Shown in pieces: positions 1 to 64,000 of a stretch of DNA of 64,000 nucleotides (positions within the stretch are counted from its first letter, which is position 1; every line of letters starts with the position of its first letter). The stretch lies in IMG/VR virus record IMGVR_UViG_3300032309_001546, positions 64,001 to 128,000 of that record. One strand, 5' to 3'. The notes under the pieces are model-generated. The model had not been told where the DNA came from. It searched no databases and was given only the letters and a program-made list of their open reading frames with translations. The stretch is from a virus. The translations under genes were made by a program, and so were the position numbers.

Positions 1-141
1 CGTGTTAAAACCGGTACTAATGATTGTACCACCCTTAATTAGAACTGCGCCATGGCAGAACCTCTCATAACTGGATCGTCTAGCTTGTTTAATAGCAACT
101 CGAATATATCCTAGTTCTTTCTTACTCAGGTTATACTCCAT
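1..141 (-). CDS. Cytidine/dCMP deaminase-family protein, N-terminal part (runs off the window)
   Basis: Manual translation from ATG at 141: MEYNLSKKELGYIRVAIKQARRSSYERFCHGAVLIKGGTIISTGFNT. The A..A..S...HGAVL.K.G.II..G.N pattern is typical of the deaminase N-terminus; catalytic HxE/PCxxC lies outside the window. Confidence 0.7.
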   Translation of the reverse strand, partial: MEYNLSKKELGYIRVAIKQARRSSYERFCHGAVLIKGGTIISTGFNT

Positions 142-152
142 AAATTATTTCC

Positions 153-1301
153 TTATTCGTAGTCTCTTAATGCTTTCGCATATGGAAACCTAGGTACCCC
201 ATCAGGGGTTAGATTGAAATATTGAATAGTTACCTGCTTACCTATAAGTGAATCCTTGTTCTCCCATAGTCTTACAAGATACTCATGAGGGCCCATAATA
301 TTACTATTAAAGTGGCGACCATCTGACATGACCAGGGTAAATGCCCCAGCCATGCCAGACTTGTTCCCCTCGCCCTCAACAACACCAACAATTTCATATT
401 CGCTATCGATAAACTTCTTAAGCTTTAGAAGATTCTTACTTCGCTTATTTTCATAAGCAGTATTTCTTCTAAGCATAAGACCCTCATATCCTTCCTTAAG
501 ATATGCAGTAAGCTTAGCCTGGACTTCTTCCTGGCTGTTTACAGTGTGCGTTTCAACTGTTGTGACATATTTCATGTCGATCAGTTTCATACCAAACGTA
601 TTGTATTGCTTAAAAAACTTAAGACGATCAATGAAGTTACCATCTACCATGTTGTCGTAGCACCAGAACTGAATATACTTCTTGCTTTCAGCAAGTTGCG
701 CATCATCAATCTTCTGGCGCTTAACAAGTTCTACAATCCTATTAAAGTTATCTTTAAATTCATGATTGTAAAGTTCACCATCTAGCTGGACATCCGGGCA
801 CTTCTCAAAGAATGACTCAAGAGCTGAGTTAATATGAGGGCATGAAACAATCTTTTCATTGTTTCTAGTCCACATACCATCCTTATTGATCCTGCATCGA
901 ATGCCATCGAGCTTAGGTTGAGTATAAGCGGGCCAAGTAATGTCATCTGCATAGTCATCGTAATTCTTAGCGAGCATTACCTGATAGGGTAAAGCCTCAT
1001 CTACATTATCGACAGTCTCAGTATAACCCTTCTTGATCTGTTTATCCCACTTAGCTTTTGCTTCCTTTGCAGCTTGGTCAGCTGCAGTAGTCGCATTCTT
1101 CTTGCCAACATTCATTGGCTCACAAACAGTAGGCTTACTGGTAGTCTTAACACCATCAATATGCCCACTGGTTGTATAAAATGAACCATTACCTAAAACG
1201 GCAATGGTCCATTCCTCAATCTTATTGCCATTTACTTTCTTATAAAGTGTAGGTAAAAAGTAATTAGTTACAACATCATCAACAGTTTCTAGCTCTGCCA
1301 T
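153..1301 (-). CDS. lig: ATP-dependent DNA ligase
   Basis: Motif I QPKLDGIR, motif III LDGELY, EGYEGLMLR, KRSKNLLKLK and C-terminal OB domain ending PRFP. Start moved to MAELET at 1301, which has GGAGGA upstream. Confidence 0.95.
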   Translation of the reverse strand: MAELETVDDVVTNYFLPTLYKKVNGNKIEEWTIAVLGNGSFYTTSGHIDGVKTTSKPTVCEPMNVGKKNATTAADQAAKEAKAKWDKQIKKGYTETVDNVDEALPYQVMLAKNYDDYADDITWPAYTQPKLDGIRCRINKDGMWTRNNEKIVSCPHINSALESFFEKCPDVQLDGELYNHEFKDNFNRIVELVKRQKIDDAQLAESKKYIQFWCYDNMVDGNFIDRLKFFKQYNTFGMKLIDMKYVTTVETHTVNSQEEVQAKLTAYLKEGYEGLMLRRNTAYENKRSKNLLKLKKFIDSEYEIVGVVEGEGNKSGMAGAFTLVMSDGRHFNSNIMGPHEYLVRLWENKDSLIGKQVTIQYFNLTPDGVPRFPYAKALRDYE

Positions 1302-2350
1302 GCAAAGTAGTCCTCCCAATTAACAAATTCTGGATGATCAGAGAAAATAACATCTTCCTCAAGAAGATTAGAGCATTCGCCCTCGATGATCTCTGCAATA
1401 GTAGTCTGCATTTCTTTGAGTGTCTTGCATGTAACAAGCTCGTCGCGAAAGCGGAACTTAAATGGGTTACCTTCTTCTATCTTAGTTAGAATGTCACCTT
1501 TATTAAGTACAACGCAGGTGACGCCAGACAGGCGAATCGCAGCAATCATCTTATCAAGATTAAGATAATTAACAATTCTTTGACGTCCGGTTGTAATACC
1601 TTGTTCCTTGCCAATTCTGCCAATCTCAGCAAGAACTGGATCCTGCATTAAACTAACAGGAAACATAGGATCTGCCCCACTCTTAGTGTCGTACATCTTA
1701 CCAATGCCAATAATGCGAGTAATATCCATAGGCGAGAAGCCAAGTGAACAAGCATTATAAGGCAAAGTAGAACTACTAGTAACGTAAGGATAAGATCCAT
1801 GATCGATGTCTAGCCAGACACTCTGCGCGCCTTCTGCAAGGATAGAACCAAAAAGTTTCTCATCCCAGATCCACTTGGGATCAAGAACTTCAGCTGCACG
1901 AATTCCTTTACGCAACATCTTATCTGAGTAGCACGGAGCAATACCTTGCCCTGTAGTCCCAAGATGCGAAAGATAATTAGTGTCATAGCTAATGTGATCT
2001 TGAGTAATTACATGAGCCTTAGGTGAAACCTTAACAAGACTCGTATCAAATCTATTAACTTCTAGATAAGCAATCTCTGCCATGAACTTGCTAATATTGA
2101 TTACACAAGCAGGGCCGATAATGCTAGGAACACCGTGGAATACACCACTAGGGATAAGATGAGTCTTGTACTGCTTACCATCCAAGTAAACAGTATGACC
2201 TGCATTAGGGCCGCCGTTAAAGCGACAGACAAAGTCATAGTGTTGGTAATTAACCAATGAACTAACGACCTTGCCCTTGCCCTCGTCACCCCAAGCAAGC
2301 CCAACAACAACATCTACTGTATCAATCTCACGAGAATTAGCAAACTGCAT
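1289..2350 (-). CDS. purA: Adenylosuccinate synthetase (short form, canonical PurA not PurZ)
   Basis: GLAWGDEGKGK, RFNGGPNAGHT, EGAQ..LDIDHG.YPYVTSS, TTGRQR. The catalytic Asp of GDEGKG is retained. Confidence 0.95.
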   Translation of the reverse strand: MQFANSREIDTVDVVVGLAWGDEGKGKVVSSLVNYQHYDFVCRFNGGPNAGHTVYLDGKQYKTHLIPSGVFHGVPSIIGPACVINISKFMAEIAYLEVNRFDTSLVKVSPKAHVITQDHISYDTNYLSHLGTTGQGIAPCYSDKMLRKGIRAAEVLDPKWIWDEKLFGSILAEGAQSVWLDIDHGSYPYVTSSSTLPYNACSLGFSPMDITRIIGIGKMYDTKSGADPMFPVSLMQDPVLAEIGRIGKEQGITTGRQRIVNYLNLDKMIAAIRLSGVTCVVLNKGDILTKIEEGNPFKFRFRDELVTCKTLKEMQTTIAEIIEGECSNLLEEDVIFSDHPEFVNWEDYFAWQS

Positions 2351-2358
2351 AAATTTCC

Positions 2359-3417
2359 TTAAAAGGCATAGCGAACTTCACACCAGGGAATAAATTTCTT
2401 AATACCAGCAGAGAAAGCTTTAACATTGTCACCTTTAAGTCCATACTGATAGCATAGGACATCAGGCTTATTAGCTTTAGTTTGCTGGATTTCAGGAGTC
2501 CAAAGAAATTCTTCACCCTTAGGATTCCATTGCATGTTAATATCATGCAGATCAGTACTGTGAGTTAGAAAAATAACCTCAGATTTCATCTGAAGCTTGG
2601 CTCTGTCTGTTAGCTTACTATCCATAAGTTGCCATAGCTCAATCCAATCTTTCTTCCATTGCTTATCTCCATACATAATGACAGGAGAAAAGTTAGCATG
2701 AACCTCATAGCCTGCCTCAACAAGTTCGTTCATTGCATCAATACGATCTTCGATTGGAGAAGTTCTAATGTCAACATATTTAGACACTGCCTGAGGCATC
2801 AAACTGTAACGAATTCTAGTTCTGCTCTTAGGATTAAACTTTAAGAACGGATCAATATTAACAGTTTTAGTTGCAAAAGTCAACTTACCATGCTTAGTAC
2901 TCTTGATAGCTTCCATTAGTACAAATGGATTGTCACTAATCATTGCATCAATGCTGACGTCATTGTTATTGCCAATGTCATAGATCCAATATTCAGGATC
3001 ACACTGATTAGATTCGGGCTTAGGACCAAGCTCATTGCAGTGATCTACAATGCTTTCAGCAACCTTCTCACTATTAAGAAATACTGTCAAAGGATTACTG
3101 CCGCCCTTGCGCCGAGCAACATAGCAATACTGGCATGCACTTAAGCAGCCATTACTATGAGATGGAGCAATGAAGTCAGAGCTTCTACCGTTGACTGTAC
3201 TTGCAAGAATCTTAAGCTTACCAAGAACCAAGATGTGCTTCTTAGCCTTAATCCAATCAACAGGATCCATATCTACTAGATCTGGAATTTTCCAATGACT
3301 AGCAACTTTTTTAACCTGAGCATCAGGAAATCTATTTAGAATAGAATCAAGTCTGCTTTGCTCAGACTGTGAATAGTTATTATTCTCTACATAGATAGTC
3401 TTAAAGTCCAACTTCAA
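2359..3417 (-). CDS. Spore photoproduct lyase-family radical SAM protein
   Basis: NGRSSDFIAPS..NGCLSACQYCY (CX3CX2C), FATK, RIRYSLMP, RIDAMNELVEAGYEVHANFSPV. Confidence 0.88.
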   Translation of the reverse strand: MKLDFKTIYVENNNYSQSEQSRLDSILNRFPDAQVKKVASHWKIPDLVDMDPVDWIKAKKHILVLGKLKILASTVNGRSSDFIAPSHSNGCLSACQYCYVARRKGGSNPLTVFLNSEKVAESIVDHCNELGPKPESNQCDPEYWIYDIGNNNDVSIDAMISDNPFVLMEAIKSTKHGKLTFATKTVNIDPFLKFNPKSRTRIRYSLMPQAVSKYVDIRTSPIEDRIDAMNELVEAGYEVHANFSPVIMYGDKQWKKDWIELWQLMDSKLTDRAKLQMKSEVIFLTHSTDLHDINMQWNPKGEEFLWTPEIQQTKANKPDVLCYQYGLKGDNVKAFSAGIKKFIPWCEVRYAF

Positions 3418-3420
3418 GGT

Positions 3421-4053
3421 TTACTCCACGGTTGTGAACTCTGTCATGTAATGATCGCTTGTCTGCATAGCACGCAGATCTTCGACGGAATAAATATTCA
3501 TGTCAATCAAATAGCCAGGGTTGTTACGAATTCGGTTGCTAACCCAAGCAGAATCAATCCAGATACAACGATTGTTTGGATAAGCAAAATAGTTGCCATC
3601 TCTTCCTGCGAAGAAATGAGCGCATTTATGCTCTGGAGTCTCTGAGAAGTTGACGTCTAGAGCGCCGGCTTTGTTCTCCCAAGACCAGTCTAAAGTAAAT
3701 AGGTACTTACCTGTACGTCTAATGCCAGTAGGGCCAACAAGCTCTGCTGAGAGTCCTGCTAGCCGTGCTCTAACCTGCACATCAATGTAGGGTGAGAAGC
3801 AATCCCAGTAAACATGCTCTGTCAAAGGCAAGATTGGTGCATCCTTCTTCCAGCAAAAAGCTGTAATAGGACGACGAGTCCAATTTACCCCATTGTCGAG
3901 AAAGGCTTCAAACAGCGGAACCCGCTTTTCAATAGAAGCTACTGAGTGCACGTCACAGGGAGTAAACTCTCCATGACCCTTAGTATGATTGAACAAGTAC
4001 TCATTTCGAATTAGACAAGTAACTGTAGGGATATTATGGTTTAGATAAGACAT
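3421..4053 (-). CDS. Conserved phage hypothetical protein
   Basis: 210-aa ORF tightly packed in the operon; YLN.NIP...IRNEYL and EHKCAH...GN..AYPNNR motifs recalled from phage hypotheticals. Confidence 0.75.
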   Translation of the reverse strand: MSYLNHNIPTVTCLIRNEYLFNHTKGHGEFTPCDVHSVASIEKRVPLFEAFLDNGVNWTRRPITAFCWKKDAPILPLTEHVYWDCFSPYIDVQVRARLAGLSAELVGPTGIRRTGKYLFTLDWSWENKAGALDVNFSETPEHKCAHFFAGRDGNYFAYPNNRCIWIDSAWVSNRIRNNPGYLIDMNIYSVEDLRAMQTSDHYMTEFTTVE

Positions 4054-4061
4054 TTTAAACC

Positions 4062-4427
4062 TTAGGGAGCGCCTTCTAATGCATCAATAAGAGCTAATCC
4101 TTCAAGAGGATAGCCCCAAGCATTGCAAGCTCTACCCTTAACCTCCCATCTGGGAATCGCGTAAATATCTCCTGCTGCCTTGCCTTCAGCAAGACGAACA
4201 TAAATACTATCGTCATTGTAGGCTTTGCGAACAAGACTGAGTAGACATCCTACTGTTGCAGGATCGTTGAAGTCTGGAAGCCCACCAGGTAGATCTTCAT
4301 AGTCTCCGTCAGGAATACGAATATAAGATTTAGTCTCAGGGAAATAGACCCGCATACCTCCGGTCCATTTCCAGTGCTTAGACTCAATAGCTTTCTCAAG
4401 TAAACCTCGAACTGCAATTACATTCAT
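4062..4427 (-). CDS. Hypothetical protein, paralog of 4598..4993
   Basis: Shares HW.W..GM, PD..DPAT.GCLL.LVR.A and AL..ALE.AP with the neighbouring ORF. Confidence 0.8.
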   Translation of the reverse strand: MNVIAVRGLLEKAIESKHWKWTGGMRVYFPETKSYIRIPDGDYEDLPGGLPDFNDPATVGCLLSLVRKAYNDDSIYVRLAEGKAAGDIYAIPRWEVKGRACNAWGYPLEGLALIDALEGAP

Positions 4428-4597
4428 TAGTATTCCTCTCCATCACCAGAAGGTGGCTCAAGATCATAACAATCATTAACACCAGCAACACCATGAAGCA
4501 TTGCTGTTTCCCAATAAGTTTCACTCTCTTCTAGATCATAATGTTCCATAAAAGTCTCCAGTTATTATTTAGATCTTTAATACAGAGTAATAGATAT

Positions 4598-4993
4598 TTA
4601 TGGCGCGACCTCTAGTGCGGCAACAAGAGCTTCTGCTTCGCTGGGGCCAACCCATTCACTAGAAAACGAGACGCCCATGCAACGCCACTTGTCACGAAAA
4701 GGCGAGTAAGCCTCAACAAATATCCTAGGGTCACGATGCGCATCTCGCACGAGAGCTAGTAAGCAACCAAGCGTAGCAGGATCTGAAAGATCTGGAATTG
4801 TATCTTGAGTTACCTGTGTTAGATAATTAAGGTAGCTTTGATAACCTAGAACATATCCATCAGAATCAATGCGAATAACACGTTGATTACTACTAGTAGA
4901 CATGCCAATTTTCCATTGCCAATGTTTACAAGCAATAGCCCGCTGGCCTAACTTATCAAAATAATCTAAGAGTTCATTTAGTTCATCTTTCAT
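4598..4993 (-). CDS. Hypothetical protein, paralog of 4062..4427
   Basis: PDLSDPATLGCLLALVRDAH. Start moved to MKDEL (4993) because the longer ORF call overlaps tRNA-Tyr. Confidence 0.8.
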   Translation of the reverse strand: MKDELNELLDYFDKLGQRAIACKHWQWKIGMSTSSNQRVIRIDSDGYVLGYQSYLNYLTQVTQDTIPDLSDPATLGCLLALVRDAHRDPRIFVEAYSPFRDKWRCMGVSFSSEWVGPSEAEALVAALEVAP

Positions 4994-5030
4994 TCTAGTA
5001 GAATCTCCAGTGATAAAGTAAATAAATAAG

Positions 5031-5112
5031 TGGGAGTAGATGGACTCGAACCAACGTAGACCGAAGTCGGGGGATTTACAGTCCCCTGCAATTGCCACTA
5101 TGCGATACTCCC
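5031..5112 (-). tRNA. tRNA-Tyr(GUA)
   Basis: GGGAGTA/TACTCCC acceptor, GGGGA-CTGTAAA-TCCCC anticodon arm, long variable arm, TTCGAGT T-loop; no encoded CCA. Confidence 0.95.
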
Positions 5113-5167
5113 AATATAAGTGCTCAGGACGGGACTTGAACCCGTAATTCCAAGGAAGGCAGATTTT

Positions 5168-5855
5168 CTTACCACTATAGTTTTCACTACCAGCATATGC
5201 CGTTTGTGGTCTGGACTATACCTTTACCATAGTATTTCTACATTAGGTAACAACCGTCTAGTCTCTACACTTTCCTTAAATGGTTTGCTTTTCTCCAAGA
5301 GTCTGTCATAGAATGACAGTTTGGACAAAGCAACTGCAAGTTTTCTTCTACATTATTTGTCCTATCTCCATCAATGTGATGTATTTCCAATTTTATCTGT
5401 TCAGAAAGCCATTCTGAAAGATTACATTGTTCGCATTGATGAGTACGCTTTTTTATTAAATGAGGTTTTAGATTAGCAGCTTTAGAATAAGAACTCCAGT
5501 CTTTCAACTGTTGATCTTTATTCCAACCCTTGCCAGTAAAGTGAGAGGTGTCACACAATAGTCTTTGGATGTTCCGTTGGACATTTGCGTAATTACCTCC
5601 AGCTTGCTTTAGCCCAAGAACTTTAAGTACTTGGGAAATGCTTTTACTAGCCTTAACAGCATCTATTATTTGCTGATCTGTATAATCTTTATATTTTCTC
5701 ATAGTAATATTATAGCATAGGTAATGGAGAATAAACTGTGCGTTTGCCATTTAAGGCTTAGCTCGGTATTAGCATGCTAGTAAACTAGTTTAGCCTTCAC
5801 CGAATTTGATTGTGTTCACCTATAAGGTTTCCCCTATAGGGCTCAAATTTTCTAT
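5168..5855 (-). mobile_element. Group I intron (IC3-like) inserted after U34 of the tRNA-Leu anticodon
   Basis: 5' exon ends in U and intron ends in G. P2 CCTATAGGGGAAACCTTATAGG; P AAATTCGGTGAA; Q AATACCGAGC; R GTAGAGACTAG; S AAGGTATAGTCC; P9 GGTAGTGAAAACTAT. Confidence 0.9.
5265..5702 (-). CDS. Intron-encoded HNH homing endonuclease
   Basis: CEQC...LEIHHIDGDRTNNVEENLQLLCPNCHS; lies between intron Q and R elements and its stop overlaps R. Likely start MRKYKD at 5702. Confidence 0.92.
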   Translation of the reverse strand: MRKYKDYTDQQIIDAVKASKSISQVLKVLGLKQAGGNYANVQRNIQRLLCDTSHFTGKGWNKDQQLKDWSSYSKAANLKPHLIKKRTHQCEQCNLSEWLSEQIKLEIHHIDGDRTNNVEENLQLLCPNCHSMTDSWRKANHLRKV

Positions 5856-5897
5856 AAGTCTGCTGCGTATGCCGATTTCGCCACCTGAGCAAAGGCA

Positions 5898-7067
5898 TTA
5901 CGCCACAAGTTCTTTATACTTGTCACGCAATGCAAAATAAGCTAAGTCTTTAGCCTTAGCCTCGACCTCAAGATCGAGATCAAAAGGTGCATAAAGTAAA
6001 TTGTCAGAAATCTCATTTACATAATCATGATGAGATCTGTCATATTCATGATCTCGACCTTTTGAAATATGCAGTAATGGTTTGTATGCTTTAGAGCGCC
6101 ACCAATGAAAATCAAATGAACTTACAGGCTTAATAGACATTTGATAATTAGCATTATTAATTTCTGAAGGATGATCAATTACAAACTGAATATGCTTACT
6201 ATAATTAGTACGAGTTTTCCATGTTTCATGGCATGCTTCAAGCGCTTCAGTTAATGGCTCGCCTTCGTTATTAATTTTCCAATGATGCACATCTAGAGTG
6301 ATGGGCATACCAGGAAAATGTTTAATAAGTTCTTGCCATGTCCAGCAACCCTTGTCCTCGGTCTCAAAAACAATACGCTTAAAAGCATTAGGATAGTGCT
6401 TTAGTACCTGCAAAAGCATGACATTAACATTATTTGCAGTTATAGCTGGATTATCAGCGCCTCTACTAACGTGAATGTTAAGTGGACAAGAGTAATCAGC
6501 TGGGGCACCAATCCAGTCAAGAAACATTGCATGGGCAATAAGTTCTGCTCTAGATGAGTTCTGCACTACAGGTGATCCACCAAGACTAACAAACTCTGGA
6601 GGATGCATAGTCAAGCGACCACCTCCATCCAGATATTTCTGAACAGTCTTTCTTAGTTGAAGCTCAAGGCCATTAAAAGCTCCATCAAATCTACCTTTGA
6701 TCATAGAGTTAAAAACTTTACATGGTCTAATCCAATAATTAAAATTTTTATAGGTAAATTCTAGACTCTGTCCATAACTCCAGAATGGAAATAAATTACT
6801 GCTAATGCGATACAACTTGATATTGTTCTGAATGTTATAGTCTAGAACAGCAATCAATTCCTTAATATTATGAACATAGATATTAAAGAGAACTTTAGCG
6901 CCAATCTCCATATGGTCATAGTGCGCATACCAGTCATCAAGATGACGCCAACTGCCGTCAAATTGAACTGGCTCAAAGTTAAGAGTCTTGATCTTCTTAA
7001 GAGTAATAGTTTTAAAGTTAGTTTTATGTGTTCCTAGGCTATTACAACAGTAACCAAGTGTAATCAT
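5898..7067 (-). CDS. uvsE: UV-damage endonuclease (UvsE/UVDE)
   Basis: LGYCC, IKLYRISSNLFP, RLTMHP.EFV.L, NIHV, RIVFETED, LDVHH, LHIS...RSHHDY, VEAKAKD. Confidence 0.92.
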   Translation of the reverse strand: MITLGYCCNSLGTHKTNFKTITLKKIKTLNFEPVQFDGSWRHLDDWYAHYDHMEIGAKVLFNIYVHNIKELIAVLDYNIQNNIKLYRISSNLFPFWSYGQSLEFTYKNFNYWIRPCKVFNSMIKGRFDGAFNGLELQLRKTVQKYLDGGGRLTMHPPEFVSLGGSPVVQNSSRAELIAHAMFLDWIGAPADYSCPLNIHVSRGADNPAITANNVNVMLLQVLKHYPNAFKRIVFETEDKGCWTWQELIKHFPGMPITLDVHHWKINNEGEPLTEALEACHETWKTRTNYSKHIQFVIDHPSEINNANYQMSIKPVSSFDFHWWRSKAYKPLLHISKGRDHEYDRSHHDYVNEISDNLLYAPFDLDLEVEAKAKDLAYFALRDKYKELVA

Positions 7068-7378
7068 AGTTCCTTACTAGGCCAACTATCTACCATACCA
7101 GTAATTAGAAATTCACGATCTGTTGAGTCCAGTCTAGGAAATGCTTCCTGAATCATCTTTCCCTGATTCCAAGCAGACAGACACAACATAAATTCACTAC
7201 TACTCATCTCAGGATAGAGAACGTAGTAAGCCCTACTAAAGGGATCCTTGCGAATAAGTCTAATCTCATCAGTCTCATGAACAATATAAGCCGTAAGCGG
7301 ACCTCTTGGAGTCGTAAGGGTGTGGTATTCACCATCAAGACTAGGCATCCAAAAAGTATCAGTATGAGGATACAACAT
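7064..7378 (-). CDS. Hypothetical protein
   Basis: 104-aa ORF with AAGGAG RBS; C-terminal W.QG.MIQ.AFP.L...DREFLITG motif common in phage hypotheticals. Confidence 0.75.
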   Translation of the reverse strand: MLYPHTDTFWMPSLDGEYHTLTTPRGPLTAYIVHETDEIRLIRKDPFSRAYYVLYPEMSSSEFMLCLSAWNQGKMIQEAFPRLDSTDREFLITGMVDSWPSKEL

Positions 7379-7426
7379 AATATATCTCCTTTGTTACAGA
7401 TTAATTTTCAAATAACTAATTATAAG

Positions 7427-7498
7427 TGCTTCAAGTAGGATTCGAACCTACGCAATCTAGTTTACAAAACTAGGGCTCTGCCACTGAGCTATTGAAGC
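7427..7498 (-). tRNA. tRNA-Thr(UGU)
   Basis: GCTTCAA/TTGAAGC acceptor, CTAGT-TTTGTAA-ACTAG anticodon arm, GTAGG-TTCGAAT-CCTAC T-arm. Confidence 0.95.
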
Positions 7499-7499
7499 A

Positions 7500-7574
7500 T
7501 GGTCGGGATGACAGGGATCGAACCTGCGACATCTTGCTCCCAAAGCAAGCGCGCTACCACTGCGCTACATCCCG
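7500..7574 (-). tRNA. tRNA-Pro(UGG)
   Basis: CGGGATG/CATCCCG acceptor with encoded ACCA; CTTGC-TTTGGGA-GCAAG anticodon arm. Confidence 0.96.
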
Positions 7575-7604
7575 ATTAACAATAAGATACCGTACGAGTA
7601 CCAG

Positions 7605-7677
7605 TGCGACGGGAGGGGCTCGAACCCTCGACTGACGGATTAAAAGTCCGCTACTCTACCAACTGAGTTACCGTCGC
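7605..7677 (-). tRNA. tRNA-Lys(UUU)
   Basis: GCGACGG/CCGTCGC acceptor, GCGGA-CTTTTAA-TCCGT anticodon arm, GAGGG-TTCGAGC-CCCTC T-arm. Confidence 0.95.
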
Positions 7678-7698
7678 AAAATAGCAAACAAAATAAAG

Positions 7699-7779
7699 TG
7701 GACCGGGTGGGGGTCGAACCCACATAGCTTGCGCGTTCCGTTATGAGCGAAATTCCGTAACCAATTCGGAGGCCAGTCC
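7699..7779 (-). tRNA. tRNA with CAU anticodon, probably tRNA-Ile2 (lysidine); atypical structure
   Basis: GGACTGG/CCGGTCC acceptor, TTTCG-CTCATAA-CGGAA anticodon arm, 12-nt variable region, GTGGG-TTCGACC-CCCAC T-arm; lies immediately downstream of tilS. Confidence 0.8.
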
Positions 7780-7838
7780 AAAAGAGGGGATATCCCATCC
7801 CCAAGAAAAGCAAATTGCACCATAGTACAATTACTTTT

Positions 7839-8513
7839 CTAAATGTATTCAAATAGTACTTTATTATTTGGTGGATAAAGAATCTTTTCCACTACAGTAT
7901 ATAAACCAGCATTTACGAATAGTGCGTGAGGCACAATGTTCTTCCTAATGTAAGATCTCATGTTTGAGCCATCAAAATTAGTTGGATCAACATAATAGCA
8001 AAGATTATTTTCTTTGCAATACATTAGTAGAGATTCTTTTTTGTTTCTAATGAAAGGTCTAACTACAAAGACATCTGAATCTTCTTTTAAACGACGACTG
8101 ACTGGCATAGTATAAGCTTTGCCATTCAACGTATTAAAAAGGTATGTTTCAACAGCATCATCTAAGTGATGAGCTGTAATAATTTTACAAGCGCTAAAAC
8201 TCGCTGCTACTTGACCAAAAAGTCTGTATCTCTCGTCGCGCCAGTACTCTTCTTGACTGGAAGCCATTGGTCTATCTGGCTTGATAGCCAAGGACTTAAA
8301 CTGCCAAGAGTGAGCCTTACAATAATCTCTAACAATCTTTTCAGAAAGATCAGAAGTTACTGTGCCATGATGGATAAATACCACCATACCATGCTGACTA
8401 TGCTTACCCTTTGTTAAGAAGTGCAAGCAAGCCATACTATCCGGCCCACCTGAGCAGGCAAAAATAAATGGTTTGTCTTTTGAGAGTAATCTTTTGTCGT
8501 ACTTAAGATACAT
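7839..8513 (-). CDS. tilS: tRNA(Ile)-lysidine synthetase, catalytic domain only
   Basis: PP-loop ACSGGPDS, HHG, EEYWRDERY, TAHHLDDAVET, VRP, DPTN...RSYIR; lacks the usual C-terminal domains. Confidence 0.9.
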   Translation of the reverse strand: MYLKYDKRLLSKDKPFIFACSGGPDSMACLHFLTKGKHSQHGMVVFIHHGTVTSDLSEKIVRDYCKAHSWQFKSLAIKPDRPMASSQEEYWRDERYRLFGQVAASFSACKIITAHHLDDAVETYLFNTLNGKAYTMPVSRRLKEDSDVFVVRPFIRNKKESLLMYCKENNLCYYVDPTNFDGSNMRSYIRKNIVPHALFVNAGLYTVVEKILYPPNNKVLFEYI

Positions 8514-8521
8514 ACTTTCCT

Positions 8522-10789
8522 TTAAAGATTAGCGATATAGTAGTCAAATACGTCTAGAATTTCAGTAGACTGTACTGTAATATCAGGACGACCTTGAGTA
8601 ATGATATTCTTAGGAAATCCTAGAAGGAATGACTGATTAGCATAATCAGCAATTAACTCAGATCTATAGCCAGAAAGACTATGAATATACTTTACTCGAT
8701 AGTCTGTCTCGTTCTTGATTAGAATTTCCATATACTTAACAGGATTGGCAAGAGCCTTAGCCTTAGCTTGAATAAACTTCTTCTTATACTCACCAAAAAT
8801 TGAGTTCATAAGCTTAGCATCGGCAACAGCTGGGATATCGGCACCACATTTGACATTTAAGTCATAGCCAATATTATTGCTCTGACCAAGGTAGTATCTT
8901 GTAAATGTATACTCGACGTAATGTCTCATAAACAATTGAAGATATCCAAGATTAATCTTTTCCTCTTGGGTAAGACTGTCTTCCCTGCTAGTAAGATCCA
9001 CATACATTGCAGTGTATGCTTCAAAGGTCTTATTCTTTACAATAGAAGTTGTAAAAGCATTAAAGTATTTAGGCATATGCTTTGTCTGCTCCTCAAAGTA
9101 AGCAGGAACAAGTTCGTTAATAGCATGTACAATCTCGTGCCACTTAGCCCTATCATCATAGGGCATTGCTGGATGAGCATCTTTCTCATTAAATCCACAA
9201 AATGTACGCCTATAATTATTTACGCCATACTGATAAGGAGTCGATGCATATCCATGTCTGGTTCTAGTGCGACTATTGACCAGACCAGTAAGAGTCTGAC
9301 CAACCTTCTTTTGAACCCACTTGTTAAGACTTGCGCCTGTAACATTAGAGTTGGCCACAAGATCCATAGCCATATCAAGGGCATAAGATTTGGGCTCTAC
9401 AGAATTTTGCCAAATAGATCCATGATAGCTTTGATCTGGGGCAAGTTCAGGCAAGTCAAAAGACTGAAGCATTTTACTTGCAGTCTTTCTAGTGTTTAAA
9501 TCCTCGCTTCGGAGCATACCATACAAAGAATCATATGTTGCAAGATTCAAAGTAGGATTACTTTGCTTTAGTTGAGCAACAAAAGCACTTTCACTAACAA
9601 CCGTGATATCAGGATTCTCAGAAAGAAATCCAAACAAACGGTCTAGTGAATCAAAATGAGTTTCCAGTGCAATATATCTATCAGTATTTACAACTTCATA
9701 GTGATCAGTATCTAGAAGATCAATCTCTAGCTTTGCAGGAATAACTTCAGAAGAAAATGATCCGCTATTAAGACCATAGCTATTGCCATAGTATTGTCCA
9801 GCATTTTTTCTTTCCCACCTGGCTTGCCACTCATTCCATTGAGCCAAAGGCATTTCAAGCTTAGGGCCATTCTTAAGATCTAAGATGTCTGCGTCAGACA
9901 TAAAAGACATATAAAGCATGGGAACATTATATATATGTGCAAATCCAGTAGTAGACTTTGGGATATCTAGTCCTCTGAGGATGCGATTTTGCCATCCCCA
10001 GTCAAAGGTAAAATGAGGAGAGCTCAGTACACGGCCTCTGCCTGGGATTTCCTCTATCTTCAAATCAGAGTAAGGACTGCTATAAGCAGGGCCAAGATAA
10101 CCATACTTAATAGTTTCAAGTATTCCTTCGTAAGGACTATGTTGATAATTGCCGCGACTAACAGCAGTGCTAGAATCCATTGAACGAGTACCAACAAGTA
10201 ACTTAACAATGTTATCCTTAATTGCTGATTGATTGTCTAGAAAATGCCGCTCAAGAGCATTCTTAATAGCATGTGGTGTTGCAATAACTGCCTTAATAGG
10301 AGCAGCCTTCATCATACCCTGAGGATACTTTACAATATGATTAAGACAACGTTCTTCATCGCTAGACAAAACATAATACTGTGTCTTGCTAGGAGCCTTT
10401 GCAACGCTACAATCATACTTTAAGGCAAAAGCTTTTTGCTCGTCATTGGAGTAATAGCCAGAGCCAAAAGCAATTGTAGAGTCATTAGGAATTGGCTTGG
10501 TTGAGATATCAACATACTGCATTCCAAGACGACGCACTGCTTCTTCCTGAGTAACAACAAGATCACAAGATGAGCCTTCGTTGTAAAAAGGAATAGGCAA
10601 TCTGGTACGACCACTATAATGATGCCGGGTACCCTGGTTGGGGATACAACAAACTGTATCCCACTCGGACACCAAAATGTTATCTAGATTATACTTAATA
10701 TTATTAAGAAGATAAGTACTAGAATCATTTGGTTTAGTTGCAACAATATCGAGAACAATAGACTTTAAATTAGACTTTCTCCCAATCAT
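8522..10789 (-). CDS. Large hypothetical protein with a possible BRCT-like segment
   Basis: 755-aa ORF directly after the AAA ATPase; segment IAFGSG...KAFALKYDCSVAKAPSKTQYYVL is weakly BRCT-like. Confidence 0.7.
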   Translation of the reverse strand: MIGRKSNLKSIVLDIVATKPNDSSTYLLNNIKYNLDNILVSEWDTVCCIPNQGTRHHYSGRTRLPIPFYNEGSSCDLVVTQEEAVRRLGMQYVDISTKPIPNDSTIAFGSGYYSNDEQKAFALKYDCSVAKAPSKTQYYVLSSDEERCLNHIVKYPQGMMKAAPIKAVIATPHAIKNALERHFLDNQSAIKDNIVKLLVGTRSMDSSTAVSRGNYQHSPYEGILETIKYGYLGPAYSSPYSDLKIEEIPGRGRVLSSPHFTFDWGWQNRILRGLDIPKSTTGFAHIYNVPMLYMSFMSDADILDLKNGPKLEMPLAQWNEWQARWERKNAGQYYGNSYGLNSGSFSSEVIPAKLEIDLLDTDHYEVVNTDRYIALETHFDSLDRLFGFLSENPDITVVSESAFVAQLKQSNPTLNLATYDSLYGMLRSEDLNTRKTASKMLQSFDLPELAPDQSYHGSIWQNSVEPKSYALDMAMDLVANSNVTGASLNKWVQKKVGQTLTGLVNSRTRTRHGYASTPYQYGVNNYRRTFCGFNEKDAHPAMPYDDRAKWHEIVHAINELVPAYFEEQTKHMPKYFNAFTTSIVKNKTFEAYTAMYVDLTSREDSLTQEEKINLGYLQLFMRHYVEYTFTRYYLGQSNNIGYDLNVKCGADIPAVADAKLMNSIFGEYKKKFIQAKAKALANPVKYMEILIKNETDYRVKYIHSLSGYRSELIADYANQSFLLGFPKNIITQGRPDITVQSTEILDVFDYYIANL

Positions 10790-10803
10790 TGTTATCCTTA
10801 CCC

Positions 10804-11997
10804 TTACGCCCCAAGGACGTAGCTAGAAAACTCTTGCTGCATTGCAAGACTTGCGAACTTATCATTATTGGCAATAAGAGACTGACAAATATGACGGGTC
10901 AGATCTTCCATAAAGATCTTTTCCTTCACAATATGCGTAAGCCGATCCTTGGTTCCCTTATCAACAGGCTTCTTAGAGTGAAGCTGATTAAGGAAGATTA
11001 CAAGTCGAGTTGCAAGGATGCTTGCAATAGCGGCCTTATAGGTGCCGTCAGTATTCGTAGCGCTGCGAATCTGATTGCCAAGGAAATCAATATCCTTGTG
11101 GTCGTAAGCAGCACGAATATCAGGAAGCTTATCCAACTCATCGTTAATGAAGTTGATAAAGAGGCTGGTAGTCTCAGGACCACAGCTGGCATCACCAACA
11201 AGTCGAATGAACTTAAGCTGCTTCTTGAAGTCCTTGAAGTCGCTAATCTGATTAAAGAAATGCACGATTGAACGCGGATTAATCTTCTCAGGAGACATAA
11301 TCTCAGGATGCTTAAGAACAAAGTTGATACAACGCTGGTCTAGGGCATTCTGCTCTGCCCAGGTAGCCCAGGTCTCTGCATCAAAGCCATACTGAATCGT
11401 AATGAAACGAGTCTTCATAGCATTGTCGATCTCCTGAACCATGTAATTATCATTAGCAGGGTTACTAGTCAGGATAATCGTCCAGCCCTTCGGGAGCTTG
11501 AAGCTAATATACTCCTGACGGTCAATAAGCTCCATGACAGCCTGCATGTAGCGGGGGTCTGCACGAGTGTAGTCGTCCAAGAGAAGGATACCGCCCTTGT
11601 CAGTGCGGCCCTGAATCCATGAGGGAACGGCATAGCCCATACGAGCCTGACCAGTCAACGGATTGCTGTCAAGATGGTCACCAGTCAAAACACCTAGGTG
11701 GTCACTGGTAATCCAAGTACCATTTTCACGCTCGTACTCCTTAACGGGGAAACCTACGATATCGCCAAGCTCTTCGCACTGTGCAAGATTAATCTTGACC
11801 ATGTGAAGATCATTGCGCTGAGCAACCTGAAGAACAGTAGAAGTCTTGCCAAGACCAGCATGGCCCTCGATGTTAACAGCCGTAGGCATCATGCCACGGT
11901 CCTGAAGATTCCTATTGGTACGAATTACATGCTCGAGAAACGTAACAATTTCACGAGAGTTGAGAACGAGACTATCATCAATCTTAATCTGAGACAT
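10804..11997 (-). CDS. MoxR-like AAA+ ATPase
   Basis: Walker A GHAGLGKT, Walker B ILLLDDYTRA, sensor TSNP, D.AMKTRF, NPRS. Confidence 0.9.
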   Translation of the reverse strand: MSQIKIDDSLVLNSREIVTFLEHVIRTNRNLQDRGMMPTAVNIEGHAGLGKTSTVLQVAQRNDLHMVKINLAQCEELGDIVGFPVKEYERENGTWITSDHLGVLTGDHLDSNPLTGQARMGYAVPSWIQGRTDKGGILLLDDYTRADPRYMQAVMELIDRQEYISFKLPKGWTIILTSNPANDNYMVQEIDNAMKTRFITIQYGFDAETWATWAEQNALDQRCINFVLKHPEIMSPEKINPRSIVHFFNQISDFKDFKKQLKFIRLVGDASCGPETTSLFINFINDELDKLPDIRAAYDHKDIDFLGNQIRSATNTDGTYKAAIASILATRLVIFLNQLHSKKPVDKGTKDRLTHIVKEKIFMEDLTRHICQSLIANNDKFASLAMQQEFSSYVLGA

Positions 11998-12082
11998 TTT
12001 ATTTATCCTTGGTTATAAGGTATTAGGATAAATACTAAAGAATACTTTAATCTTTTTTACTTTAATTAATAATCAAAAAGTT

Positions 12083-13462
12083 CTATAGAACTTCTTTCAT
12101 AATAACAACATCGCCAGGAAACTTTTGGTCTTTGTATTGCTCGCGCTCACCGCGAGTCATAACCCAAAGAATTGGCTTAGTTGTCTTAATAGACGGAGGA
12201 CTACATGCTCCGTCGCTGAAATAAACAAGACAAGTATACTTGCTCTTATTCCTATTCATATACTGAACAGGAGGATCAAAATCAGTACCACCACGGCCAT
12301 AGATTTTAACAGTACTCTTCTTAGAGTATTCTTCAACCTTAGCAATTGCAGCATCGCAATGAAGAAGCGTCATCTTTGCGCCAGTCTTAGAGATAAACTC
12401 TAGTTCTGCCATAAAGTTTGCCAACTCTTGATCGCTAACGCTCCCGCTAGTGTCAATTGCAATAAGCAACTTATGCTTAGGATTGAACTTGAGACCAGGC
12501 TGGCCAAGGAAACGAATAGATTCCTTACGCTTAGTCTTCTTTACAACTACACTAGTACTTGCAGCAATGAATCTCCTGAAGTAAGCTTTCCAGTTAGTAA
12601 CTGGATCCTTCTTTTCAAGAAGACGATCAATCTCTGAAAGTAGGTTACCAGGGATATAGCCGCGAGCAGTAGAACCAGACTGACGAATAGTCTCATGGTA
12701 AGCTCTACGGACCTGCTGACGACGAATCTCGTCTACAGCTTCCCAGTATCCAGTAGAATCTTCACCAGGCTCAAGGTCTGGCTTGTCCCACTGGCTATGG
12801 CTAGGATCGCCCTGGCCATACATATCCATTAGATTCTGATCTGCCTTGGATGGACCTTTGCCAGACTGACTCTCAGAGTCACCATCTTTATCTCCTGATG
12901 GACCAGGAGAAGATCCTTCTTGCCCATCCTGACCGCCATCAGGACTATCACCAGGATTCTTAGGGCCCTGATCTGGTCCATCACCAGGACAGGGATCTCC
13001 ATAGAATTCCTCAGGATACTCTCCCTTTAGATCTTCAATCTTCTGCTTTAGAAAATCATAGTAGAAGACAGTACCTGCCTTTTCAGGCAAGTTGTAATCT
13101 GGGAAGGTATCCATCTGGATACAACCTTCAGGAAGTTCTGATCTATCAATATACTGATTGATCTCAAGATCAGCAGCAATATTAAAGATCTTATGATCTG
13201 GGCAACGGTTACGATAGTAAGGACTCAAGTGGCCAAGTGAGATATGAAGAATCTCATGCTTTAGTACACCAACCTGATGCTCAGGGGGCATATCAAGATA
13301 CGCACCTTTTCTAAGCAACAACTTAAAGTTGTATCCTTCCATCGCAACTGCTGCAATAGGAATCGAATGATCGATCTCATACTTATTGACACCCAATAGA
13401 TACAATCCGAAGAAAGGATTGTCGTTCATCAATAGCCGAAACGGCTTAGTATATTGTTGCAT
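12083..13462 (-). CDS. Metallopeptidase-like plus VWA domain protein (DUF2201-type), MoxR partner
   Basis: HEILH (HExxH), NIAADLEINQ, G/D/S-rich linker, MIDAS DTSGS, GRGGTDF, YFSDG. Confidence 0.9.
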   Translation of the reverse strand: MQQYTKPFRLLMNDNPFFGLYLLGVNKYEIDHSIPIAAVAMEGYNFKLLLRKGAYLDMPPEHQVGVLKHEILHISLGHLSPYYRNRCPDHKIFNIAADLEINQYIDRSELPEGCIQMDTFPDYNLPEKAGTVFYYDFLKQKIEDLKGEYPEEFYGDPCPGDGPDQGPKNPGDSPDGGQDGQEGSSPGPSGDKDGDSESQSGKGPSKADQNLMDMYGQGDPSHSQWDKPDLEPGEDSTGYWEAVDEIRRQQVRRAYHETIRQSGSTARGYIPGNLLSEIDRLLEKKDPVTNWKAYFRRFIAASTSVVVKKTKRKESIRFLGQPGLKFNPKHKLLIAIDTSGSVSDQELANFMAELEFISKTGAKMTLLHCDAAIAKVEEYSKKSTVKIYGRGGTDFDPPVQYMNRNKSKYTCLVYFSDGACSPPSIKTTKPILWVMTRGEREQYKDQKFPGDVVIMKEVL

Positions 13463-13485
13463 TCTTACCTTATTTTATATTTAAC

Positions 13486-14151
13486 TTATCGGCGGAATCC
13501 TTTGAATACCGTCTCAAGTTCTCTCGTCAACTTTTCAATATCATTAATATCGCCATCAAACGAATAGCCTACACCAAAAGGTAGCTTATAGGATGTAACA
13601 CCCTTAAGTTTCTGATTACCCCAGATGTTCTTGTCAGTAATCTTGGAATCATCGCCATCGTAGTCTGAAGATCCCTTAGGCCAAACAGGAGGACGCACAG
13701 CAGGCTTATTAAGATCAGTCTTAGGCTTATCTCGACGAGCCCCTTCAAGGGTCCAAAAATACTTGTCAGCTGTCATAAACGCAGAAATAATCTTTGCTGT
13801 AAGCTCAGTGTACTGAGGAGTACGCTTCTCGTCGGCGGCCAGGGTAAGCTCTCTGCGGACTTCATGACAAGCAGTCTCAAGAAGAGCAATACCACTAGTA
13901 ATTAGCGCATGCTTACTGGCATCGCGAAAATTGAGAAGACGATCAGCCTTGGAGTCATAGATCAAAGACGGATCCTTCTCATAAACAAAGTGATATTCTG
14001 GGAATAGCGAAGAAAGCTCTCTTAGAACAGTGGCAAAATGCTGACCACTGACTGTCATGGGACGATCAGTGTTAGGCAATTGCACAATGTAGCAGCCCTT
14101 AGTAGGCGCATCAAAAATGACAATCTGGGGACGAGTAGTATTAACTTCCAT
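13486..14151 (-). CDS. Hypothetical protein
   Basis: Long ORF; likely start MEVNTT, preceded by GAAGGAG. Confidence 0.7.
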   Translation of the reverse strand: MEVNTTRPQIVIFDAPTKGCYIVQLPNTDRPMTVSGQHFATVLRELSSLFPEYHFVYEKDPSLIYDSKADRLLNFRDASKHALITSGIALLETACHEVRRELTLAADEKRTPQYTELTAKIISAFMTADKYFWTLEGARRDKPKTDLNKPAVRPPVWPKGSSDYDGDDSKITDKNIWGNQKLKGVTSYKLPFGVGYSFDGDINDIEKLTRELETVFKGFRR

Positions 14152-14260
14152 TTTATTCTCCTTCAAAAACAAGTAGTTACAAGAACAACAACAGGAAATA
14201 AACAAAATGTTCCTGCGTTATTTGAATATTTAGACACAATTATATTTGTGTCAAGTAATT

Positions 14261-14641
14261 TTATCCAAGCATTTTAACTGCGTCTTCAGTTTGACTAGCA
14301 GTAAACGTTTGAGTCTTAGCTGACTGATTCTGCAGACTAGGACAAATAATGTCTTCAACATGCACAATATGATTATAGGTTACACGGATAGGTTCAGTCT
14401 GTCCCTTTGGAACAAACGGCTTAGTAACATATGGTTCTCCTAGTCTGCAATTGTGCAATCCAATTACACTACCAGGAGGAACTCCCATAAGTTTATCAGT
14501 TAAAGTGCCCTTTTGAAGTCTAACCATAAAAGTTGTATACTTTTTATTTGCTTCTGAACTCGTTACTTTAATATACAAATAGTCAGAGCTATCTGCATTA
14601 TAATTACCAAGAACACCAGAAACATACATTGAATGGGACAT
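14261..14641 (-). CDS. Possible OB-fold/SSB-like protein
   Basis: Beta-rich pattern (VSGVLG...LYIKV...FMVRL...GSVIGL..CRL) resembling SSB strand order; weak. Confidence 0.45.
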   Translation of the reverse strand: MSHSMYVSGVLGNYNADSSDYLYIKVTSSEANKKYTTFMVRLQKGTLTDKLMGVPPGSVIGLHNCRLGEPYVTKPFVPKGQTEPIRVTYNHIVHVEDIICPSLQNQSAKTQTFTASQTEDAVKMLG

Positions 14642-14856
14642 TAATCCTCTATTGGTTTAACGTAAATTGTAGCTGCAGTATCTTTATCAAAAAGATAAAC
14701 TACATTATTAATACGAATTCTAATACCAAGAGCATTGTTAGCAATCAGATAAAAAACTTTATCTAAGGTAAATCCTAATTCTACTAAACGAGAAGACCAT
14801 GGTTGAATGGTAGCTATCTTATAGTTGCCAGGCTTACAAAGACTTATTTTAATCAT
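14641..14856 (-). CDS. FeoA-like SH3 domain protein
   Basis: 71 aa with RLVELGF...IRIRINN..YLFDKDTAATIYV, matching the FeoA pattern RL..LG....I.I......L....A..I.V. Confidence 0.65.
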   Translation of the reverse strand: MIKISLCKPGNYKIATIQPWSSRLVELGFTLDKVFYLIANNALGIRIRINNVVYLFDKDTAATIYVKPIED

Positions 14857-15119
14857 TAGATGGGATTGTCTCTATTTAGCCATGATGACTTGAAATTATC
14901 AATACCAACAGCTAAATCAACTTCAAATGCAGTAATAGTAGAGGTTCCAGATTCTCCGCTAACACACCAGACCATAGACCCATCAGATGTTTCGGCCTCA
15001 TAAATACTGACAGAGCCAACAGTGCCGGCTAAGCTTGCTGTGTTTCCAACAACAGTATCAGGTGATACCTCAAAACACCAAGTATAAAGTTCAACGAGTA
15101 TTGATTCAGAGTATTCCAT
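14856..15119 (-). CDS. Hypothetical protein
   Basis: ORF abutting the FeoA-like gene; likely start MEYSES after AAGGA. Confidence 0.6.
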   Translation of the reverse strand: MEYSESILVELYTWCFEVSPDTVVGNTASLAGTVGSVSIYEAETSDGSMVWCVSGESGTSTITAFEVDLAVGIDNFKSSWLNRDNPI

Positions 15120-15197
15120 GATAATCCTTATATTGTTCATTAGATATATTAATATTTTAACGCAATAAGAAAGGCCGGCGCAGCCGGCCATGCTTAC

Positions 15198-15476
15198 TTA
15201 ATTTTCTGTTCCATCGATTGCATACTCAATCTTAAATTGATGAATAGCCTTAAGAAGTGAAACAAATGCATTCAGAATGCAAAGACAAGAAGTGTCGTTA
15301 ACTTGCTCTGCCATCTGATTAGACAAATACCACATTGTTGATAGTAGGTGTCCAGGAAGCTGGCCATTCAAGTCATGAATAATCATGTCATATAATTCGC
15401 TCTTGCTAATTTGATCAGTCTGTTGAAGTCTATAAACTTGAAAAATAAGATCTGAATTAATTGAGGGACCAGTCAT
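15198..15476 (-). CDS. Hypothetical protein
   Basis: 92-aa ORF with AAGGAG RBS. Confidence 0.7.
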   Translation of the reverse strand: MTGPSINSDLIFQVYRLQQTDQISKSELYDMIIHDLNGQLPGHLLSTMWYLSNQMAEQVNDTSCLCILNAFVSLLKAIHQFKIEYAIDGTEN

Positions 15477-15486
15477 TGTTAACTCC

Positions 15487-16191
15487 TTAGGCTAAAGCTT
15501 TTTCCATTTGGTTACCATGTGCAATAAATGCAATAATAGGTGCAGCTTTCTTGCTACCATTACAAAGCCTACACTGATTACAAGTAATACTGCTTTTGGT
15601 TTGCGCTGGACAGACAACTACTTTATTACCAGCTGGACTAGTAAATGCATGAGGACTATCTTCACCTACAATTGTTGTAGCTCTCCATCCCTGAGCAACT
15701 GCAAGATCTGCGTCATTAATTTTTTCGCAGCTTGCCATAAGAGAACCACGCCAATTCTTAGCTACTTTCTCTTCTCTCCAGTGATGGGTATACCCTACTA
15801 ATTCAAGTTTTGTTTTGCTAATAGTTTCTTTGATCTCAGATGCTTGCGTTGCTGAGCATCTTCCGATGTCACCAATGGCGGATACACGAACCATTCTAGC
15901 GGCCTTGTGTCTATTCTTAAGAGCGTAAGATAAGGTCTTATCAGCGCCTTTTGCATAGGCACGCCTAGTTGAACTAGATCCAATATTGACGCTACCACTC
16001 CACGCATAACAGCCGTTACCTCTGAGCTTACATCCATCGCAACTCTCCCATGCTTCTTGCTTAGTATAGCCAATATATAGAGTAGGAACATTGCCAGTCT
16101 TTACGTTAACAGCCTGAGCATTCCAAATAAGGTTAAAGTCTACTTCTTGTGAAGAGGACTGTAGTGATTCTAAAATATTATCGTAATTCAT
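15487..16191 (-). CDS. Conserved Cys-rich phage protein (possible metal/Fe-S binding)
   Basis: N.KTG, SCDGC....GCYA, R....GD, GYTHHW, MASCE, VCPAQ...TCNQCRLC, IAF.AHG. Confidence 0.7.
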   Translation of the reverse strand: MNYDNILESLQSSSQEVDFNLIWNAQAVNVKTGNVPTLYIGYTKQEAWESCDGCKLRGNGCYAWSGSVNIGSSSTRRAYAKGADKTLSYALKNRHKAARMVRVSAIGDIGRCSATQASEIKETISKTKLELVGYTHHWREEKVAKNWRGSLMASCEKINDADLAVAQGWRATTIVGEDSPHAFTSPAGNKVVVCPAQTKSSITCNQCRLCNGSKKAAPIIAFIAHGNQMEKALA

Positions 16192-16317
16192 ATAAATATC
16201 CTAATATGAATAATTAAAAATCAAATATCAAAGAATACATTGTAAACAAATACAGATAAACAAAAAGTCCCAAGTATTTCTACTTGGAACTTATTTATTA
16301 CTTACATTTGAATATTA

Positions 16318-16761
16318 CTATTCTAAAGTTTTCTTAGCTATTTTCTTTGGAGCATAGCTAACTTTATGTAAACCATTTTTAATACCAAAATCTTTACCAA
16401 AAGTAGAAACTGCCTGATAGACATACCAAGCTCTAATAGCCCACATTCCATCTTCTTTGCACATTTGCTGAAGAAGACGGTCTGCTTTGTCTCTATAAGA
16501 CAAAGGAAGATGCTTTTCTATAATAAGCTGATAAAGAACATCATGGACTAAAGATCCACGCATGAAATCCTTACTGTCAACAGCTGGACCTGAAGCTCCA
16601 TCCCATGCATAGCCATGACGAATTGTCAATGTGCCATCACCAAGAAATTCTATATATTCGGTTTTGATATTCAAGGGAGGAATTATATTTATTTTACAAG
16701 TATAATCCTCTTTTAATTGATATTTCCAACCATCTGTATATGTAATGTAACCTTCAGTCAT
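16318..16761 (-). CDS. DUF1353-family protein
   Basis: GYAWDGASGP...SLVHDVLYQ...R.KAD........DGM...RA..VY.AV..FG. Confidence 0.8.
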   Translation of the reverse strand: MTEGYITYTDGWKYQLKEDYTCKINIIPPLNIKTEYIEFLGDGTLTIRHGYAWDGASGPAVDSKDFMRGSLVHDVLYQLIIEKHLPLSYRDKADRLLQQMCKEDGMWAIRAWYVYQAVSTFGKDFGIKNGLHKVSYAPKKIAKKTLE

Positions 16762-16770
16762 GATATTCCT

Positions 16771-17415
16771 TTAAGTGTGAGTTACTGCAGCTAATGCCAT
16801 CTTGGTACCATGACCATCATACCAAGCTCTATTCATCTTACCAAAGGCAGCAACAGTTTCCTGCTGCTTAATTGGATCAGGTCCGGCCTTAAATAACCTC
16901 TTAGCGCCAGTTTCTGTACAGTGAGACTGTGAAGTTATAGTAAGAGCTTGAAGCTCACTAAAGCCTGCAGCAAGACATGCCAGATAAATCTGGCGATATC
17001 TAGCCAAAGTTAAAGTGATCTCTTGAGTTGAAGTCATACTCCAAGGCTTTGAATCCTTAGGAATAGTAGCTTCTGTCTCAGGCTTATAGCCAGGTACCCA
17101 GTTAAGCCTTCGTCTAAGATCCTGATAAGCAGGGTTATTAAATTGATAACAACCCCAAGCAGTAACCATTGCCTTACCATTCCTTTGTTCCTTAGGAAGG
17201 AAATTAAAGGTATTAGCAGGTAAAGAAAGAGTAGCTGAACTCTCGTGCTTGGCAAGTAGAATTGCCCATCTCTGGAATTCCACAGAATCATTTGCAGTTA
17301 CAGATTGAATTAACTCAATCGCATCTCCCATTTCAACTACTGTCTTAGCAGTAGCTGGCATACCAGGAGGAACTTTATTCTTCCAATACCTACCGTAGTA
17401 AGGTAAGGTGTCCAT
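16771..17415 (-). CDS. Lysozyme-like/lytic transglycosylase-like protein
   Basis: Catalytic-Glu-like AKHESS followed by AWGCYQF (GxxQ motif). Confidence 0.55.
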   Translation of the reverse strand: MDTLPYYGRYWKNKVPPGMPATAKTVVEMGDAIELIQSVTANDSVEFQRWAILLAKHESSATLSLPANTFNFLPKEQRNGKAMVTAWGCYQFNNPAYQDLRRRLNWVPGYKPETEATIPKDSKPWSMTSTQEITLTLARYRQIYLACLAAGFSELQALTITSQSHCTETGAKRLFKAGPDPIKQQETVAAFGKMNRAWYDGHGTKMALAAVTHT

Positions 17416-17846
17416 TACTGAGCATCAACCTCAGCAGCAGTGGCTGCATCAGCAGGATGAGCAGGATGTGTATCGAAAGGCACACCTAGAACAGCCTCAG
17501 CCGCCACGGTCTTGGCATCATAAGGAAGTGCTCTAGGAGCAGCCTCAGTAGCTGCACTGCCACTAGCAGCAGGTGCAGGGGTAGCTGCACTACCCGATCC
17601 AGAGCCAACACCTGAACCAGCTGGAGCCTCAACGGCAGCAGGAGCAGTAGTAGCACGACCAGTCACAAAACCGACAACACCACCTAGAAGGGGAAGCACC
17701 AACGCTAGAACTGCAGCAGCTACACGAGAAAGGAACCAGCCACTCTGCTTAACTACCGCAGGAGCCGCAGCAGCAAGGGCTGCCTCAGCCATAACCTTCA
17801 TACCATCACCAGTAATCTTTGAAAGATCAGTACCATCAACACTCAT
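17415..17846 (-). CDS. Ala-rich membrane protein
   Basis: One hydrophobic segment (VAAAVLALVLPLLGGVVGFV) and a low-complexity A/G/S/P tail; likely start MSVDG. Confidence 0.7.
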   Translation of the reverse strand: MSVDGTDLSKITGDGMKVMAEAALAAAAPAVVKQSGWFLSRVAAAVLALVLPLLGGVVGFVTGRATTAPAAVEAPAGSGVGSGSGSAATPAPAASGSAATEAAPRALPYDAKTVAAEAVLGVPFDTHPAHPADAATAAEVDAQ

Positions 17847-19112
17847 AATTATCTCCTTTGTCAAAATTAGAGGCCTGAGCCACCTCTGTTAAAATTGTTA
17901 TAATCTCAGCGTAAACAGTATAAGCATCGCAGTCATCTAGATTGTAACCTTTAGCTACAAATCTAGCATTAAGCATTTGCGCAATTGAACTAATTGCTTG
18001 AATATCTGGATAGAAGCCAGCGCCTCTGCTCATAAGCAAAGCGAATTGACCTTCTGTCGTGTTAATATCAAATCCAGTATTAAGATTATCCATTAGATCT
18101 CCTAGATAGATTCATGGCTCTTAAGTTTAAACTTAAGGTCTTTGCTTTCTGGTTGAGGAACATCACTAGCAATACTATGAAATTTTTCCAATGCAAGAGC
18201 AAACGAAGTTACAGGATGTAAACTATAAGCTGTGCCAAGTAAAGTGCCACGGTCATCTGCATGCATAAAGCATGTAGCCCATCTACCTTCACTATTTAAC
18301 CACATCTCAAATCTAAATCTGCCAAATCTACAATACCAAACACCATCTTTAGCTTTATCAAAAAGTATTTTATATGTAGCTTCTAGATGTTGTCGATAAG
18401 TAAGAAATTCTTGATCTGCTTTATTTATATTTAATATTGTCATAGTATCACTTGTTATAAAATATTATGTATTATGGCTTTCAACTAGTAAGTCTTGTTC
18501 TTCAACAATTAGAACAGTCTTAAAGACTTTAGTTTCTCCATAAATGGGAATCAAAGATTTACGCATTGCAAAAACAAGAGGCTTAGACTCAGAAGCATTC
18601 ATGTAATAGACTGGCTGAAAATTTTTATCTAAAAAAACATATATTTCATAGGTCTTAAGCCAACCAGCAGGAGTCTCTCCATGCTCATAAATTGCCTTCG
18701 TCATTAGTTATCCTCTCTCTGCATACTTAGCAGATGTTGAATATCTTCACGGATATCTTCAACTTTTGTAATTAGCTCCTCAACTTGTCTTTCAAGCTGA
18801 GTAATCTTAAATTCTAGATCGTATTCATCAGGCATTGTCGTCTTCCTCCTCCTCCTCAAGGTCTGCAAAGTCTTCCAGGACAAGAACAGGCTTGCTAAGA
18901 GCATCTCGCATCTGATTAAGCGTTTTCTGTAGTTCATCAAAAGACTCTGCACTTACAAAAGGCTCACAGTAAGTAGAAACAAGTCCATTTCTATACTGAA
19001 CTTCTACGATGCGAAAATCCTCATAAACAGATCCCTCAATCTCACTAGTAGTCTTAAGGACTCTATGATTCCATGTAAAGCTATAGTCAAGGTCGTATTG
19101 ATAATCACTCAT
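17836..19112 (-). CDS. Run of small hypothetical genes (17836..18093, 18102..18443, 18465..18704, about 18704..18835, 18828..19112)
   Basis: Abutting or overlapping stop-start junctions on the minus strand; no recognisable motifs. Confidence 0.65.
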
Positions 19113-19180
19113 CCCAATTCCTGTAAAGTAGTATTGCTGTATACGTAAATAAAGTAATCATAAATAGACAGAGTAAAACA

Positions 19181-19651
19181 TTACTCAGCATCTGGCTTAT
19201 CTTCCTCTTCTTCGTCCTCATAATCAAGCTCTACAAGCTTATTACCAGTTTCTGCAATATACTCATCACTATGAGTCTTGCATAGGGTCGTCCACCATCC
19301 TCTGTAGGAACCACAGTGTCCGGGCTCACCACAGACCTCACAAGTCTTAGCACTAAGAGCTCTGGCTTCTGAGATAAACTTGTCAATAGTAGGACAACTA
19401 TAGTCTAGATAAAAGGACAAAGTTCCAAACTTTTCTTTAACCTGAACAGCCTCAATAGTGTACCTAGGGTACGTAAGCTTAGTCTCATCAACATAAGCCT
19501 TAATCTTAGCACAAAGATCGTCAAGTAGCTGATACCATCCATCACCAGTATCAATGCCCCAACACATACATGTCTGAGTCATTGGAAGATGCCGCTGACA
19601 AAAGATATCAGGATATTTCTCAAAAAGCTGGTCTTGTAGTTCTTGTTTCAT
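19181..19651 (-). CDS. Conserved phage hypothetical protein
   Basis: GDGW..L...LC, QVKEKFGTL.FY, TCEVCG..G....GW..TLC..H motif family. Confidence 0.8.
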   Translation of the reverse strand: MKQELQDQLFEKYPDIFCQRHLPMTQTCMCWGIDTGDGWYQLLDDLCAKIKAYVDETKLTYPRYTIEAVQVKEKFGTLSFYLDYSCPTIDKFISEARALSAKTCEVCGEPGHCGSYRGWWTTLCKTHSDEYIAETGNKLVELDYEDEEEEDKPDAE

Positions 19652-19791
19652 TATTCATCCTCTTCTGTGAAAAGATAGTCGTCTTCAACAAACCAAGATT
19701 CTTCATCTTCTAGGTATTGACCTGAAGACTCGTCAGCAAGCTTATTAAGCTCATCAATAGCAAGGTCTTTCATTCTTCCCATGTTAATCTC

Positions 19792-20190
19792 CTACCACCA
19801 ACAGATATAGTAAACTTTCTTTCCAAGAGCAACTTCTATATAGGCTCTGCAAAAAATTTCAATATCTTCTCTAAGCCTATCTTCATTACAAAAGTCACCA
19901 GTATGAAATGGTCCATTTGCAGGCGGAAGATTACTAGCAAGAAGATCCTCAAAAAGTGCTTTAAGATCTTCTAAGTCTAGATAGACTTTCTCAACATTAA
20001 ATGCGCTAATATCAAAGTAATCATCACCAAATCTAACCGTACGCATAGTAACTTCTGGCTTATACTTTTTAAGCCAAAGTTTTTCAAACCAGGCATTAAG
20101 ATCGCCATGTTTACGCCAAGATCCAATTTCTTCGTCATTTTCATCAGAATTCTCAGGATCTTCAATCCTAAGATACATATCAAGTCCCAT
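19792..20190 (-). CDS. MGLDMY-family phage protein (paralog 1)
   Basis: MGLDMY...WRKH..L..WFE...FN....L...LP...GKKVYY.CWW. Confidence 0.8.
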   Translation of the reverse strand: MGLDMYLRIEDPENSDENDEEIGSWRKHGDLNAWFEKLWLKKYKPEVTMRTVRFGDDYFDISAFNVEKVYLDLEDLKALFEDLLASNLPPANGPFHTGDFCNEDRLREDIEIFCRAYIEVALGKKVYYICWW

Positions 20191-20199
20191 ATTATTCTC

Positions 20200-20592
20200 C
20201 TACCAGGAACTGGTATAAAAGACTTTCTTACCAATAGCAAGTTCAATAGCAGCTTTTCCAAGCAATTCTAGATCTATTTCTAGTTGTTCTTCAGTCTTCT
20301 CACTTCCTGCACTAAAAGGCACGTCTGTGTTAGGAAGCCTATCATTGATAATTGCATCTTGCAATTGAGTAAGAAGGGCCATATCCACGTAGACTGATAC
20401 TCCATTAAAGCAACTAAGAATAAAAGTGTCTTCTCCAAAGGACACATTTACACTGACTTTGTCTGGCTTATGATTTTCAATCCAAAAGTTTTCCATCCAA
20501 CCATGAAGGTTAGAATGATTACGCCAGTATGCAATCTTCTCAACGTCTCCTGTATTAGGATCCTCAGAAACAAAGTACATATCAAGACCCAT
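20200..20592 (-). CDS. MGLDMY-family phage protein (paralog 2)
   Basis: MGLDMY...YWRNH..LHGWME...FN...LP...GKKVFYTSSW. Confidence 0.8.
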   Translation of the reverse strand: MGLDMYFVSEDPNTGDVEKIAYWRNHSNLHGWMENFWIENHKPDKVSVNVSFGEDTFILSCFNGVSVYVDMALLTQLQDAIINDRLPNTDVPFSAGSEKTEEQLEIDLELLGKAAIELAIGKKVFYTSSW

Positions 20593-20942
20593 TTTATCAC
20601 CTGTTATTAAGTGTTGCTTAATAGGTAAAAAATACTATTTAAACTGTAAATTTAAATTATTAGTTGTTGCATAATCTGCAAGCTCTTGTCCATCACTAAA
20701 GCTTTTAAACTTTGAAAGATCAGGACCAAAAAGTAAATATTGTTTTGTTCCATCCTTTATAAAAGTATAAACAATACAATGATTTAGCTTTGTTGTTTCA
20801 TACCACTGTGACATTAACTCTCAGGTTCTTGTGGAGTTACTGGCTTGTCTTTGTCGATTGGAGCCTGATTAGCTAGCTTTGCAGCAAGTACAATCTCTTT
20901 TAGACGATTAGATAACATTGCAAATCTATCCATTTTAAATCC

Positions 20943-21203
20943 TTAGTCAACATAATTTTTAAAATTTGAATAATTAATTAGACTATTACCAAGTTTAGTA
21001 AGAACTCCGTCTTTCCAAGCAATTGAGCTATCCATAAGATCTCTTACTTCTTGCTCTGAAAGATTAGAAGTATCTTCACCTTCTTCGCTGTCATCAGTCA
21101 AGTAGATAATCCCATTACCTTTTGAGATTGCAATAGCGTCAAGAATATCTTCAGACTCAACAACTTCACAAGTTTTATTCTTGGGATTAGCATAAACGTA
21201 CAT
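20943..21203 (-). CDS. Hypothetical protein
   Basis: 86-aa ORF with AAGGAG RBS. Confidence 0.7.
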   Translation of the reverse strand: MYVYANPKNKTCEVVESEDILDAIAISKGNGIIYLTDDSEEGEDTSNLSEQEVRDLMDSSIAWKDGVLTKLGNSLINYSNFKNYVD

Positions 21204-21265
21204 ATATTATCTCCTTATTATTAATTACCAATAATAACTAATAATAAGAAATAATCAAAAAGTAC

Positions 21266-21844
21266 TTAGATTATATGGAAAGCTGTCTTATAAAGCTCAG
21301 AGTCTTCTATATACTCTTGTTCTTTATAATAAAATCCAGTATCTTTATCTTGTATTTGTTGTTGTTGCACCGCTTTTATTACTTCATTCTTAAATAAGCT
21401 TGCAAAACCAAGTGTCAAACCACCAAAAAGTAAACCAATTATTGTTCTAACTATAGTTCTAGTTAGCCATTCACGGTTTTCTGACTCTTTTTTCTCTTTT
21501 TCTGTCCGAATATCAACTTTTACACGCTCAATTTCTTTAGCTATACGGTCATTTTGATCAATCGTAAATCGCGTAAGTAATTTCTCATTTTCACTTCTAT
21601 TTAACTCTATAGTCTTATTAATCGCTTCTATCTGCTGACGCTGAAGCTCAGCAAGCGAATCAAGATCTTTCTCTACGTCTCTGAGACGCATATTTATTCC
21701 GGGATTTCCGTCATAAGATCCAAGGACTATTGTCTTTAGATCATCAATTGCTTTATCATGTTTTTCATGACTTTTCTTTAAATCATCAAGCTTAGTGTTG
21801 ATGGAGTCAAGTAAAGAATTAGGGCAATCGGTTGAGTTTGACAT
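21266..21844 (-). CDS. Coiled-coil protein with one C-terminal transmembrane helix
   Basis: Heptad-rich N-terminus followed by TIIGLLFGGLTLGFASLF. Confidence 0.7.
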   Translation of the reverse strand: MSNSTDCPNSLLDSINTKLDDLKKSHEKHDKAIDDLKTIVLGSYDGNPGINMRLRDVEKDLDSLAELQRQQIEAINKTIELNRSENEKLLTRFTIDQNDRIAKEIERVKVDIRTEKEKKESENREWLTRTIVRTIIGLLFGGLTLGFASLFKNEVIKAVQQQQIQDKDTGFYYKEQEYIEDSELYKTAFHII

Positions 21845-22171
21845 TGGGAAATCCTCTATAAATAAATAGTATTGTTAAAACATTTTCACCACCTGTATAG
21901 AGGAAACTAGACAATTCTATCTAGCCCTAAATCATAGTGTAATTATACTAGAGTTTACAGTATCTTATACTTTTGATGTATTTTTGATAAAGAAAAAACC
22001 CTAGGTTTTACGCCACTTTTTCAACCATCTATTTTACTTATAAGTAGCAAAATAAAAATAGTTAAAATTAGCATAAAACCTAAGGTTTTCTTTCTTTTTA
22101 GCCTAAAGCGGCAAGCAAATTAAAATAAAAGCAATGACTAGAAATATGATAGCAGCTGCTTGAATTTCCAT

Positions 22172-22393
22172 TTAATATCCAGAACGAGTTATGTTTGCAA
22201 TCTCGTAGTGATCTTTATCATAAAGACGCCAAGAATTCCAATCATCTCCAGGATCACTAAAAGAACTATGAACTAGATGAAATGTTTCAGCTTGCTGAAG
22301 TACAACTTCATTAAAGTTCAACTTAATACGCTCACTTTTAAGATACTCGCGAATATTCTTATTACCATTAATGGTAGCTCCAATGTAAGGCAT
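22172..22393 (-). CDS. Hypothetical protein
   Basis: 73-aa ORF with GAGGA RBS. Confidence 0.65.
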   Translation of the reverse strand: MPYIGATINGNKNIREYLKSERIKLNFNEVVLQQAETFHLVHSSFSDPGDDWNSWRLYDKDHYEIANITRSGY

Positions 22394-22406
22394 TTAGTTC
22401 TCCTCT

Positions 22407-23873
22407 TTAGTAAGGTGCATCAATCATTTCATAACCATATGCAGGAATTCCGTAAGGATATCCAGGAATAGCAAATTTAACTTTCTTTGGGGCAGGAGCA
22501 GGATACTCTAACTTAGCCTTCTTAATCTCAGCCTCGAGATAAGAAGAAAAGCTCTTACTAGCTGGTGTACTCTTATTGTTCCGGTCAAAACACTGAATAA
22601 TATGACCATTAGTCATGCTGACCATAGCACATACGTTTCCTTTACGGAAAAACATATGGCTATTATCATTGTAGTAACTACCAATACAGTGTGCACAGTC
22701 ACTGCCCGCGACTCTCATCTCATTAGAAGTCTTAATACGGATCTTTTCAAGATGCTCCGGCAAAGCAAGAGTAGGCATATCACGATCAGGAACATTAACA
22801 TCATACTTAAGCAGTGCAAGACGATTCTGTTCCGCCGCGATTCTATGATTATTAACACTAGCATTAATCATTTCAAGAACACTCATAGTCTCGTAATCAA
22901 TAGCACTAAGACGCTCATCTCTGGCTCGAAGACCAGGAAGGCCCATACGGTAACCATCCTTAATGAACTTTTCCACAGCCTCTGCAAGACCAGTACCAAC
23001 ATTAACAGGATGAAGATCCTTCATAGCCTTTACCCAGCCATCAAGAATCTTAACATCATTAACTTTGCTCATCTTCGTATAAAGAGTAGCCTGGTTCTTA
23101 TCAATATCAGCCAGTAGCTTAGGGATACCATTGCCACTCATCTCTTCATTATGATTAATAGGAATCAACTGAACATACTCACAAGCAAGACCAGAATGGA
23201 ACCAACTAAGCCGCCGATTACTAAAGGTACGGTACTTGTAGCTCTGAATGAATTCCGCATTAATAGGATGATTTTGCATTAGAGACTTTGTCTCTGGAGC
23301 TTCATCTCTAGTCATAGAAATTTTTCTAGGAGTCCAATTGCCACGAGGAGCATTGCCATTAGGCCAGATCTTAACAGAATCCCAAGCTTTCATAGTACGA
23401 ATAGACTGAGGAATCTTATTAAGCAGTACCCGTCTATCAGTATACTTCAAAGACGAGTAACCATGGTTAAAAGCGCGCTTTACAGTGAACTTTTCCCAAG
23501 GGGTACGGGCATTATGAAGATCCTTAAGAGCCCAAGTAAGATCAACAAGATCATTAGACTCTCTAGGGAAGGAACTAGGATCCTTACTTCTCTCAGTAGT
23601 CTGATGACAAGCAGAGATAAGAGTTATCGCAGCATCAAGCTTATCATGCATATCCTTATGCCAGTAAGCAAGGCCGGCAACCAAGTTAATAATAGTCTTG
23701 TGCCGAGACATCATAGGCTTAATATAGTGCCATCTAGCACTTACTTTATAAGCACCATTCTTACTCTTATTACTGTAGTGCCGCGGCATATTCTTCATCT
23801 TAATATCAAGACGATCATTCATATTCTTCCACAAGTAATTCTTATCCTCAACAAACGCATTAAAGTCATACAT
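22407..23873 (-). CDS. PcfJ-like domain protein
   Basis: C-terminal IKTSNEMRVAGSDCAHCIGSY...IIQCFDRNN matches the PcfJ pattern L..EG..M.HCVG.Y...Q.....N. Start moved to MYDFN at 23873 (AGGAG RBS). Confidence 0.7.
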   Translation of the reverse strand: MYDFNAFVEDKNYLWKNMNDRLDIKMKNMPRHYSNKSKNGAYKVSARWHYIKPMMSRHKTIINLVAGLAYWHKDMHDKLDAAITLISACHQTTERSKDPSSFPRESNDLVDLTWALKDLHNARTPWEKFTVKRAFNHGYSSLKYTDRRVLLNKIPQSIRTMKAWDSVKIWPNGNAPRGNWTPRKISMTRDEAPETKSLMQNHPINAEFIQSYKYRTFSNRRLSWFHSGLACEYVQLIPINHNEEMSGNGIPKLLADIDKNQATLYTKMSKVNDVKILDGWVKAMKDLHPVNVGTGLAEAVEKFIKDGYRMGLPGLRARDERLSAIDYETMSVLEMINASVNNHRIAAEQNRLALLKYDVNVPDRDMPTLALPEHLEKIRIKTSNEMRVAGSDCAHCIGSYYNDNSHMFFRKGNVCAMVSMTNGHIIQCFDRNNKSTPASKSFSSYLEAEIKKAKLEYPAPAPKKVKFAIPGYPYGIPAYGYEMIDAPY

Positions 23874-24077
23874 TAGTAAGTCTCCTAAGTAGATTAGATC
23901 ATTGTTTAGCCAAGAGATAAAAAAGAGCACTGTAAGAGGCCGGCGCAGCCGGCCCATAAATAAAGTACATTGAAGACTATATACTAGTAAAGAGAGATAG
24001 ACAGAGTAATAGGATATACAGAAGAGATTAAGGTCTAGACAGTAAGGAGTATACATGTAGCATGACAAGTCATGTCC

Positions 24078-24425
24078 TGCTATACCCTGCGTTATACCTT
24101 GCTATACCCTGCAAATACCCTGCAGATCCCCTTAAAATACCTTGCTATACCTACCCCGCTCCTACAAACTATACCAATATACCTTGTCCTCGCGTAAGCC
24201 CGTCTTATACCTCTATATACCCCTATATGCCAAAAGCATACAAGGCTATTCTCTGGACTCTTTTTGAACAAGTTCTTATACCCCTATATAGTAAACTTAT
24301 ATACTTGTATGTATACTTGTATACCCCTATGGGGCAAAAGCTGCCTTCATGAAACTCTGGATATCCATCGTAAAACTCTGGACTCTTTTTGGATCTTAAA
24401 AATGACTCTTATCTCTGGACTCTTT
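24078..24425. repeat. Low-complexity short-repeat tract (about 12 x (T/A)ATACC, then 4 x CTCTGGA)
   Basis: ctataccc/ttatacct/aataccc units across 24078-24330; ctctgga(ctcttt) at about 24251, 24355, 24377 and 24413. Confidence 0.8.
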
Positions 24426-24486
24426 ATGGTCTCAGAATCCTGGCCCGGTTGCTTGCATGTATAGCCCTTTATAGCTATATCCTCCT

Positions 24487-24520
24487 TGAAAAGAAAAACC
24501 CTGCTGTTAGGCAGGGTTCT
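24487..24520 (-). terminator. Intrinsic terminator
   Basis: AACCCTGC-ctaaca-GCAGGGTT hairpin followed by a T-rich tract on the minus strand. Confidence 0.8.
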
Positions 24521-24531
24521 CTTCCTTGAGA

Positions 24532-24921
24532 TTAGATCTCTTGGGCATGAGAGTGACGAGTCTCTCGATTAGGACTGTTAGCAGCACGGCGGCGCTTGAT
24601 AGCCTCCAACTTTGCAGCTAGTTCATTTTCCTCACGTTCAGCATTCAAAGCATCCAACTTACGCTGGTACTCACGCTGAGCACGGGTCGTCTTTACTTCC
24701 TCAACAGGCTTACTAGTAGATTGAGATGCTGCGGGTCTAATACCCTCAACCTTCTCAGTTACCATATTACTACCCTTCTTGAGGATAGGACCAAACAACC
24801 CCATGAAGATAGCAGGGATTACTAGAAGAACAGTACCGAAGATACCCCAAAGGGCACCTGCTGCACCTGCTGCTCCTGCTTTGGCAAGAAATGTTCCGCC
24901 TTCTGCGCCTACATCAGCCAT
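24532..24921 (-). CDS. Membrane protein with C-terminal coiled coil
   Basis: Hydrophobic ALWGIFGTVLLVIPAIFMGLFG; GGAGG RBS. Confidence 0.75.
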   Translation of the reverse strand: MADVGAEGGTFLAKAGAAGAAGALWGIFGTVLLVIPAIFMGLFGPILKKGSNMVTEKVEGIRPAASQSTSKPVEEVKTTRAQREYQRKLDALNAEREENELAAKLEAIKRRRAANSPNRETRHSHAQEI

Positions 24922-24923
24922 GA

Positions 24924-25238
24924 TTAGCCCTCCACTCGATAGAATGCACCTGCATTAGGTGCGTGAATCTGAATAGCGCGATAACCTGGATGAAGCGGCT
25001 TACCCGTTGCATCCTTCTTGTGTCGCTTTAGAAATAGAGGAAGGTTCTTGAAGCCCAAGGTGAATCCCTCGGCACCAATCTCCCCATTGCTCCATACCTC
25101 GATATCATCACCACCCATCTTGCAACGAGTAACGACGAAGCTACCAGCCTCTGTACGAACTCGTGCTACAGTAGGAACTGCAGGGTTAGATGAACCAACT
25201 CGAATCACACCACTCGCGGTCAAAACATCACTCATCAT
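24924..25238 (-). CDS. Hypothetical protein
   Basis: Start moved to MMSDVL (GAGG RBS); the longer ORF call overlaps tRNA-Arg. Confidence 0.7.
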   Translation of the reverse strand: MMSDVLTASGVIRVGSSNPAVPTVARVRTEAGSFVVTRCKMGGDDIEVWSNGEIGAEGFTLGFKNLPLFLKRHKKDATGKPLHPGYRAIQIHAPNAGAFYRVEG

Positions 25239-25283
25239 ATACCTCTCATGTTGTACTCTAGAATATAGAGCGTTTGGGGAAAG

Positions 25284-25358
25284 TGTGCCCGACTGGACTT
25301 GAACCAGTGACCTACGGCTTAGAAGGCCGTTGCAACTATCCAACTGTGCTACGGGCAC
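25284..25358 (-). tRNA. tRNA-Arg(UCU)
   Basis: GTGCCCG/CGGGCAC acceptor, ACGGC-CTTCTAA-GCCGT anticodon arm, ACTGG-TTCAAGT-CCAGT T-arm. Confidence 0.95.
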
Positions 25359-25386
25359 GCAGCCTAGGTTTTACCCTAGTAGTTGT

Positions 25387-25881
25387 TTAGAAGCCGTCTC
25401 CATCCTCGAAGACAAAGTTGTCAGCAGGATTTCCGGCAGTCTGACGACGACGCACAGTAGTACGAGCCACAGCACGGACTGCAGGAGTTGCCACAGGACC
25501 AGCCGCCTTCATCTGCTGAGGAGCTGGAGTAGAAGCAGGTGCTGCTTCCTTGGTTGGCCGGCGACCATAGTTGATCTCATTCGCGACAACTTCAGTGATG
25601 TAGCGGGTCTCACCCTTGCTCTCATACTGACGAGTCTTGATTCGACCCTCGATCTCGGCCTCACTACCCTTTGACAGGTACTTGGCAGCATTCTCTGCAG
25701 CCTTACCCCACACAACAACACGATGCCACTCCGGCTCACTGACCGTCTCTCCCGCCTTATTTACGTACTCGTAATTAGTGCAGATAGACAAAGTAGCCCG
25801 GCTACGGCCAGTTTCAGTCGTAGACAACTTGGGATCATCACCAAGGAAACCACGAAGCTCAACACGATTCTTATTACGCAT
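25387..25881 (-). CDS. ssb: Single-stranded DNA-binding protein
   Basis: NRVELRGFLGDDP, EWHRVVVWGKAAE..AKYL.KG....IEGRIKTRQYE, acidic tail EDGDGF. Confidence 0.95.
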   Translation of the reverse strand: MRNKNRVELRGFLGDDPKLSTTETGRSRATLSICTNYEYVNKAGETVSEPEWHRVVVWGKAAENAAKYLSKGSEAEIEGRIKTRQYESKGETRYITEVVANEINYGRRPTKEAAPASTPAPQQMKAAGPVATPAVRAVARTTVRRRQTAGNPADNFVFEDGDGF

Positions 25882-26327
25882 CTCTCATCTCAACTTACCC
25901 ATCCACTGATGGTAATGTTTATTTCAATAAAGCATAATACTCACGATAAAAAGCGAGCGCAGCGAAGCTAATGTATGCCAAGTACAAAGATCTGAAACAT
26001 TGTACTAACAATGCTCAAAAATGTAATGGCAAAGTATAAAACGAAGATCCCACTGATAATGTCCCACAGTGTAGATTTCTTCATGCTAGGAAAAACACTA
26101 TCTCTGAAAGCACATTTGTGAAGAGTACCTTCAGTATCCAAGCTATTCCAATCAACGTAATGATTCTTTGCATTATTACCTCGTAGCTAGAGCCAAGATA
26201 GCAATAGCAGGCCAGATCAGACTAGCCGCAGTATAAGCAAACACAAACCAGACAGGAACCACAACGCTTGCAGTTCCATTGATGTGGCTCATAGTGAAGG
26301 ATACAGTACTCATAAGAATTGACTTCA

Positions 26328-28816
26328 TTAGATCCCCTTTCTGGTTTCGGCGTCTCCGATGTTGACGAACTTTGCTCCCTTGAATTTGCGGTACGAGGCG
26401 ATGAGAAGGCCTGGGACTCTCTGTACCCAGATGCCACCTTGTGCTTTGATTCGCTTTGCGATCCGCCTTGCAGCGTATCGATTAGGCGTTTCATGCACGG
26501 AAAGACATCCACTAGCAACAAGTACACTGTACATTAGATCTCCTGGTTGCGGATGATTTCAATTTCTTGACTGATCCGGATATCCCGGACAGCAAGCATC
26601 AAAGTACTGATACGGTCAACTCCCCAGACTGCTTCCAGCATTGCAATCAAGTATGCAATGTTCTCTGCATTTCGGTAGTTGATGTCAAAAAGACGGTTAT
26701 CGACTTTATCCATAGGATCTACGTTTTCCATGTTCTTCTCCTACTTGATGTCTTCAGCGCGGGCGATTGCCTCTGCTGCGAGAATGATGCATTCAAGGTT
26801 CTCGAAGTTCTTTTCAAGATACTCGATGCGGTTACGGGCCTTACGAGATCCTTCCTTGATTGCGAAGTCTTCATTCCACAGAGGAGCGGTGTCCTGAAGT
26901 AGATTGAATGCACAACGGTACTCTTGGAGCTGGGCCTTTCGACTTTCACGGGTATTAGCCGTAAGGTTGATGTAAGTCAGGTGATGAAAAGTATCGGTAA
27001 TCAGACTCTTTGTCTCGTACATTTATTCCTCCGAGGAATTGTTGTTGAACTTGAACTTGCGGCATCCATTCTTAGATTCCTCCTTCCGGGGGTCTCCATG
27101 GTTGCCGTTCTTGAAACCACCGTAAGCAAGCGTCATTGCGGCGCTATCACGACGAGGGACAAACTTATCTTTCTTTACAGTCTTTGACATTGTAACCTAC
27201 AGGTATAAGTAGCTAGAATCAAAGAACATCACTGCTGCGATGATCCAGAAAGCAACGCCGCCATAAAAACTGGCGACGAGAAGGGTTGTTTCAGCAAGGT
27301 TGAAGGTGTGCTCTTCAAACCGCTCCTTGTCAATGTTGAATGTAATCTTCATGACCAGTAACTCCAGCGAAGGATGTCAATGAGGACCATGAATGCGCAA
27401 GCAGCGAATCCAAGTCCACTAAGACAGAAAAAGAACAACGTGCAGAATTGCCAATTGTTCACAGTAACAGCATACTTACCAACTTGAATCTTGTGCATTC
27501 TTATTCTCCTTCAGGAAACAAACGAAAGAACTTATCCTCTGCCCAGTCTTCAAATGAGAAGTCCAGTTCTCGGTCAAGACCAAGTTCCGCAGCTTCAATC
27601 AACAAGTTATCCTCATTCTTGTCAAACCACTCTTCAAAGTCAATCATGGTGTCCTCCTTAGGACATAAGGGTTTAGAATTGTTCGAATGCCTTCTCAGCG
27701 TGAGCAAGCGCAAGGACAAGGCTATCTCTGTAGCCCTCAAGCTCTGGATGGGTTGGTAGTACACCATTTGCCCGCGTAACCAAACTCTTGAGAGTAGATA
27801 CCATGCCTTTCAGCGCATCGTAATCTATTCCACTATGACCAGCATACATCTTCATCATGACTTACTCCTCCAAACCAGAGTGATTGAGGAAGTCCCCGAT
27901 AACGGCATGGATAGCGCTGACCTTGTCACCAGCATATCCGTTCCAGTCATGGACTTCCATGCTATTGTCAGCGCGGACATCAAGGCCAAGGATCATGACA
28001 TCTCCCTGGTAGATCTTGATAAACGCAGATCCAGTCTCTATGTTCTTCAAAAAGTCTACAGTCAGCATGTTGTCCTCCAAGGACATAAGGGGGAAAGTCT
28101 TCCTGATAGGATTCGAACCTATCTGCTAGACCCGCAGAAGGCGGGTTTGCAATACCATAAGGAAGTGATTCAGCCTTTGTGGCTACTGGACATGACACCC
28201 AATAGGTTATCCTACCAACGGGCAGGTTACAGGCTGTTGACCTATTGGACTACTAGTTCTCTGGGAAGATGTTTCCCAGCAGAAACTCTTGACATTCCAG
28301 TCGGGAGCTGGGCTCGTAGTAAGGAGCGAGTTCAGGATCACGGGCGTTGACCTTGGCTCTCTTGGCCTTGATCTGTTCCCTGAAATCCTGAAGTTCCTTG
28401 CTGCCCTTCTCCATGCGCATGATAGAGTCTGTCTCGTTAGTGAGGACTTCTCCCCACAACTTCAGACCCTTCTTCAACGTCTCAAGGAACACGGGAGTCA
28501 TGGATACCAGGTGAGCAATCTGGTAGAAGCAATTCTCGTGGACACTGTTCTCCAAAGAGATGCCGACATCTCTCCAGCCAGTGCCATGGTCCCAGTACAG
28601 ACCCTGGAACTCCAAGTCAACTACCTGGATGGTGTTCGGAAAACTGACCTTGAAGGTCGTATCTTCCCACCTCTTGCTCCAGGGGTCCTGTTCCTTAGCG
28701 GAGTAGAAGTTCTTCGTGCTCTTCTGGACAACCTCGATGTTCCAATCATGCTCTTCACAGATACTCTCCAGAGTCTTCTGGATGATAAAGTCAAGGACAA
28801 TGTCTTTCATGTTCAT
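26328..28816 (-). CDS. Run of small hypothetical genes (26328..26534, 26534..26731, 26741..27022, about 27501..27647, 27673..27858, about 27862..28070, 28253..28816)
   Basis: Short minus-strand ORFs, most with GGAG/GGAGG RBS and tight spacing; no recognisable domains. Confidence 0.65.
28098..28165 (-). ncRNA. tRNA-like element 1 (no proper D-stem, non-canonical anticodon loop)
   Basis: CTTCCT-TATGGTATTGCAA-ACCCGC-CTTCT-GCGGGT-CTAGCA-GATAGG-TTCGAAT-CCTATC-AGGAAG-A, intergenic. Confidence 0.6.
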
Positions 28817-28941
28817 TCTCCAGTAAAGAGGTAACATTACCTCTGAGGTTATAAAAAGTGCTCCAGTTTACAGACATGGAGCAAGGTCACGGGACACCAT
28901 TATTTGTGCTCCCCTATACTAGGCTGTTTCTCACCTAGTAA

Positions 28942-29013
28942 TTCAATCATATGGGAATCGAACCCATAACTAGATATCCATAATGGTATATCTAGCGTCA
29001 CCAGACTAATCAA
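28942..29013 (-). ncRNA. tRNA-like element 2 (mini D-arm, elongated anticodon-position stem)
   Basis: TTGATTA-GTC-TGGT-GAC-G-CTAGATAT-ACCATTATGG-ATATCTAG-TT-ATGGG-TTCGATT-CCCAT-A-TGATTGA. Confidence 0.55.
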
Positions 29014-29470
29014 AAGGGTACGGGTCGTCTTATTTGCTAGCGTGCGAACCCCTTCCCAGTCGTTACTAGCGAACTAGTAACCACCCCATGTCTATATAAC
29101 TACTAGGGCAGGGGTCCCTAATAATTAGCCCATGTTTACTCTCATTACTCGCGGCAGGGCTCCGCCAGTAATAAACCCTATGTTTATCTCGTTACTAGAA
29201 GCAAGGGACTAACTAGTAACCACCCCGTGTTCATCTTGTCCATTAGTGGCTGAGGCCCACTAACAGCCAGCCTATCTTTATAGCCAGGTTTGCAACCCTG
29301 ACACCCCTAGGTTTCCATGAACGGTAGGCGCGTTCATGTGTTTCTAGAAGGATTAGAAGGTGACGTCTTGCAGTACGAACAATAGGGTTTACATCCCCTA
29401 CTATTCGCAATGTAACCTGCGTGACGCCGTAAACTTGTGAGCATTTTATAGACCTACTCAGGTCTGAGGA

Positions 29471-29677
29471 TTACACGAAGAAGCGACGAGCCACGTGAAC
29501 GGCCTCAATGAGAGACTCAGAACCAGTGCTGGCATCTTCCTCGTATTCCTCGAAATCGACAAACTCTTCAGGACTGTCCGGGCGATGGCTCCAGTCGATG
29601 CGGTCAATGACCTCATCTTCGCTACCGACAGGAATGTTGAAGCAATCCTCAAAAGACACGAACTCAACAGGGACCAT
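29471..29677 (-). CDS. Small acidic hypothetical protein
   Basis: 68-aa ORF with GGAG RBS, located downstream of a GCA-triloop hairpin. Confidence 0.65.
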   Translation of the reverse strand: MVPVEFVSFEDCFNIPVGSEDEVIDRIDWSHRPDSPEEFVDFEEYEEDASTGSESLIEAVHVARRFFV

Positions 29678-29762
29678 GACAGACTCCGTTTGTTACGAAG
29701 ACACACATAATGTCTTCACCATGAAAGGCGAGCGCAGCGAGCCTAATACTGTGTAGCGGAGT

Positions 29763-29800
29763 AAAAATAAAACCCCAACACATCCTACTGTGCTGGGGTT
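29763..29800 (-). terminator. Intrinsic terminator
   Basis: AACCCCAGCACA...TGTGTTGGGGTT hairpin followed by TTATTTTT on the minus strand. Confidence 0.75.
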
Positions 29801-30364
29801 CTATCTCTCTATCTCGCATTAGGACACTAGCAGGGTCACTACTAGTTACGAGTCTATCAGCCCAAGAGGAGGCTTATCCAAATCGTAATGCGGAATTGGC
29901 AACCGCACCTGTCTACTTACACTAGAACCCGACAGGCCCTTTCTAGTGCTTTGATACCCGACAACTACTGGTGTGGTATCTACTGGAGTCTTGAGCCCAG
30001 TCTACTCTCCTCCTGGGTACGCCTAACTAGGCTCACCATGCTCCCCCGAGGTTGGGAACATGGGTACGGGGCGCGTAACTGCCCCTTCCCAGTTTTTATG
30101 TTAAGCGGACTGGGAACCGCCCCTGTCTGATACATACCAGAAGCCGACAGGCCTCATCTGGTACGAGTAGCGGTAGCTACTATCCGCCATGTGAGGCGAG
30201 CGCAGCGAGCCTAATAGAATCCTATTACCTGGACTCTGTCTGGCCATACTAGTAATGCAACTATTTTTGGCCGACCCTAGTAAAGGGGTTTCCCCCCGAG
30301 TAGGGGGGTTTCGTGGGGGTAAAAAAGTTCCCCTCCCACACTGTAAGTGTGAGAGGGGGGTTCT

Positions 30365-30844
30365 CTAGTCCCAGTCGCCAGCAACAGGGGCGGACTTGCG
30401 GGCGGCAGGCTTGGCGGCGGGCTTGGCAGGCCTCGCGGGAGCCTTGGCAGCGGGCTTGGCGGGTGCCTTGGCGGGCTCCTCGACAACACCGTGACGACGC
30501 ATAAGCGCCTTCTCGGTGGCCAAGAGACGAATCTGGGCCTTGCTGTACACGATGAGCCTGGTGGCGTTGTGCCAGGCCTTGTCATCGCTCTGCCAGGACT
30601 CCGTCTCGAGGCCTGCCCCGTCGATGTGCACGAAATTGTACCCGCTCTCGTCCGCCTTTGCGACGAACCAGTTCACGAGCTCCTGGCCGACCAGACGCAC
30701 CCGCGTCCAGTTGGTGTCCTCCGTCCCGTAGGACGAACTGACCGAGAAGTCCGCGTACTTTCCGCTGGCCCCGATCACGGGCTGCTTGCCCATGTAGCCG
30801 AAGCCCGAGACCTTGAGGGTGAGAAACTTGCGATTCTGTTCCAT
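30365..30844 (-). CDS. Divergent SSB-like OB-fold protein
   Basis: G.MGKQP...ADFSV....EDTNWTRVRLVG...VHIDG..LETESWQS, AKP-rich linker, acidic tip GDWD. Start MEQNRK after GGAG. Confidence 0.7.
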   Translation of the reverse strand: MEQNRKFLTLKVSGFGYMGKQPVIGASGKYADFSVSSSYGTEDTNWTRVRLVGQELVNWFVAKADESGYNFVHIDGAGLETESWQSDDKAWHNATRLIVYSKAQIRLLATEKALMRRHGVVEEPAKAPAKPAAKAPARPAKPAAKPAARKSAPVAGDWD

Positions 30845-30888
30845 TGACGTTCTCCGTGGTAAGTGAGCCAAAGGCGGCTCATCATGAA

Positions 30889-31087
30889 AGGCGAGCGCAG
30901 CGATGCCTGTGCTGCGGCGTTGTTGCTGTTGCCTGCGTAGCGCAGCGGAGCAGGCTGTGTTGCTACCTGCGGAGCGCAGCGAAGCAGGGTAACCACGTAG
31001 CGCAGCGGAGTGGTGTGTCCTGTGGTTCTGATGAGCGTAGCGCAGCGGAGTGAATCAGAGGCGAGGACTCGGCGCAGCCCAGCGGAG
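30889..31087 (+). promoter_or_regulatory. Cluster of about five GC-GCA-GC triloop DNA hairpins
   Basis: AGGC-GA-GCGCAGC-GAT-GCCT; CCTGC-GTA-GCGCAGC-GGA-GCAGG; CCTGC-GGA-GCGCAGC-GAA-GCAGG; ACCAC-GTA-GCGCAGC-GGA-GTGGT; one more near 31036. Confidence 0.65.
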
Positions 31088-31169
31088 TATCTGGACTTTT
31101 TTACGACTATTTGTACTATTTTTGTATTATAGAAAGAATAGCCCATTGCTGGGCTACTCAATCTAATGG

Positions 31170-34100
31170 CTACTTCTTACCCGTGATACGGTTAAGACGT
31201 GCCGCGACACCGGCCTTCTTCTCCGAGGGAGCAGGGGCGGGCTTCTCTTCAGCCTCAACCTCGGCGTCGAAGTCATTGGGATCGATGAAGATAATCTTCA
31301 GGCCCGACTCTTCAGCGTAATCAACCGCATTCTTTGTACCGCCAGTGCTGCCATCCCAGACAGCAATGACGATATCGGCGCAGTCAATCATCTGCATGTT
31401 ACGGCGCTGCATGCAGAACTTGTCTTCGCCATAGGTCTTCTCGCTGACCTGGACGACTTCGCTGGCAACTTCCAGCATGTTCCAGTAGCGCTGCTTGGCT
31501 TCGCGGGGCCACATAGCCTCCTGCTCTACACAGGGGATCATGACCGTGAACGGGATACCCATCTCGTGCGCAATCTCTGCCGCATCCTGGTCAACGCCAA
31601 GGGCACCGCCAGTGATTAGCCAGAGCTTCTCACCGTGCTTGGCAAGACCACGCTCAAGCTGAGCCGCAATCTGTTCACGTACCCAGATGCGCTTCTCCGC
31701 ATTGGGATTGTATCCGCCGATCTTGTCGGGACGGTGACCAGTGAAGGCCACAAAGAAGTACTCCGTCTCTTCGGCTTCAACTTCCTCAGTTGCAGCCGCG
31801 ATCTTAACCTTGAAGGGATCGACATACAGCATACCGGGCTTGTAGTCTGCATACCCTTCGGGGCGGTTGTTGTGGGTAGACTTCGCGCCCGCAGGAGGAT
31901 TCGGCAGAGTGCTGACATCCCGCTTCTGGATGTAAAGCATTACTCCATCAAGTCGGGCTTCGTCATACCAGGCTTGAGGGCCCTTCTGGCGGATCTGCCA
32001 CTCGCTAAGGTCAACGCTATCAGCATCAAACTCGATGTAGGGGCCATGGTCCCCGTACACAATGCGTGCGTACTCGGTTGCAATAATGCTTCCATTCGGG
32101 GTTTGGATTTCCCCATCAAAGCCCTGACCATCCTCACGGAGTCCGAGTTTGGCTTCGACTTCACGCTTGTCGGCTTCGCGATTAGGCAAACCAAGCGTTG
32201 TGGACTTGAAGTCTTCGGACTCTTCGTCTTCGGCAACAGGGCACACAGCGGCCATCGAGGGGCCATTGTCTTCGTATCTGGCTTCGCAGGTCGGGCAGAG
32301 ACCGGCCACGAAATCCCCCTCGACTTTGCAGTCCTCACAGGCATTTGTGCAAATGCGGCAGCCAGCGCCCTCGCACACTTCGCACACAGATGTGGGGATG
32401 GACTCTTCTGCTTCTTCCTCAGTCTTGTTGGCAAGGCGCAGCAGGACGTCAGCGTGGCAGGCTTCGGGTGCACAATGGCAAATCAACGACTTGCCAGTAA
32501 GTTCTCCGAGGCTATCCATGAGATTAACCTGTGCCTTCACCCAAGCCTCGTACTTGGCAATGACTTCCTCACGGTTGCCATCGCGGCCAAGGACGAAGGG
32601 ATTACCCCACTTGCTGGGACGGCCAACGTATACCGCACCGGAAGGAATATCCTTATCTGCCCGGTTGTAGACGGCAGGTGCAGCGTTAGCAACGACCGGA
32701 GCGCTAGCCTCAGTGGCTTCAGACTCTTCGTCTTCGCTGTCCACCCAGCAATCGGTGTAATCGAAGCGGTCGCTGCTCTTGGCCTTCTCGTCTTCCTCAA
32801 AGACCTCGGACTCTTCCTCTTCGTCACCGTACTGGCTAGGGTCGAAGTCCGGGTTCTCTTCACCGAAGTCCGGCTCTTCTGCATCTTCCGGCTCGGGCAT
32901 CTCGTCAGCGTCCTCCGAGATGTCATACTCGTGCGAGGGCTCATCCTCGTAACCCTCCTCGTACGTATCCTCTTCAGGCTCATCACCAGAGAAGACATCG
33001 TTGAGATCCTCTTCGCCTCCACCCTGAGGACCGTTGTCGTCGCCAAGGAAGGTGAGGATCAGGAAGCTGTTCAAGCCCTGAGGCGCGAACCTGGTGCCAA
33101 CAGCCACGGTGCGACCCATGACAGTTTTACCATTCTCGTCCTTGGTCTTGATGTCGGGGTTCCACTCGGTAACCCACTCACGCTCCACAAGCTCTGCCTT
33201 CACCGCAGTACCCGGGAAGATCTCGATCAAGCGACGCAGGAAACCGAATGAGTCAGCAGCTTCAAGCGTGCTCATAGCGTTGAAGCTGTCGAGCTCAGCC
33301 TGCGCTTCTGCGATCTTTGTCTCGCTGGGCTTCTTGGCCTTCTTCAAGTCAGCCAGTGCGTGACGAAGCTCCTCACCCTTGTTCTTCCGACGAAGCTCGA
33401 TCTGACGACCGATTTCGCTGACAGTCGCAAGCTGACCCTCAAAGCCATTGGCCTCTCGACCATCGCTGATGCGCACGCCGGGCAGGCTGAGAAGACCATC
33501 GATCCCCCAGCCAAGCTTCTCGCCGTCACCGCCGAAGCCACCGCAGTTCTTCTCACCACGGATGTAGGCGAGGAGAGCTTCTGCGTCCTGGCGTACCGTC
33601 GGGGTACCACCCTTGCCCAAGTAGAGAGCAAGCTGACGGGCTTCACCGAGGCTGTTATCGTCGAGGCCGTTGATTGCGGCAATGCCATTGCTGGACATCC
33701 AGTCCGTGAGGTATTCCCAGGGACCGCCGACGAAGAACGCAGTGGTAGCGATACCGCCATTCGCCTTAAGGTTGCCATTGGCATCCTCGGTGATGGTGAT
33801 CTCAAGAGCCTGTGGCTTCGCATCCTTGCCGACCTTCTTGGCCTTCTCAGCAGGCTGCAGGTAACGATTGGCAAAGGCAAGCCAGGCCATCTTCACAGCA
33901 GCGTCGCGGTCTTCAGCCTCAAAGTTCTTGAGGATGTACGACTCGATCTGGGAGTCTACGAGTTCAATCGCCGCTCTGATGGGCATCGCCGAGTAGGCCA
34001 GCCAGAGTGCCTTCTTGGCACGCGAGATGTTGCCGCCAGCCAGCATTGCACTGACGACCCTGTAACGACGGTTGCTCTCGTGGCCTGCAGGAGCCATGAT

Positions 34101-37100
34101 CTTGTGGATCAGTTCCTGGTTGGTCCAAGCCTGGAGGTTCTTGAAGCTACCGGGGCTCCAGTTCCAGTAGAGCCAGGCCTCGGTCTCTTCGCCAGGGGCC
34201 TCGTCTTCCGTGCGACCAAGCCAAGCAGTGAGCGTCTGGTGCAGGACGTTCTGGCGACCAGCTTCCCACTGAGCATTGGCGAGGGATTCGACCTCATCGA
34301 TGCACCACTGGCGGTAGTCAGCCCAGAGGGTGTAGACCTTCGAGCTAAGCTCACCAGCGACGAGGTGGGTAACGATCTCGCCTTCTTCGTTGCGGACGGG
34401 AGCGGTCACCTTCGTGCCATTCTCGAACAGGGGCTGCATGTCTTCACCGAGGACAGCAACACGCTTGGCCGGGTCGACGAACAAGCTCTTCGCACCAAGG
34501 CTGAGCTTCCGCAGAACGGCAGGCACGAATGCCCAACCTTCACGGCCCTTGCCTTCGGTGACAAGGTCAAGCCAGACCTGGTAGACCTGCACCATCCGGT
34601 AGGATGCCCAGGCTTCAGCGTAACCCGTCATCTTGACCGCTGCGTCAACGATGTCGGACAACGTCACGCCGAAGAGGAGCGTCTCGGAGATCTCCTCACG
34701 AAGCTCCTCGAGGAAGGTAGGCAGCTTCACCCAGCCAACAGCCAGGGACATGCCGTAGATCTTCGCGTTAGCGACGATACCAATCGCCTTCTGGAAGACG
34801 TTCTCCTCCATGTTCATCACCGACTCGTACAAGCTCTCGTGGCTCATACCAGCAGTGGTGGCTTCGACCGGCGCTTCGGGCTCCGTAACGGCGGTAATGA
34901 CGAAGTTCTCCGTCTTCACCTTGAAAGCCTGACCGAGGATCGTGGCCGCGTTGAGGCGGGTCCACAGGCTCTTGTTCTCCGGGATACCGGCGACCATCTT
35001 AGCACGGAGCGCGTTCTTCTGTGCACGCTTCTCGGCGTTGAGCTTCGCCTTATCAGCAAGAGCGGTACGCCAGGCCAGACCCTTCACGATGAGCATGGCA
35101 AGCTTACCACGCGCAGTGGGGCAGCGGTCATCATAGTCCATGCCTTCGTTTGCCTGGAGCAGGAGGACTACCGTGTCTCCGCTCGCCGTGGTGAACATGA
35201 TCACCATACGGCCGCTTACGCCGATGATGAAGATATTCAGGCTTTCCGGCAGCTCACGGATCTCCGCAACCGTGCCCGACGTTTCGCCGGTGGGGTTACG
35301 GAAGAAGATTGCCAGGTTGGGCGCGCAGTTGTTCTTCGCCCAGCGAGCAAAGTTGGTGCAGTAGACAATAAGACGACCATCAGCCGTCTTCGTCTCCAGC
35401 TCCATGGTCTGCTTCGCCTTCGTAGCAACCTCCTCAGAGTGCTGCCCTTCAGCAATCCAAGCCGCATGCAGCATCGGCCAGAGGACCGGGATGGGGTAGG
35501 TTGCCCACAAGTCGCTTCCCTCCTCGGTAACAGGAGCGATCTTCATCGAGCCAGGCTCAATGTTCTTGCTCAAGGTGCCAACCAGCTGCTGTGCCAGCAT
35601 GCGGAAGGGGAGAACAGGGATTCGCATCGCGCCGAGGAGCTTCGCAAGAACGCTGTTGCGGTTGTCCTCGACCTTGGCCTCTTCGTCGCCAGCAACGAAG
35701 TCGTCAGCATCCTCGTCCAGACCCTTCAGGAAGTCGGGGAGACGCTTCTTGGCGTAGGCGATGTAGCCAGCAATGAGCTGGTAGAACTCCTTCGAGTTGA
35801 CCTCAGCTCCGAGAAGCATAAGGATCGACTGAAGCGACATAACCGCCTTCTCCTTCGTGAGCGCCGCAGTGCCGGGGATCCAGCAAAGGGCATAGTCGTT
35901 CTGGGTAGCGGACCACTCGGTCTTCACCTCACTGGCAATGATGCAGACGCCTTCAGGGAAGTACCGAGCCGGAAGCGGGATGCACATACCCTTGATCAGA
36001 CCTTCGCTGGTCAAGATACGAGCCACCATCGGAGCGGTCAGACCCATGGCCTTCGCCACGTCGGCACGGACAAGCACAAGGCCGTCGAAGAACTTGACCA
36101 GTGCAGCGGCAATCTTGCCCAGGTCCAGGACCTTACCCGGCAGGACAACGCGGGCAGTAACCCGCGAGATCCAGTACGAGTCAGCATACTTAGCAATGCG
36201 GCCCAGGGTCTTACCCTTGAACCGCAGAGCCGCCATGCTGACCTTCTTGGCTTCGGGCGTGCAGTAGAGGGTCATACCCTTCTGCAGAACCCGAATGGTG
36301 ACAAGGCCAAGCTTCTTAGCGTTGGCCACGGCATCGGTATCGTCGTCAGCGACAACGAGACCTTCGAGGAGTCCAGGGCTATCGTCAGCCGCAGGACTAG
36401 TAGCACACGCCTCCTCAAGGAAGGCTGCGAACGTGCCGGGAGTGCATACCCGGACTTTCTTGTTACCCATCTTGTTCTCCTTAGGGGTGGGTGCCCCGGT
36501 GTGCTTCGTCGAGGCCAGGATGATTCCCGGCTTAACGGAAGCTTTGGTGTCGTTGTTGGTGCTGGTGGCTTCACCGTTTAGGTCATTGTTGACCTCGGCA
36601 AAGATATCCTCGCAAGCCGCCATAAGACGAGCTGCGATGGCTGAGATGGCGTCGCTGGGGATGCCGGCATAGAGGCGGTCATAGCCACCTCTCATGGTCA
36701 ACTCGGTACCGTCCGCCTGGCAGACATTGCAGAATTGGCCCTTTGAGCCAAATCCTGCAACACCGCAACCGACGCAGGTCTCGGGCCCGCAGTCGGCTTC
36801 GCTGGGCTTAGCCTTAACCATGGCCTCGAGCTTCGTCGCAAGGGCATTGCCCACTACAACGAACAGGATACCGACGATGCCGACGACAAACAGAAAGCCG
36901 GGTCCTGCAAGGAACTCGGCCGGGCTCTTAGCCCAAGCGGCTTCGACCGCCTGGCTGAACGTGGGTGCTGCAGCGGCGAGTACGGCGATAAGCGGGGAGC
37001 TGGCCTTCACCGCATTGCGGCGTTGGCGGCTCAGTTCCCGCTTTCTGGTGCGCTTCTGGGCATCCTCAGTCGCCGTCATGGCGAAGAAGACGCTTGCGGT

Positions 37101-37967
37101 ATCCTGTGCGGACTTGCCCGTGTTACCACAGACAGCGGCTTCGATGCGCTTGGCAAGGGTGGTCTTGATGACCACAATCTTAGCGCCGATAGCTACGGGC
37201 TTCACAGGAGTAACCTGCTTGGCCTTTGCCGCCGCGATGTGCGCCGAGAAGGTCATGGCCTTCGTGACGCGGGGGAATTTCGCGACGGGCTTCGCAGCAG
37301 CCTTAGCGACGGGCTTCGCAACGGGCTTGGAGGCAGCCTTGGGAGCAGGCTTTACAGCGGGCTCAGCGACGGCTTCCACTGCCACTTCCGTGACAGCAGC
37401 AACCTCGATGGCAGGGGCAGGGGCAGGCTTCACAGGAGCCTTAGCGACAGGCTTGGCAATTGCCTTCGGAGCGGGCTTGGCGACAGCCTTGGGGATATGG
37501 ACCCCCTTCGACCGCAGCCAGCGGTCAAGGCGGATAGTGGTCCAGCAGTTACGCCGGGCCAAACGGGCTGCATGGCGGGTAAGCGCCTGCAGCCTGAGCG
37601 ACGCCGCCGACTGGGCAGCAACAGTCCGCCGAAGCGGAAGGACGATGGCGTATACGTTCGCCAGAAAACGGGCCACGAAGGCCAAGATGACACGGACCAT
37701 GGGATGGTCCTTACCCTCCGCGAGGAGGATTGGGGTGGTCGGCTTCACCGAATTGGCAAAGCGGACCACGAGGGAAGCGGGGATGCGGGGAGCGATGCGG
37801 GTTGCAGCCTCCGTGACCAGCACGAAGCTGGTGACGAAGAAGCTGACTAGGGCAGCGGCCTGCTGCGAAAGGGTGGGGGCCAGCTGGGCCTCCACGGTCA
37901 GCGCCGTTGCGAAAACGGCGAACACCACAGCCACGATGGCGGTGATGGCGAGTTGGATCCGAGACAT
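31170..37967 (-). CDS. 2265-aa polyvalent protein: N-terminal TM/AKP-rich region, putative single-chain two-barrel RNA polymerase core, acidic tract, DUF4326, Zn-finger, unknown domain, C-terminal YspA-type SLOG
   Basis: Ordered motifs FFDG, R.....IKG, FFRNP, GMDYDD, IG..AN, SDIVDAAVK.TG; DUF4326 VYVGRPSKWGNPF...L.CHCAP..CHADVL; SLOG AFTGHRP...GGALGVD...MQRRN..MID.....IAVWDG..GGT.N.V.YA. GGAGG RBS. Confidence 0.75.
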   Translation of the reverse strand: MSRIQLAITAIVAVVFAVFATALTVEAQLAPTLSQQAAALVSFFVTSFVLVTEAATRIAPRIPASLVVRFANSVKPTTPILLAEGKDHPMVRVILAFVARFLANVYAIVLPLRRTVAAQSAASLRLQALTRHAARLARRNCWTTIRLDRWLRSKGVHIPKAVAKPAPKAIAKPVAKAPVKPAPAPAIEVAAVTEVAVEAVAEPAVKPAPKAASKPVAKPVAKAAAKPVAKFPRVTKAMTFSAHIAAAKAKQVTPVKPVAIGAKIVVIKTTLAKRIEAAVCGNTGKSAQDTASVFFAMTATEDAQKRTRKRELSRQRRNAVKASSPLIAVLAAAAPTFSQAVEAAWAKSPAEFLAGPGFLFVVGIVGILFVVVGNALATKLEAMVKAKPSEADCGPETCVGCGVAGFGSKGQFCNVCQADGTELTMRGGYDRLYAGIPSDAISAIAARLMAACEDIFAEVNNDLNGEATSTNNDTKASVKPGIILASTKHTGAPTPKENKMGNKKVRVCTPGTFAAFLEEACATSPAADDSPGLLEGLVVADDDTDAVANAKKLGLVTIRVLQKGMTLYCTPEAKKVSMAALRFKGKTLGRIAKYADSYWISRVTARVVLPGKVLDLGKIAAALVKFFDGLVLVRADVAKAMGLTAPMVARILTSEGLIKGMCIPLPARYFPEGVCIIASEVKTEWSATQNDYALCWIPGTAALTKEKAVMSLQSILMLLGAEVNSKEFYQLIAGYIAYAKKRLPDFLKGLDEDADDFVAGDEEAKVEDNRNSVLAKLLGAMRIPVLPFRMLAQQLVGTLSKNIEPGSMKIAPVTEEGSDLWATYPIPVLWPMLHAAWIAEGQHSEEVATKAKQTMELETKTADGRLIVYCTNFARWAKNNCAPNLAIFFRNPTGETSGTVAEIRELPESLNIFIIGVSGRMVIMFTTASGDTVVLLLQANEGMDYDDRCPTARGKLAMLIVKGLAWRTALADKAKLNAEKRAQKNALRAKMVAGIPENKSLWTRLNAATILGQAFKVKTENFVITAVTEPEAPVEATTAGMSHESLYESVMNMEENVFQKAIGIVANAKIYGMSLAVGWVKLPTFLEELREEISETLLFGVTLSDIVDAAVKMTGYAEAWASYRMVQVYQVWLDLVTEGKGREGWAFVPAVLRKLSLGAKSLFVDPAKRVAVLGEDMQPLFENGTKVTAPVRNEEGEIVTHLVAGELSSKVYTLWADYRQWCIDEVESLANAQWEAGRQNVLHQTLTAWLGRTEDEAPGEETEAWLYWNWSPGSFKNLQAWTNQELIHKIMAPAGHESNRRYRVVSAMLAGGNISRAKKALWLAYSAMPIRAAIELVDSQIESYILKNFEAEDRDAAVKMAWLAFANRYLQPAEKAKKVGKDAKPQALEITITEDANGNLKANGGIATTAFFVGGPWEYLTDWMSSNGIAAINGLDDNSLGEARQLALYLGKGGTPTVRQDAEALLAYIRGEKNCGGFGGDGEKLGWGIDGLLSLPGVRISDGREANGFEGQLATVSEIGRQIELRRKNKGEELRHALADLKKAKKPSETKIAEAQAELDSFNAMSTLEAADSFGFLRRLIEIFPGTAVKAELVEREWVTEWNPDIKTKDENGKTVMGRTVAVGTRFAPQGLNSFLILTFLGDDNGPQGGGEEDLNDVFSGDEPEEDTYEEGYEDEPSHEYDISEDADEMPEPEDAEEPDFGEENPDFDPSQYGDEEEESEVFEEDEKAKSSDRFDYTDCWVDSEDEESEATEASAPVVANAAPAVYNRADKDIPSGAVYVGRPSKWGNPFVLGRDGNREEVIAKYEAWVKAQVNLMDSLGELTGKSLICHCAPEACHADVLLRLANKTEEEAEESIPTSVCEVCEGAGCRICTNACEDCKVEGDFVAGLCPTCEARYEDNGPSMAAVCPVAEDEESEDFKSTTLGLPNREADKREVEAKLGLREDGQGFDGEIQTPNGSIIATEYARIVYGDHGPYIEFDADSVDLSEWQIRQKGPQAWYDEARLDGVMLYIQKRDVSTLPNPPAGAKSTHNNRPEGYADYKPGMLYVDPFKVKIAAATEEVEAEETEYFFVAFTGHRPDKIGGYNPNAEKRIWVREQIAAQLERGLAKHGEKLWLITGGALGVDQDAAEIAHEMGIPFTVMIPCVEQEAMWPREAKQRYWNMLEVASEVVQVSEKTYGEDKFCMQRRNMQMIDCADIVIAVWDGSTGGTKNAVDYAEESGLKIIFIDPNDFDAEVEAEEKPAPAPSEKKAGVAARLNRITGKK

Positions 37968-38259
37968 GAGTTACCTCCTAGTCAACGGGGTCCAGCGCGA
38001 TCTATAGGGAAGCATTCCCTATGACCGACATACCAGTGTCTTGTAACACACTGGAAGATTTCTGGTCCTTTATGGGAAGGACCCTGTTTAAAACCCTGGC
38101 TTTCTGTTCGCTCCGGCATTGACCCATACTACCTTCTTGGAAGATACTGGGGTGCCATTCGAACTATCCGGCCCATTGCGACCACCCCTTAGCAGAGAGC
38201 TGGTCCACATTTTAGCCCATAGTAGTGCAACTATTTAAGTATCGTACAAAAAATACCCT

Positions 38260-39810
38260 TCCTGGGAAGTTCATTAAAACACTTACACACCCAGTGTGCA
38301 GTTTGCTCAACGCATAAATTACTAGTCTGATACTTGTTAACAGACCAGCGATCTATACGCCGTGAACCCATCCAGGGACGCCAGGAGCCTTGCCTCCGTC
38401 CTGGGATTAGCTTCGCACATTAGCATGACATAAAGCGTTTTATCCCTTAAAGGATTCTTGCGCTGCAGTCTTCTTCTCCCACTACATTACTAGACTAGAG
38501 GTTCAATGGGCCTCTATGCTAGGGATCTTGCCGCCGAATTGCGCGAGAAGATATAACCATCCTACTCCTTTTGAGAGCAAGAGCATCTAGTAATTACCTG
38601 ACCTATGTGTAGTTATCTATGGGCAAACAGATCCTAACAAGAACTGAACCTCTGGCAGCGGTTTCTTGTTAGTTTAGGCGTACAAGCGCCTATCCCCTCT
38701 TATACGTGCATGCCTGGCAGTCATCACATACTAATTGGGGGCTGATCTTTTGCTTGCATAGTGATTTGGGTTCTTCTTACCAGTAAGAGCGGCGCTACTC
38801 GCTAAAACCAGTATATAGGGTGTTTATAACCCAATCCAAATGCAAACGGCTCCTCGGTATTTCAACCGAATCACAGCCTTCTACAAGTGTCAAGTGTGGG
38901 AGTCAAAGACACAGCATCCTTCTTGGGACGCTTTGTGTCATACTTCTGTTACGAAGCTAAAGCAACGAATCTCACCATCTCACAGACCAGGTCCTGTCTA
39001 CACAGTAATCAACTGTATAGCGGTTATCTGATCTGTCCTCGTTGATTCCTCGTTATCTCTGCAGAAGGGCTACCGCTTAAAGTAGAAATCCTCCTGGATA
39101 ACTTGGTCCACCGGCCACACCTGCTAGAGTGCGCCTACTCTGTCTCACGACAGTTGGGGAATTATGCAGCATTTACTCTGTAAAAACAGGGAAAGGGTTC
39201 AGCACTTGCCGCCTTGCTTAAGGGCGGGAGTTTGCCTATCACGAGATCTGCTTGTGTCGGTTTTGCGGGGTGTTTTTGTTGAGGTTCCCCTTTTGCCTCC
39301 TTTTTTAAAGTCCGTACTCTCTTTCGAGGACAACAGACTTAGTGCGCGTAATCAACGCTTGGGAAAGTTAAAACCCATATAGTCATCTTTGGTGAGGGAT
39401 GACGCCCTACTGCCGACAGGCAGACCCCTAAAATCTCTATTAGCCATACTTGACATCCACACCACCGACATATTAGGAGCTTTCGCCCCCGGAAGAACTG
39501 TTCCTCCTTGGTGTTTCAGTCTGTGTTGCAGGCCGTACGAGATCTTAGGTTGACAGTTTTTCTGCTACCGACTTTTAGGGATTGCTCCCTCCGCCGGATT
39601 TATGCAGGAACACAGTTTTGGCTGTTAGCCTAGCTGCTTATACTGTCCTCGTGTCCTCTCCGACCATCCACCTTTGGGCATGGCCAGATACTGCACAAGT
39701 CAACGAACCGGTAAGATTCGTTGCTTATTTTTTATGGGGCGTTAACTACGTGCAAAACCTTGCCAACGCTGATCCCCACATATGGTCACTCCATATGTTT
39801 AAGACTCCAC
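38260..39810 (-). ncRNA. Candidate large structured non-coding RNA (about 1.55 kb)
   Basis: No minus-strand ORF of 60 aa or more; bounded by two copies of the cassette element; dense in inverted repeats. Confidence 0.5.
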
Positions 39811-39999
39811 TGTTTAGCCCATAGTATTCTTTTGACGACTATTTTTGGACTATTTGAGTAAAGTAAAACAATTTAACCCATAACTATACAACTCTTTGAG
39901 TATTAGAGAAAAAATAGCCCTTAACGCGGGCTAGACGTGCTTTTCTGTTCCCAAGAAGCAACTCTCGGATGGGCACCACCCCATCAGGCACCTCCCGTT

Positions 40000-40287
40000 T
40001 CAGGGAGACGGGCACTCCCCATCTTTGAGGTGACGCTTGCTGCGCACACAGCCGTATTCGGCCATGCGAGCCTCCACCTTGCGAAGGTGAAGAGTGTCAC
40101 CCCAAACCGAGATGTAGGGTTTATTAGCCAAAGCTCCGAGAAGCCGGCCAATTCCCCACATCACGTCGGAAGCCTCGTCCTTGAGTTCTTCAAGGTTTTT
40201 AACCTCGAAAAGCTCTACTGCCTCTTCGGCAATATGGACGATAGCAACCCGGATGGGAAGCACCTCAAGACATTTACAGAAATGCAT
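40000..40287 (-). CDS. Small MazG-like NTP pyrophosphatase-fold protein
   Basis: HIAEEAVELFE...ELKDEASDV (EExxE...ExxD); AAGGAG RBS. Confidence 0.55.
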   Translation of the reverse strand: MHFCKCLEVLPIRVAIVHIAEEAVELFEVKNLEELKDEASDVMWGIGRLLGALANKPYISVWGDTLHLRKVEARMAEYGCVRSKRHLKDGECPSP

Positions 40288-40445
40288 CTGTAGACTCCTT
40301 GTGGTAATGCTGTATGCAGTACAGCGCTGTGAGTAAAAGGATCTTTACTTCACTGTTTAGCCCAGACTAGTGTACTATTTAAGTATGTTTCAAAGAATGA
40401 CCCATCTTGCGATGGGTCACTCAGTGATGTCTCTCTTCCCTTTCT

Positions 40446-40808
40446 CTACTTCCGCCAGGCCCCAGTACGAGCCTCGACCACAGTCTTGAGGTTGCAGTAG
40501 AGGTTGCCCACCGCATAGCGGCAGGGGGTAGCGGTGGTCAGCCAGTCCTCGTTGGACTGAAGGTCGGGACCCTTGGCCATGGCCAGAGAGTAGCGAGCTT
40601 CCTCTGACAACTGGCATTTGGCCAGAGTCTTGCGGTGCACCGAGACCTTGACGGTGTCGATCTCGCCGCTGAAAGAAGCCGCCACGTGGTTCCAGCCGAT
40701 GGCCTTGAGGGCCTCGACGATCTCCGTCTTGTAGACCGAGACGGGAAGGGTGGGGGGGAAGGAGATAAGGAGCGCGCTATCCGTCACATCATTGATCTTC
40801 TTGCACAT
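40446..40808 (-). CDS. Hypothetical cassette gene
   Basis: Start MCKK after GGAGG; GC3-rich codons; has its own repeat element. Confidence 0.75.
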   Translation of the reverse strand: MCKKINDVTDSALLISFPPTLPVSVYKTEIVEALKAIGWNHVAASFSGEIDTVKVSVHRKTLAKCQLSEEARYSLAMAKGPDLQSNEDWLTTATPCRYAVGNLYCNLKTVVEARTGAWRK

Positions 40809-40953
40809 GGTTTCCTCCATTGGAAAGGCGGTGTGGCGCACCGTGGCAGGGGGTAGAATCTGCCATCTTCTAGTTCATAGTAGGACTATTTAAGTACTAT
40901 AGATTACTTACCCCACCTTGCAGTGGGGCTTTCATCTACCTCAACCTCAGCTC

Positions 40954-41100
40954 TTAGTCCTGCATGCAGCTCCACGAGATGCCGATCCAGGACAGGATCA
41001 GAAGACCCGCGCAGACCGGCTCCATCACGCCAGAGCCAAAGCTCCAGCCGAGGGTGCAGGTTGCGAGGAGGAAGCTGGCGGTAGCGATTGCATTCTTCAT
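40954..41100 (-). CDS. 48-aa two-helix membrane protein (not in the ORF track)
   Basis: MKNAIATASFLLATCTLGWSFGSGVMEPVCAGLLILSWIGISWSCMQD; GGAG RBS; fills one cassette. Confidence 0.7.
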   Translation of the reverse strand: MKNAIATASFLLATCTLGWSFGSGVMEPVCAGLLILSWIGISWSCMQD

Positions 41101-41244
41101 GACATTCTCCAGTTTGGCATCATTCTTTACGAAGTGTAAAGCTATGTATGCCCACAGCCTAGCCCATACTACTATTTGTGTATCCTAGAAAAGATAGCCC
41201 ACCTCCTCAGGGTGAGCCATCCTATCTATCCTCAATCGCTCTAG

Positions 41245-41424
41245 TTACTCGCTGCGGTCAGCAAGCCAACCACCACGACGCACCGACTGGCGGCACGCGA
41301 GGCAGTCACAGCCCCAAAGGGCGTCGGCGATGTCGCTTTCCCAGGCAAACTCCTCTTCCTCCGTGAGGAGGACGATGAGCTCGATCTGAAACAGGGCGAG
41401 GATCTTGACAAGAATCTTGTCCAT
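41245..41424 (-). CDS. Hypothetical cassette gene
   Basis: Start MDKILV after AAGGAG. Confidence 0.7.
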   Translation of the reverse strand: MDKILVKILALFQIELIVLLTEEEEFAWESDIADALWGCDCLACRQSVRRGGWLADRSE

Positions 41425-41549
41425 GGCTAACTCCTTTACGAGTGGGGACGACATTATCCCAAAGCTGGCCAAAGATTAACTCATAGCAGTACAACTATTT
41501 ATGTATTGTCGATTACTTACCCCTTACGGGGCTTTCGTCGGGTTGCTCT

Positions 41550-41810
41550 CTACTTGTCGCCGCATACCGGGAGTGGCGTGCCGTTAGGCACGTCACTCAT
41601 CGGGTGTGGGTGAGTCGCAGAGAAGTCTACAATCCACCACCGCCAACGGGTTTCCCCGCTAAGGCTGCAGTCGATCTCAACAAGCTCGTCCTCAACGCAG
41701 TACCCAGCAACCTTCGGCTCGATCGTACCGGTGGTCGGCACGGGGAGCGTGTTGTTGCTGGAGCAAGCGGTGAGGAGCGAGGCAAGCAACGCGATCTTCA
41801 ACTTATCCAT
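41550..41810 (-). CDS. Putative lipoprotein
   Basis: MDKLKIALLASLLTAC: signal peptide with lipobox LTAC; AAGGAG RBS. Confidence 0.75.
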   Translation of the reverse strand: MDKLKIALLASLLTACSSNNTLPVPTTGTIEPKVAGYCVEDELVEIDCSLSGETRWRWWIVDFSATHPHPMSDVPNGTPLPVCGDK

Positions 41811-41934
41811 GAGATCTCCTTTCGGTTTGGGTGACATTACCCATCTCACCGTTTAGCCCATAGGACTGTTTAAGTATTGTTCAAAGAATAGCCCGCCTAA
41901 GCGAGCCACTCGATGATGCAGTCTACCTCATCCT

Positions 41935-42135
41935 CTAGTCATCGAATCCATACTGCCAAAACAGCGAGGACACGATGGCCATGCCGATCAGCACGATCGT
42001 TGCGAACGTGCCGAGAGCGTTGAACAGGTTCTCGGGGCCGGCGACCCGAAGCCAGTTGTCCATGAGGCAACCAGCGAAGAACATATTCAAGAGGTGAACG
42101 AAGACGCGGACAATGTTCCAGAGAACCTTAACCAT
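41935..42135 (-). CDS. Small two-TM membrane protein
   Basis: Start MVKVLW after AAGGAG; two hydrophobic segments. Confidence 0.75.
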   Translation of the reverse strand: MVKVLWNIVRVFVHLLNMFFAGCLMDNWLRVAGPENLFNALGTFATIVLIGMAIVSSLFWQYGFDD

Positions 42136-42276
42136 GACAGACTCCTTTCTAGTAATATTCCCCAACGAAATGCGGGGCTATATCACCACACTTTAACCCA
42201 CACTACTTGAACTATTTAAGTACAGTAGAAAAGATAGCCCACCTTGCGGTGAGCCAGAGCTTCCCTGATTGTGGAC

Positions 42277-42567
42277 CTAAGGCTTGTTAGCCAAGTGGTC
42301 CGTGATGGCCTTGCTGTTGCCCTGCGAAGGGCAGCACCCAAACTCGCGGAACCAGTAGTCCCGCTTGTTATGCCACTTCTTCTTGGCGGCCTTCTTCCGA
42401 GCCTCGCTTGCCTTTTTACGGGCAGCACGGACAGAGGCGCGAATCTTGCGAGCCTGCTGACGAGTTTCCTCGTCAACAAGCCCGCAGAACAGGATCATGA
42501 AACCCGTTCCTGCACCCCCGAGAAGAATGACGGCGAAAATCAATCGCAACCACATCATCGAGTCCAT
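42277..42567 (-). CDS. Membrane-anchored basic protein
   Basis: N-terminal TM then K/R/A-rich helix; AAGGAGG RBS. Confidence 0.75.
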   Translation of the reverse strand: MDSMMWLRLIFAVILLGGAGTGFMILFCGLVDEETRQQARKIRASVRAARKKASEARKKAAKKKWHNKRDYWFREFGCCPSQGNSKAITDHLANKP

Positions 42568-42725
42568 AACAAACCTCCTTTACGTTAGGTTAGCGCTCTG
42601 CGAATCTGCAGTTTACGCCATGTCATGTCACCTTCTAAGTCATACTATTTAAGTATCTTAGAAAAAATGACCCGTCCAAAGACGGGCCATGTTCCCTTGC
42701 CCACCCTAAGGTGAGCCGTTGCTCT

Positions 42726-42968
42726 TTACCTGAACGGAACGTACAGGTAGAGAGCGCGACGATTGAACCCAGTCGCCTTGTGGATGCTCGCGAAGAGCCG
42801 GTATTCCGGGGGCGAGCTGGTCATGGCGCTGTAAACGCCACGTGCGACCTGGTAGCCGCATCTGCTCCCGCGGTTCTCGAAGGCAGTCCAGGCCGCAGCC
42901 TGAGACAGCCAGTCGAGAAGACGATCCTCCTCTGTCTTGGGGGTCGTCTCGTTGGTGTTGTTGCTCAT
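42726..42968 (-). CDS. Hypothetical cassette gene
   Basis: Start MSNNTN after AAGGAGG. Confidence 0.75.
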   Translation of the reverse strand: MSNNTNETTPKTEEDRLLDWLSQAAAWTAFENRGSRCGYQVARGVYSAMTSSPPEYRLFASIHKATGFNRRALYLYVPFR

Positions 42969-43123
42969 TTTATCCTCCTTGAAGGTTGCAGTGTGGCGCA
43001 CTGGGCAGGGGGTAGAATCTGCCATATATTAACTCATAGCAGAACTCTGTAAGTATTAGAGAAGAAATACCCCACCCTAGCATAAGCCAAAGTGGGGCAA
43101 TCCTCTAGTCCATCAACCAGTTA

Positions 43124-43351
43124 TTACCAGTTGAAATCCTGCTCAACATGATGGAGCACCTCAGTGCCAAACACGCTGAACCGAATCAACAGTCGAAGGC
43201 GCACAGGGGTGCCACCCTCGATGCCGTGGTGCTGCAGCCCAAAGGCCACAAGATTCTTCCACCCACGGCCGGGGTGGGGAGTGGTGTCAATGACAACACC
43301 GTTCACCATGGTCTCAACCTCAAGCAACTGCATCTCGGTCGTGATCATCAT
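43124..43351 (-). CDS. Hypothetical cassette gene
   Basis: Start MMITTE after GGAGG. Confidence 0.75.
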   Translation of the reverse strand: MMITTEMQLLEVETMVNGVVIDTTPHPGRGWKNLVAFGLQHHGIEGGTPVRLRLLIRFSVFGTEVLHHVEQDFNW

Positions 43352-43551
43352 CTTATCCTCCATTGAAAAGGAAGGGAATTTCACCCCACCCGAGAACACT
43401 CTCAGGATTTGAAGTTCATAGAAAATTTGAACCTCCACACTTTAGCTCATACTATTTAAGTATATAAGAAAAGATGGCCCATCCTCTCGGACAGGCCACC
43501 TAAGCTAATACAAGCTGACTCAAGGGCTCAAAGGATCAAGCTCTCAATCAA

Positions 43552-43752
43552 TCAATGCCAGGGATTACGCCCAGCAGGATTGAAGAAGCCGCGACGGGCG
43601 CACTCACGCTTGATCTCCTCGCGCCTCTCTTCCATATCCCGGCAGTAGCTGTTGCCCCAGCCGTACTGGCTGTGGAAACGGACATCATCCGCGAGAAGGT
43701 TGACGGAAATGAGGGAATTGCAGTTCCGAATCTCAATCTTCAACTTATCCAT
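43552..43752 (-). CDS. Hypothetical cassette gene
   Basis: Start MDKLKIE after GGAGG. Confidence 0.75.
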   Translation of the reverse strand: MDKLKIEIRNCNSLISVNLLADDVRFHSQYGWGNSYCRDMEERREEIKRECARRGFFNPAGRNPWH

Positions 43753-43892
43753 GGCAAACCTCCAGGTTGAAATCACTCCTATGAAATATAGGTAGTGTGC
43801 CAAATGTTAACTCATAGTAGTACTCTGTTAGTATGTTAGAAAAGATAGCCCCCGAAGGGGCCAGAGCTTGACCAGAGCGTGAGCTCTAGTTA

Positions 43893-44156
43893 CTACTTGT
43901 ACATCGCCTTAATGAAGGCGTTCTCGATGGCGCGAACCAGCTGCCAGCTCGCGTTCATCTCCTTGTCCAGGTCCCAGGAGGAACCGTCCTTGGCCTCGAT
44001 GTCCTTGAGGCGGGAGATCTCGACCTTGATCGTGCTAAGCGTGTTCCGAAGCTCCTCATGGGAACCCTCTTTGATACCGTTGTTGTCAACAGAATCATTG
44101 AAGGTTGCCCAGCAGGTCTCCGCAATCTCGCTCATCTGGATCATGCTCTTGTTCAT
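43893..44156 (-). CDS. Hypothetical helical cassette gene
   Basis: Start MNKSM after GGAGG. Confidence 0.75.
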   Translation of the reverse strand: MNKSMIQMSEIAETCWATFNDSVDNNGIKEGSHEELRNTLSTIKVEISRLKDIEAKDGSSWDLDKEMNASWQLVRAIENAFIKAMYK

Positions 44157-44313
44157 CTTATCCTCCGTTGGTTGGAAGGGAATTTCACCCTGCCCGAGAC
44201 AATTCCCAGGACTTGAAGCTAGTAAGATTACCAACTCCCACATGTTAACCCATAATACTATTTGAGTATCTTAGAAAAGATAGCTCGCCATTACAGCGAG
44301 CCAGAGCTAATCT

Positions 44314-44670
44314 CTAACGCCAGTTGTGAACAATGCTGAACCAGGGTTGAACCAGGTCAGCCGGAAGCTCCTTGTGGAGCTTATCCGTGATTTCCCTCCA
44401 CTCCAGCATGTGCTGGTAGCGGATAGAGGACGGGATCTCACGGTTGTAGCCGTGGAACCCCTCAAACCAAGCGACGAACACCTGGATATCCTCTGCAGTA
44501 GCCTTGCGAGCCTGATCCCTAATCTCCTCAAGGGAGACCTGGGCAGCAGACTTGACGGCAGGAGCAACGTTGACAGTCTTGACGCTCTCCTTCCCGAAGG
44601 GGAAGAAAAGAGTAACAAGGCCGACGACGAAGCAAAGAGCCATCAAAGCGACAAGAATAACGTTCAACAT
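44314..44670 (-). CDS. Membrane-anchored hypothetical protein
   Basis: N-terminal TM; AGGAGG RBS. Confidence 0.75.
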   Translation of the reverse strand: MLNVILVALMALCFVVGLVTLFFPFGKESVKTVNVAPAVKSAAQVSLEEIRDQARKATAEDIQVFVAWFEGFHGYNREIPSSIRYQHMLEWREITDKLHKELPADLVQPWFSIVHNWR

Positions 44671-44789
44671 GGCAAACCTCCTGGTTGAAATCGTTCCTAT
44701 GAATTATAGGTAACGTGCCACAAGTTAAGTCATACTATTTGTGTATGTAAGAAAGAATGACCCACCTTGCGATGGGTCACTCAATCAGG

Positions 44790-44981
44790 CTACAGAGAGA
44801 AGTATCTCTGTGACCACACGACGGACAGGCTGTTCCACGTACCCCAGGTCAGGGTGCTATGGCGGGTGTGCTTGTCCATGCTGCGGTCGATGACATCAAG
44901 CTCCTTGCGGGAGACTGCCGAAGCAATCTCTTGAAGGAACTTCTTTGCCAGGTACTCATTAGACGCGACATTGATTCTCAT
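44790..44981 (-). CDS. Hypothetical cassette gene
   Basis: 63 aa; GGAG RBS. Confidence 0.7.
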   Translation of the reverse strand: MRINVASNEYLAKKFLQEIASAVSRKELDVIDRSMDKHTRHSTLTWGTWNSLSVVWSQRYFSL

Positions 44982-45084
44982 TGTCTATCTCCATGAAGGG
45001 TGAAATTACCCACATACTATCCCATACTATTTAAGTATAGGAGAAAAAATGACCCATCTCTCGATAGGTCATTGATCCTAGTAC

Positions 45085-45573
45085 CTACTTGATGTAGGTA
45101 TTGATTGACATCAGGCTGCGCATAGCCTGGTGTTGATACTCCGTTTTGGCAACCCACTCAAAGGTCGCCTCAATGGAGCGTTCGAGCCGATTAAGCGGCC
45201 CGCTGAGGAACTGAATCTCACCCTGCGACATAGGCGGGGTAAGGTCCGACTCAACAAACTTAGCAAAGACATCCCACTGGTTGTTAAGCCAGAGAGTGAA
45301 AGATGCGTGAGCCTGTTGAGCCCGGACCAAGCGTTCCATTGCTTGATCCGTCGTGATGTTCTGAGCACAGGCGTTGATGCCAGTCCTCCAGACGCAAGTC
45401 TTGAGGCCCACCGCCTGGATCTCAAGAACATCACGCTCCACTGCAGCGACCTGCTCGTGGAAGTACCGAGAGATCATCCCGGCGGTGGGTGCCTCATTGG
45501 TTGAATAGGTATAAATACCCTCAACCGATGAAGCGTTGACGAGGAGAGCGGACACGATAACGTTGTTCGACAT
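45085..45573 (-). CDS. Hypothetical protein, first gene of the leftward arm
   Basis: Start MSNNV after GGAG. Confidence 0.75.
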   Translation of the reverse strand: MSNNVIVSALLVNASSVEGIYTYSTNEAPTAGMISRYFHEQVAAVERDVLEIQAVGLKTCVWRTGINACAQNITTDQAMERLVRAQQAHASFTLWLNNQWDVFAKFVESDLTPPMSQGEIQFLSGPLNRLERSIEATFEWVAKTEYQHQAMRSLMSINTYIK

Positions 45574-45639
45574 GATTGACTCCAAGACAAAGGGCGGAAT
45601 TGCCCACACACTAGCCCATAACGGTACAGGCGGTCGATC

Positions 45640-46035
45640 CAAAGGGGGTGGGCTAAAACGAATAGGGGGTACACATCTTTACCAGGCGGGCTATATAGAG
45701 TACCCACTCTTTTCCGAAAAAAAATATATTAATTATATATATCCAGATATATAGCCTGTCTTTAGATTGCTCTTTTCCAAAAAAAATATATATAAATATA
45801 TAAGCCTATATAGAGTTCTTTAGGCAAGTCTACGTCCCCTTTTCAGACCTATACCCCCTTTTCCCCTAGCTTTCCCACTAAGTGTTTTCTCAAAATATAT
45901 ATAGAGGTTTTCCCCTATACTATATATAGGACTTTTCCTTATACATATAAGGTCTTTCCTTAAATAATATTTAAGGTTTTTTCCTTTTCCCTATATAGCG
46001 TCCCTTATGGTATCAAGTTAATAAAGTTTAAACTT
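45640..46035. other. Divergence point; AT-rich low-complexity region, candidate genome terminus or packaging site
   Basis: Strand switch and abrupt GC drop; two GGGGGT runs (45643, 45665), duplicated CTCTTTTCC.AAAAAAAATATAT (about 45708, 45770), many TATA/CCCC runs; adjacent to the TerS-like gene. Confidence 0.55.
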
Positions 46036-46038
46036 AGT

Positions 46039-47361
46039 TTGATTACTAGTAAGAAGTACTCTGTTTTGGCACACTATAACGACATTAATAAGGCTAATAA
46101 TAAGAAGCCTAGGTCTTCACACGATAATAGTGCTGGGCGGGGAGTTGATAACCCATATAAGAATGCAGAGAGACTAGCTCAACCTACTTATACTGGAACT
46201 ATCTCTGGACAAGTTATAGATCCTTATACTCTTAAGAATAGCTTAGAGTTTTCAAGTAGGGAAGAGGAGATGCCTTTTGACTTGCAAGCTCTTTCTGAAG
46301 AAGAAAATGTTAATGTTATAGAGAGCGCAAAGGGCCTTCCTACTAGGGGTCTTGCTATCAGTGAGGATAAGTCCTTTACTAAGACTGCTAGTCTCTTAAA
46401 GGACTCTAGTCTCGTCTCTGGCAATCATAATACTAATGGTCTTGGCGGCGTGGAGGCCAGTACACAAATACTACTTGATAGAGTTGGGGAGCTTTTAGAT
46501 AACGATGAAACATTACTGGAAAGAGCTGAGCCCCTTGATCATACTTCTTCTACTTCTATCTCTCTTAAAGATGCTTTTCAAAGTGCTTTAGACGCCAGTG
46601 ATCCTAATACTATAGATGTTAATGCTTTCTTCTCTAGCAGTAGTCTTGGGACTTTTCTTGGTAGTGATCCTGATCTATATAAGGACTTGCATATAACACC
46701 TCAGAGTGCCGCTAGAATGAGGTCGCATCTTGCCGCCGTTAAACATGGTACTTATGCTAGTGTGCCTCTTATCTGTAAAGGATATGAGAGTTGCCCCATT
46801 CGCAGCTCATGTTGGTTTGCTGTTAAGAAGGACAATGGAAGTATTGATCTTGCCTCTAGTAAATTCCCAGTACTGCAACCTTGCCCGGTAGAAGCTAGTA
46901 TTCTTCAGGTTAAGGTTAAGCAATACTGCAGTGAGAACTTTAGAGATATGAATAACATTACCCCTAGTGTTATTAGCTTGGCTACCAAGCTTGCTGAACT
47001 AGATATCTATGAGATCCGGGTTAATATGCTGTTATCTCAAGGTGACAGCCTTGGCGAGGGTAGAGACTTAATGCAGGAGGCCGTGCTAAGTAGCGACTTA
47101 CATGGTAATCCTGTTAAGACTGCGATGAAAGAACATCCTGCTTTTGCGTTGAAGGAACGCTTTCAGAAGATGCGTAGTCAATTGATGAAGGAACTTTTAA
47201 GTACTCCAGAAGCTAAGTTAAATGCGAGGGCTAAGATGGAGTCTACTAAGGTTGAGAGTGTTAGTTCAACAATGACAAAAATGTCTGCTGCATTAAGTAA
47301 GATTAATAGTTTAATAAGAGATAATAAAGATAGTGATCCTTTTGATTACGAAGATGATTAG
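46039..47361 (+). CDS. Putative terminase small subunit with N-terminal extension
   Basis: C-terminal KEHPAFALKERFQKMRSQLMKELLSTPEAK resembles the P27-type TerS motif K.HPA...........EL..TP..R; Cys cluster C....CP....C...CPVE; first gene of the packaging arm. Start uncertain. Confidence 0.6.
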   Translation: MITSKKYSVLAHYNDINKANNKKPRSSHDNSAGRGVDNPYKNAERLAQPTYTGTISGQVIDPYTLKNSLEFSSREEEMPFDLQALSEEENVNVIESAKGLPTRGLAISEDKSFTKTASLLKDSSLVSGNHNTNGLGGVEASTQILLDRVGELLDNDETLLERAEPLDHTSSTSISLKDAFQSALDASDPNTIDVNAFFSSSSLGTFLGSDPDLYKDLHITPQSAARMRSHLAAVKHGTYASVPLICKGYESCPIRSSCWFAVKKDNGSIDLASSKFPVLQPCPVEASILQVKVKQYCSENFRDMNNITPSVISLATKLAELDIYEIRVNMLLSQGDSLGEGRDLMQEAVLSSDLHGNPVKTAMKEHPAFALKERFQKMRSQLMKELLSTPEAKLNARAKMESTKVESVSSTMTKMSAALSKINSLIRDNKDSDPFDYEDD

Positions 47362-47392
47362 CTTTTAACTATTTGTACTTTAAGGGATTTAA

Positions 47393-50300
47393 ATGGCACA
47401 ATTTAGTCCGCGAGTAAGAGCCGCAAGAGACTACATTTTGAATCCCGACATGGATCCTATCAAAGCAGCAAGTGCTTTGTATGGAAAGCATGCTAATGCT
47501 AATACCTACTTAAGTACTGTAGATGCTAGTGTTCGCGGTATTTTCACTGCTAGTACTGCTATTATGAAGGGTACTGCTAGGTTTACTGGCGACGTAGCTA
47601 AGTCGCTGAATAAGGTTGTTAAACCTCGTAAGATTATAGAAAGTACATTAAGTAGGTTGATTGGTCAGAAAGATACAAATGATATTTTAAACTTTACTGA
47701 TAATATCCTTAAAGAATCTACGGATGCTTTAAAGGAGATGGGTAAACAAATATCTATCTTTACAACTGAGTATGCTGCTAATGCAACTAATATGGAATAT
47801 GGGGGAAGTGCAAGTAACGTACTTAGAAGTATGAAGACTGCAATGCTTTCTGCTAGTGGATATAGTTTCTCTGTTAATGAAATGATACAGAATACTGTAG
47901 TTATAGACATTGAGACCGGCGGCCTTGGCAAGAATGCCCCGATTGTTCAGATGGCTATGGCAGATATATCTCGTATTCCAAATATGAGTCAAATGACTCC
48001 TGATGAGATTAGAGCTTACCAGGAAGAGATAGCCAGATTAACTCCTCGTGAGCAATTAGAGCGAGGAATGCTAAGCATGCAGATGCTGCCTGAAGCAGTT
48101 CTCAGAGATGATGCTAGAACTGCTGCTAATGGAGCTGTACGCACACCTACTTACAATATGACTACACACTTACCAAGGAGTGCTCAGGCTTTCCAAGAGA
48201 CTTTTGGTGGTTGGGGCTTGCATACTGAAGGCTATACTATCGGAGACTTTTATCGAGAGTATGCAGATGAAGTAGATCCGTCAGCCGCAGATCCTAATGA
48301 TCCTATGGCTCGTAGAATCTCTGATGCTAATATGGCTTCTATTAGAGCAAATCTTGAACAGCATGGTTTTATTTCATTGCAAGATGGCAGAAGACTATAT
48401 AGTCAGAGAGAAGCGACTAAGTGGTCAACTATTTTTATGAAGAGGGCCGCAGATGAGAATAAGAATTTAACTGCAGCTAATATTTCATTCGAATCTTTTC
48501 GAGTAGGTAAGCTGCAGAATTTCTTTGTTGAGGATGCAGAGGTAGGAGTAGATGACAGAGCTGTCAACTTTGTTATTGGCAGAGATCAAATGACACAGGC
48601 TGAGAAGGATAAGTTCTTCCTGAATAATGATCCAGATATTGTTGCTGCTTTTGGCGGAGAACTAAAAGGGCACAAAGATATAAGAGATATGTATCAAGCG
48701 ACTTGGAAAAGTAAGTATAAGCTTAATATCTTAGATGAGAATAATTATTACTTTGTAGACCAGTTTAAGACTTTGCAGAACAAAGGAAGAAGCAATGAGA
48801 TGATAAATCTTTTTCCTGAGTTTATGCGTCGCCTTGGCGGCGGATTAAAAACTTATGACCAGCAGAACTTGACTAAGATGTTATTCTCTGGGCTAATGCA
48901 ACTTGACTATATTCCTCATAGCCAAGATATCTTCTCAGGTACAGCTATTGACTGGGCGACTAGAACTGCTTTGGGCGAATCAGAAAGTCACTTAGCTTTC
49001 TCTGACGTTTTACAGCAGGCTAGAATCATGACAGAAGGTAAGTTAGGTGACGCGACTTCTGATGTCTATAACATGACTAAAGCAACTGGATCTGCTGCCG
49101 TTGGTGACCAGGTAAAGGGAATGTTTTCTGCGATAAGAGTCTTGCTTGATCCTAAGAGAAAGACCTGGTTTGATTTAGGAAAAATTATTAGAGAGACTGA
49201 AGTAAGTGTTAACCATCCTATTCAAAGAACAACTGAAGCAGGTCAAGTATTTAATGCTCCTGCTGCGTTAGGTAATCTCCAATTTACTGGAAGTATTGCT
49301 GAGGTAAACAAGCAATATAACATTACCAAAGAACTATTAAGAATAAATGAGACTGTAGACCATGCACTAGGAGTAGGCAATACTCTATATGACCAGAGAG
49401 GAGCGGGATTAACAGAGACAATGCCCGCGAGACAACTAGAAGCAAACAGCCCTCAGTTAAGAGAAGGTACAACTATCGAATACAATGGTACTACTTACCA
49501 AACACGTGCTAGTATACAAACTCCATCTGGCCGAATGTATCAGGTTCAAGGTTCGAATGCTCTTATTCCAGCTCAAGATATAACAATTCCAGCACAGGAT
49601 GTCACCTGGTTTGAAACTGGACATGAGCCTTTCTCTCTAGGAAGACAGACAGGACAAAAGCGCCATGAGCTTACAACTCCTGACAGTAGAAGTTTATACA
49701 TGAGCTATACTACTCATGACTATGAGTTGACAGATAGAATTAGAGAGCAACATCAAAGCCATCTTGCAGCAGGAGCAACGGCAGATGAGGCAAATGCAGC
49801 AACGAAAGAATGGCTAGTTGGTCAGTATGCGGAGACAAGAGGTATACAGTCAACTGGTAGAACTGCTCCTGGAATGATTGACCAATTCCGTACTTTAATG
49901 GGAATGTTTAATAATCGACAAGAAATGACAGATACTTTGCGCTTCCAGATGGAACATGGTAAGAAAGCAATGGATGCATCTATTCATGAACAAGTAAGAG
50001 GTAGAGTTGCAGAAGTTGCAAGACTAGGCAAGGAAGACATTATAACTCCGACACGAGACTTTGTAACCGAAGGCGCAAGAACTGTTAGTGATGTCTTCTC
50101 GGGCCGTCGCTCTTTAAACGATATAAGCTTAAGTTCTATATCTAATTTGCCAAATGCAATAGTCCAGCAGACTTTTAATGTAGATGCAGACTTTGCAAGA
50201 ATGTTTACCCGTGTTGCTGGTAGGCCATTGGCTGTTGCTGGAGCAGTAGGAGCAGTTGCTGGAGCTGTAGGTGCTGGCTATATGGTAGATGGTCCAAGTT

Positions 50301-51214
50301 GGAAAGCAACTACAGGTGACATTCTTAAAATGACAGGCGAGGAAAAAACAATCCTTGAACAGGGACATCACAAATCTGGTGGCAATCTTCTTGATGTTTC
50401 TACTCCTTATCTTGGAGATATACAACATATCAATCCAAATGGCGCAGTACTAACTGCACTAGACTCTAGTAAAGTTGATTATGCGATTGGTGACGGTGAC
50501 ACTGTTGAAGTCTTGTCAAAAGGCTTTCTTGGTATGGGTAGAAAAAAGCTAGGAAGTATCCGTGTTGCAGGCATTGACACACCGGAAACTTCGCATGGTG
50601 GTGGTAATGGACCAGGTAATATGCCTTACTCTGCTCAGGGTAAACAGTACTTAAGCAACGTGCTTAGCTCTAGAGAAGGAGCTTATGTTGCTATTGGACC
50701 AAAACAGACGTATGGTCGCGCCGTTGGTCTTGTTGTTGATGAGTCAGGAATTAACTATTCTCACCAGATGGTTGAGCAAGGACTTGGTTCAGTGCTTTAT
50801 CGTGAAACTCCATTTGAAGACTTAATTAGCCAGAAAGATTATAATCGAGCTGAGAATAGAGCAAGAGCTGGCAACAGAGGAATGTGGAGTGAACCATTCT
50901 ACTATGGTGCACAAAGCGGGATTGAAGGTAGAGACAGAACTGGTTGGAATAAAATGACACCGACTAATGCTTATAAATTTAACTTTGATAGAAGTCCTGG
51001 CACAACTACTGAACAAGTTGAAAAGATGAGAGAACCAATGGAGATGGCTCATTCTTTAAATAGTATAATTGATACAACACAAGAAGATTTTTTAAATGCT
51101 GCAGGCAGTAGCATTGGAAGAGGTAATCATAAAGCATTGATGGCAGATATGCAACAGATGGCGCTAGCAAATAGCATGCAAAAAAACCGAGGAAGAGGCA
51201 GGGAGCGTAGATAA
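47393..51214 (+). CDS. Large protein with a DEDDh exonuclease-like domain and a C-terminal thermonuclease (SNase) domain
   Basis: ExoI VIDIETGG, ExoII-like AANISFE, ExoIII SHLAFSD; SNase DGDT...IRVAGIDTPE...YGR...MVEQGL...AE..AR...RGMW. Confidence 0.75.
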   Translation: MAQFSPRVRAARDYILNPDMDPIKAASALYGKHANANTYLSTVDASVRGIFTASTAIMKGTARFTGDVAKSLNKVVKPRKIIESTLSRLIGQKDTNDILNFTDNILKESTDALKEMGKQISIFTTEYAANATNMEYGGSASNVLRSMKTAMLSASGYSFSVNEMIQNTVVIDIETGGLGKNAPIVQMAMADISRIPNMSQMTPDEIRAYQEEIARLTPREQLERGMLSMQMLPEAVLRDDARTAANGAVRTPTYNMTTHLPRSAQAFQETFGGWGLHTEGYTIGDFYREYADEVDPSAADPNDPMARRISDANMASIRANLEQHGFISLQDGRRLYSQREATKWSTIFMKRAADENKNLTAANISFESFRVGKLQNFFVEDAEVGVDDRAVNFVIGRDQMTQAEKDKFFLNNDPDIVAAFGGELKGHKDIRDMYQATWKSKYKLNILDENNYYFVDQFKTLQNKGRSNEMINLFPEFMRRLGGGLKTYDQQNLTKMLFSGLMQLDYIPHSQDIFSGTAIDWATRTALGESESHLAFSDVLQQARIMTEGKLGDATSDVYNMTKATGSAAVGDQVKGMFSAIRVLLDPKRKTWFDLGKIIRETEVSVNHPIQRTTEAGQVFNAPAALGNLQFTGSIAEVNKQYNITKELLRINETVDHALGVGNTLYDQRGAGLTETMPARQLEANSPQLREGTTIEYNGTTYQTRASIQTPSGRMYQVQGSNALIPAQDITIPAQDVTWFETGHEPFSLGRQTGQKRHELTTPDSRSLYMSYTTHDYELTDRIREQHQSHLAAGATADEANAATKEWLVGQYAETRGIQSTGRTAPGMIDQFRTLMGMFNNRQEMTDTLRFQMEHGKKAMDASIHEQVRGRVAEVARLGKEDIITPTRDFVTEGARTVSDVFSGRRSLNDISLSSISNLPNAIVQQTFNVDADFARMFTRVAGRPLAVAGAVGAVAGAVGAGYMVDGPSWKATTGDILKMTGEEKTILEQGHHKSGGNLLDVSTPYLGDIQHINPNGAVLTALDSSKVDYAIGDGDTVEVLSKGFLGMGRKKLGSIRVAGIDTPETSHGGGNGPGNMPYSAQGKQYLSNVLSSREGAYVAIGPKQTYGRAVGLVVDESGINYSHQMVEQGLGSVLYRETPFEDLISQKDYNRAENRARAGNRGMWSEPFYYGAQSGIEGRDRTGWNKMTPTNAYKFNFDRSPGTTTEQVEKMREPMEMAHSLNSIIDTTQEDFLNAAGSSIGRGNHKALMADMQQMALANSMQKNRGRGRERR

Positions 51215-53979
51215 TGTTATCTCTTATAAGTAAAATCCTAGGGAAAGCTGGATCTGCCATTGGTAAAGCTGGTGGAGCTGCACGAGGAGCGGCAACCGGA
51301 GGCGCGGGTCGGGCTGCTGCAAGTGCTGGTCTCGGTGTCTTCAATGGAGCAGCAACTGGAGCTATGATTGGCTCTGCTATTCCTGGGGTTGGGAGTGTAG
51401 CAGGTGCGGTTGTAGGAGGTGTAACTAGCGCCCCTGTAAGGGCCGGCCTTGGTGGCTTAGCTCGACGTCTTGGATTGTCTAAAGCAGGAGGAGCAGCCGC
51501 TAGTTCTGCTGCTGGAGGTGCGGCTCAAGTAGTGCAAGGAGCTACTCCAGTCGGGGCAAGTGCAGCTTCTAATTTAGCTGGAGCTTTAATTGGAGATGCT
51601 GGAAGAGCTGCCCCTGCTGCTTCAAGGGCGGCCGCAACAACAGAAAAACAAGTAGCTTCTGTAAGTCGAAAAAAGAATAGAGGTGCTGGTAGAAGGGAAA
51701 AAATAGAAAGGGAAAAACAAGCCGCAGCTAGTGCGCCTGTAAGAACAGCCAAAGAAGCAACTTTAGGTCCCAATGCGAATGAGCAAGCACTATATGATTC
51801 TGCAGATGTTGATCTTCCTATGCGTAAAGGAAAATCGCCAGCAGCAATGCAGTCTACAGATCATATTTTCCCTGGAAAAATGTCTGGTGCTGCGGATGAA
51901 GTTTCAGATTTTCCAGCGCGTAAAGGAAAATCAGCCGCAGGGGGAATGCAATCTGGAGACTCTCTTTTCTCAGGACAAGTGCCTGGTGTCACTAGACCAA
52001 CTGAAGTTGGAGGAGCTGCTGCGGGAGAGGATATATTAGATCTTCCAGGCAGAAAAGGAGCAACAGGACCAGGAGCAGTTCAATCTGGAGACTCTCTTTT
52101 TTCTGGGCAAGTTCCTGGGGCTACTAGACCAACGTCTGCTGAATCTTTTGCTAGTGCAGAAGTAGATGCTGACTTACCAGTAAGCAAACCTAAAGATGTT
52201 CCGATGTTGCCTGGCACTCGACCCCAAGATGCTGCAATGTTGCCTGGCACTCGACAAGCTGCCCCTGCTCCAGGAGTGAACCCAGCTGCGCCAGATCCAA
52301 GTGTAGCAACACCTGGAGCCGCACCAAGTGCAGGCCCTACAACTGGAGCACAGGCAGCGAAGAAGATGCCAGGACCACCAGAAAGGATGGCTAATATAGT
52401 AACAGGTGGAGGAGATACAGTTGATGACATAAAGAAACTTAAAGATCCTAGTAGATTGATTGACTGGGCTGTTGGTCCTGCTATTGGAGCAGCAATTGGT
52501 GGTGCTGAAGGATTTTATAATTACGACTCATCAAAAGAAAAAGATCCTCTATTAAAAGAGACACCTTTTATTGCACGTATGAAAGCTGCAGGTGAAGGAG
52601 CCGCTAAAGGAGCTGGCTACGCAGCTGCAGGTATTGCAGGCGAGAGAGCTTTAGTTGGCATTGGCAAGATGAATATGTCGGAGTATCAGAAGTCTCTATT
52701 GCCTGGCCCAATAAGTTTAACTGAAGCTTTTACAAAAGGATTTGGTTCAACAGCAGGAGCATCTGGCACTACTAGCATGGGAGGGATATCAAATAGAGTA
52801 ACTGGTGCTTTTGACGAAAGTAGTGGTTATGTTGCGGCCCTTAGAACTGATAAAGGAATAAAAGCTGAAGAAGCTGTTTCGGGCAAGATAAGACAAGTAG
52901 AAAGAGAGGCGGCAGAGGCTACGAAGAAAAGGGCTGCTGCTGCAGCTTCTGCTCCAACCGCGACTGCACCTGCTGCGGCAACCGCAGCTCCAGCTGCAGC
53001 TGCAGGGGCAACTCCGACTCGCCGTACTGTTAGTGCTCCTCCTGCGAACTTTAGACCCGGTTCAATGACAACCCCAACACCTGCTCCTGCTGCTTCTGCA
53101 ACAGCCGCTCCTTCATCTTTTCCAGCAGGTACCCCCGCAGCAGCGCGTAATCCAGCTTCGGCAGCGCCAGCGGCTGCGCCAGCAGCACCCGCTCCTCCTC
53201 CTCCAAGTGCTACAGTAACTGCAGCAACAGCAGCTTCTAATGCAAATGCGCCAAGAGTTCAATCCAGAATTCAGATAGAGCAGCTTAATAAGCAGAGAGA
53301 AAAAATTAGGAATAATACTGCTGATAGTATGATGCACTTGCCAGATCATATGACTCCACAAAGAGTTAGCGATAGCGTGAACTCTGCTAGAGGTATAGTT
53401 GATGCTGGTGTTATTGCAGCAACTGCAGTAGGGGCACTCGCAGGTACCCCTATACTTATGGCAAAGCAAGCTGTTCATAATTATAAAGAACATATTTTAC
53501 AGCCAAATGAAAAGACAAGTCAGGTCTCAGCAGGAATGAGTTTAAGAGGGCCTCAGATTCAAAATCCATTCTTGAGTGAAGGTCAAGCAACAGGTGAATA
53601 TGGAATCCGCAGTACCTTAGATGCTCAGTTTGGAGATGGCGCTATTGCAAGGAATATTATAGCTGCAGGCGTAACAACCACTGTTGGTGGAGCCGCAATG
53701 TTTGGAGCAATGGGAGCTACTAGTTATGGTGGTGGACCTGGTCACCCAATGAATGCTTTACAAATGAGAGATCCTGCAGTAAGTGCTAAGGCTCAGATGG
53801 ACGCAGATGCAAGTAATAAGATTAGAATGAGTGATCCATCTCAGCTTGGACTAGCTGACGCCGAAGAAATGTACTATTCAAATCCGAGTATGAGACCAGT
53901 TCAAAGCAGATCAAGACCCGGTCAGTATAATGACACTGGTAATCTAACACTTGCTCTTAGTGCATTAAGAAGAGGTTAA
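51214..53979 (+). CDS. Ala/Gly/Pro-rich low-complexity protein (possible virion or ejection protein)
   Basis: 921 aa; glycine-zipper-like hydrophobic segments; internal repeats. Confidence 0.7.
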   Translation: MLSLISKILGKAGSAIGKAGGAARGAATGGAGRAAASAGLGVFNGAATGAMIGSAIPGVGSVAGAVVGGVTSAPVRAGLGGLARRLGLSKAGGAAASSAAGGAAQVVQGATPVGASAASNLAGALIGDAGRAAPAASRAAATTEKQVASVSRKKNRGAGRREKIEREKQAAASAPVRTAKEATLGPNANEQALYDSADVDLPMRKGKSPAAMQSTDHIFPGKMSGAADEVSDFPARKGKSAAGGMQSGDSLFSGQVPGVTRPTEVGGAAAGEDILDLPGRKGATGPGAVQSGDSLFSGQVPGATRPTSAESFASAEVDADLPVSKPKDVPMLPGTRPQDAAMLPGTRQAAPAPGVNPAAPDPSVATPGAAPSAGPTTGAQAAKKMPGPPERMANIVTGGGDTVDDIKKLKDPSRLIDWAVGPAIGAAIGGAEGFYNYDSSKEKDPLLKETPFIARMKAAGEGAAKGAGYAAAGIAGERALVGIGKMNMSEYQKSLLPGPISLTEAFTKGFGSTAGASGTTSMGGISNRVTGAFDESSGYVAALRTDKGIKAEEAVSGKIRQVEREAAEATKKRAAAAASAPTATAPAAATAAPAAAAGATPTRRTVSAPPANFRPGSMTTPTPAPAASATAAPSSFPAGTPAAARNPASAAPAAAPAAPAPPPPSATVTAATAASNANAPRVQSRIQIEQLNKQREKIRNNTADSMMHLPDHMTPQRVSDSVNSARGIVDAGVIAATAVGALAGTPILMAKQAVHNYKEHILQPNEKTSQVSAGMSLRGPQIQNPFLSEGQATGEYGIRSTLDAQFGDGAIARNIIAAGVTTTVGGAAMFGAMGATSYGGGPGHPMNALQMRDPAVSAKAQMDADASNKIRMSDPSQLGLADAEEMYYSNPSMRPVQSRSRPGQYNDTGNLTLALSALRRG

Positions 53980-53981
53980 TT

Positions 53982-56900
53982 ATGGCGTTAAGAAGAAAGA
54001 GTTTACAGTCTCCGTCGCTCTTTAATATTCCTCCTGAAGCGGAAGAAACTTTTAATGTTTATGATAAGCAGGCATTAGAAATAGGTCAGTCAGTAGGAGG
54101 TGACAATAGAAGTTATTTTGATCAAATGCATGAAATTATGACCAAATCTGGTCACAATTTGGTTGGATTTGAATCAAGTGAAGCGGATATGGTAAATCAA
54201 ACTTTAGGAGGAATGTCTCCTAGCCGAAGACTAGGATACGGACAAGGGACTCGAGCACATTATCAAAACCCAGAAACAGGATCGGTTAGAAGTGTTATTA
54301 ATGATGATTTAGATACAGATCATGCGGTAAACTGGATGGACAAAGAGGGATGGGAGCAACACCAAGCCAGGCACGCAAAGGCTGCACGTGACATGGGATA
54401 TGATCTTCCTAGTCTGCCTGCGTTAAATCCGGATGGAACTGTTGCGCGACCTCATCATGCTGAAGCTGCTGTAGGTAATAGTCCAGGAGTTTCTTCTGCC
54501 TCCTCTTCTGCTTCCTCTGTAGTTGATTCTCCACCGCCAGCCCCTGATCCAGTCCCTGCCCCTATTGAGACTAAAACTCTAGAAGAAAAGAAAGCCGAAG
54601 TTTTAGGACAAAGAGCAAAACAGCCACAGCGTGTTCCTCAACAGCATAATACTTGGCAAAGAACAGTTAGAGACTATTTAGCAGACGTAGCAAAGCCGCC
54701 GGAGCCATCTGCCGACCCTACAAAACTTCGAGCAAAAGGCGGAAAGGGTTTTATTCCCACTCCTGTTAGGCAGGCTTTAACAGGAATGGGATATGAAATA
54801 CCTGAGCCTGAGATGCCAGGCACACCAGCTCAGGGTGATAACCCGGCGAGTCCAGCGTATCATTCTAGAAAACAGGTTGAAGAGATGTATGGAATGGCAG
54901 AACATCTTGCTGGGCGTGACCTTGAGAATGAAGCTCGTCTCCGATATTTCAATGATCAGAGGAGCGCGGGTAATGCCCCTGCGGCTCCTGCTAAGCTTGC
55001 TCAGGGTGCTGAGAAAGTTGCACAGGCTGCATCGAGTGGCGCTCCTATTCCACAGCCTGTTAGCGTAGAGGAATATCTTAGTGCTCATAATAAAATGATT
55101 AATGATCCGTCTCCGGAGAATAAAGCAACAATGGAGCGTCCTGAGTATATGCAGACTCGGGCCAATGAAGGGGCAGCGATAGACAAATCACTGATGGAGC
55201 AGGCTAAGGCAGCAACACCTGCCGGAGCTAAGATTCCACAAGCAGCTGATGCTCCTGCTCAAGCCGCGCAAAAACTTGCTAGTACTGAGTCTGTACCTAC
55301 GACATCCGCCCCTGCTAGTTCTGCTGCTCAAGCTGCAGATGATGGTCCAGGTAAATTTGATATGGGCGCTGTTCCTGAAGACAGAATACCAAAGCGCCCT
55401 AAGCCTGGGGAGCTAGGATCACAAGAATATGTAGATAAACAACAAGCCGAGATAGAAGAAAGACAGCGTGCGCAGGCAAAAAAGAAATATGAGCAGTTGG
55501 CTAATTCTGATAACCCTAGACATCGAGCTATGGCCGAGAAATTAAAAGCCAGAGCTGAAGGTGGAAATGTTATTAAGGATGGTAAAGCGGCTGGAACTCT
55601 TGCAGAGCAACCTGGCTCTACTGTACCTAAAATATCAGACTCTCCTGCTGAAGCCGCACAAAAAGTTGCGAATACTGCAAGTGTACCTATTGAGACCGGC
55701 GCAGCAGCAGCAAGAAAAAGTAGTCTCCCTGAAGGCGCAAACAACTTAGGTACTACTAGCACTCCTGGTAGCAACCAAGCTGGTCCAACTACTGGAGCCC
55801 AAGCCGCAAGATCTGCCGCAAATATGTCACCTCCTGCCTTCGGACATCAAGGCGGAGAGGATGGCCCTGGAACCACAAGAGGTCAAGCAGCAAGAGGTGC
55901 TAGAGGCGTTGATCCAAATCTTGATAGAAGTGTTGACAGAGTATTTGGCGAAGCAACAAATGGAGTTGCTAATAATGGAGCTAAGGTGGCTCCAGGTGCA
56001 GCAGTGCGTAAGCGTAGAGGAGCTGGAAAAACAGGAGGTGCAACTGGTGCAGCTGCGTTTCCTTCTTCTCCTGCGGCAGGAGCTGGTCCAGTTGGCGGGG
56101 CTAATGCTCCAGCAGGTTCACCAGGCGCAGCACCATTATCTCCTAGTGCGGCCTATCAGGCCCAAGTAGAAGAAGCTAAACAGGCACGAGCTGCAAAAGC
56201 TGCTAGGGCAGGTGGTGGCTCTGGAGCTGCTGCAGCAGGGAAAGCTACCAAAGGATCAAGAACTAATGGAATGCTAAGAGGTATGGCATACAATAGCTCT
56301 CTGGTTGATAGAGAATTGGACTTAACCACTAGGGGCTTTGTAGCCGGTATTGGATCTATTGCGAATGACCTTGGTCTTAATAGGCGTGTTACGGCATACG
56401 GAGCAGACGGAAAGCCGAGTTCTTACATGGATACTTTTTTTGGAACTACTATTAGAGGTGGAACTGGATATGCACATCCTTTGATGGATGATGCAGGTCG
56501 AGTTACTTGGACAACCGCAAAGACAGTTCAGGCAGCTACTGCTGGTTGGGGAAAACACATTGAAGACTCATTCCAAAGTTCTACTGGAATTATGAAAACA
56601 ATGACGGGTATTAGGCGGAGTCTTTACAATGGTCTTGGTGGTGGATCAGATGGATTTATAAATAAAATGCTAACTAAACTTGGAGGTGCTGGTACATTGG
56701 TAGCTCCAGTTCTTATGGGTGCAACAGCGATTGCCGACTTCAGGCAAGGTTACAAGAAGGGTGGAGTGTTTGGAGGCATTGCTGGTGCTGGCAAAGGCAT
56801 AGTTGCTGGCTGGATAATGAATAAGGTAGTTGCTGCCGCTCTACTTAATCCTGTTACTACTCTTATTGCTGGCGGCGCTATTGCCGCTGCTGCCTATGCA

Positions 56901-57170
56901 ACATATAAAATCTTTGACGTACGAAATCAAGGAAATAACTATCTAAGACAAAGACAGATGCAAGGACCCTCATGGAAGAGTGGGCCAAGCGCAGGAATGA
57001 GTAGCTCTATGGGTAATACAATTAGACAGCGAAGCATTCATGCTATGGAGAATTCACGATTCAATGCAATGAGATCTATGGGCAATGAATCCTATATGAT
57101 TACAGCTCCGAAAAGCAGATATGCTAACTCAACATCAATACACAGTACGGCTCCAATGCTATCTTATTAA
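53982..57170 (+). CDS. Ala/Gly/Pro-rich protein with C-terminal hydrophobic helices (possible virion or ejection protein)
   Basis: 1062 aa; C-terminal GGVFGGIAGAG...LIAGGAIAAAAY segments. Confidence 0.7.
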   Translation: MALRRKSLQSPSLFNIPPEAEETFNVYDKQALEIGQSVGGDNRSYFDQMHEIMTKSGHNLVGFESSEADMVNQTLGGMSPSRRLGYGQGTRAHYQNPETGSVRSVINDDLDTDHAVNWMDKEGWEQHQARHAKAARDMGYDLPSLPALNPDGTVARPHHAEAAVGNSPGVSSASSSASSVVDSPPPAPDPVPAPIETKTLEEKKAEVLGQRAKQPQRVPQQHNTWQRTVRDYLADVAKPPEPSADPTKLRAKGGKGFIPTPVRQALTGMGYEIPEPEMPGTPAQGDNPASPAYHSRKQVEEMYGMAEHLAGRDLENEARLRYFNDQRSAGNAPAAPAKLAQGAEKVAQAASSGAPIPQPVSVEEYLSAHNKMINDPSPENKATMERPEYMQTRANEGAAIDKSLMEQAKAATPAGAKIPQAADAPAQAAQKLASTESVPTTSAPASSAAQAADDGPGKFDMGAVPEDRIPKRPKPGELGSQEYVDKQQAEIEERQRAQAKKKYEQLANSDNPRHRAMAEKLKARAEGGNVIKDGKAAGTLAEQPGSTVPKISDSPAEAAQKVANTASVPIETGAAAARKSSLPEGANNLGTTSTPGSNQAGPTTGAQAARSAANMSPPAFGHQGGEDGPGTTRGQAARGARGVDPNLDRSVDRVFGEATNGVANNGAKVAPGAAVRKRRGAGKTGGATGAAAFPSSPAAGAGPVGGANAPAGSPGAAPLSPSAAYQAQVEEAKQARAAKAARAGGGSGAAAAGKATKGSRTNGMLRGMAYNSSLVDRELDLTTRGFVAGIGSIANDLGLNRRVTAYGADGKPSSYMDTFFGTTIRGGTGYAHPLMDDAGRVTWTTAKTVQAATAGWGKHIEDSFQSSTGIMKTMTGIRRSLYNGLGGGSDGFINKMLTKLGGAGTLVAPVLMGATAIADFRQGYKKGGVFGGIAGAGKGIVAGWIMNKVVAAALLNPVTTLIAGGAIAAAAYATYKIFDVRNQGNNYLRQRQMQGPSWKSGPSAGMSSSMGNTIRQRSIHAMENSRFNAMRSMGNESYMITAPKSRYANSTSIHSTAPMLSY

Positions 57171-57198
57171 TAATAGAAATTTAAAAAATAAGAATAGC

Positions 57199-59340
57199 AT
57201 GAAAGAAAAAATCTTAAATTTATCTGATCTTTACAAGAAGGTCGACACCGAGAGCATAGATGTTTCCTATGTTGACTATTGGAGTAAGATCCAAAACAGC
57301 ATAATTCAAGAGTACATAGATACCTATGGACTTAGAACTAAAACAAAAACAGGAGCAGCATGTTCAGTAGGATGTGAGAACTGCCAAGTCTCACATATAG
57401 AGAAGTATAAGAAAGACTATCCTACGCATCCTATTGAAAGTAAAAGAAAAATAAAAGCAGATCCTAAAGCTTTTCCAACTCATGCTTTCCAAATTAGTTG
57501 TCCTCTTATTCCTAAAGATTATCTTGAACAGTATTCTGACTTTGCCAGTGAGCTTTCTGCTGAAGAGAAAGATGCTTTAGTTATTAACACTGATCCGGTC
57601 ACATTTGCTAGTAAAATGTTCAACTGGAAACCAAGAGCACATCAAGAGATTGCACTTAGATGTCAAAGCAAAAAGAAAGTTTATCGATTTGGGCGGCGTT
57701 CTGGTAAGTCGGATGCTCTTGCTATTGAAATACTATTTCATGCATTTACTAGAATTAGAGAATATTTTGATGAAGACATTAAAGAGAAAGTTAATGGGAT
57801 TAAGATTCTTGTTTGTTGTCCTTTTGATTCTCAGGTAACTGCAATATTTAATAGAATACTTGAATTGCTTAATAGTAATGCTAGTTTAAGAAAAGAATTT
57901 AGATATAAGCAATCACCTTATCATCAGTTAAGATTGGATAATGGTGCAATTATTTCTGGGTTTACTACTGGCAGCAATGGCGCTAGCGCAGTAAGAGGCC
58001 AGGACGCTCATGTTATCATCCTTGATGAGGTTGATTACATGACTGAGAAGGACTTTACTACAATCCTTCCAATCGCCCAGTCCCATGGTGATTGTCTAAT
58101 TAGAGCTGCCTCTACCCCTAGTGGTCTTCGTAGTAAGTTTTATGAATGGTGCCAAGAAGCAGCCGACTGGAAAGAGTTTTATTTCCCAACAGCTGTTATT
58201 GATGAGACTCCTTTCGCACAGGCTAAGATCTCTTGGAAAAGTCTTCGCAATGAAATGAGACGAGAGTATACAAGTGATGGCTGGTTACAAGAAGTCATGG
58301 CTATGTTTATTAGCAACGCAGATGGCGTGTTTGCTGCTCCACTGGTTGCGAGTGCAATGGATGGCTATACTTATAGTCAAATGAGAGAAGCTAAAATGAA
58401 AGGAGACCTTGCGGGTTTTAGATACAGCCTTGGAGTTGACTGGAATACTAGCTTTGGTACTTGGATATGTATTACTGGATTTCATCCACAAGTTGGATTA
58501 CAAGTAATGGAAGTTGTTAATGTTCCTAAACAAAACTTTACTCAGCTACAAGGTCTTCAAAAAATAACTGAATTGCTTAGCTTTTGGCAACCTCATCATA
58601 TCTACGTTGACAAAGGTCATGGTGCAACACAATGGGAGACATTGAAAATGTGGTCTTCCCAGCAGAAAGCTGGGACTTACGAGTTTAATGTACAAAGAAG
58701 AATCAAAGCTTATGACTTTGGTAGTAAGGTTGCAATACGAGAGCCATCAAGTGGGCGAATTATTGAACATCCTGCTAAACCATTCCTTGTAGAAAATGCA
58801 GTTAGAAGATTCGAAGATAAGATGATTAGGTTTTCTTTTGAAGATGATTTGCTTAGAAAACAACTACTTAACTATATTATTAAGTCTCGTCAGCCTAATG
58901 GGACTCCTGTATTTGGACAAGATAATACAAGTATTGGAGATCACGCACTTGATGCATTTATGCTAAGTCTTGTAGCATTTACAATAGAAGAAGGACCTTT
59001 AGCTATGTCTAGAGGAATAGTTTCTAATTTTGGAATAACTGAAACTCTCGGACATTCTATTCTAAGCGAACAGAATCAAGATCCACATAATAAGAAATTA
59101 ACAGGTGGAGAGTTGCTAAGGCAATTGCAAAATGAAAGGAACTCTGCTATAGATAGCAGGAAAAATGGCTCTGGTCCTTATGAGAAAAAGACAGAGCACT
59201 ACAGTGACCTTGATAGAAGAGCATGGGAAAGAGATATGATTGTTACTAGAGATGGCAAAGGAAACATGGGACAAGCAATAGCTCCAGTGTTTAACTCCCG
59301 ACACAATTACCAACGACCAAGTGGTCGAACTATTAAATAG
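57199..59340 (+). CDS. terL: Terminase large subunit
   Basis: Q-motif PRAHQ, Walker A GRRSGKS, Walker B IILDEVD, ASTP coupling motif, nuclease GVDWN...YVD...DHALDA. Confidence 0.95.
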   Translation: MKEKILNLSDLYKKVDTESIDVSYVDYWSKIQNSIIQEYIDTYGLRTKTKTGAACSVGCENCQVSHIEKYKKDYPTHPIESKRKIKADPKAFPTHAFQISCPLIPKDYLEQYSDFASELSAEEKDALVINTDPVTFASKMFNWKPRAHQEIALRCQSKKKVYRFGRRSGKSDALAIEILFHAFTRIREYFDEDIKEKVNGIKILVCCPFDSQVTAIFNRILELLNSNASLRKEFRYKQSPYHQLRLDNGAIISGFTTGSNGASAVRGQDAHVIILDEVDYMTEKDFTTILPIAQSHGDCLIRAASTPSGLRSKFYEWCQEAADWKEFYFPTAVIDETPFAQAKISWKSLRNEMRREYTSDGWLQEVMAMFISNADGVFAAPLVASAMDGYTYSQMREAKMKGDLAGFRYSLGVDWNTSFGTWICITGFHPQVGLQVMEVVNVPKQNFTQLQGLQKITELLSFWQPHHIYVDKGHGATQWETLKMWSSQQKAGTYEFNVQRRIKAYDFGSKVAIREPSSGRIIEHPAKPFLVENAVRRFEDKMIRFSFEDDLLRKQLLNYIIKSRQPNGTPVFGQDNTSIGDHALDAFMLSLVAFTIEEGPLAMSRGIVSNFGITETLGHSILSEQNQDPHNKKLTGGELLRQLQNERNSAIDSRKNGSGPYEKKTEHYSDLDRRAWERDMIVTRDGKGNMGQAIAPVFNSRHNYQRPSGRTIK

Positions 59341-59347
59341 AGGACTT

Positions 59348-59785
59348 ATGGCTTTAAAATTATTTACTCTAGAAGACGATAATCAATTCCATGAAGTTGA
59401 TAACGTTACTAAGAGAATAACTTCATTTCATGACACCACTGATGGCTCATATAGCATATCTAGGTTCTACCTAGTAAATGATCCATTAGAATTAGGTTAT
59501 GAAAACATTACTATTACTCTTGTAATCAATGGACTAGAAAATGGTCCAATTTCACAAAATGGTATTGTTTATCAACTGCTAGCAATGCGCAATGAAACTG
59601 CTCTCCCAGAGAATAATGTCTGGGAAAATATTCCTTTTAATAATGAAATTGCAATATCTAACATTGAAGCTGGTGTTGAATCTTATCGCTACTTCGCACT
59701 AAGAACTTACGTTCCTCGTGGCCATGGAGCTAACTATATTAACGAAGCAAATCTAAAGGTTCTAGCTACTGAAATAACAGGTTAA
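59348..59785 (+). CDS. Hypothetical (probably structural) protein
   Basis: Start MALKLF after GAGGA; beta-rich; lies between TerL and portal. Confidence 0.7.
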   Translation: MALKLFTLEDDNQFHEVDNVTKRITSFHDTTDGSYSISRFYLVNDPLELGYENITITLVINGLENGPISQNGIVYQLLAMRNETALPENNVWENIPFNNEIAISNIEAGVESYRYFALRTYVPRGHGANYINEANLKVLATEITG

Positions 59786-59786
59786 A

Positions 59787-62132
59787 ATGAAAATTGGAAA
59801 AATTAAAAAAGATGGAGATCCTGCTCCGATTATAGGACTTGACGTAGAGCTAGCTCCTGACGGAGCAAAAGGTGTAATTAACCAAAACATTACGCTAGAA
59901 GAGGTCTTGGAAGAGACTATAAGAAATAATCCTTCGGCTATAACTGATGACTCTGGTAATGTTGATCCTGAAAAGCTTCAACAGCTTGTGAGGGATATAT
60001 CAATAAAGATTAATGCACAGTCTAACTATAATCAAACATTAGACACTCCTGTCTACAAGGCAGGTAGTAACAAGACAAACTGGGATCCAGAAGAAGTTGC
60101 AGCCTTAAAGCAATCAAATAGAGAAAGAGCTGCAGACTTAATGAGAAAGATAGAATCTTCTCTAGATAAAGTAGATAAAGAGCTTGAAGATCTTGATTAC
60201 TATATCGAGTACGACACATCTAATCCTAGATTCGTTATGCTGGCAAAGTCTCTGTTCCCAGACCACACTCTTGGAGTTTTGCAATTCAAAGAAATTAATG
60301 AACTTAAGAAACTAAGAAGTCGAATAGGGGCAATAAAGGCAGCTGAGAAGACTAATAAATATAATAAAAAAACCAATAATCCTCTTATAAATCTGAATAA
60401 AGAATTTGAGCCAGAGCTTCAGGCTGCTTTGAAGTATGCTACTTTAAAGGCAGAAGCAGCTACAATTGAATCTATGAAGTTATCCATAATGGGCAATCAA
60501 GTAGAAGCTGAACGGACTTTAGCTACAGGCACAAGAGATCTTGCTATCCAATTGGGATGGGACAGTTTTGTTAGCGATATTACATCGGCAAGAGAAAAAC
60601 CAATTAGGCTAGTAGATGAAGATGTAAGTTTTCCAAGAGATCTTCTTGAATTTGCAGGTGCCATTGAAGAAGACGAGGTTTTAATTACTGAGAATAATAT
60701 AGGCTCAAAAGTTAGTCTTATTCCTTTACAGAAGCAACTAGTAAAGGGAAAACAATCTACTGGCTATATTAGAGACTTACTTGGTAAGCTTGATGAGCAA
60801 AGTAGTTATGTTGATAATGTTCTGAATGGCAAGAAGCCTGTTCAGATAAAAAGAGGAAAGAATGGAAAGGTTGAGTATGATCCTATTACAATAGAAGATT
60901 GCTGGAAGTGTTTTAAGCTTTCCTGGGATGGACTAAAAGATTTCTCTGCCGGTATAGATATAGAATATGATGCTAAACTTGCGTTAGACAATATTGAGTA
61001 TATGTATAAGAAGATAAATTATGCGTTTGACTTACCTTACTTGATACAGCAAAATCTCTGTAGTCTTGTTAGGCTAGGCAGTTTGTGTCCAATCGAATTA
61101 GCTTTTCTTCTTTCATCTTTTCTTGGTCTATTCATGTTTACATGGAAAGAAATGTTCAGTCTTAGTGCGGCTGGATCTTTCCTAAAGGACCTACTTTTTC
61201 AAGGATTGCTTAAGCCTATCCTTGGAGGATTACAGATTGGTCTCCAGCTTTCTGTCGGGCCTCTGCCTACTTATAAAAGTTGTGTATTAAACTCAATAAC
61301 TAATCTTCAGTCTTTTGATAATACTCTTGGTAGTTATGGCTTTAAAGTAAGCGAACTATCTGATTGGCTTGATGGCAAAGCAGAAAGTGTAGAGAGTGAG
61401 AATGGACAACTTATATTGCAAAAACTTATAACTGAAGGTAAAGCTGTTGCAGGCTTTGGAGAGACTGGAAATGAAGTTAGATTAGGAGAAGATGTACTTG
61501 CTCCAATGAGAGACACAGTTGTAAGCTGGGCAGGCGGAGATACTAAGGATAAGTTCTGGACTACAGTCACTAATCCCTTACTTGGTATAGGCGCACTTGA
61601 TGCTCTTGAGATGTTTAAGGGCGCACTTGAAGATTTCACTGTATTTGCTGGAGAGCAGTCTGATATAGTTAAGTCTATCCTCAAGGCAATTGAATTTACT
61701 ATGAAGGATGAAGGAGATTCGATTGTTGAATTGGCCGCTAAGCTTGCAGGTCTTGGTACATGTATTAGCCTACTGTATGGAATCTTCAGCGGCTTTAAGG
61801 ATGCAAATATTGATGCTTGTATAAAGATGGAGATGCCAAATGGCGCAGGCAGTCCTTCAATTCTTGAAACACCTTTCACTATACCAGAGCTTGCTGAACG
61901 ATTGAATATCACTGATATTAAATATGACGAAGCGGTAATCTCAAGGAATCCTAGCGCTGAAGGTTCAGCAGAGAAAGCTCTTGGCCAACAAGCTTATCTT
62001 TATAATCCTTTAACTGATAAAAGATTTAACTTAACTAATTGCGATAGAGCAAAATCATCTATAATAAGCAAAGGCGAAAGCTTGGAGTTCTGGAAGCGCA
62101 TTGCACTAGGAGCAAATGTAGACAATGTTTAA
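59787..62132 (+). CDS. Large hypothetical protein
   Basis: 781 aa; overlaps the portal start; Cys cluster (CWKC...LC......LCP) and a hydrophobic segment. Confidence 0.75.
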   Translation: MKIGKIKKDGDPAPIIGLDVELAPDGAKGVINQNITLEEVLEETIRNNPSAITDDSGNVDPEKLQQLVRDISIKINAQSNYNQTLDTPVYKAGSNKTNWDPEEVAALKQSNRERAADLMRKIESSLDKVDKELEDLDYYIEYDTSNPRFVMLAKSLFPDHTLGVLQFKEINELKKLRSRIGAIKAAEKTNKYNKKTNNPLINLNKEFEPELQAALKYATLKAEAATIESMKLSIMGNQVEAERTLATGTRDLAIQLGWDSFVSDITSAREKPIRLVDEDVSFPRDLLEFAGAIEEDEVLITENNIGSKVSLIPLQKQLVKGKQSTGYIRDLLGKLDEQSSYVDNVLNGKKPVQIKRGKNGKVEYDPITIEDCWKCFKLSWDGLKDFSAGIDIEYDAKLALDNIEYMYKKINYAFDLPYLIQQNLCSLVRLGSLCPIELAFLLSSFLGLFMFTWKEMFSLSAAGSFLKDLLFQGLLKPILGGLQIGLQLSVGPLPTYKSCVLNSITNLQSFDNTLGSYGFKVSELSDWLDGKAESVESENGQLILQKLITEGKAVAGFGETGNEVRLGEDVLAPMRDTVVSWAGGDTKDKFWTTVTNPLLGIGALDALEMFKGALEDFTVFAGEQSDIVKSILKAIEFTMKDEGDSIVELAAKLAGLGTCISLLYGIFSGFKDANIDACIKMEMPNGAGSPSILETPFTIPELAERLNITDIKYDEAVISRNPSAEGSAEKALGQQAYLYNPLTDKRFNLTNCDRAKSSIISKGESLEFWKRIALGANVDNV

Positions 62133-63669
62133 ACTAAAAGCACAAGTTATCAATCTTAAGAATCTTGCATCATCTGTTAAGGTAATAGACGATGCTGAGA
62201 GTAAGATGCCTGCTCCTAATTTAGAGAAGACAAAAGATCCTGTCTTTAACTATAGAACCACTCGTCCATACTTTATGAACGACTGGCAGAAGCTAGAGCA
62301 TGACTTCAAAGAGATTGATAAGGTTGCTACGATTGAAGCTTACTTACAAATTAGCTTTGATAAGAAGCTTTCTTTATTTATGAAAGAGGGCTATGAGGTT
62401 ATGGGCAAGGATCCGGATCTTGTAGAGTATATAGAGCGTCGGCTAAAAGAAGTATGCTACGTTAGCCGGACTACGCCTAGGCAGTTTATAACTGATATAG
62501 CTAAGAACATTATTAGATATAGTAATTGTTTCGTCCTTGTTAAACGCAATGACAAGACATCTGGTGGCTACACTAGAACAGACTCTAAAGGGCGCAAAAT
62601 ACCCCCAATTAGCTCACTTCATATACTTCCTACCAGTATGGTACAGGTAAAGGTCAACGACCTTAAACAGCCCGTAAAGTATCGACAATACAGCGAAGAG
62701 GACTGGACAGAGAATACCCGTCCTACGACAATCTATGAGCCTAGCGAGATTATACATTTCCATGTTAATAAGCTTGAAGGCTTTATTGTTGGTACTCCAA
62801 GATGTAGTGCTGCTATTGAAGATATTAAAGCTTTACGTCGAATCGAAACTGACGTAGAAGTTTTACTTCACCAGAGTATCTTCCCAATTGTCCAATACAA
62901 GATTGGGACAGATGCAATGCCAGCTACAATTCTTCCAGATGGTAGAGATGAGATTAGTATGGTTACTGAGGTTATTAATAATCAGCCACCAGAAGGTTTC
63001 TTTGTTACTCCTGAGCGTCATGAAATTAAGATGATTGGCGCTGAGGGTCGTTCGCTCAGAGCAGAAGGTTATCTTGATTATTTCAAGAAGCGTGTTCTTG
63101 CAGCTCTTGGTCTATCAACAGTCGATATTGGTGAAGGCGATACGGCTAACAGGTCAACTGCAGCCACTATGTCTAGTAGTCTTATTAATGCTGTTAAGAG
63201 TGACCAGCTTGTTCTTGAGGAACAAATTTACGCTAATCTTATTGTTCCTCTTTTACAAGAGAGTACAGAGGATAATTCATTTGACTGGCTTGAGCCAAAG
63301 AATAAAATTATTCTAAGATTCAAAGAAATAGATGTTGAAAATCAAATAAAGAAAGAAAATGCTGCAATTCAGCTATGGTTGAATAGCGCAATCACGCATG
63401 ATGAACTAAGAGATCGTATTGGTATGTCAAGCTCCACAGATGATGACTGGGATCACTCATACTATAAGATGGTTACGGAGGCTCAAGAACTTCTTAGACT
63501 TGGAGCTAATCCAATGTCTCCGCTTGCTGAGACTTCTGCGAAGAGCGATAAGACTCCAATGTCTTCCGGTGATTTACAGAAGGCAAGAGATCTAAGAGCT
63601 GGTGCTGAGGCAAAGAAAGCAGCTGCCCCTGGACAAGATCCAGCAGATATTAAAAAAAAAATTCAATAG
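62125..63669 (+). CDS. Portal protein (frame probably extends beyond 63669 by a -1 shift)
   Basis: Position after TerL; YSNCFV.VKR, EIIHF......GTP....A.EDI..LR.IE, LG......GEG.TANRSTA, IT.DE.R..IG. Confidence 0.85.
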   Translation: MFKLKAQVINLKNLASSVKVIDDAESKMPAPNLEKTKDPVFNYRTTRPYFMNDWQKLEHDFKEIDKVATIEAYLQISFDKKLSLFMKEGYEVMGKDPDLVEYIERRLKEVCYVSRTTPRQFITDIAKNIIRYSNCFVLVKRNDKTSGGYTRTDSKGRKIPPISSLHILPTSMVQVKVNDLKQPVKYRQYSEEDWTENTRPTTIYEPSEIIHFHVNKLEGFIVGTPRCSAAIEDIKALRRIETDVEVLLHQSIFPIVQYKIGTDAMPATILPDGRDEISMVTEVINNQPPEGFFVTPERHEIKMIGAEGRSLRAEGYLDYFKKRVLAALGLSTVDIGEGDTANRSTAATMSSSLINAVKSDQLVLEEQIYANLIVPLLQESTEDNSFDWLEPKNKIILRFKEIDVENQIKKENAAIQLWLNSAITHDELRDRIGMSSSTDDDWDHSYYKMVTEAQELLRLGANPMSPLAETSAKSDKTPMSSGDLQKARDLRAGAEAKKAAAPGQDPADIKKKIQ

Positions 63670-64000
63670 CGCCGCCTAGTGGCAAAGCTAATGCTAATGC
63701 TGTTAGACCTACAAATCAGCACGGTACTAAAAGTGGTCCGGGAAGTTTAGTTACTAATAGTATCTTGGACTTCGATGAATATAGAGAAGATGTAAATGGA
63801 CTAGTTAGCCATCTAAAAGAGAAGGCTGACTATGACATTCATCCTGAGTTTACTGTTGACGCTGCCTTTGAGCGTTTCTCTATTATGCTTAAAGACAACA
63901 GTATTAAGGCTTACATAAAAGGCTACTCTGAATACGCCGACTCTTCTAACTTAACGAATGAGACGCATACTGGTAATATAGAATTCCAGCTAAAGGTTCA

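What the first reader, a model, noticed from the sequence alone, without database searches (positions are those of the whole stretch)
38260..39810. A 1.55-kb cassette with no ORF: candidate large structured RNA
Seen: this interval occupies a cassette slot with a doubled upstream element (39849, 39891) and ends at the next element (38230), yet has no minus-strand ORF of 60 aa or more. It is full of stems, e.g. ACATATGG-tcact-CCATATGT (about 39778), AACGAA..TTCGTT (about 39702), GTCATC..GATGAC (about 39382), CCGCCTT..AAGGGCGG (about 39209), CTAACAAGAA..TTCTTGTTAG (about 38634), GGACG..CGTCC (about 38376). I found no RNase P, tmRNA, group I or group II signatures. Established: phages encode large structured RNAs such as GOLLD and ROOL. 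Inference: a new large ncRNA or a polycistron of small RNAs expressed early.
Basis: partly seen in the sequence, partly recalled or inferred. Interest (0 to 1): 0.78.

Follow-up and report, generated by a model that had tools for sequence, protein, structure and literature searches.

The report
Giant structured noncoding RNA in phage
A freshwater phage carries a 1.56-kb gene-sized stretch that encodes no protein. It is kept more constant than its protein-coding neighbours and folds into a very stable, covariation-supported RNA matching no known RNA family, probably a new and unusually large phage noncoding RNA.

Summary
Window 38247-39812 (minus strand) has no minus-strand ORF of 60 aa or more, and no stop-codon recoding opens it. 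It sits between a cassette-type promoter element and a cassette-type terminator signature.

Six further distinct homologues were found in metagenome contigs, always between the same 95-aa gene and the same giant polymerase gene. The stretch is 93-95% identical among them. Third codon positions are only 63-75% identical in the polymerase gene and 83-90% in the 95-aa gene. Substitutions show no 3-nt phase, and 21 of 26 indels are 1 nt.

A fold predicted from the window sequence alone is kept in the relatives: 21 double compensatory changes against 2.2 ± 1.4 in a partner-swap null. Whole helices are replaced by different but still complementary sequences. Folding z-scores are -7.9 and -9.8, and the minus strand folds 81 kcal/mol better than the plus strand. 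Rfam 15 gives no match.

Best reading: a new, very large structured phage ncRNA, inherited together with a QDE-1/crAss-type single-chain RNA polymerase module. Transcription could not be tested, the function is unknown, and its weak terminator leaves open that it is also a long leader of the polymerase mRNA.

The parts
40000..40287 (-). 95-aa gene (no Pfam or PHROG family), the conserved upstream neighbour of the RNA
   Evidence: ORF. No family. Homologues of about 82-93% protein identity lie directly upstream of the RNA in all contigs that hold it.
39915..39933 (-). Hairpin plus U-run terminator of the 95-aa gene
   Evidence: Terminator scan. The hairpin folds at -10 kcal/mol.
39864..39903 (-). 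Extra (distal) promoter-like element, a 40-nt insertion
   Evidence: Present in the window and L025. Absent from L016, L017, L019 and L021. The blastn lengths imply L023 lacks it too.
39805..39862 (-). Proximal promoter-like cassette element (TACTCAAATAGT, spacer, ATGGGCTAA-ACA-GTGG); the presumed start of the RNA lies near 39812
   Evidence: Pattern match at 39808-39824 with 0 mismatches. Same element class as about 12 cassettes. Conserved in all 7 homologues.
38247..39812 (-). Body of the candidate RNA, about 1566 nt and 47% GC; ends are approximate
   Evidence: No ORF. 93-95% identity without codon phase. About 68% of alignment columns are paired in a consensus fold of 539 pairs, with 1.1% broken cells. 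No Rfam match.
39739..39805 (-). Two 5' hairpins (39805-39772 and 39769-39739)
   Evidence: Consensus fold, 24 pairs, none broken.
38961..39725 (-). Domain I, closed by a 15-bp helix (39725-39711 with 38975-38961); holds the longest invariant blocks (39277-39199 and 39197-39140) and five GNRA tetraloops
   Evidence: z = -7.94. Helix table. Invariant runs. Loops listed; one loop varies GAAA to GGAA, both GNRA.
38982..39106 (-). Subdomain of domain I with helix replacement: two alternative, each self-complementary, stem versions
   Evidence: 7 of 41 pairs are changed on both sides and kept.
38407..38960 (-). Domain II, closed by a long irregular rod (38960-38896 with 38482-38407)
   Evidence: z = -9.75. 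Helix table.
38483..38761 (-). Variable subdomain of domain II with the densest covariation
   Evidence: 12 pairs changed on both sides against 5.3 ± 1.6 in shuffles (0/500) and 1-4 in slid controls; 97.5% of cells are paired.
38278..38405 (-). 3' region with three hairpins, including a 24-bp hairpin (38362-38338 with 38332-38308)
   Evidence: Consensus fold with 5 wobble-type changes in the long hairpin.
38244..38272 (-). Terminator-like end of the unit: a weak 4-bp hairpin, then GGGUAUUUUUU, the same tail signature as the other cassettes
   Evidence: Sequence. It folds at only -6.1 kcal/mol (z = -0.2), against -10 to -20 kcal/mol for other cassette terminators. Invariant in all 7 homologues.
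38206..38235 (-). Next promoter-like element, upstream of the polymerase gene
   Evidence: Pattern match with 0 mismatches. Conserved in relatives.
37968..38205 (-). Structured 5' leader of the polymerase mRNA, ending in an AGGAGG Shine-Dalgarno sequence
   Evidence: 8 of 73 consensus pairs are changed on both sides and kept. z = -3.69.
31170..37967 (-). 2265-aa protein: an N-terminal extension with hydrophobic segments and KPA repeats, a single-chain two-barrel RNA-polymerase core, then DUF4326 and YpsA/SLOG domains
   Evidence: Pfam. AlphaFold model of residues 450-1450, pLDDT 79. Foldseek hits to QDE-1, RDR2, crAss-like phi14:2 gp66, P74 gp62 and P23-45 gp96 at probability 0.90-1.0 with TM about 0.2-0.38. 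N-terminus.

Best explanation
The interval encodes a new, very large (about 1.56 kb) structured noncoding RNA read from the minus strand. It occupies one slot of the phage's array of single-gene cassettes. A phage-type promoter element (ATGGGCTAA-N3-GTGG, 39824-39808) lies in front and a cassette-type terminator signature (38272-38244) at the end.

The transcript is not translated. It folds into two 5' hairpins, a 765-nt domain I, a 554-nt domain II closed by a long rod, and a 3' hairpin cluster. There are about 30 hairpins in all, several with GNRA tetraloops. Selection acts on the folded RNA itself.

Inferred, not shown: it is made together with the small cassette genes and the polymerase gene, because they share the promoter class. 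It works as an RNA (scaffold, ribonucleoprotein partner or decoy) linked to the QDE-1/crAss-type single-chain RNA polymerase module with which it is always inherited. Because its terminator hairpin is weak, part of the transcripts probably run on into the structured polymerase leader.
For: (1) Not coding. There is no minus-strand ORF over 46 aa and no rescue by recoding. Substitutions fall 63/60/59 over the three phases, and 21 of 26 indels are 1 nt. The candidate ORFs are frameshifted among homologues.

(2) Purifying selection on the nucleotides. Seven distinct homologues are 91-97% identical. Against the same relatives, the RNA is 93-95% identical. Third codon positions are 63-75% identical in the polymerase core and 83-90% in the 95-aa gene.

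(3) Covariation. With a fold predicted from the window sequence only, relatives show 72 kept variant pair types (21 double changes) and 34 broken. A partner-swap null gives 2.2 ± 1.4 double and 62 ± 2 broken (0/1000); the slid controls agree. The consensus fold has 539 pairs: 41 with wobble-type changes, 23 with double changes, and 43 of 3773 cells broken. On 38483-38761 the tool counts 12 double-change pairs against 5.3 ± 1.6 in shuffles (0/500) and 1-4 when slid. On 38982-39106 it counts 7 double-change pairs. Alternative versions of whole helices are distributed mosaically among the homologues.

(4) Stability and strand. z = -7.94 and -9.75 against -3.85 for coding sequence. The minus strand folds at -560.9 kcal/mol and the plus strand at -479.3. 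A GNRA loop changes GAAA to GGAA.

(5) Transcription-unit anatomy. The promoter-like and terminator-like elements are shared with about 12 cassettes.

(6) No known family. There is no Rfam 15 hit at the gathering score or at E up to 10.

(7) Linkage. All 7 copies sit between the 95-aa gene and the window-type polymerase. Two lineages that keep the 95-aa gene but carry another polymerase allele (about 30% identity) lack the RNA.
Against: There are only 7 close homologues (at least 91% identity) from one narrow phage clade. Most pairs (451 of 539) never vary, long-range helices are unsupported, and the covariation comes from about 8 helices and few independent events.

High identity could partly reflect recent recombination of this segment rather than selection.

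The terminator hairpin is weak, at -6.1 kcal/mol, so the unit may not be independent of the polymerase mRNA.

The coding control also folds below its shuffles (z = -3.85).

Linkage with the polymerase may be plain physical linkage, because the swapped module also contains other genes. No function can be read from the sequence.
Confidence: 0.7

Rival explanations
1. It is a giant cis-acting leader. Transcripts from the promoter at 39824-39808 read through the weak terminator, so the 1.56-kb structure plus the 240-nt leader form one long 5' untranslated region. That region would control the synthesis, stability or localisation of the polymerase mRNA.
For: The RNA always lies directly upstream of the window-type polymerase gene and is absent where another polymerase allele is present. 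Its terminator hairpin is the weakest of the cassettes tested, at -6.1 against -10 to -20 kcal/mol. The adjacent 240-nt leader is itself structured and covaries.
Against: A complete, conserved promoter-like element lies between the RNA and the leader (38206-38235). The terminator tail signature (GGGUAUUUUUU) is invariant. From my own knowledge rather than a tool result, no bacterial or phage leader approaches this size.
Confidence: 0.15
2. It is a precursor that is cut, for example by RNase III or RNase E at the long duplexes, into several small RNAs that act separately.
For: There are about 30 hairpins and several long, nearly perfect duplexes. The variable subdomains evolve as independent modules, and helix versions are distributed mosaically.
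Against: Predicted domain-closing helices of 15 to about 60 bp tie distant parts together and show only wobble-type changes with no breaks. There are no repeated units within the RNA. No antisense match of about 20 nt or more exists elsewhere in the phage genome.
Confidence: 0.08
3. It is a DNA-level element, such as a replication origin, a packaging site or single-stranded DNA structures, rather than an RNA gene.
For: It is a long non-coding stretch in a region with SSB genes and polymerase-like genes. Hairpins could also form in single-stranded DNA.
Against: There is strong strand asymmetry, 81 kcal/mol in favour of the minus strand, which depends on G-U pairs. Forty-one pairs change between Watson-Crick and G-U pairs. 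GNRA loops are conserved. The unit is bracketed by promoter-like and terminator-like elements. There are no iterons or AT-rich repeats, and GC is 47%.
Confidence: 0.04
4. It is decayed genes or a set of short translated ORFs.
For: Other lineages carry ordinary 96-aa and 313-aa genes in the same slot. Plus-strand ORFs of 52-80 aa exist.
Against: It is more conserved than the third codon positions of neighbouring genes, and no phase stands out. Most indels are 1 nt, and the candidate ORFs are frameshifted among homologues. It has no nucleotide similarity to the genes that fill the slot elsewhere.
Confidence: 0.02

Closest known systems
GOLLD RNA (Rfam RF01998) and ROOL RNA (RF03087)
   Same: Both are large, ornate, protein-free structured RNAs often carried by phages or prophages. 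They have many hairpins and GNRA-type loops, an unknown function, and were discovered from lake or environmental sequence. They were recently shown to be RNA-only assemblies (PMC12286853).
   Different: There is no covariance-model match even at E up to 10. This RNA is about twice the size of GOLLD (about 800 nt, from my knowledge). It sits in a promoter/terminator cassette next to a single-chain RNA polymerase, not near tRNA genes. It is known from one narrow phage clade only. Oligomerisation was not tested.
OLE RNA (RF01071) and raiA RNA
   Same: They are large bacterial noncoding RNAs with complex conserved folds that act as ribonucleoprotein or structural RNAs.
   Different: There is no model match. 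Those RNAs are cellular, not phage-borne, are about 200-600 nt long, and have other gene contexts.
Group I and group II introns, RNase P RNA, rRNA
   Same: They are of comparable size and helix density, have multi-domain folds and use GNRA tetraloops.
   Different: No Rfam model matches. The flanking genes are complete, with their own stop, terminator and promoter, so nothing is interrupted. The genome encodes no reverse transcriptase.
Structured leaders and pre-primer RNAs (for example ColE1 RNA II; phage early-transcript RNase III sites)
   Same: They are non-coding transcripts whose fold, not a product, is functional. They lie next to a replication or transcription enzyme gene, and read-through into the next gene is possible.
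   Different: They are several-fold smaller. Here a separate promoter-like element for the downstream gene intervenes. No origin function was tested.

Membership tests
Any described RNA family (Rfam 15: GOLLD, ROOL, OLE, HEARO, raiA, group I/II introns, RNase P, tmRNA, rRNA, 6S and others) | Covariance-model score at or above the family's gathering score | tested here: not met
   In the window, only 5 tRNAs elsewhere reach the gathering score. With permissive filters on 37900-40500, the only hit is a spurious human lncRNA model at 21.8 bits against 45 required, E = 0.75.
Large ornate structured ncRNA (operational class) | Length of several hundred nucleotides or more without protein-coding capacity | tested here: met
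   About 1566 nt. No minus-strand ORF over 46 aa, no recoding rescue, no codon phase, 1-nt indels.
Large ornate structured ncRNA (operational class) | Conserved complex secondary structure supported by compensatory changes | tested here: met
   21 double changes against 2.2 ± 1.4 in the partner-swap null, on a fold from one sequence. 12 against 5.3 ± 1.6 in the tool's shuffles. Helix replacements. Support is limited to about 8 helices; 451 of 539 pairs never vary.
Large ornate structured ncRNA (operational class) | Recurrence in many independent genomes or lineages | tested here: inconclusive
   Seven distinct copies come from different metagenomes, but all are at least 91% identical and from one phage clade. 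None was found in IMG/VR contigs, species genomes or more distant relatives.
Large ornate structured ncRNA (operational class) | Expressed as a stable RNA | not testable with these tools
Cassette of this phage's promoter/terminator array | Upstream TACTYAAATAGT...ATGRGYTAA-N3-TGG element and a downstream hairpin followed by a GGGYUAUYUUUU tail | tested here: met
   Element at 39862-39805 and tail at 38258-38248. However, the terminator stem is only 4 bp.
Self-splicing intron or retroelement | Interrupts a host gene, or is accompanied by a reverse transcriptase or maturase | tested here: not met
   The flanking genes are complete units. PF00078 is absent from the genome.

The most novel reading that the evidence does not exclude
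The RNA is a dedicated partner of the neighbouring QDE-1-like single-chain polymerase. It would be a template, primer source or structural cofactor of an enzyme whose eukaryotic relatives copy RNA. The phage would then carry an RNA-plus-polymerase module without precedent in bacterial viruses, and the RNA would be the largest non-ribosomal structured RNA known from a phage.
Probability: 0.1. Interest if true: 0.95.

Novelty: new variant of a known kind. Interest (0 to 1): 0.8.

Why it matters
Very large structured noncoding RNAs outside the ribosome are rare in bacteria and phages. The few known ones (GOLLD, ROOL, OLE) turned out to form unprecedented RNA-only assemblies, and their functions are still unknown. 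From my own knowledge, this candidate is about twice the size of GOLLD.

Its folding stability is extreme, and it is conserved about as well as first and second codon positions of its neighbours. It has a defined promoter/terminator frame and a fixed partnership with an unusual single-chain two-barrel RNA polymerase module. It is therefore a concrete target for structure work (cryo-EM, chemical probing). It also offers a way to ask what large phage RNAs do during infection.

Tried and rejected
- Stop-codon recoding (TGA, TAG or TAA as sense) does not open a frame.
- blastn of the region against 50,697 phage records gave no match.
- Viral contigs found through the 95-aa gene (L001-L007) share only that gene at about 50% identity; they hold no RNA by blastn or nhmmer.
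- The N-terminal polymerase query against viral contigs found nothing.
- Exact-motif scans: a 32-mer and a 26-mer in viral contigs and a 24-mer in species genomes found none. A 20-mer in metagenome contigs gave one true homologue (L025) and five chance matches inside an unrelated protein-coding gene (L026-L030).
- Whole-record searches of related viral contigs were not possible.
- A covariance model of a 130-nt subdomain found only the 7 known copies among 244 kb of related loci.
- Contexts of distant polymerase relatives (L024, L031, L032) show no long gene-free gap.
- The polymerase core has no PDB match by sequence; only the fold search worked.
- No reverse transcriptase is present.
- A ribosome-sponge idea was dropped. 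There are five GGAGG motifs, of which about 1.5 would be expected by my own estimate, but most lie in predicted stems.
- The literature searches found no description of this RNA. The IMG/VR structured-RNA survey reports motifs of 29-151 nt only.

Full report
**Setting.** The window is bases 64001-128000 of a 145.9-kb linear virus record from IMG/VR, estimated 84% complete. It encodes a terminase and a portal protein, five tRNAs and DNA-repair genes. Relatives come from metagenome assemblies, one labelled freshwater.

From about 38.2 to 45.7 kb the minus strand is an array of short transcription units. Each has a hairpin plus U-rich tail (21 terminator-like sites against 7.8 expected). This is followed by a repeated element: TACTYAAATAGT, a variable spacer, then ATGRGYTAA-N3-TGG (8 matches to the core against 1.0 expected; copies listed). 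The finding is one slot of this array.

**The observation.** On the minus strand, 38260-39810 holds only ORFs of 31-46 aa. No reading of a stop codon as sense opens a frame. It is the only stretch of more than 800 nt in the genome with no ORF of 50 aa or more on either strand. A promoter-like element ends at 39808 and the next one at 38206. The 'doubled' element is a 40-nt insertion found in the window and in L025, but not in four other aligned homologues.

**Homologues.** A search with the core of the neighbouring 2265-aa protein found seven proteins of 80-95% identity. Their contigs all show a gene-free gap of about 1.98 kb between a 95-aa gene and the large gene. One more copy came from a 20-mer scan of metagenome contigs; the other five hits of that scan were chance matches in an unrelated gene. 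This gives seven distinct sequences, 91-97% identical. Nothing similar was found in phage records, IMG/VR contigs or species genomes.

**Not coding, yet strongly conserved.** Compared with the same relatives, the RNA region is 93-95% identical, with no difference between the three phases. In the polymerase core, codon positions 1, 2 and 3 are 86-93%, 88-94% and 63-75% identical. In the 95-aa gene the third position is 83-90% identical. So the region is kept about as well as non-synonymous positions of its neighbours.

The 182 substituted columns fall 63/60/59 over the three phases, and 21 of 26 indels are single bases. The only ORF present in all copies, a plus-strand 72-aa frame, changes its C-terminal third by frameshift in three of seven copies.

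**Structure.** The minus strand of 38247-39746 folds at -560.9 kcal/mol with a centroid close to the optimum. The plus strand reaches -479.3 with a poor centroid. Domain I (38961-39725) has z = -7.94 and domain II (38407-38960) has z = -9.75. A coding control has z = -3.85 and the polymerase leader z = -3.69.

For an unbiased covariation test I folded the window sequence alone and asked how the other six sequences treat its 527 pairs. There were 72 variant pair types that stay paired, 21 of them changed on both sides, and 34 broken. When partners are swapped among pairs of the same type, the null gives 2.2 ± 1.4 double changes and 62 ± 2 broken (0 of 1000 as extreme). Sliding the partners gives 4-9 double changes and 80-91 broken.

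The seven-sequence consensus fold has 539 pairs. Of these, 451 are invariant, 41 carry wobble-type changes and 23 carry double changes. Only 43 of 3773 cells are unpaired.

In the most variable part (38483-38761) the counting tool finds 12 pairs changed on both sides. Shuffles give 5.3 ± 1.6 (0/500) and slid controls give 1-4. In 38982-39106, 7 of 41 pairs are double-compensated.

Several helices exist in two or three unrelated but internally complementary versions. These versions are distributed mosaically among the copies, so the events are independent. One GNRA loop varies GAAA to GGAA, and four other GNRA loops are invariant.

**Limits of the structure evidence.** Most pairs never vary, and the long-range helices have only wobble-type support. 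The sample is seven close sequences.

**Identity.** Rfam 15 gives no hit at the gathering score or at E up to 10. There is no reverse transcriptase in the genome, and no gene is interrupted. The region has no second copy and no antisense match of about 20 nt elsewhere in the genome. A survey of structured RNAs in IMG/VR reports only motifs of 29-151 nt (PMC10690425). My literature searches found no description of this RNA.

**Neighbourhood.** The downstream gene has Pfam DUF4326 and YpsA/SLOG domains at its C-terminus. An AlphaFold model of residues 450-1450 (pLDDT 79) matches QDE-1, plant RDR2, the virion polymerase of crAss-like phage phi14:2, and the P74 and P23-45 phage polymerases, at Foldseek probability 0.90-1.0 but with low TM scores of about 0.2-0.38.

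The family is tiny: 20 representatives among 1.8 billion proteins. Its 240-nt leader is also a conserved structure, with 8 of 73 pairs double-compensated.

Two lineages keep the 95-aa gene (82% protein identity and about 87% nucleotide identity) but carry a polymerase allele of only about 30% identity. One has the polymerase right after the 95-aa gene (L033). The other has ordinary 96-aa and 313-aa genes in the slot (L037-L039). Neither has the RNA. Homology breaks at the cassette junction near 39894-39911. More distant polymerase relatives also lack a long gap, and a covariance model of a 130-nt subdomain finds only the seven copies. The RNA is therefore inherited with the window-type polymerase module. 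This may reflect function or mere linkage.

**How it probably works.**
- Shown: selection maintains a folded minus-strand RNA, not a protein.
- Inferred from anatomy: it is transcribed from the cassette-type promoter together with the small genes and the polymerase gene.
- Uncertain: whether it ends at its own terminator. The hairpin there is only 4 bp (-6.1 kcal/mol, against -10 to -20 for other cassettes), although the tail signature is kept. Some read-through into the polymerase leader is likely.
- My best reading (0.7) is an independent, trans-acting structural RNA of a new class. The main rival (0.15) is a giant leader of the polymerase mRNA. A processed polycistron (0.08), a DNA-level element (0.04) and decayed genes (0.02) follow.
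- What the RNA does is unknown. A role with the polymerase module is speculation.

**Verdict.** The scan's earlier notes on this genome describe the same stretch and its neighbours. No note from other DNA reports this RNA.

Noticed in passing
window 37968-38205 (-): The 5' leader of the polymerase gene is itself a conserved structured RNA. Eight of 73 consensus pairs change on both sides and stay paired, and z = -3.69. It ends in an AGGAGG Shine-Dalgarno sequence.
   Followed up: partly
window 33618-36620 (-), within ORF 31170-37967: The core of the 2265-aa protein models (pLDDT 79) as a single-chain two-barrel RNA polymerase. The best Foldseek matches are QDE-1, RDR2, crAss-like phi14:2 gp66, P74 gp62 and P23-45 gp96. 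Only 20 representatives of this family exist among 1.8 billion proteins.
   Followed up: yes
window 36408-37967 (-): The N-terminal 520 residues of that protein are missing from the other polymerase alleles. They contain several hydrophobic, membrane-helix-like segments and a lysine/proline/alanine repeat (KPA/AKP) tract. No Pfam family matches.
   Followed up: no
L031:4244-13655 and L032:6445-13637: In distant relatives the polymerase-like core is fused to a PIF1-type helicase. It is followed by a separate YpsA/DUF4326 gene and SSB genes, and in L031 also by a PolyA_pol-family gene. This context looks more like replication than transcription.
   Followed up: no
L033:3909-8059; L037:1615-4615: There is a module swap at the cassette junction after the 95-aa gene. 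These lineages carry a polymerase allele of about 30% identity and no RNA. L037-L039 have 96-aa and 313-aa genes in the slot.
   Followed up: yes
alignment A2, e.g. window 39097-39057, 38740-38694, 38672-38634: Alternative versions of single helices are shared in different combinations by the seven RNA copies. This implies recombination inside the RNA gene.
   Followed up: partly
window 39354-39350 and 39011-39007 (-): Two invariant hairpins carry the same loop context (G-UUGAUUA-C). They may be a repeated binding or contact motif.
   Followed up: no
window 28838-29242: This is a second stretch without any ORF of 50 aa or more on either strand. Parts of 28852-29357 are 95-96% identical in relatives and are retained even in L033. 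Earlier notes describe a pseudoknot array here.
   Followed up: no
window 1289-2350, 2359-3417, 5898-7067 (-): The phage encodes an adenylosuccinate-synthetase-like protein, a spore-photoproduct-lyase-like radical SAM enzyme and a UvdE-type UV endonuclease.
   Followed up: no
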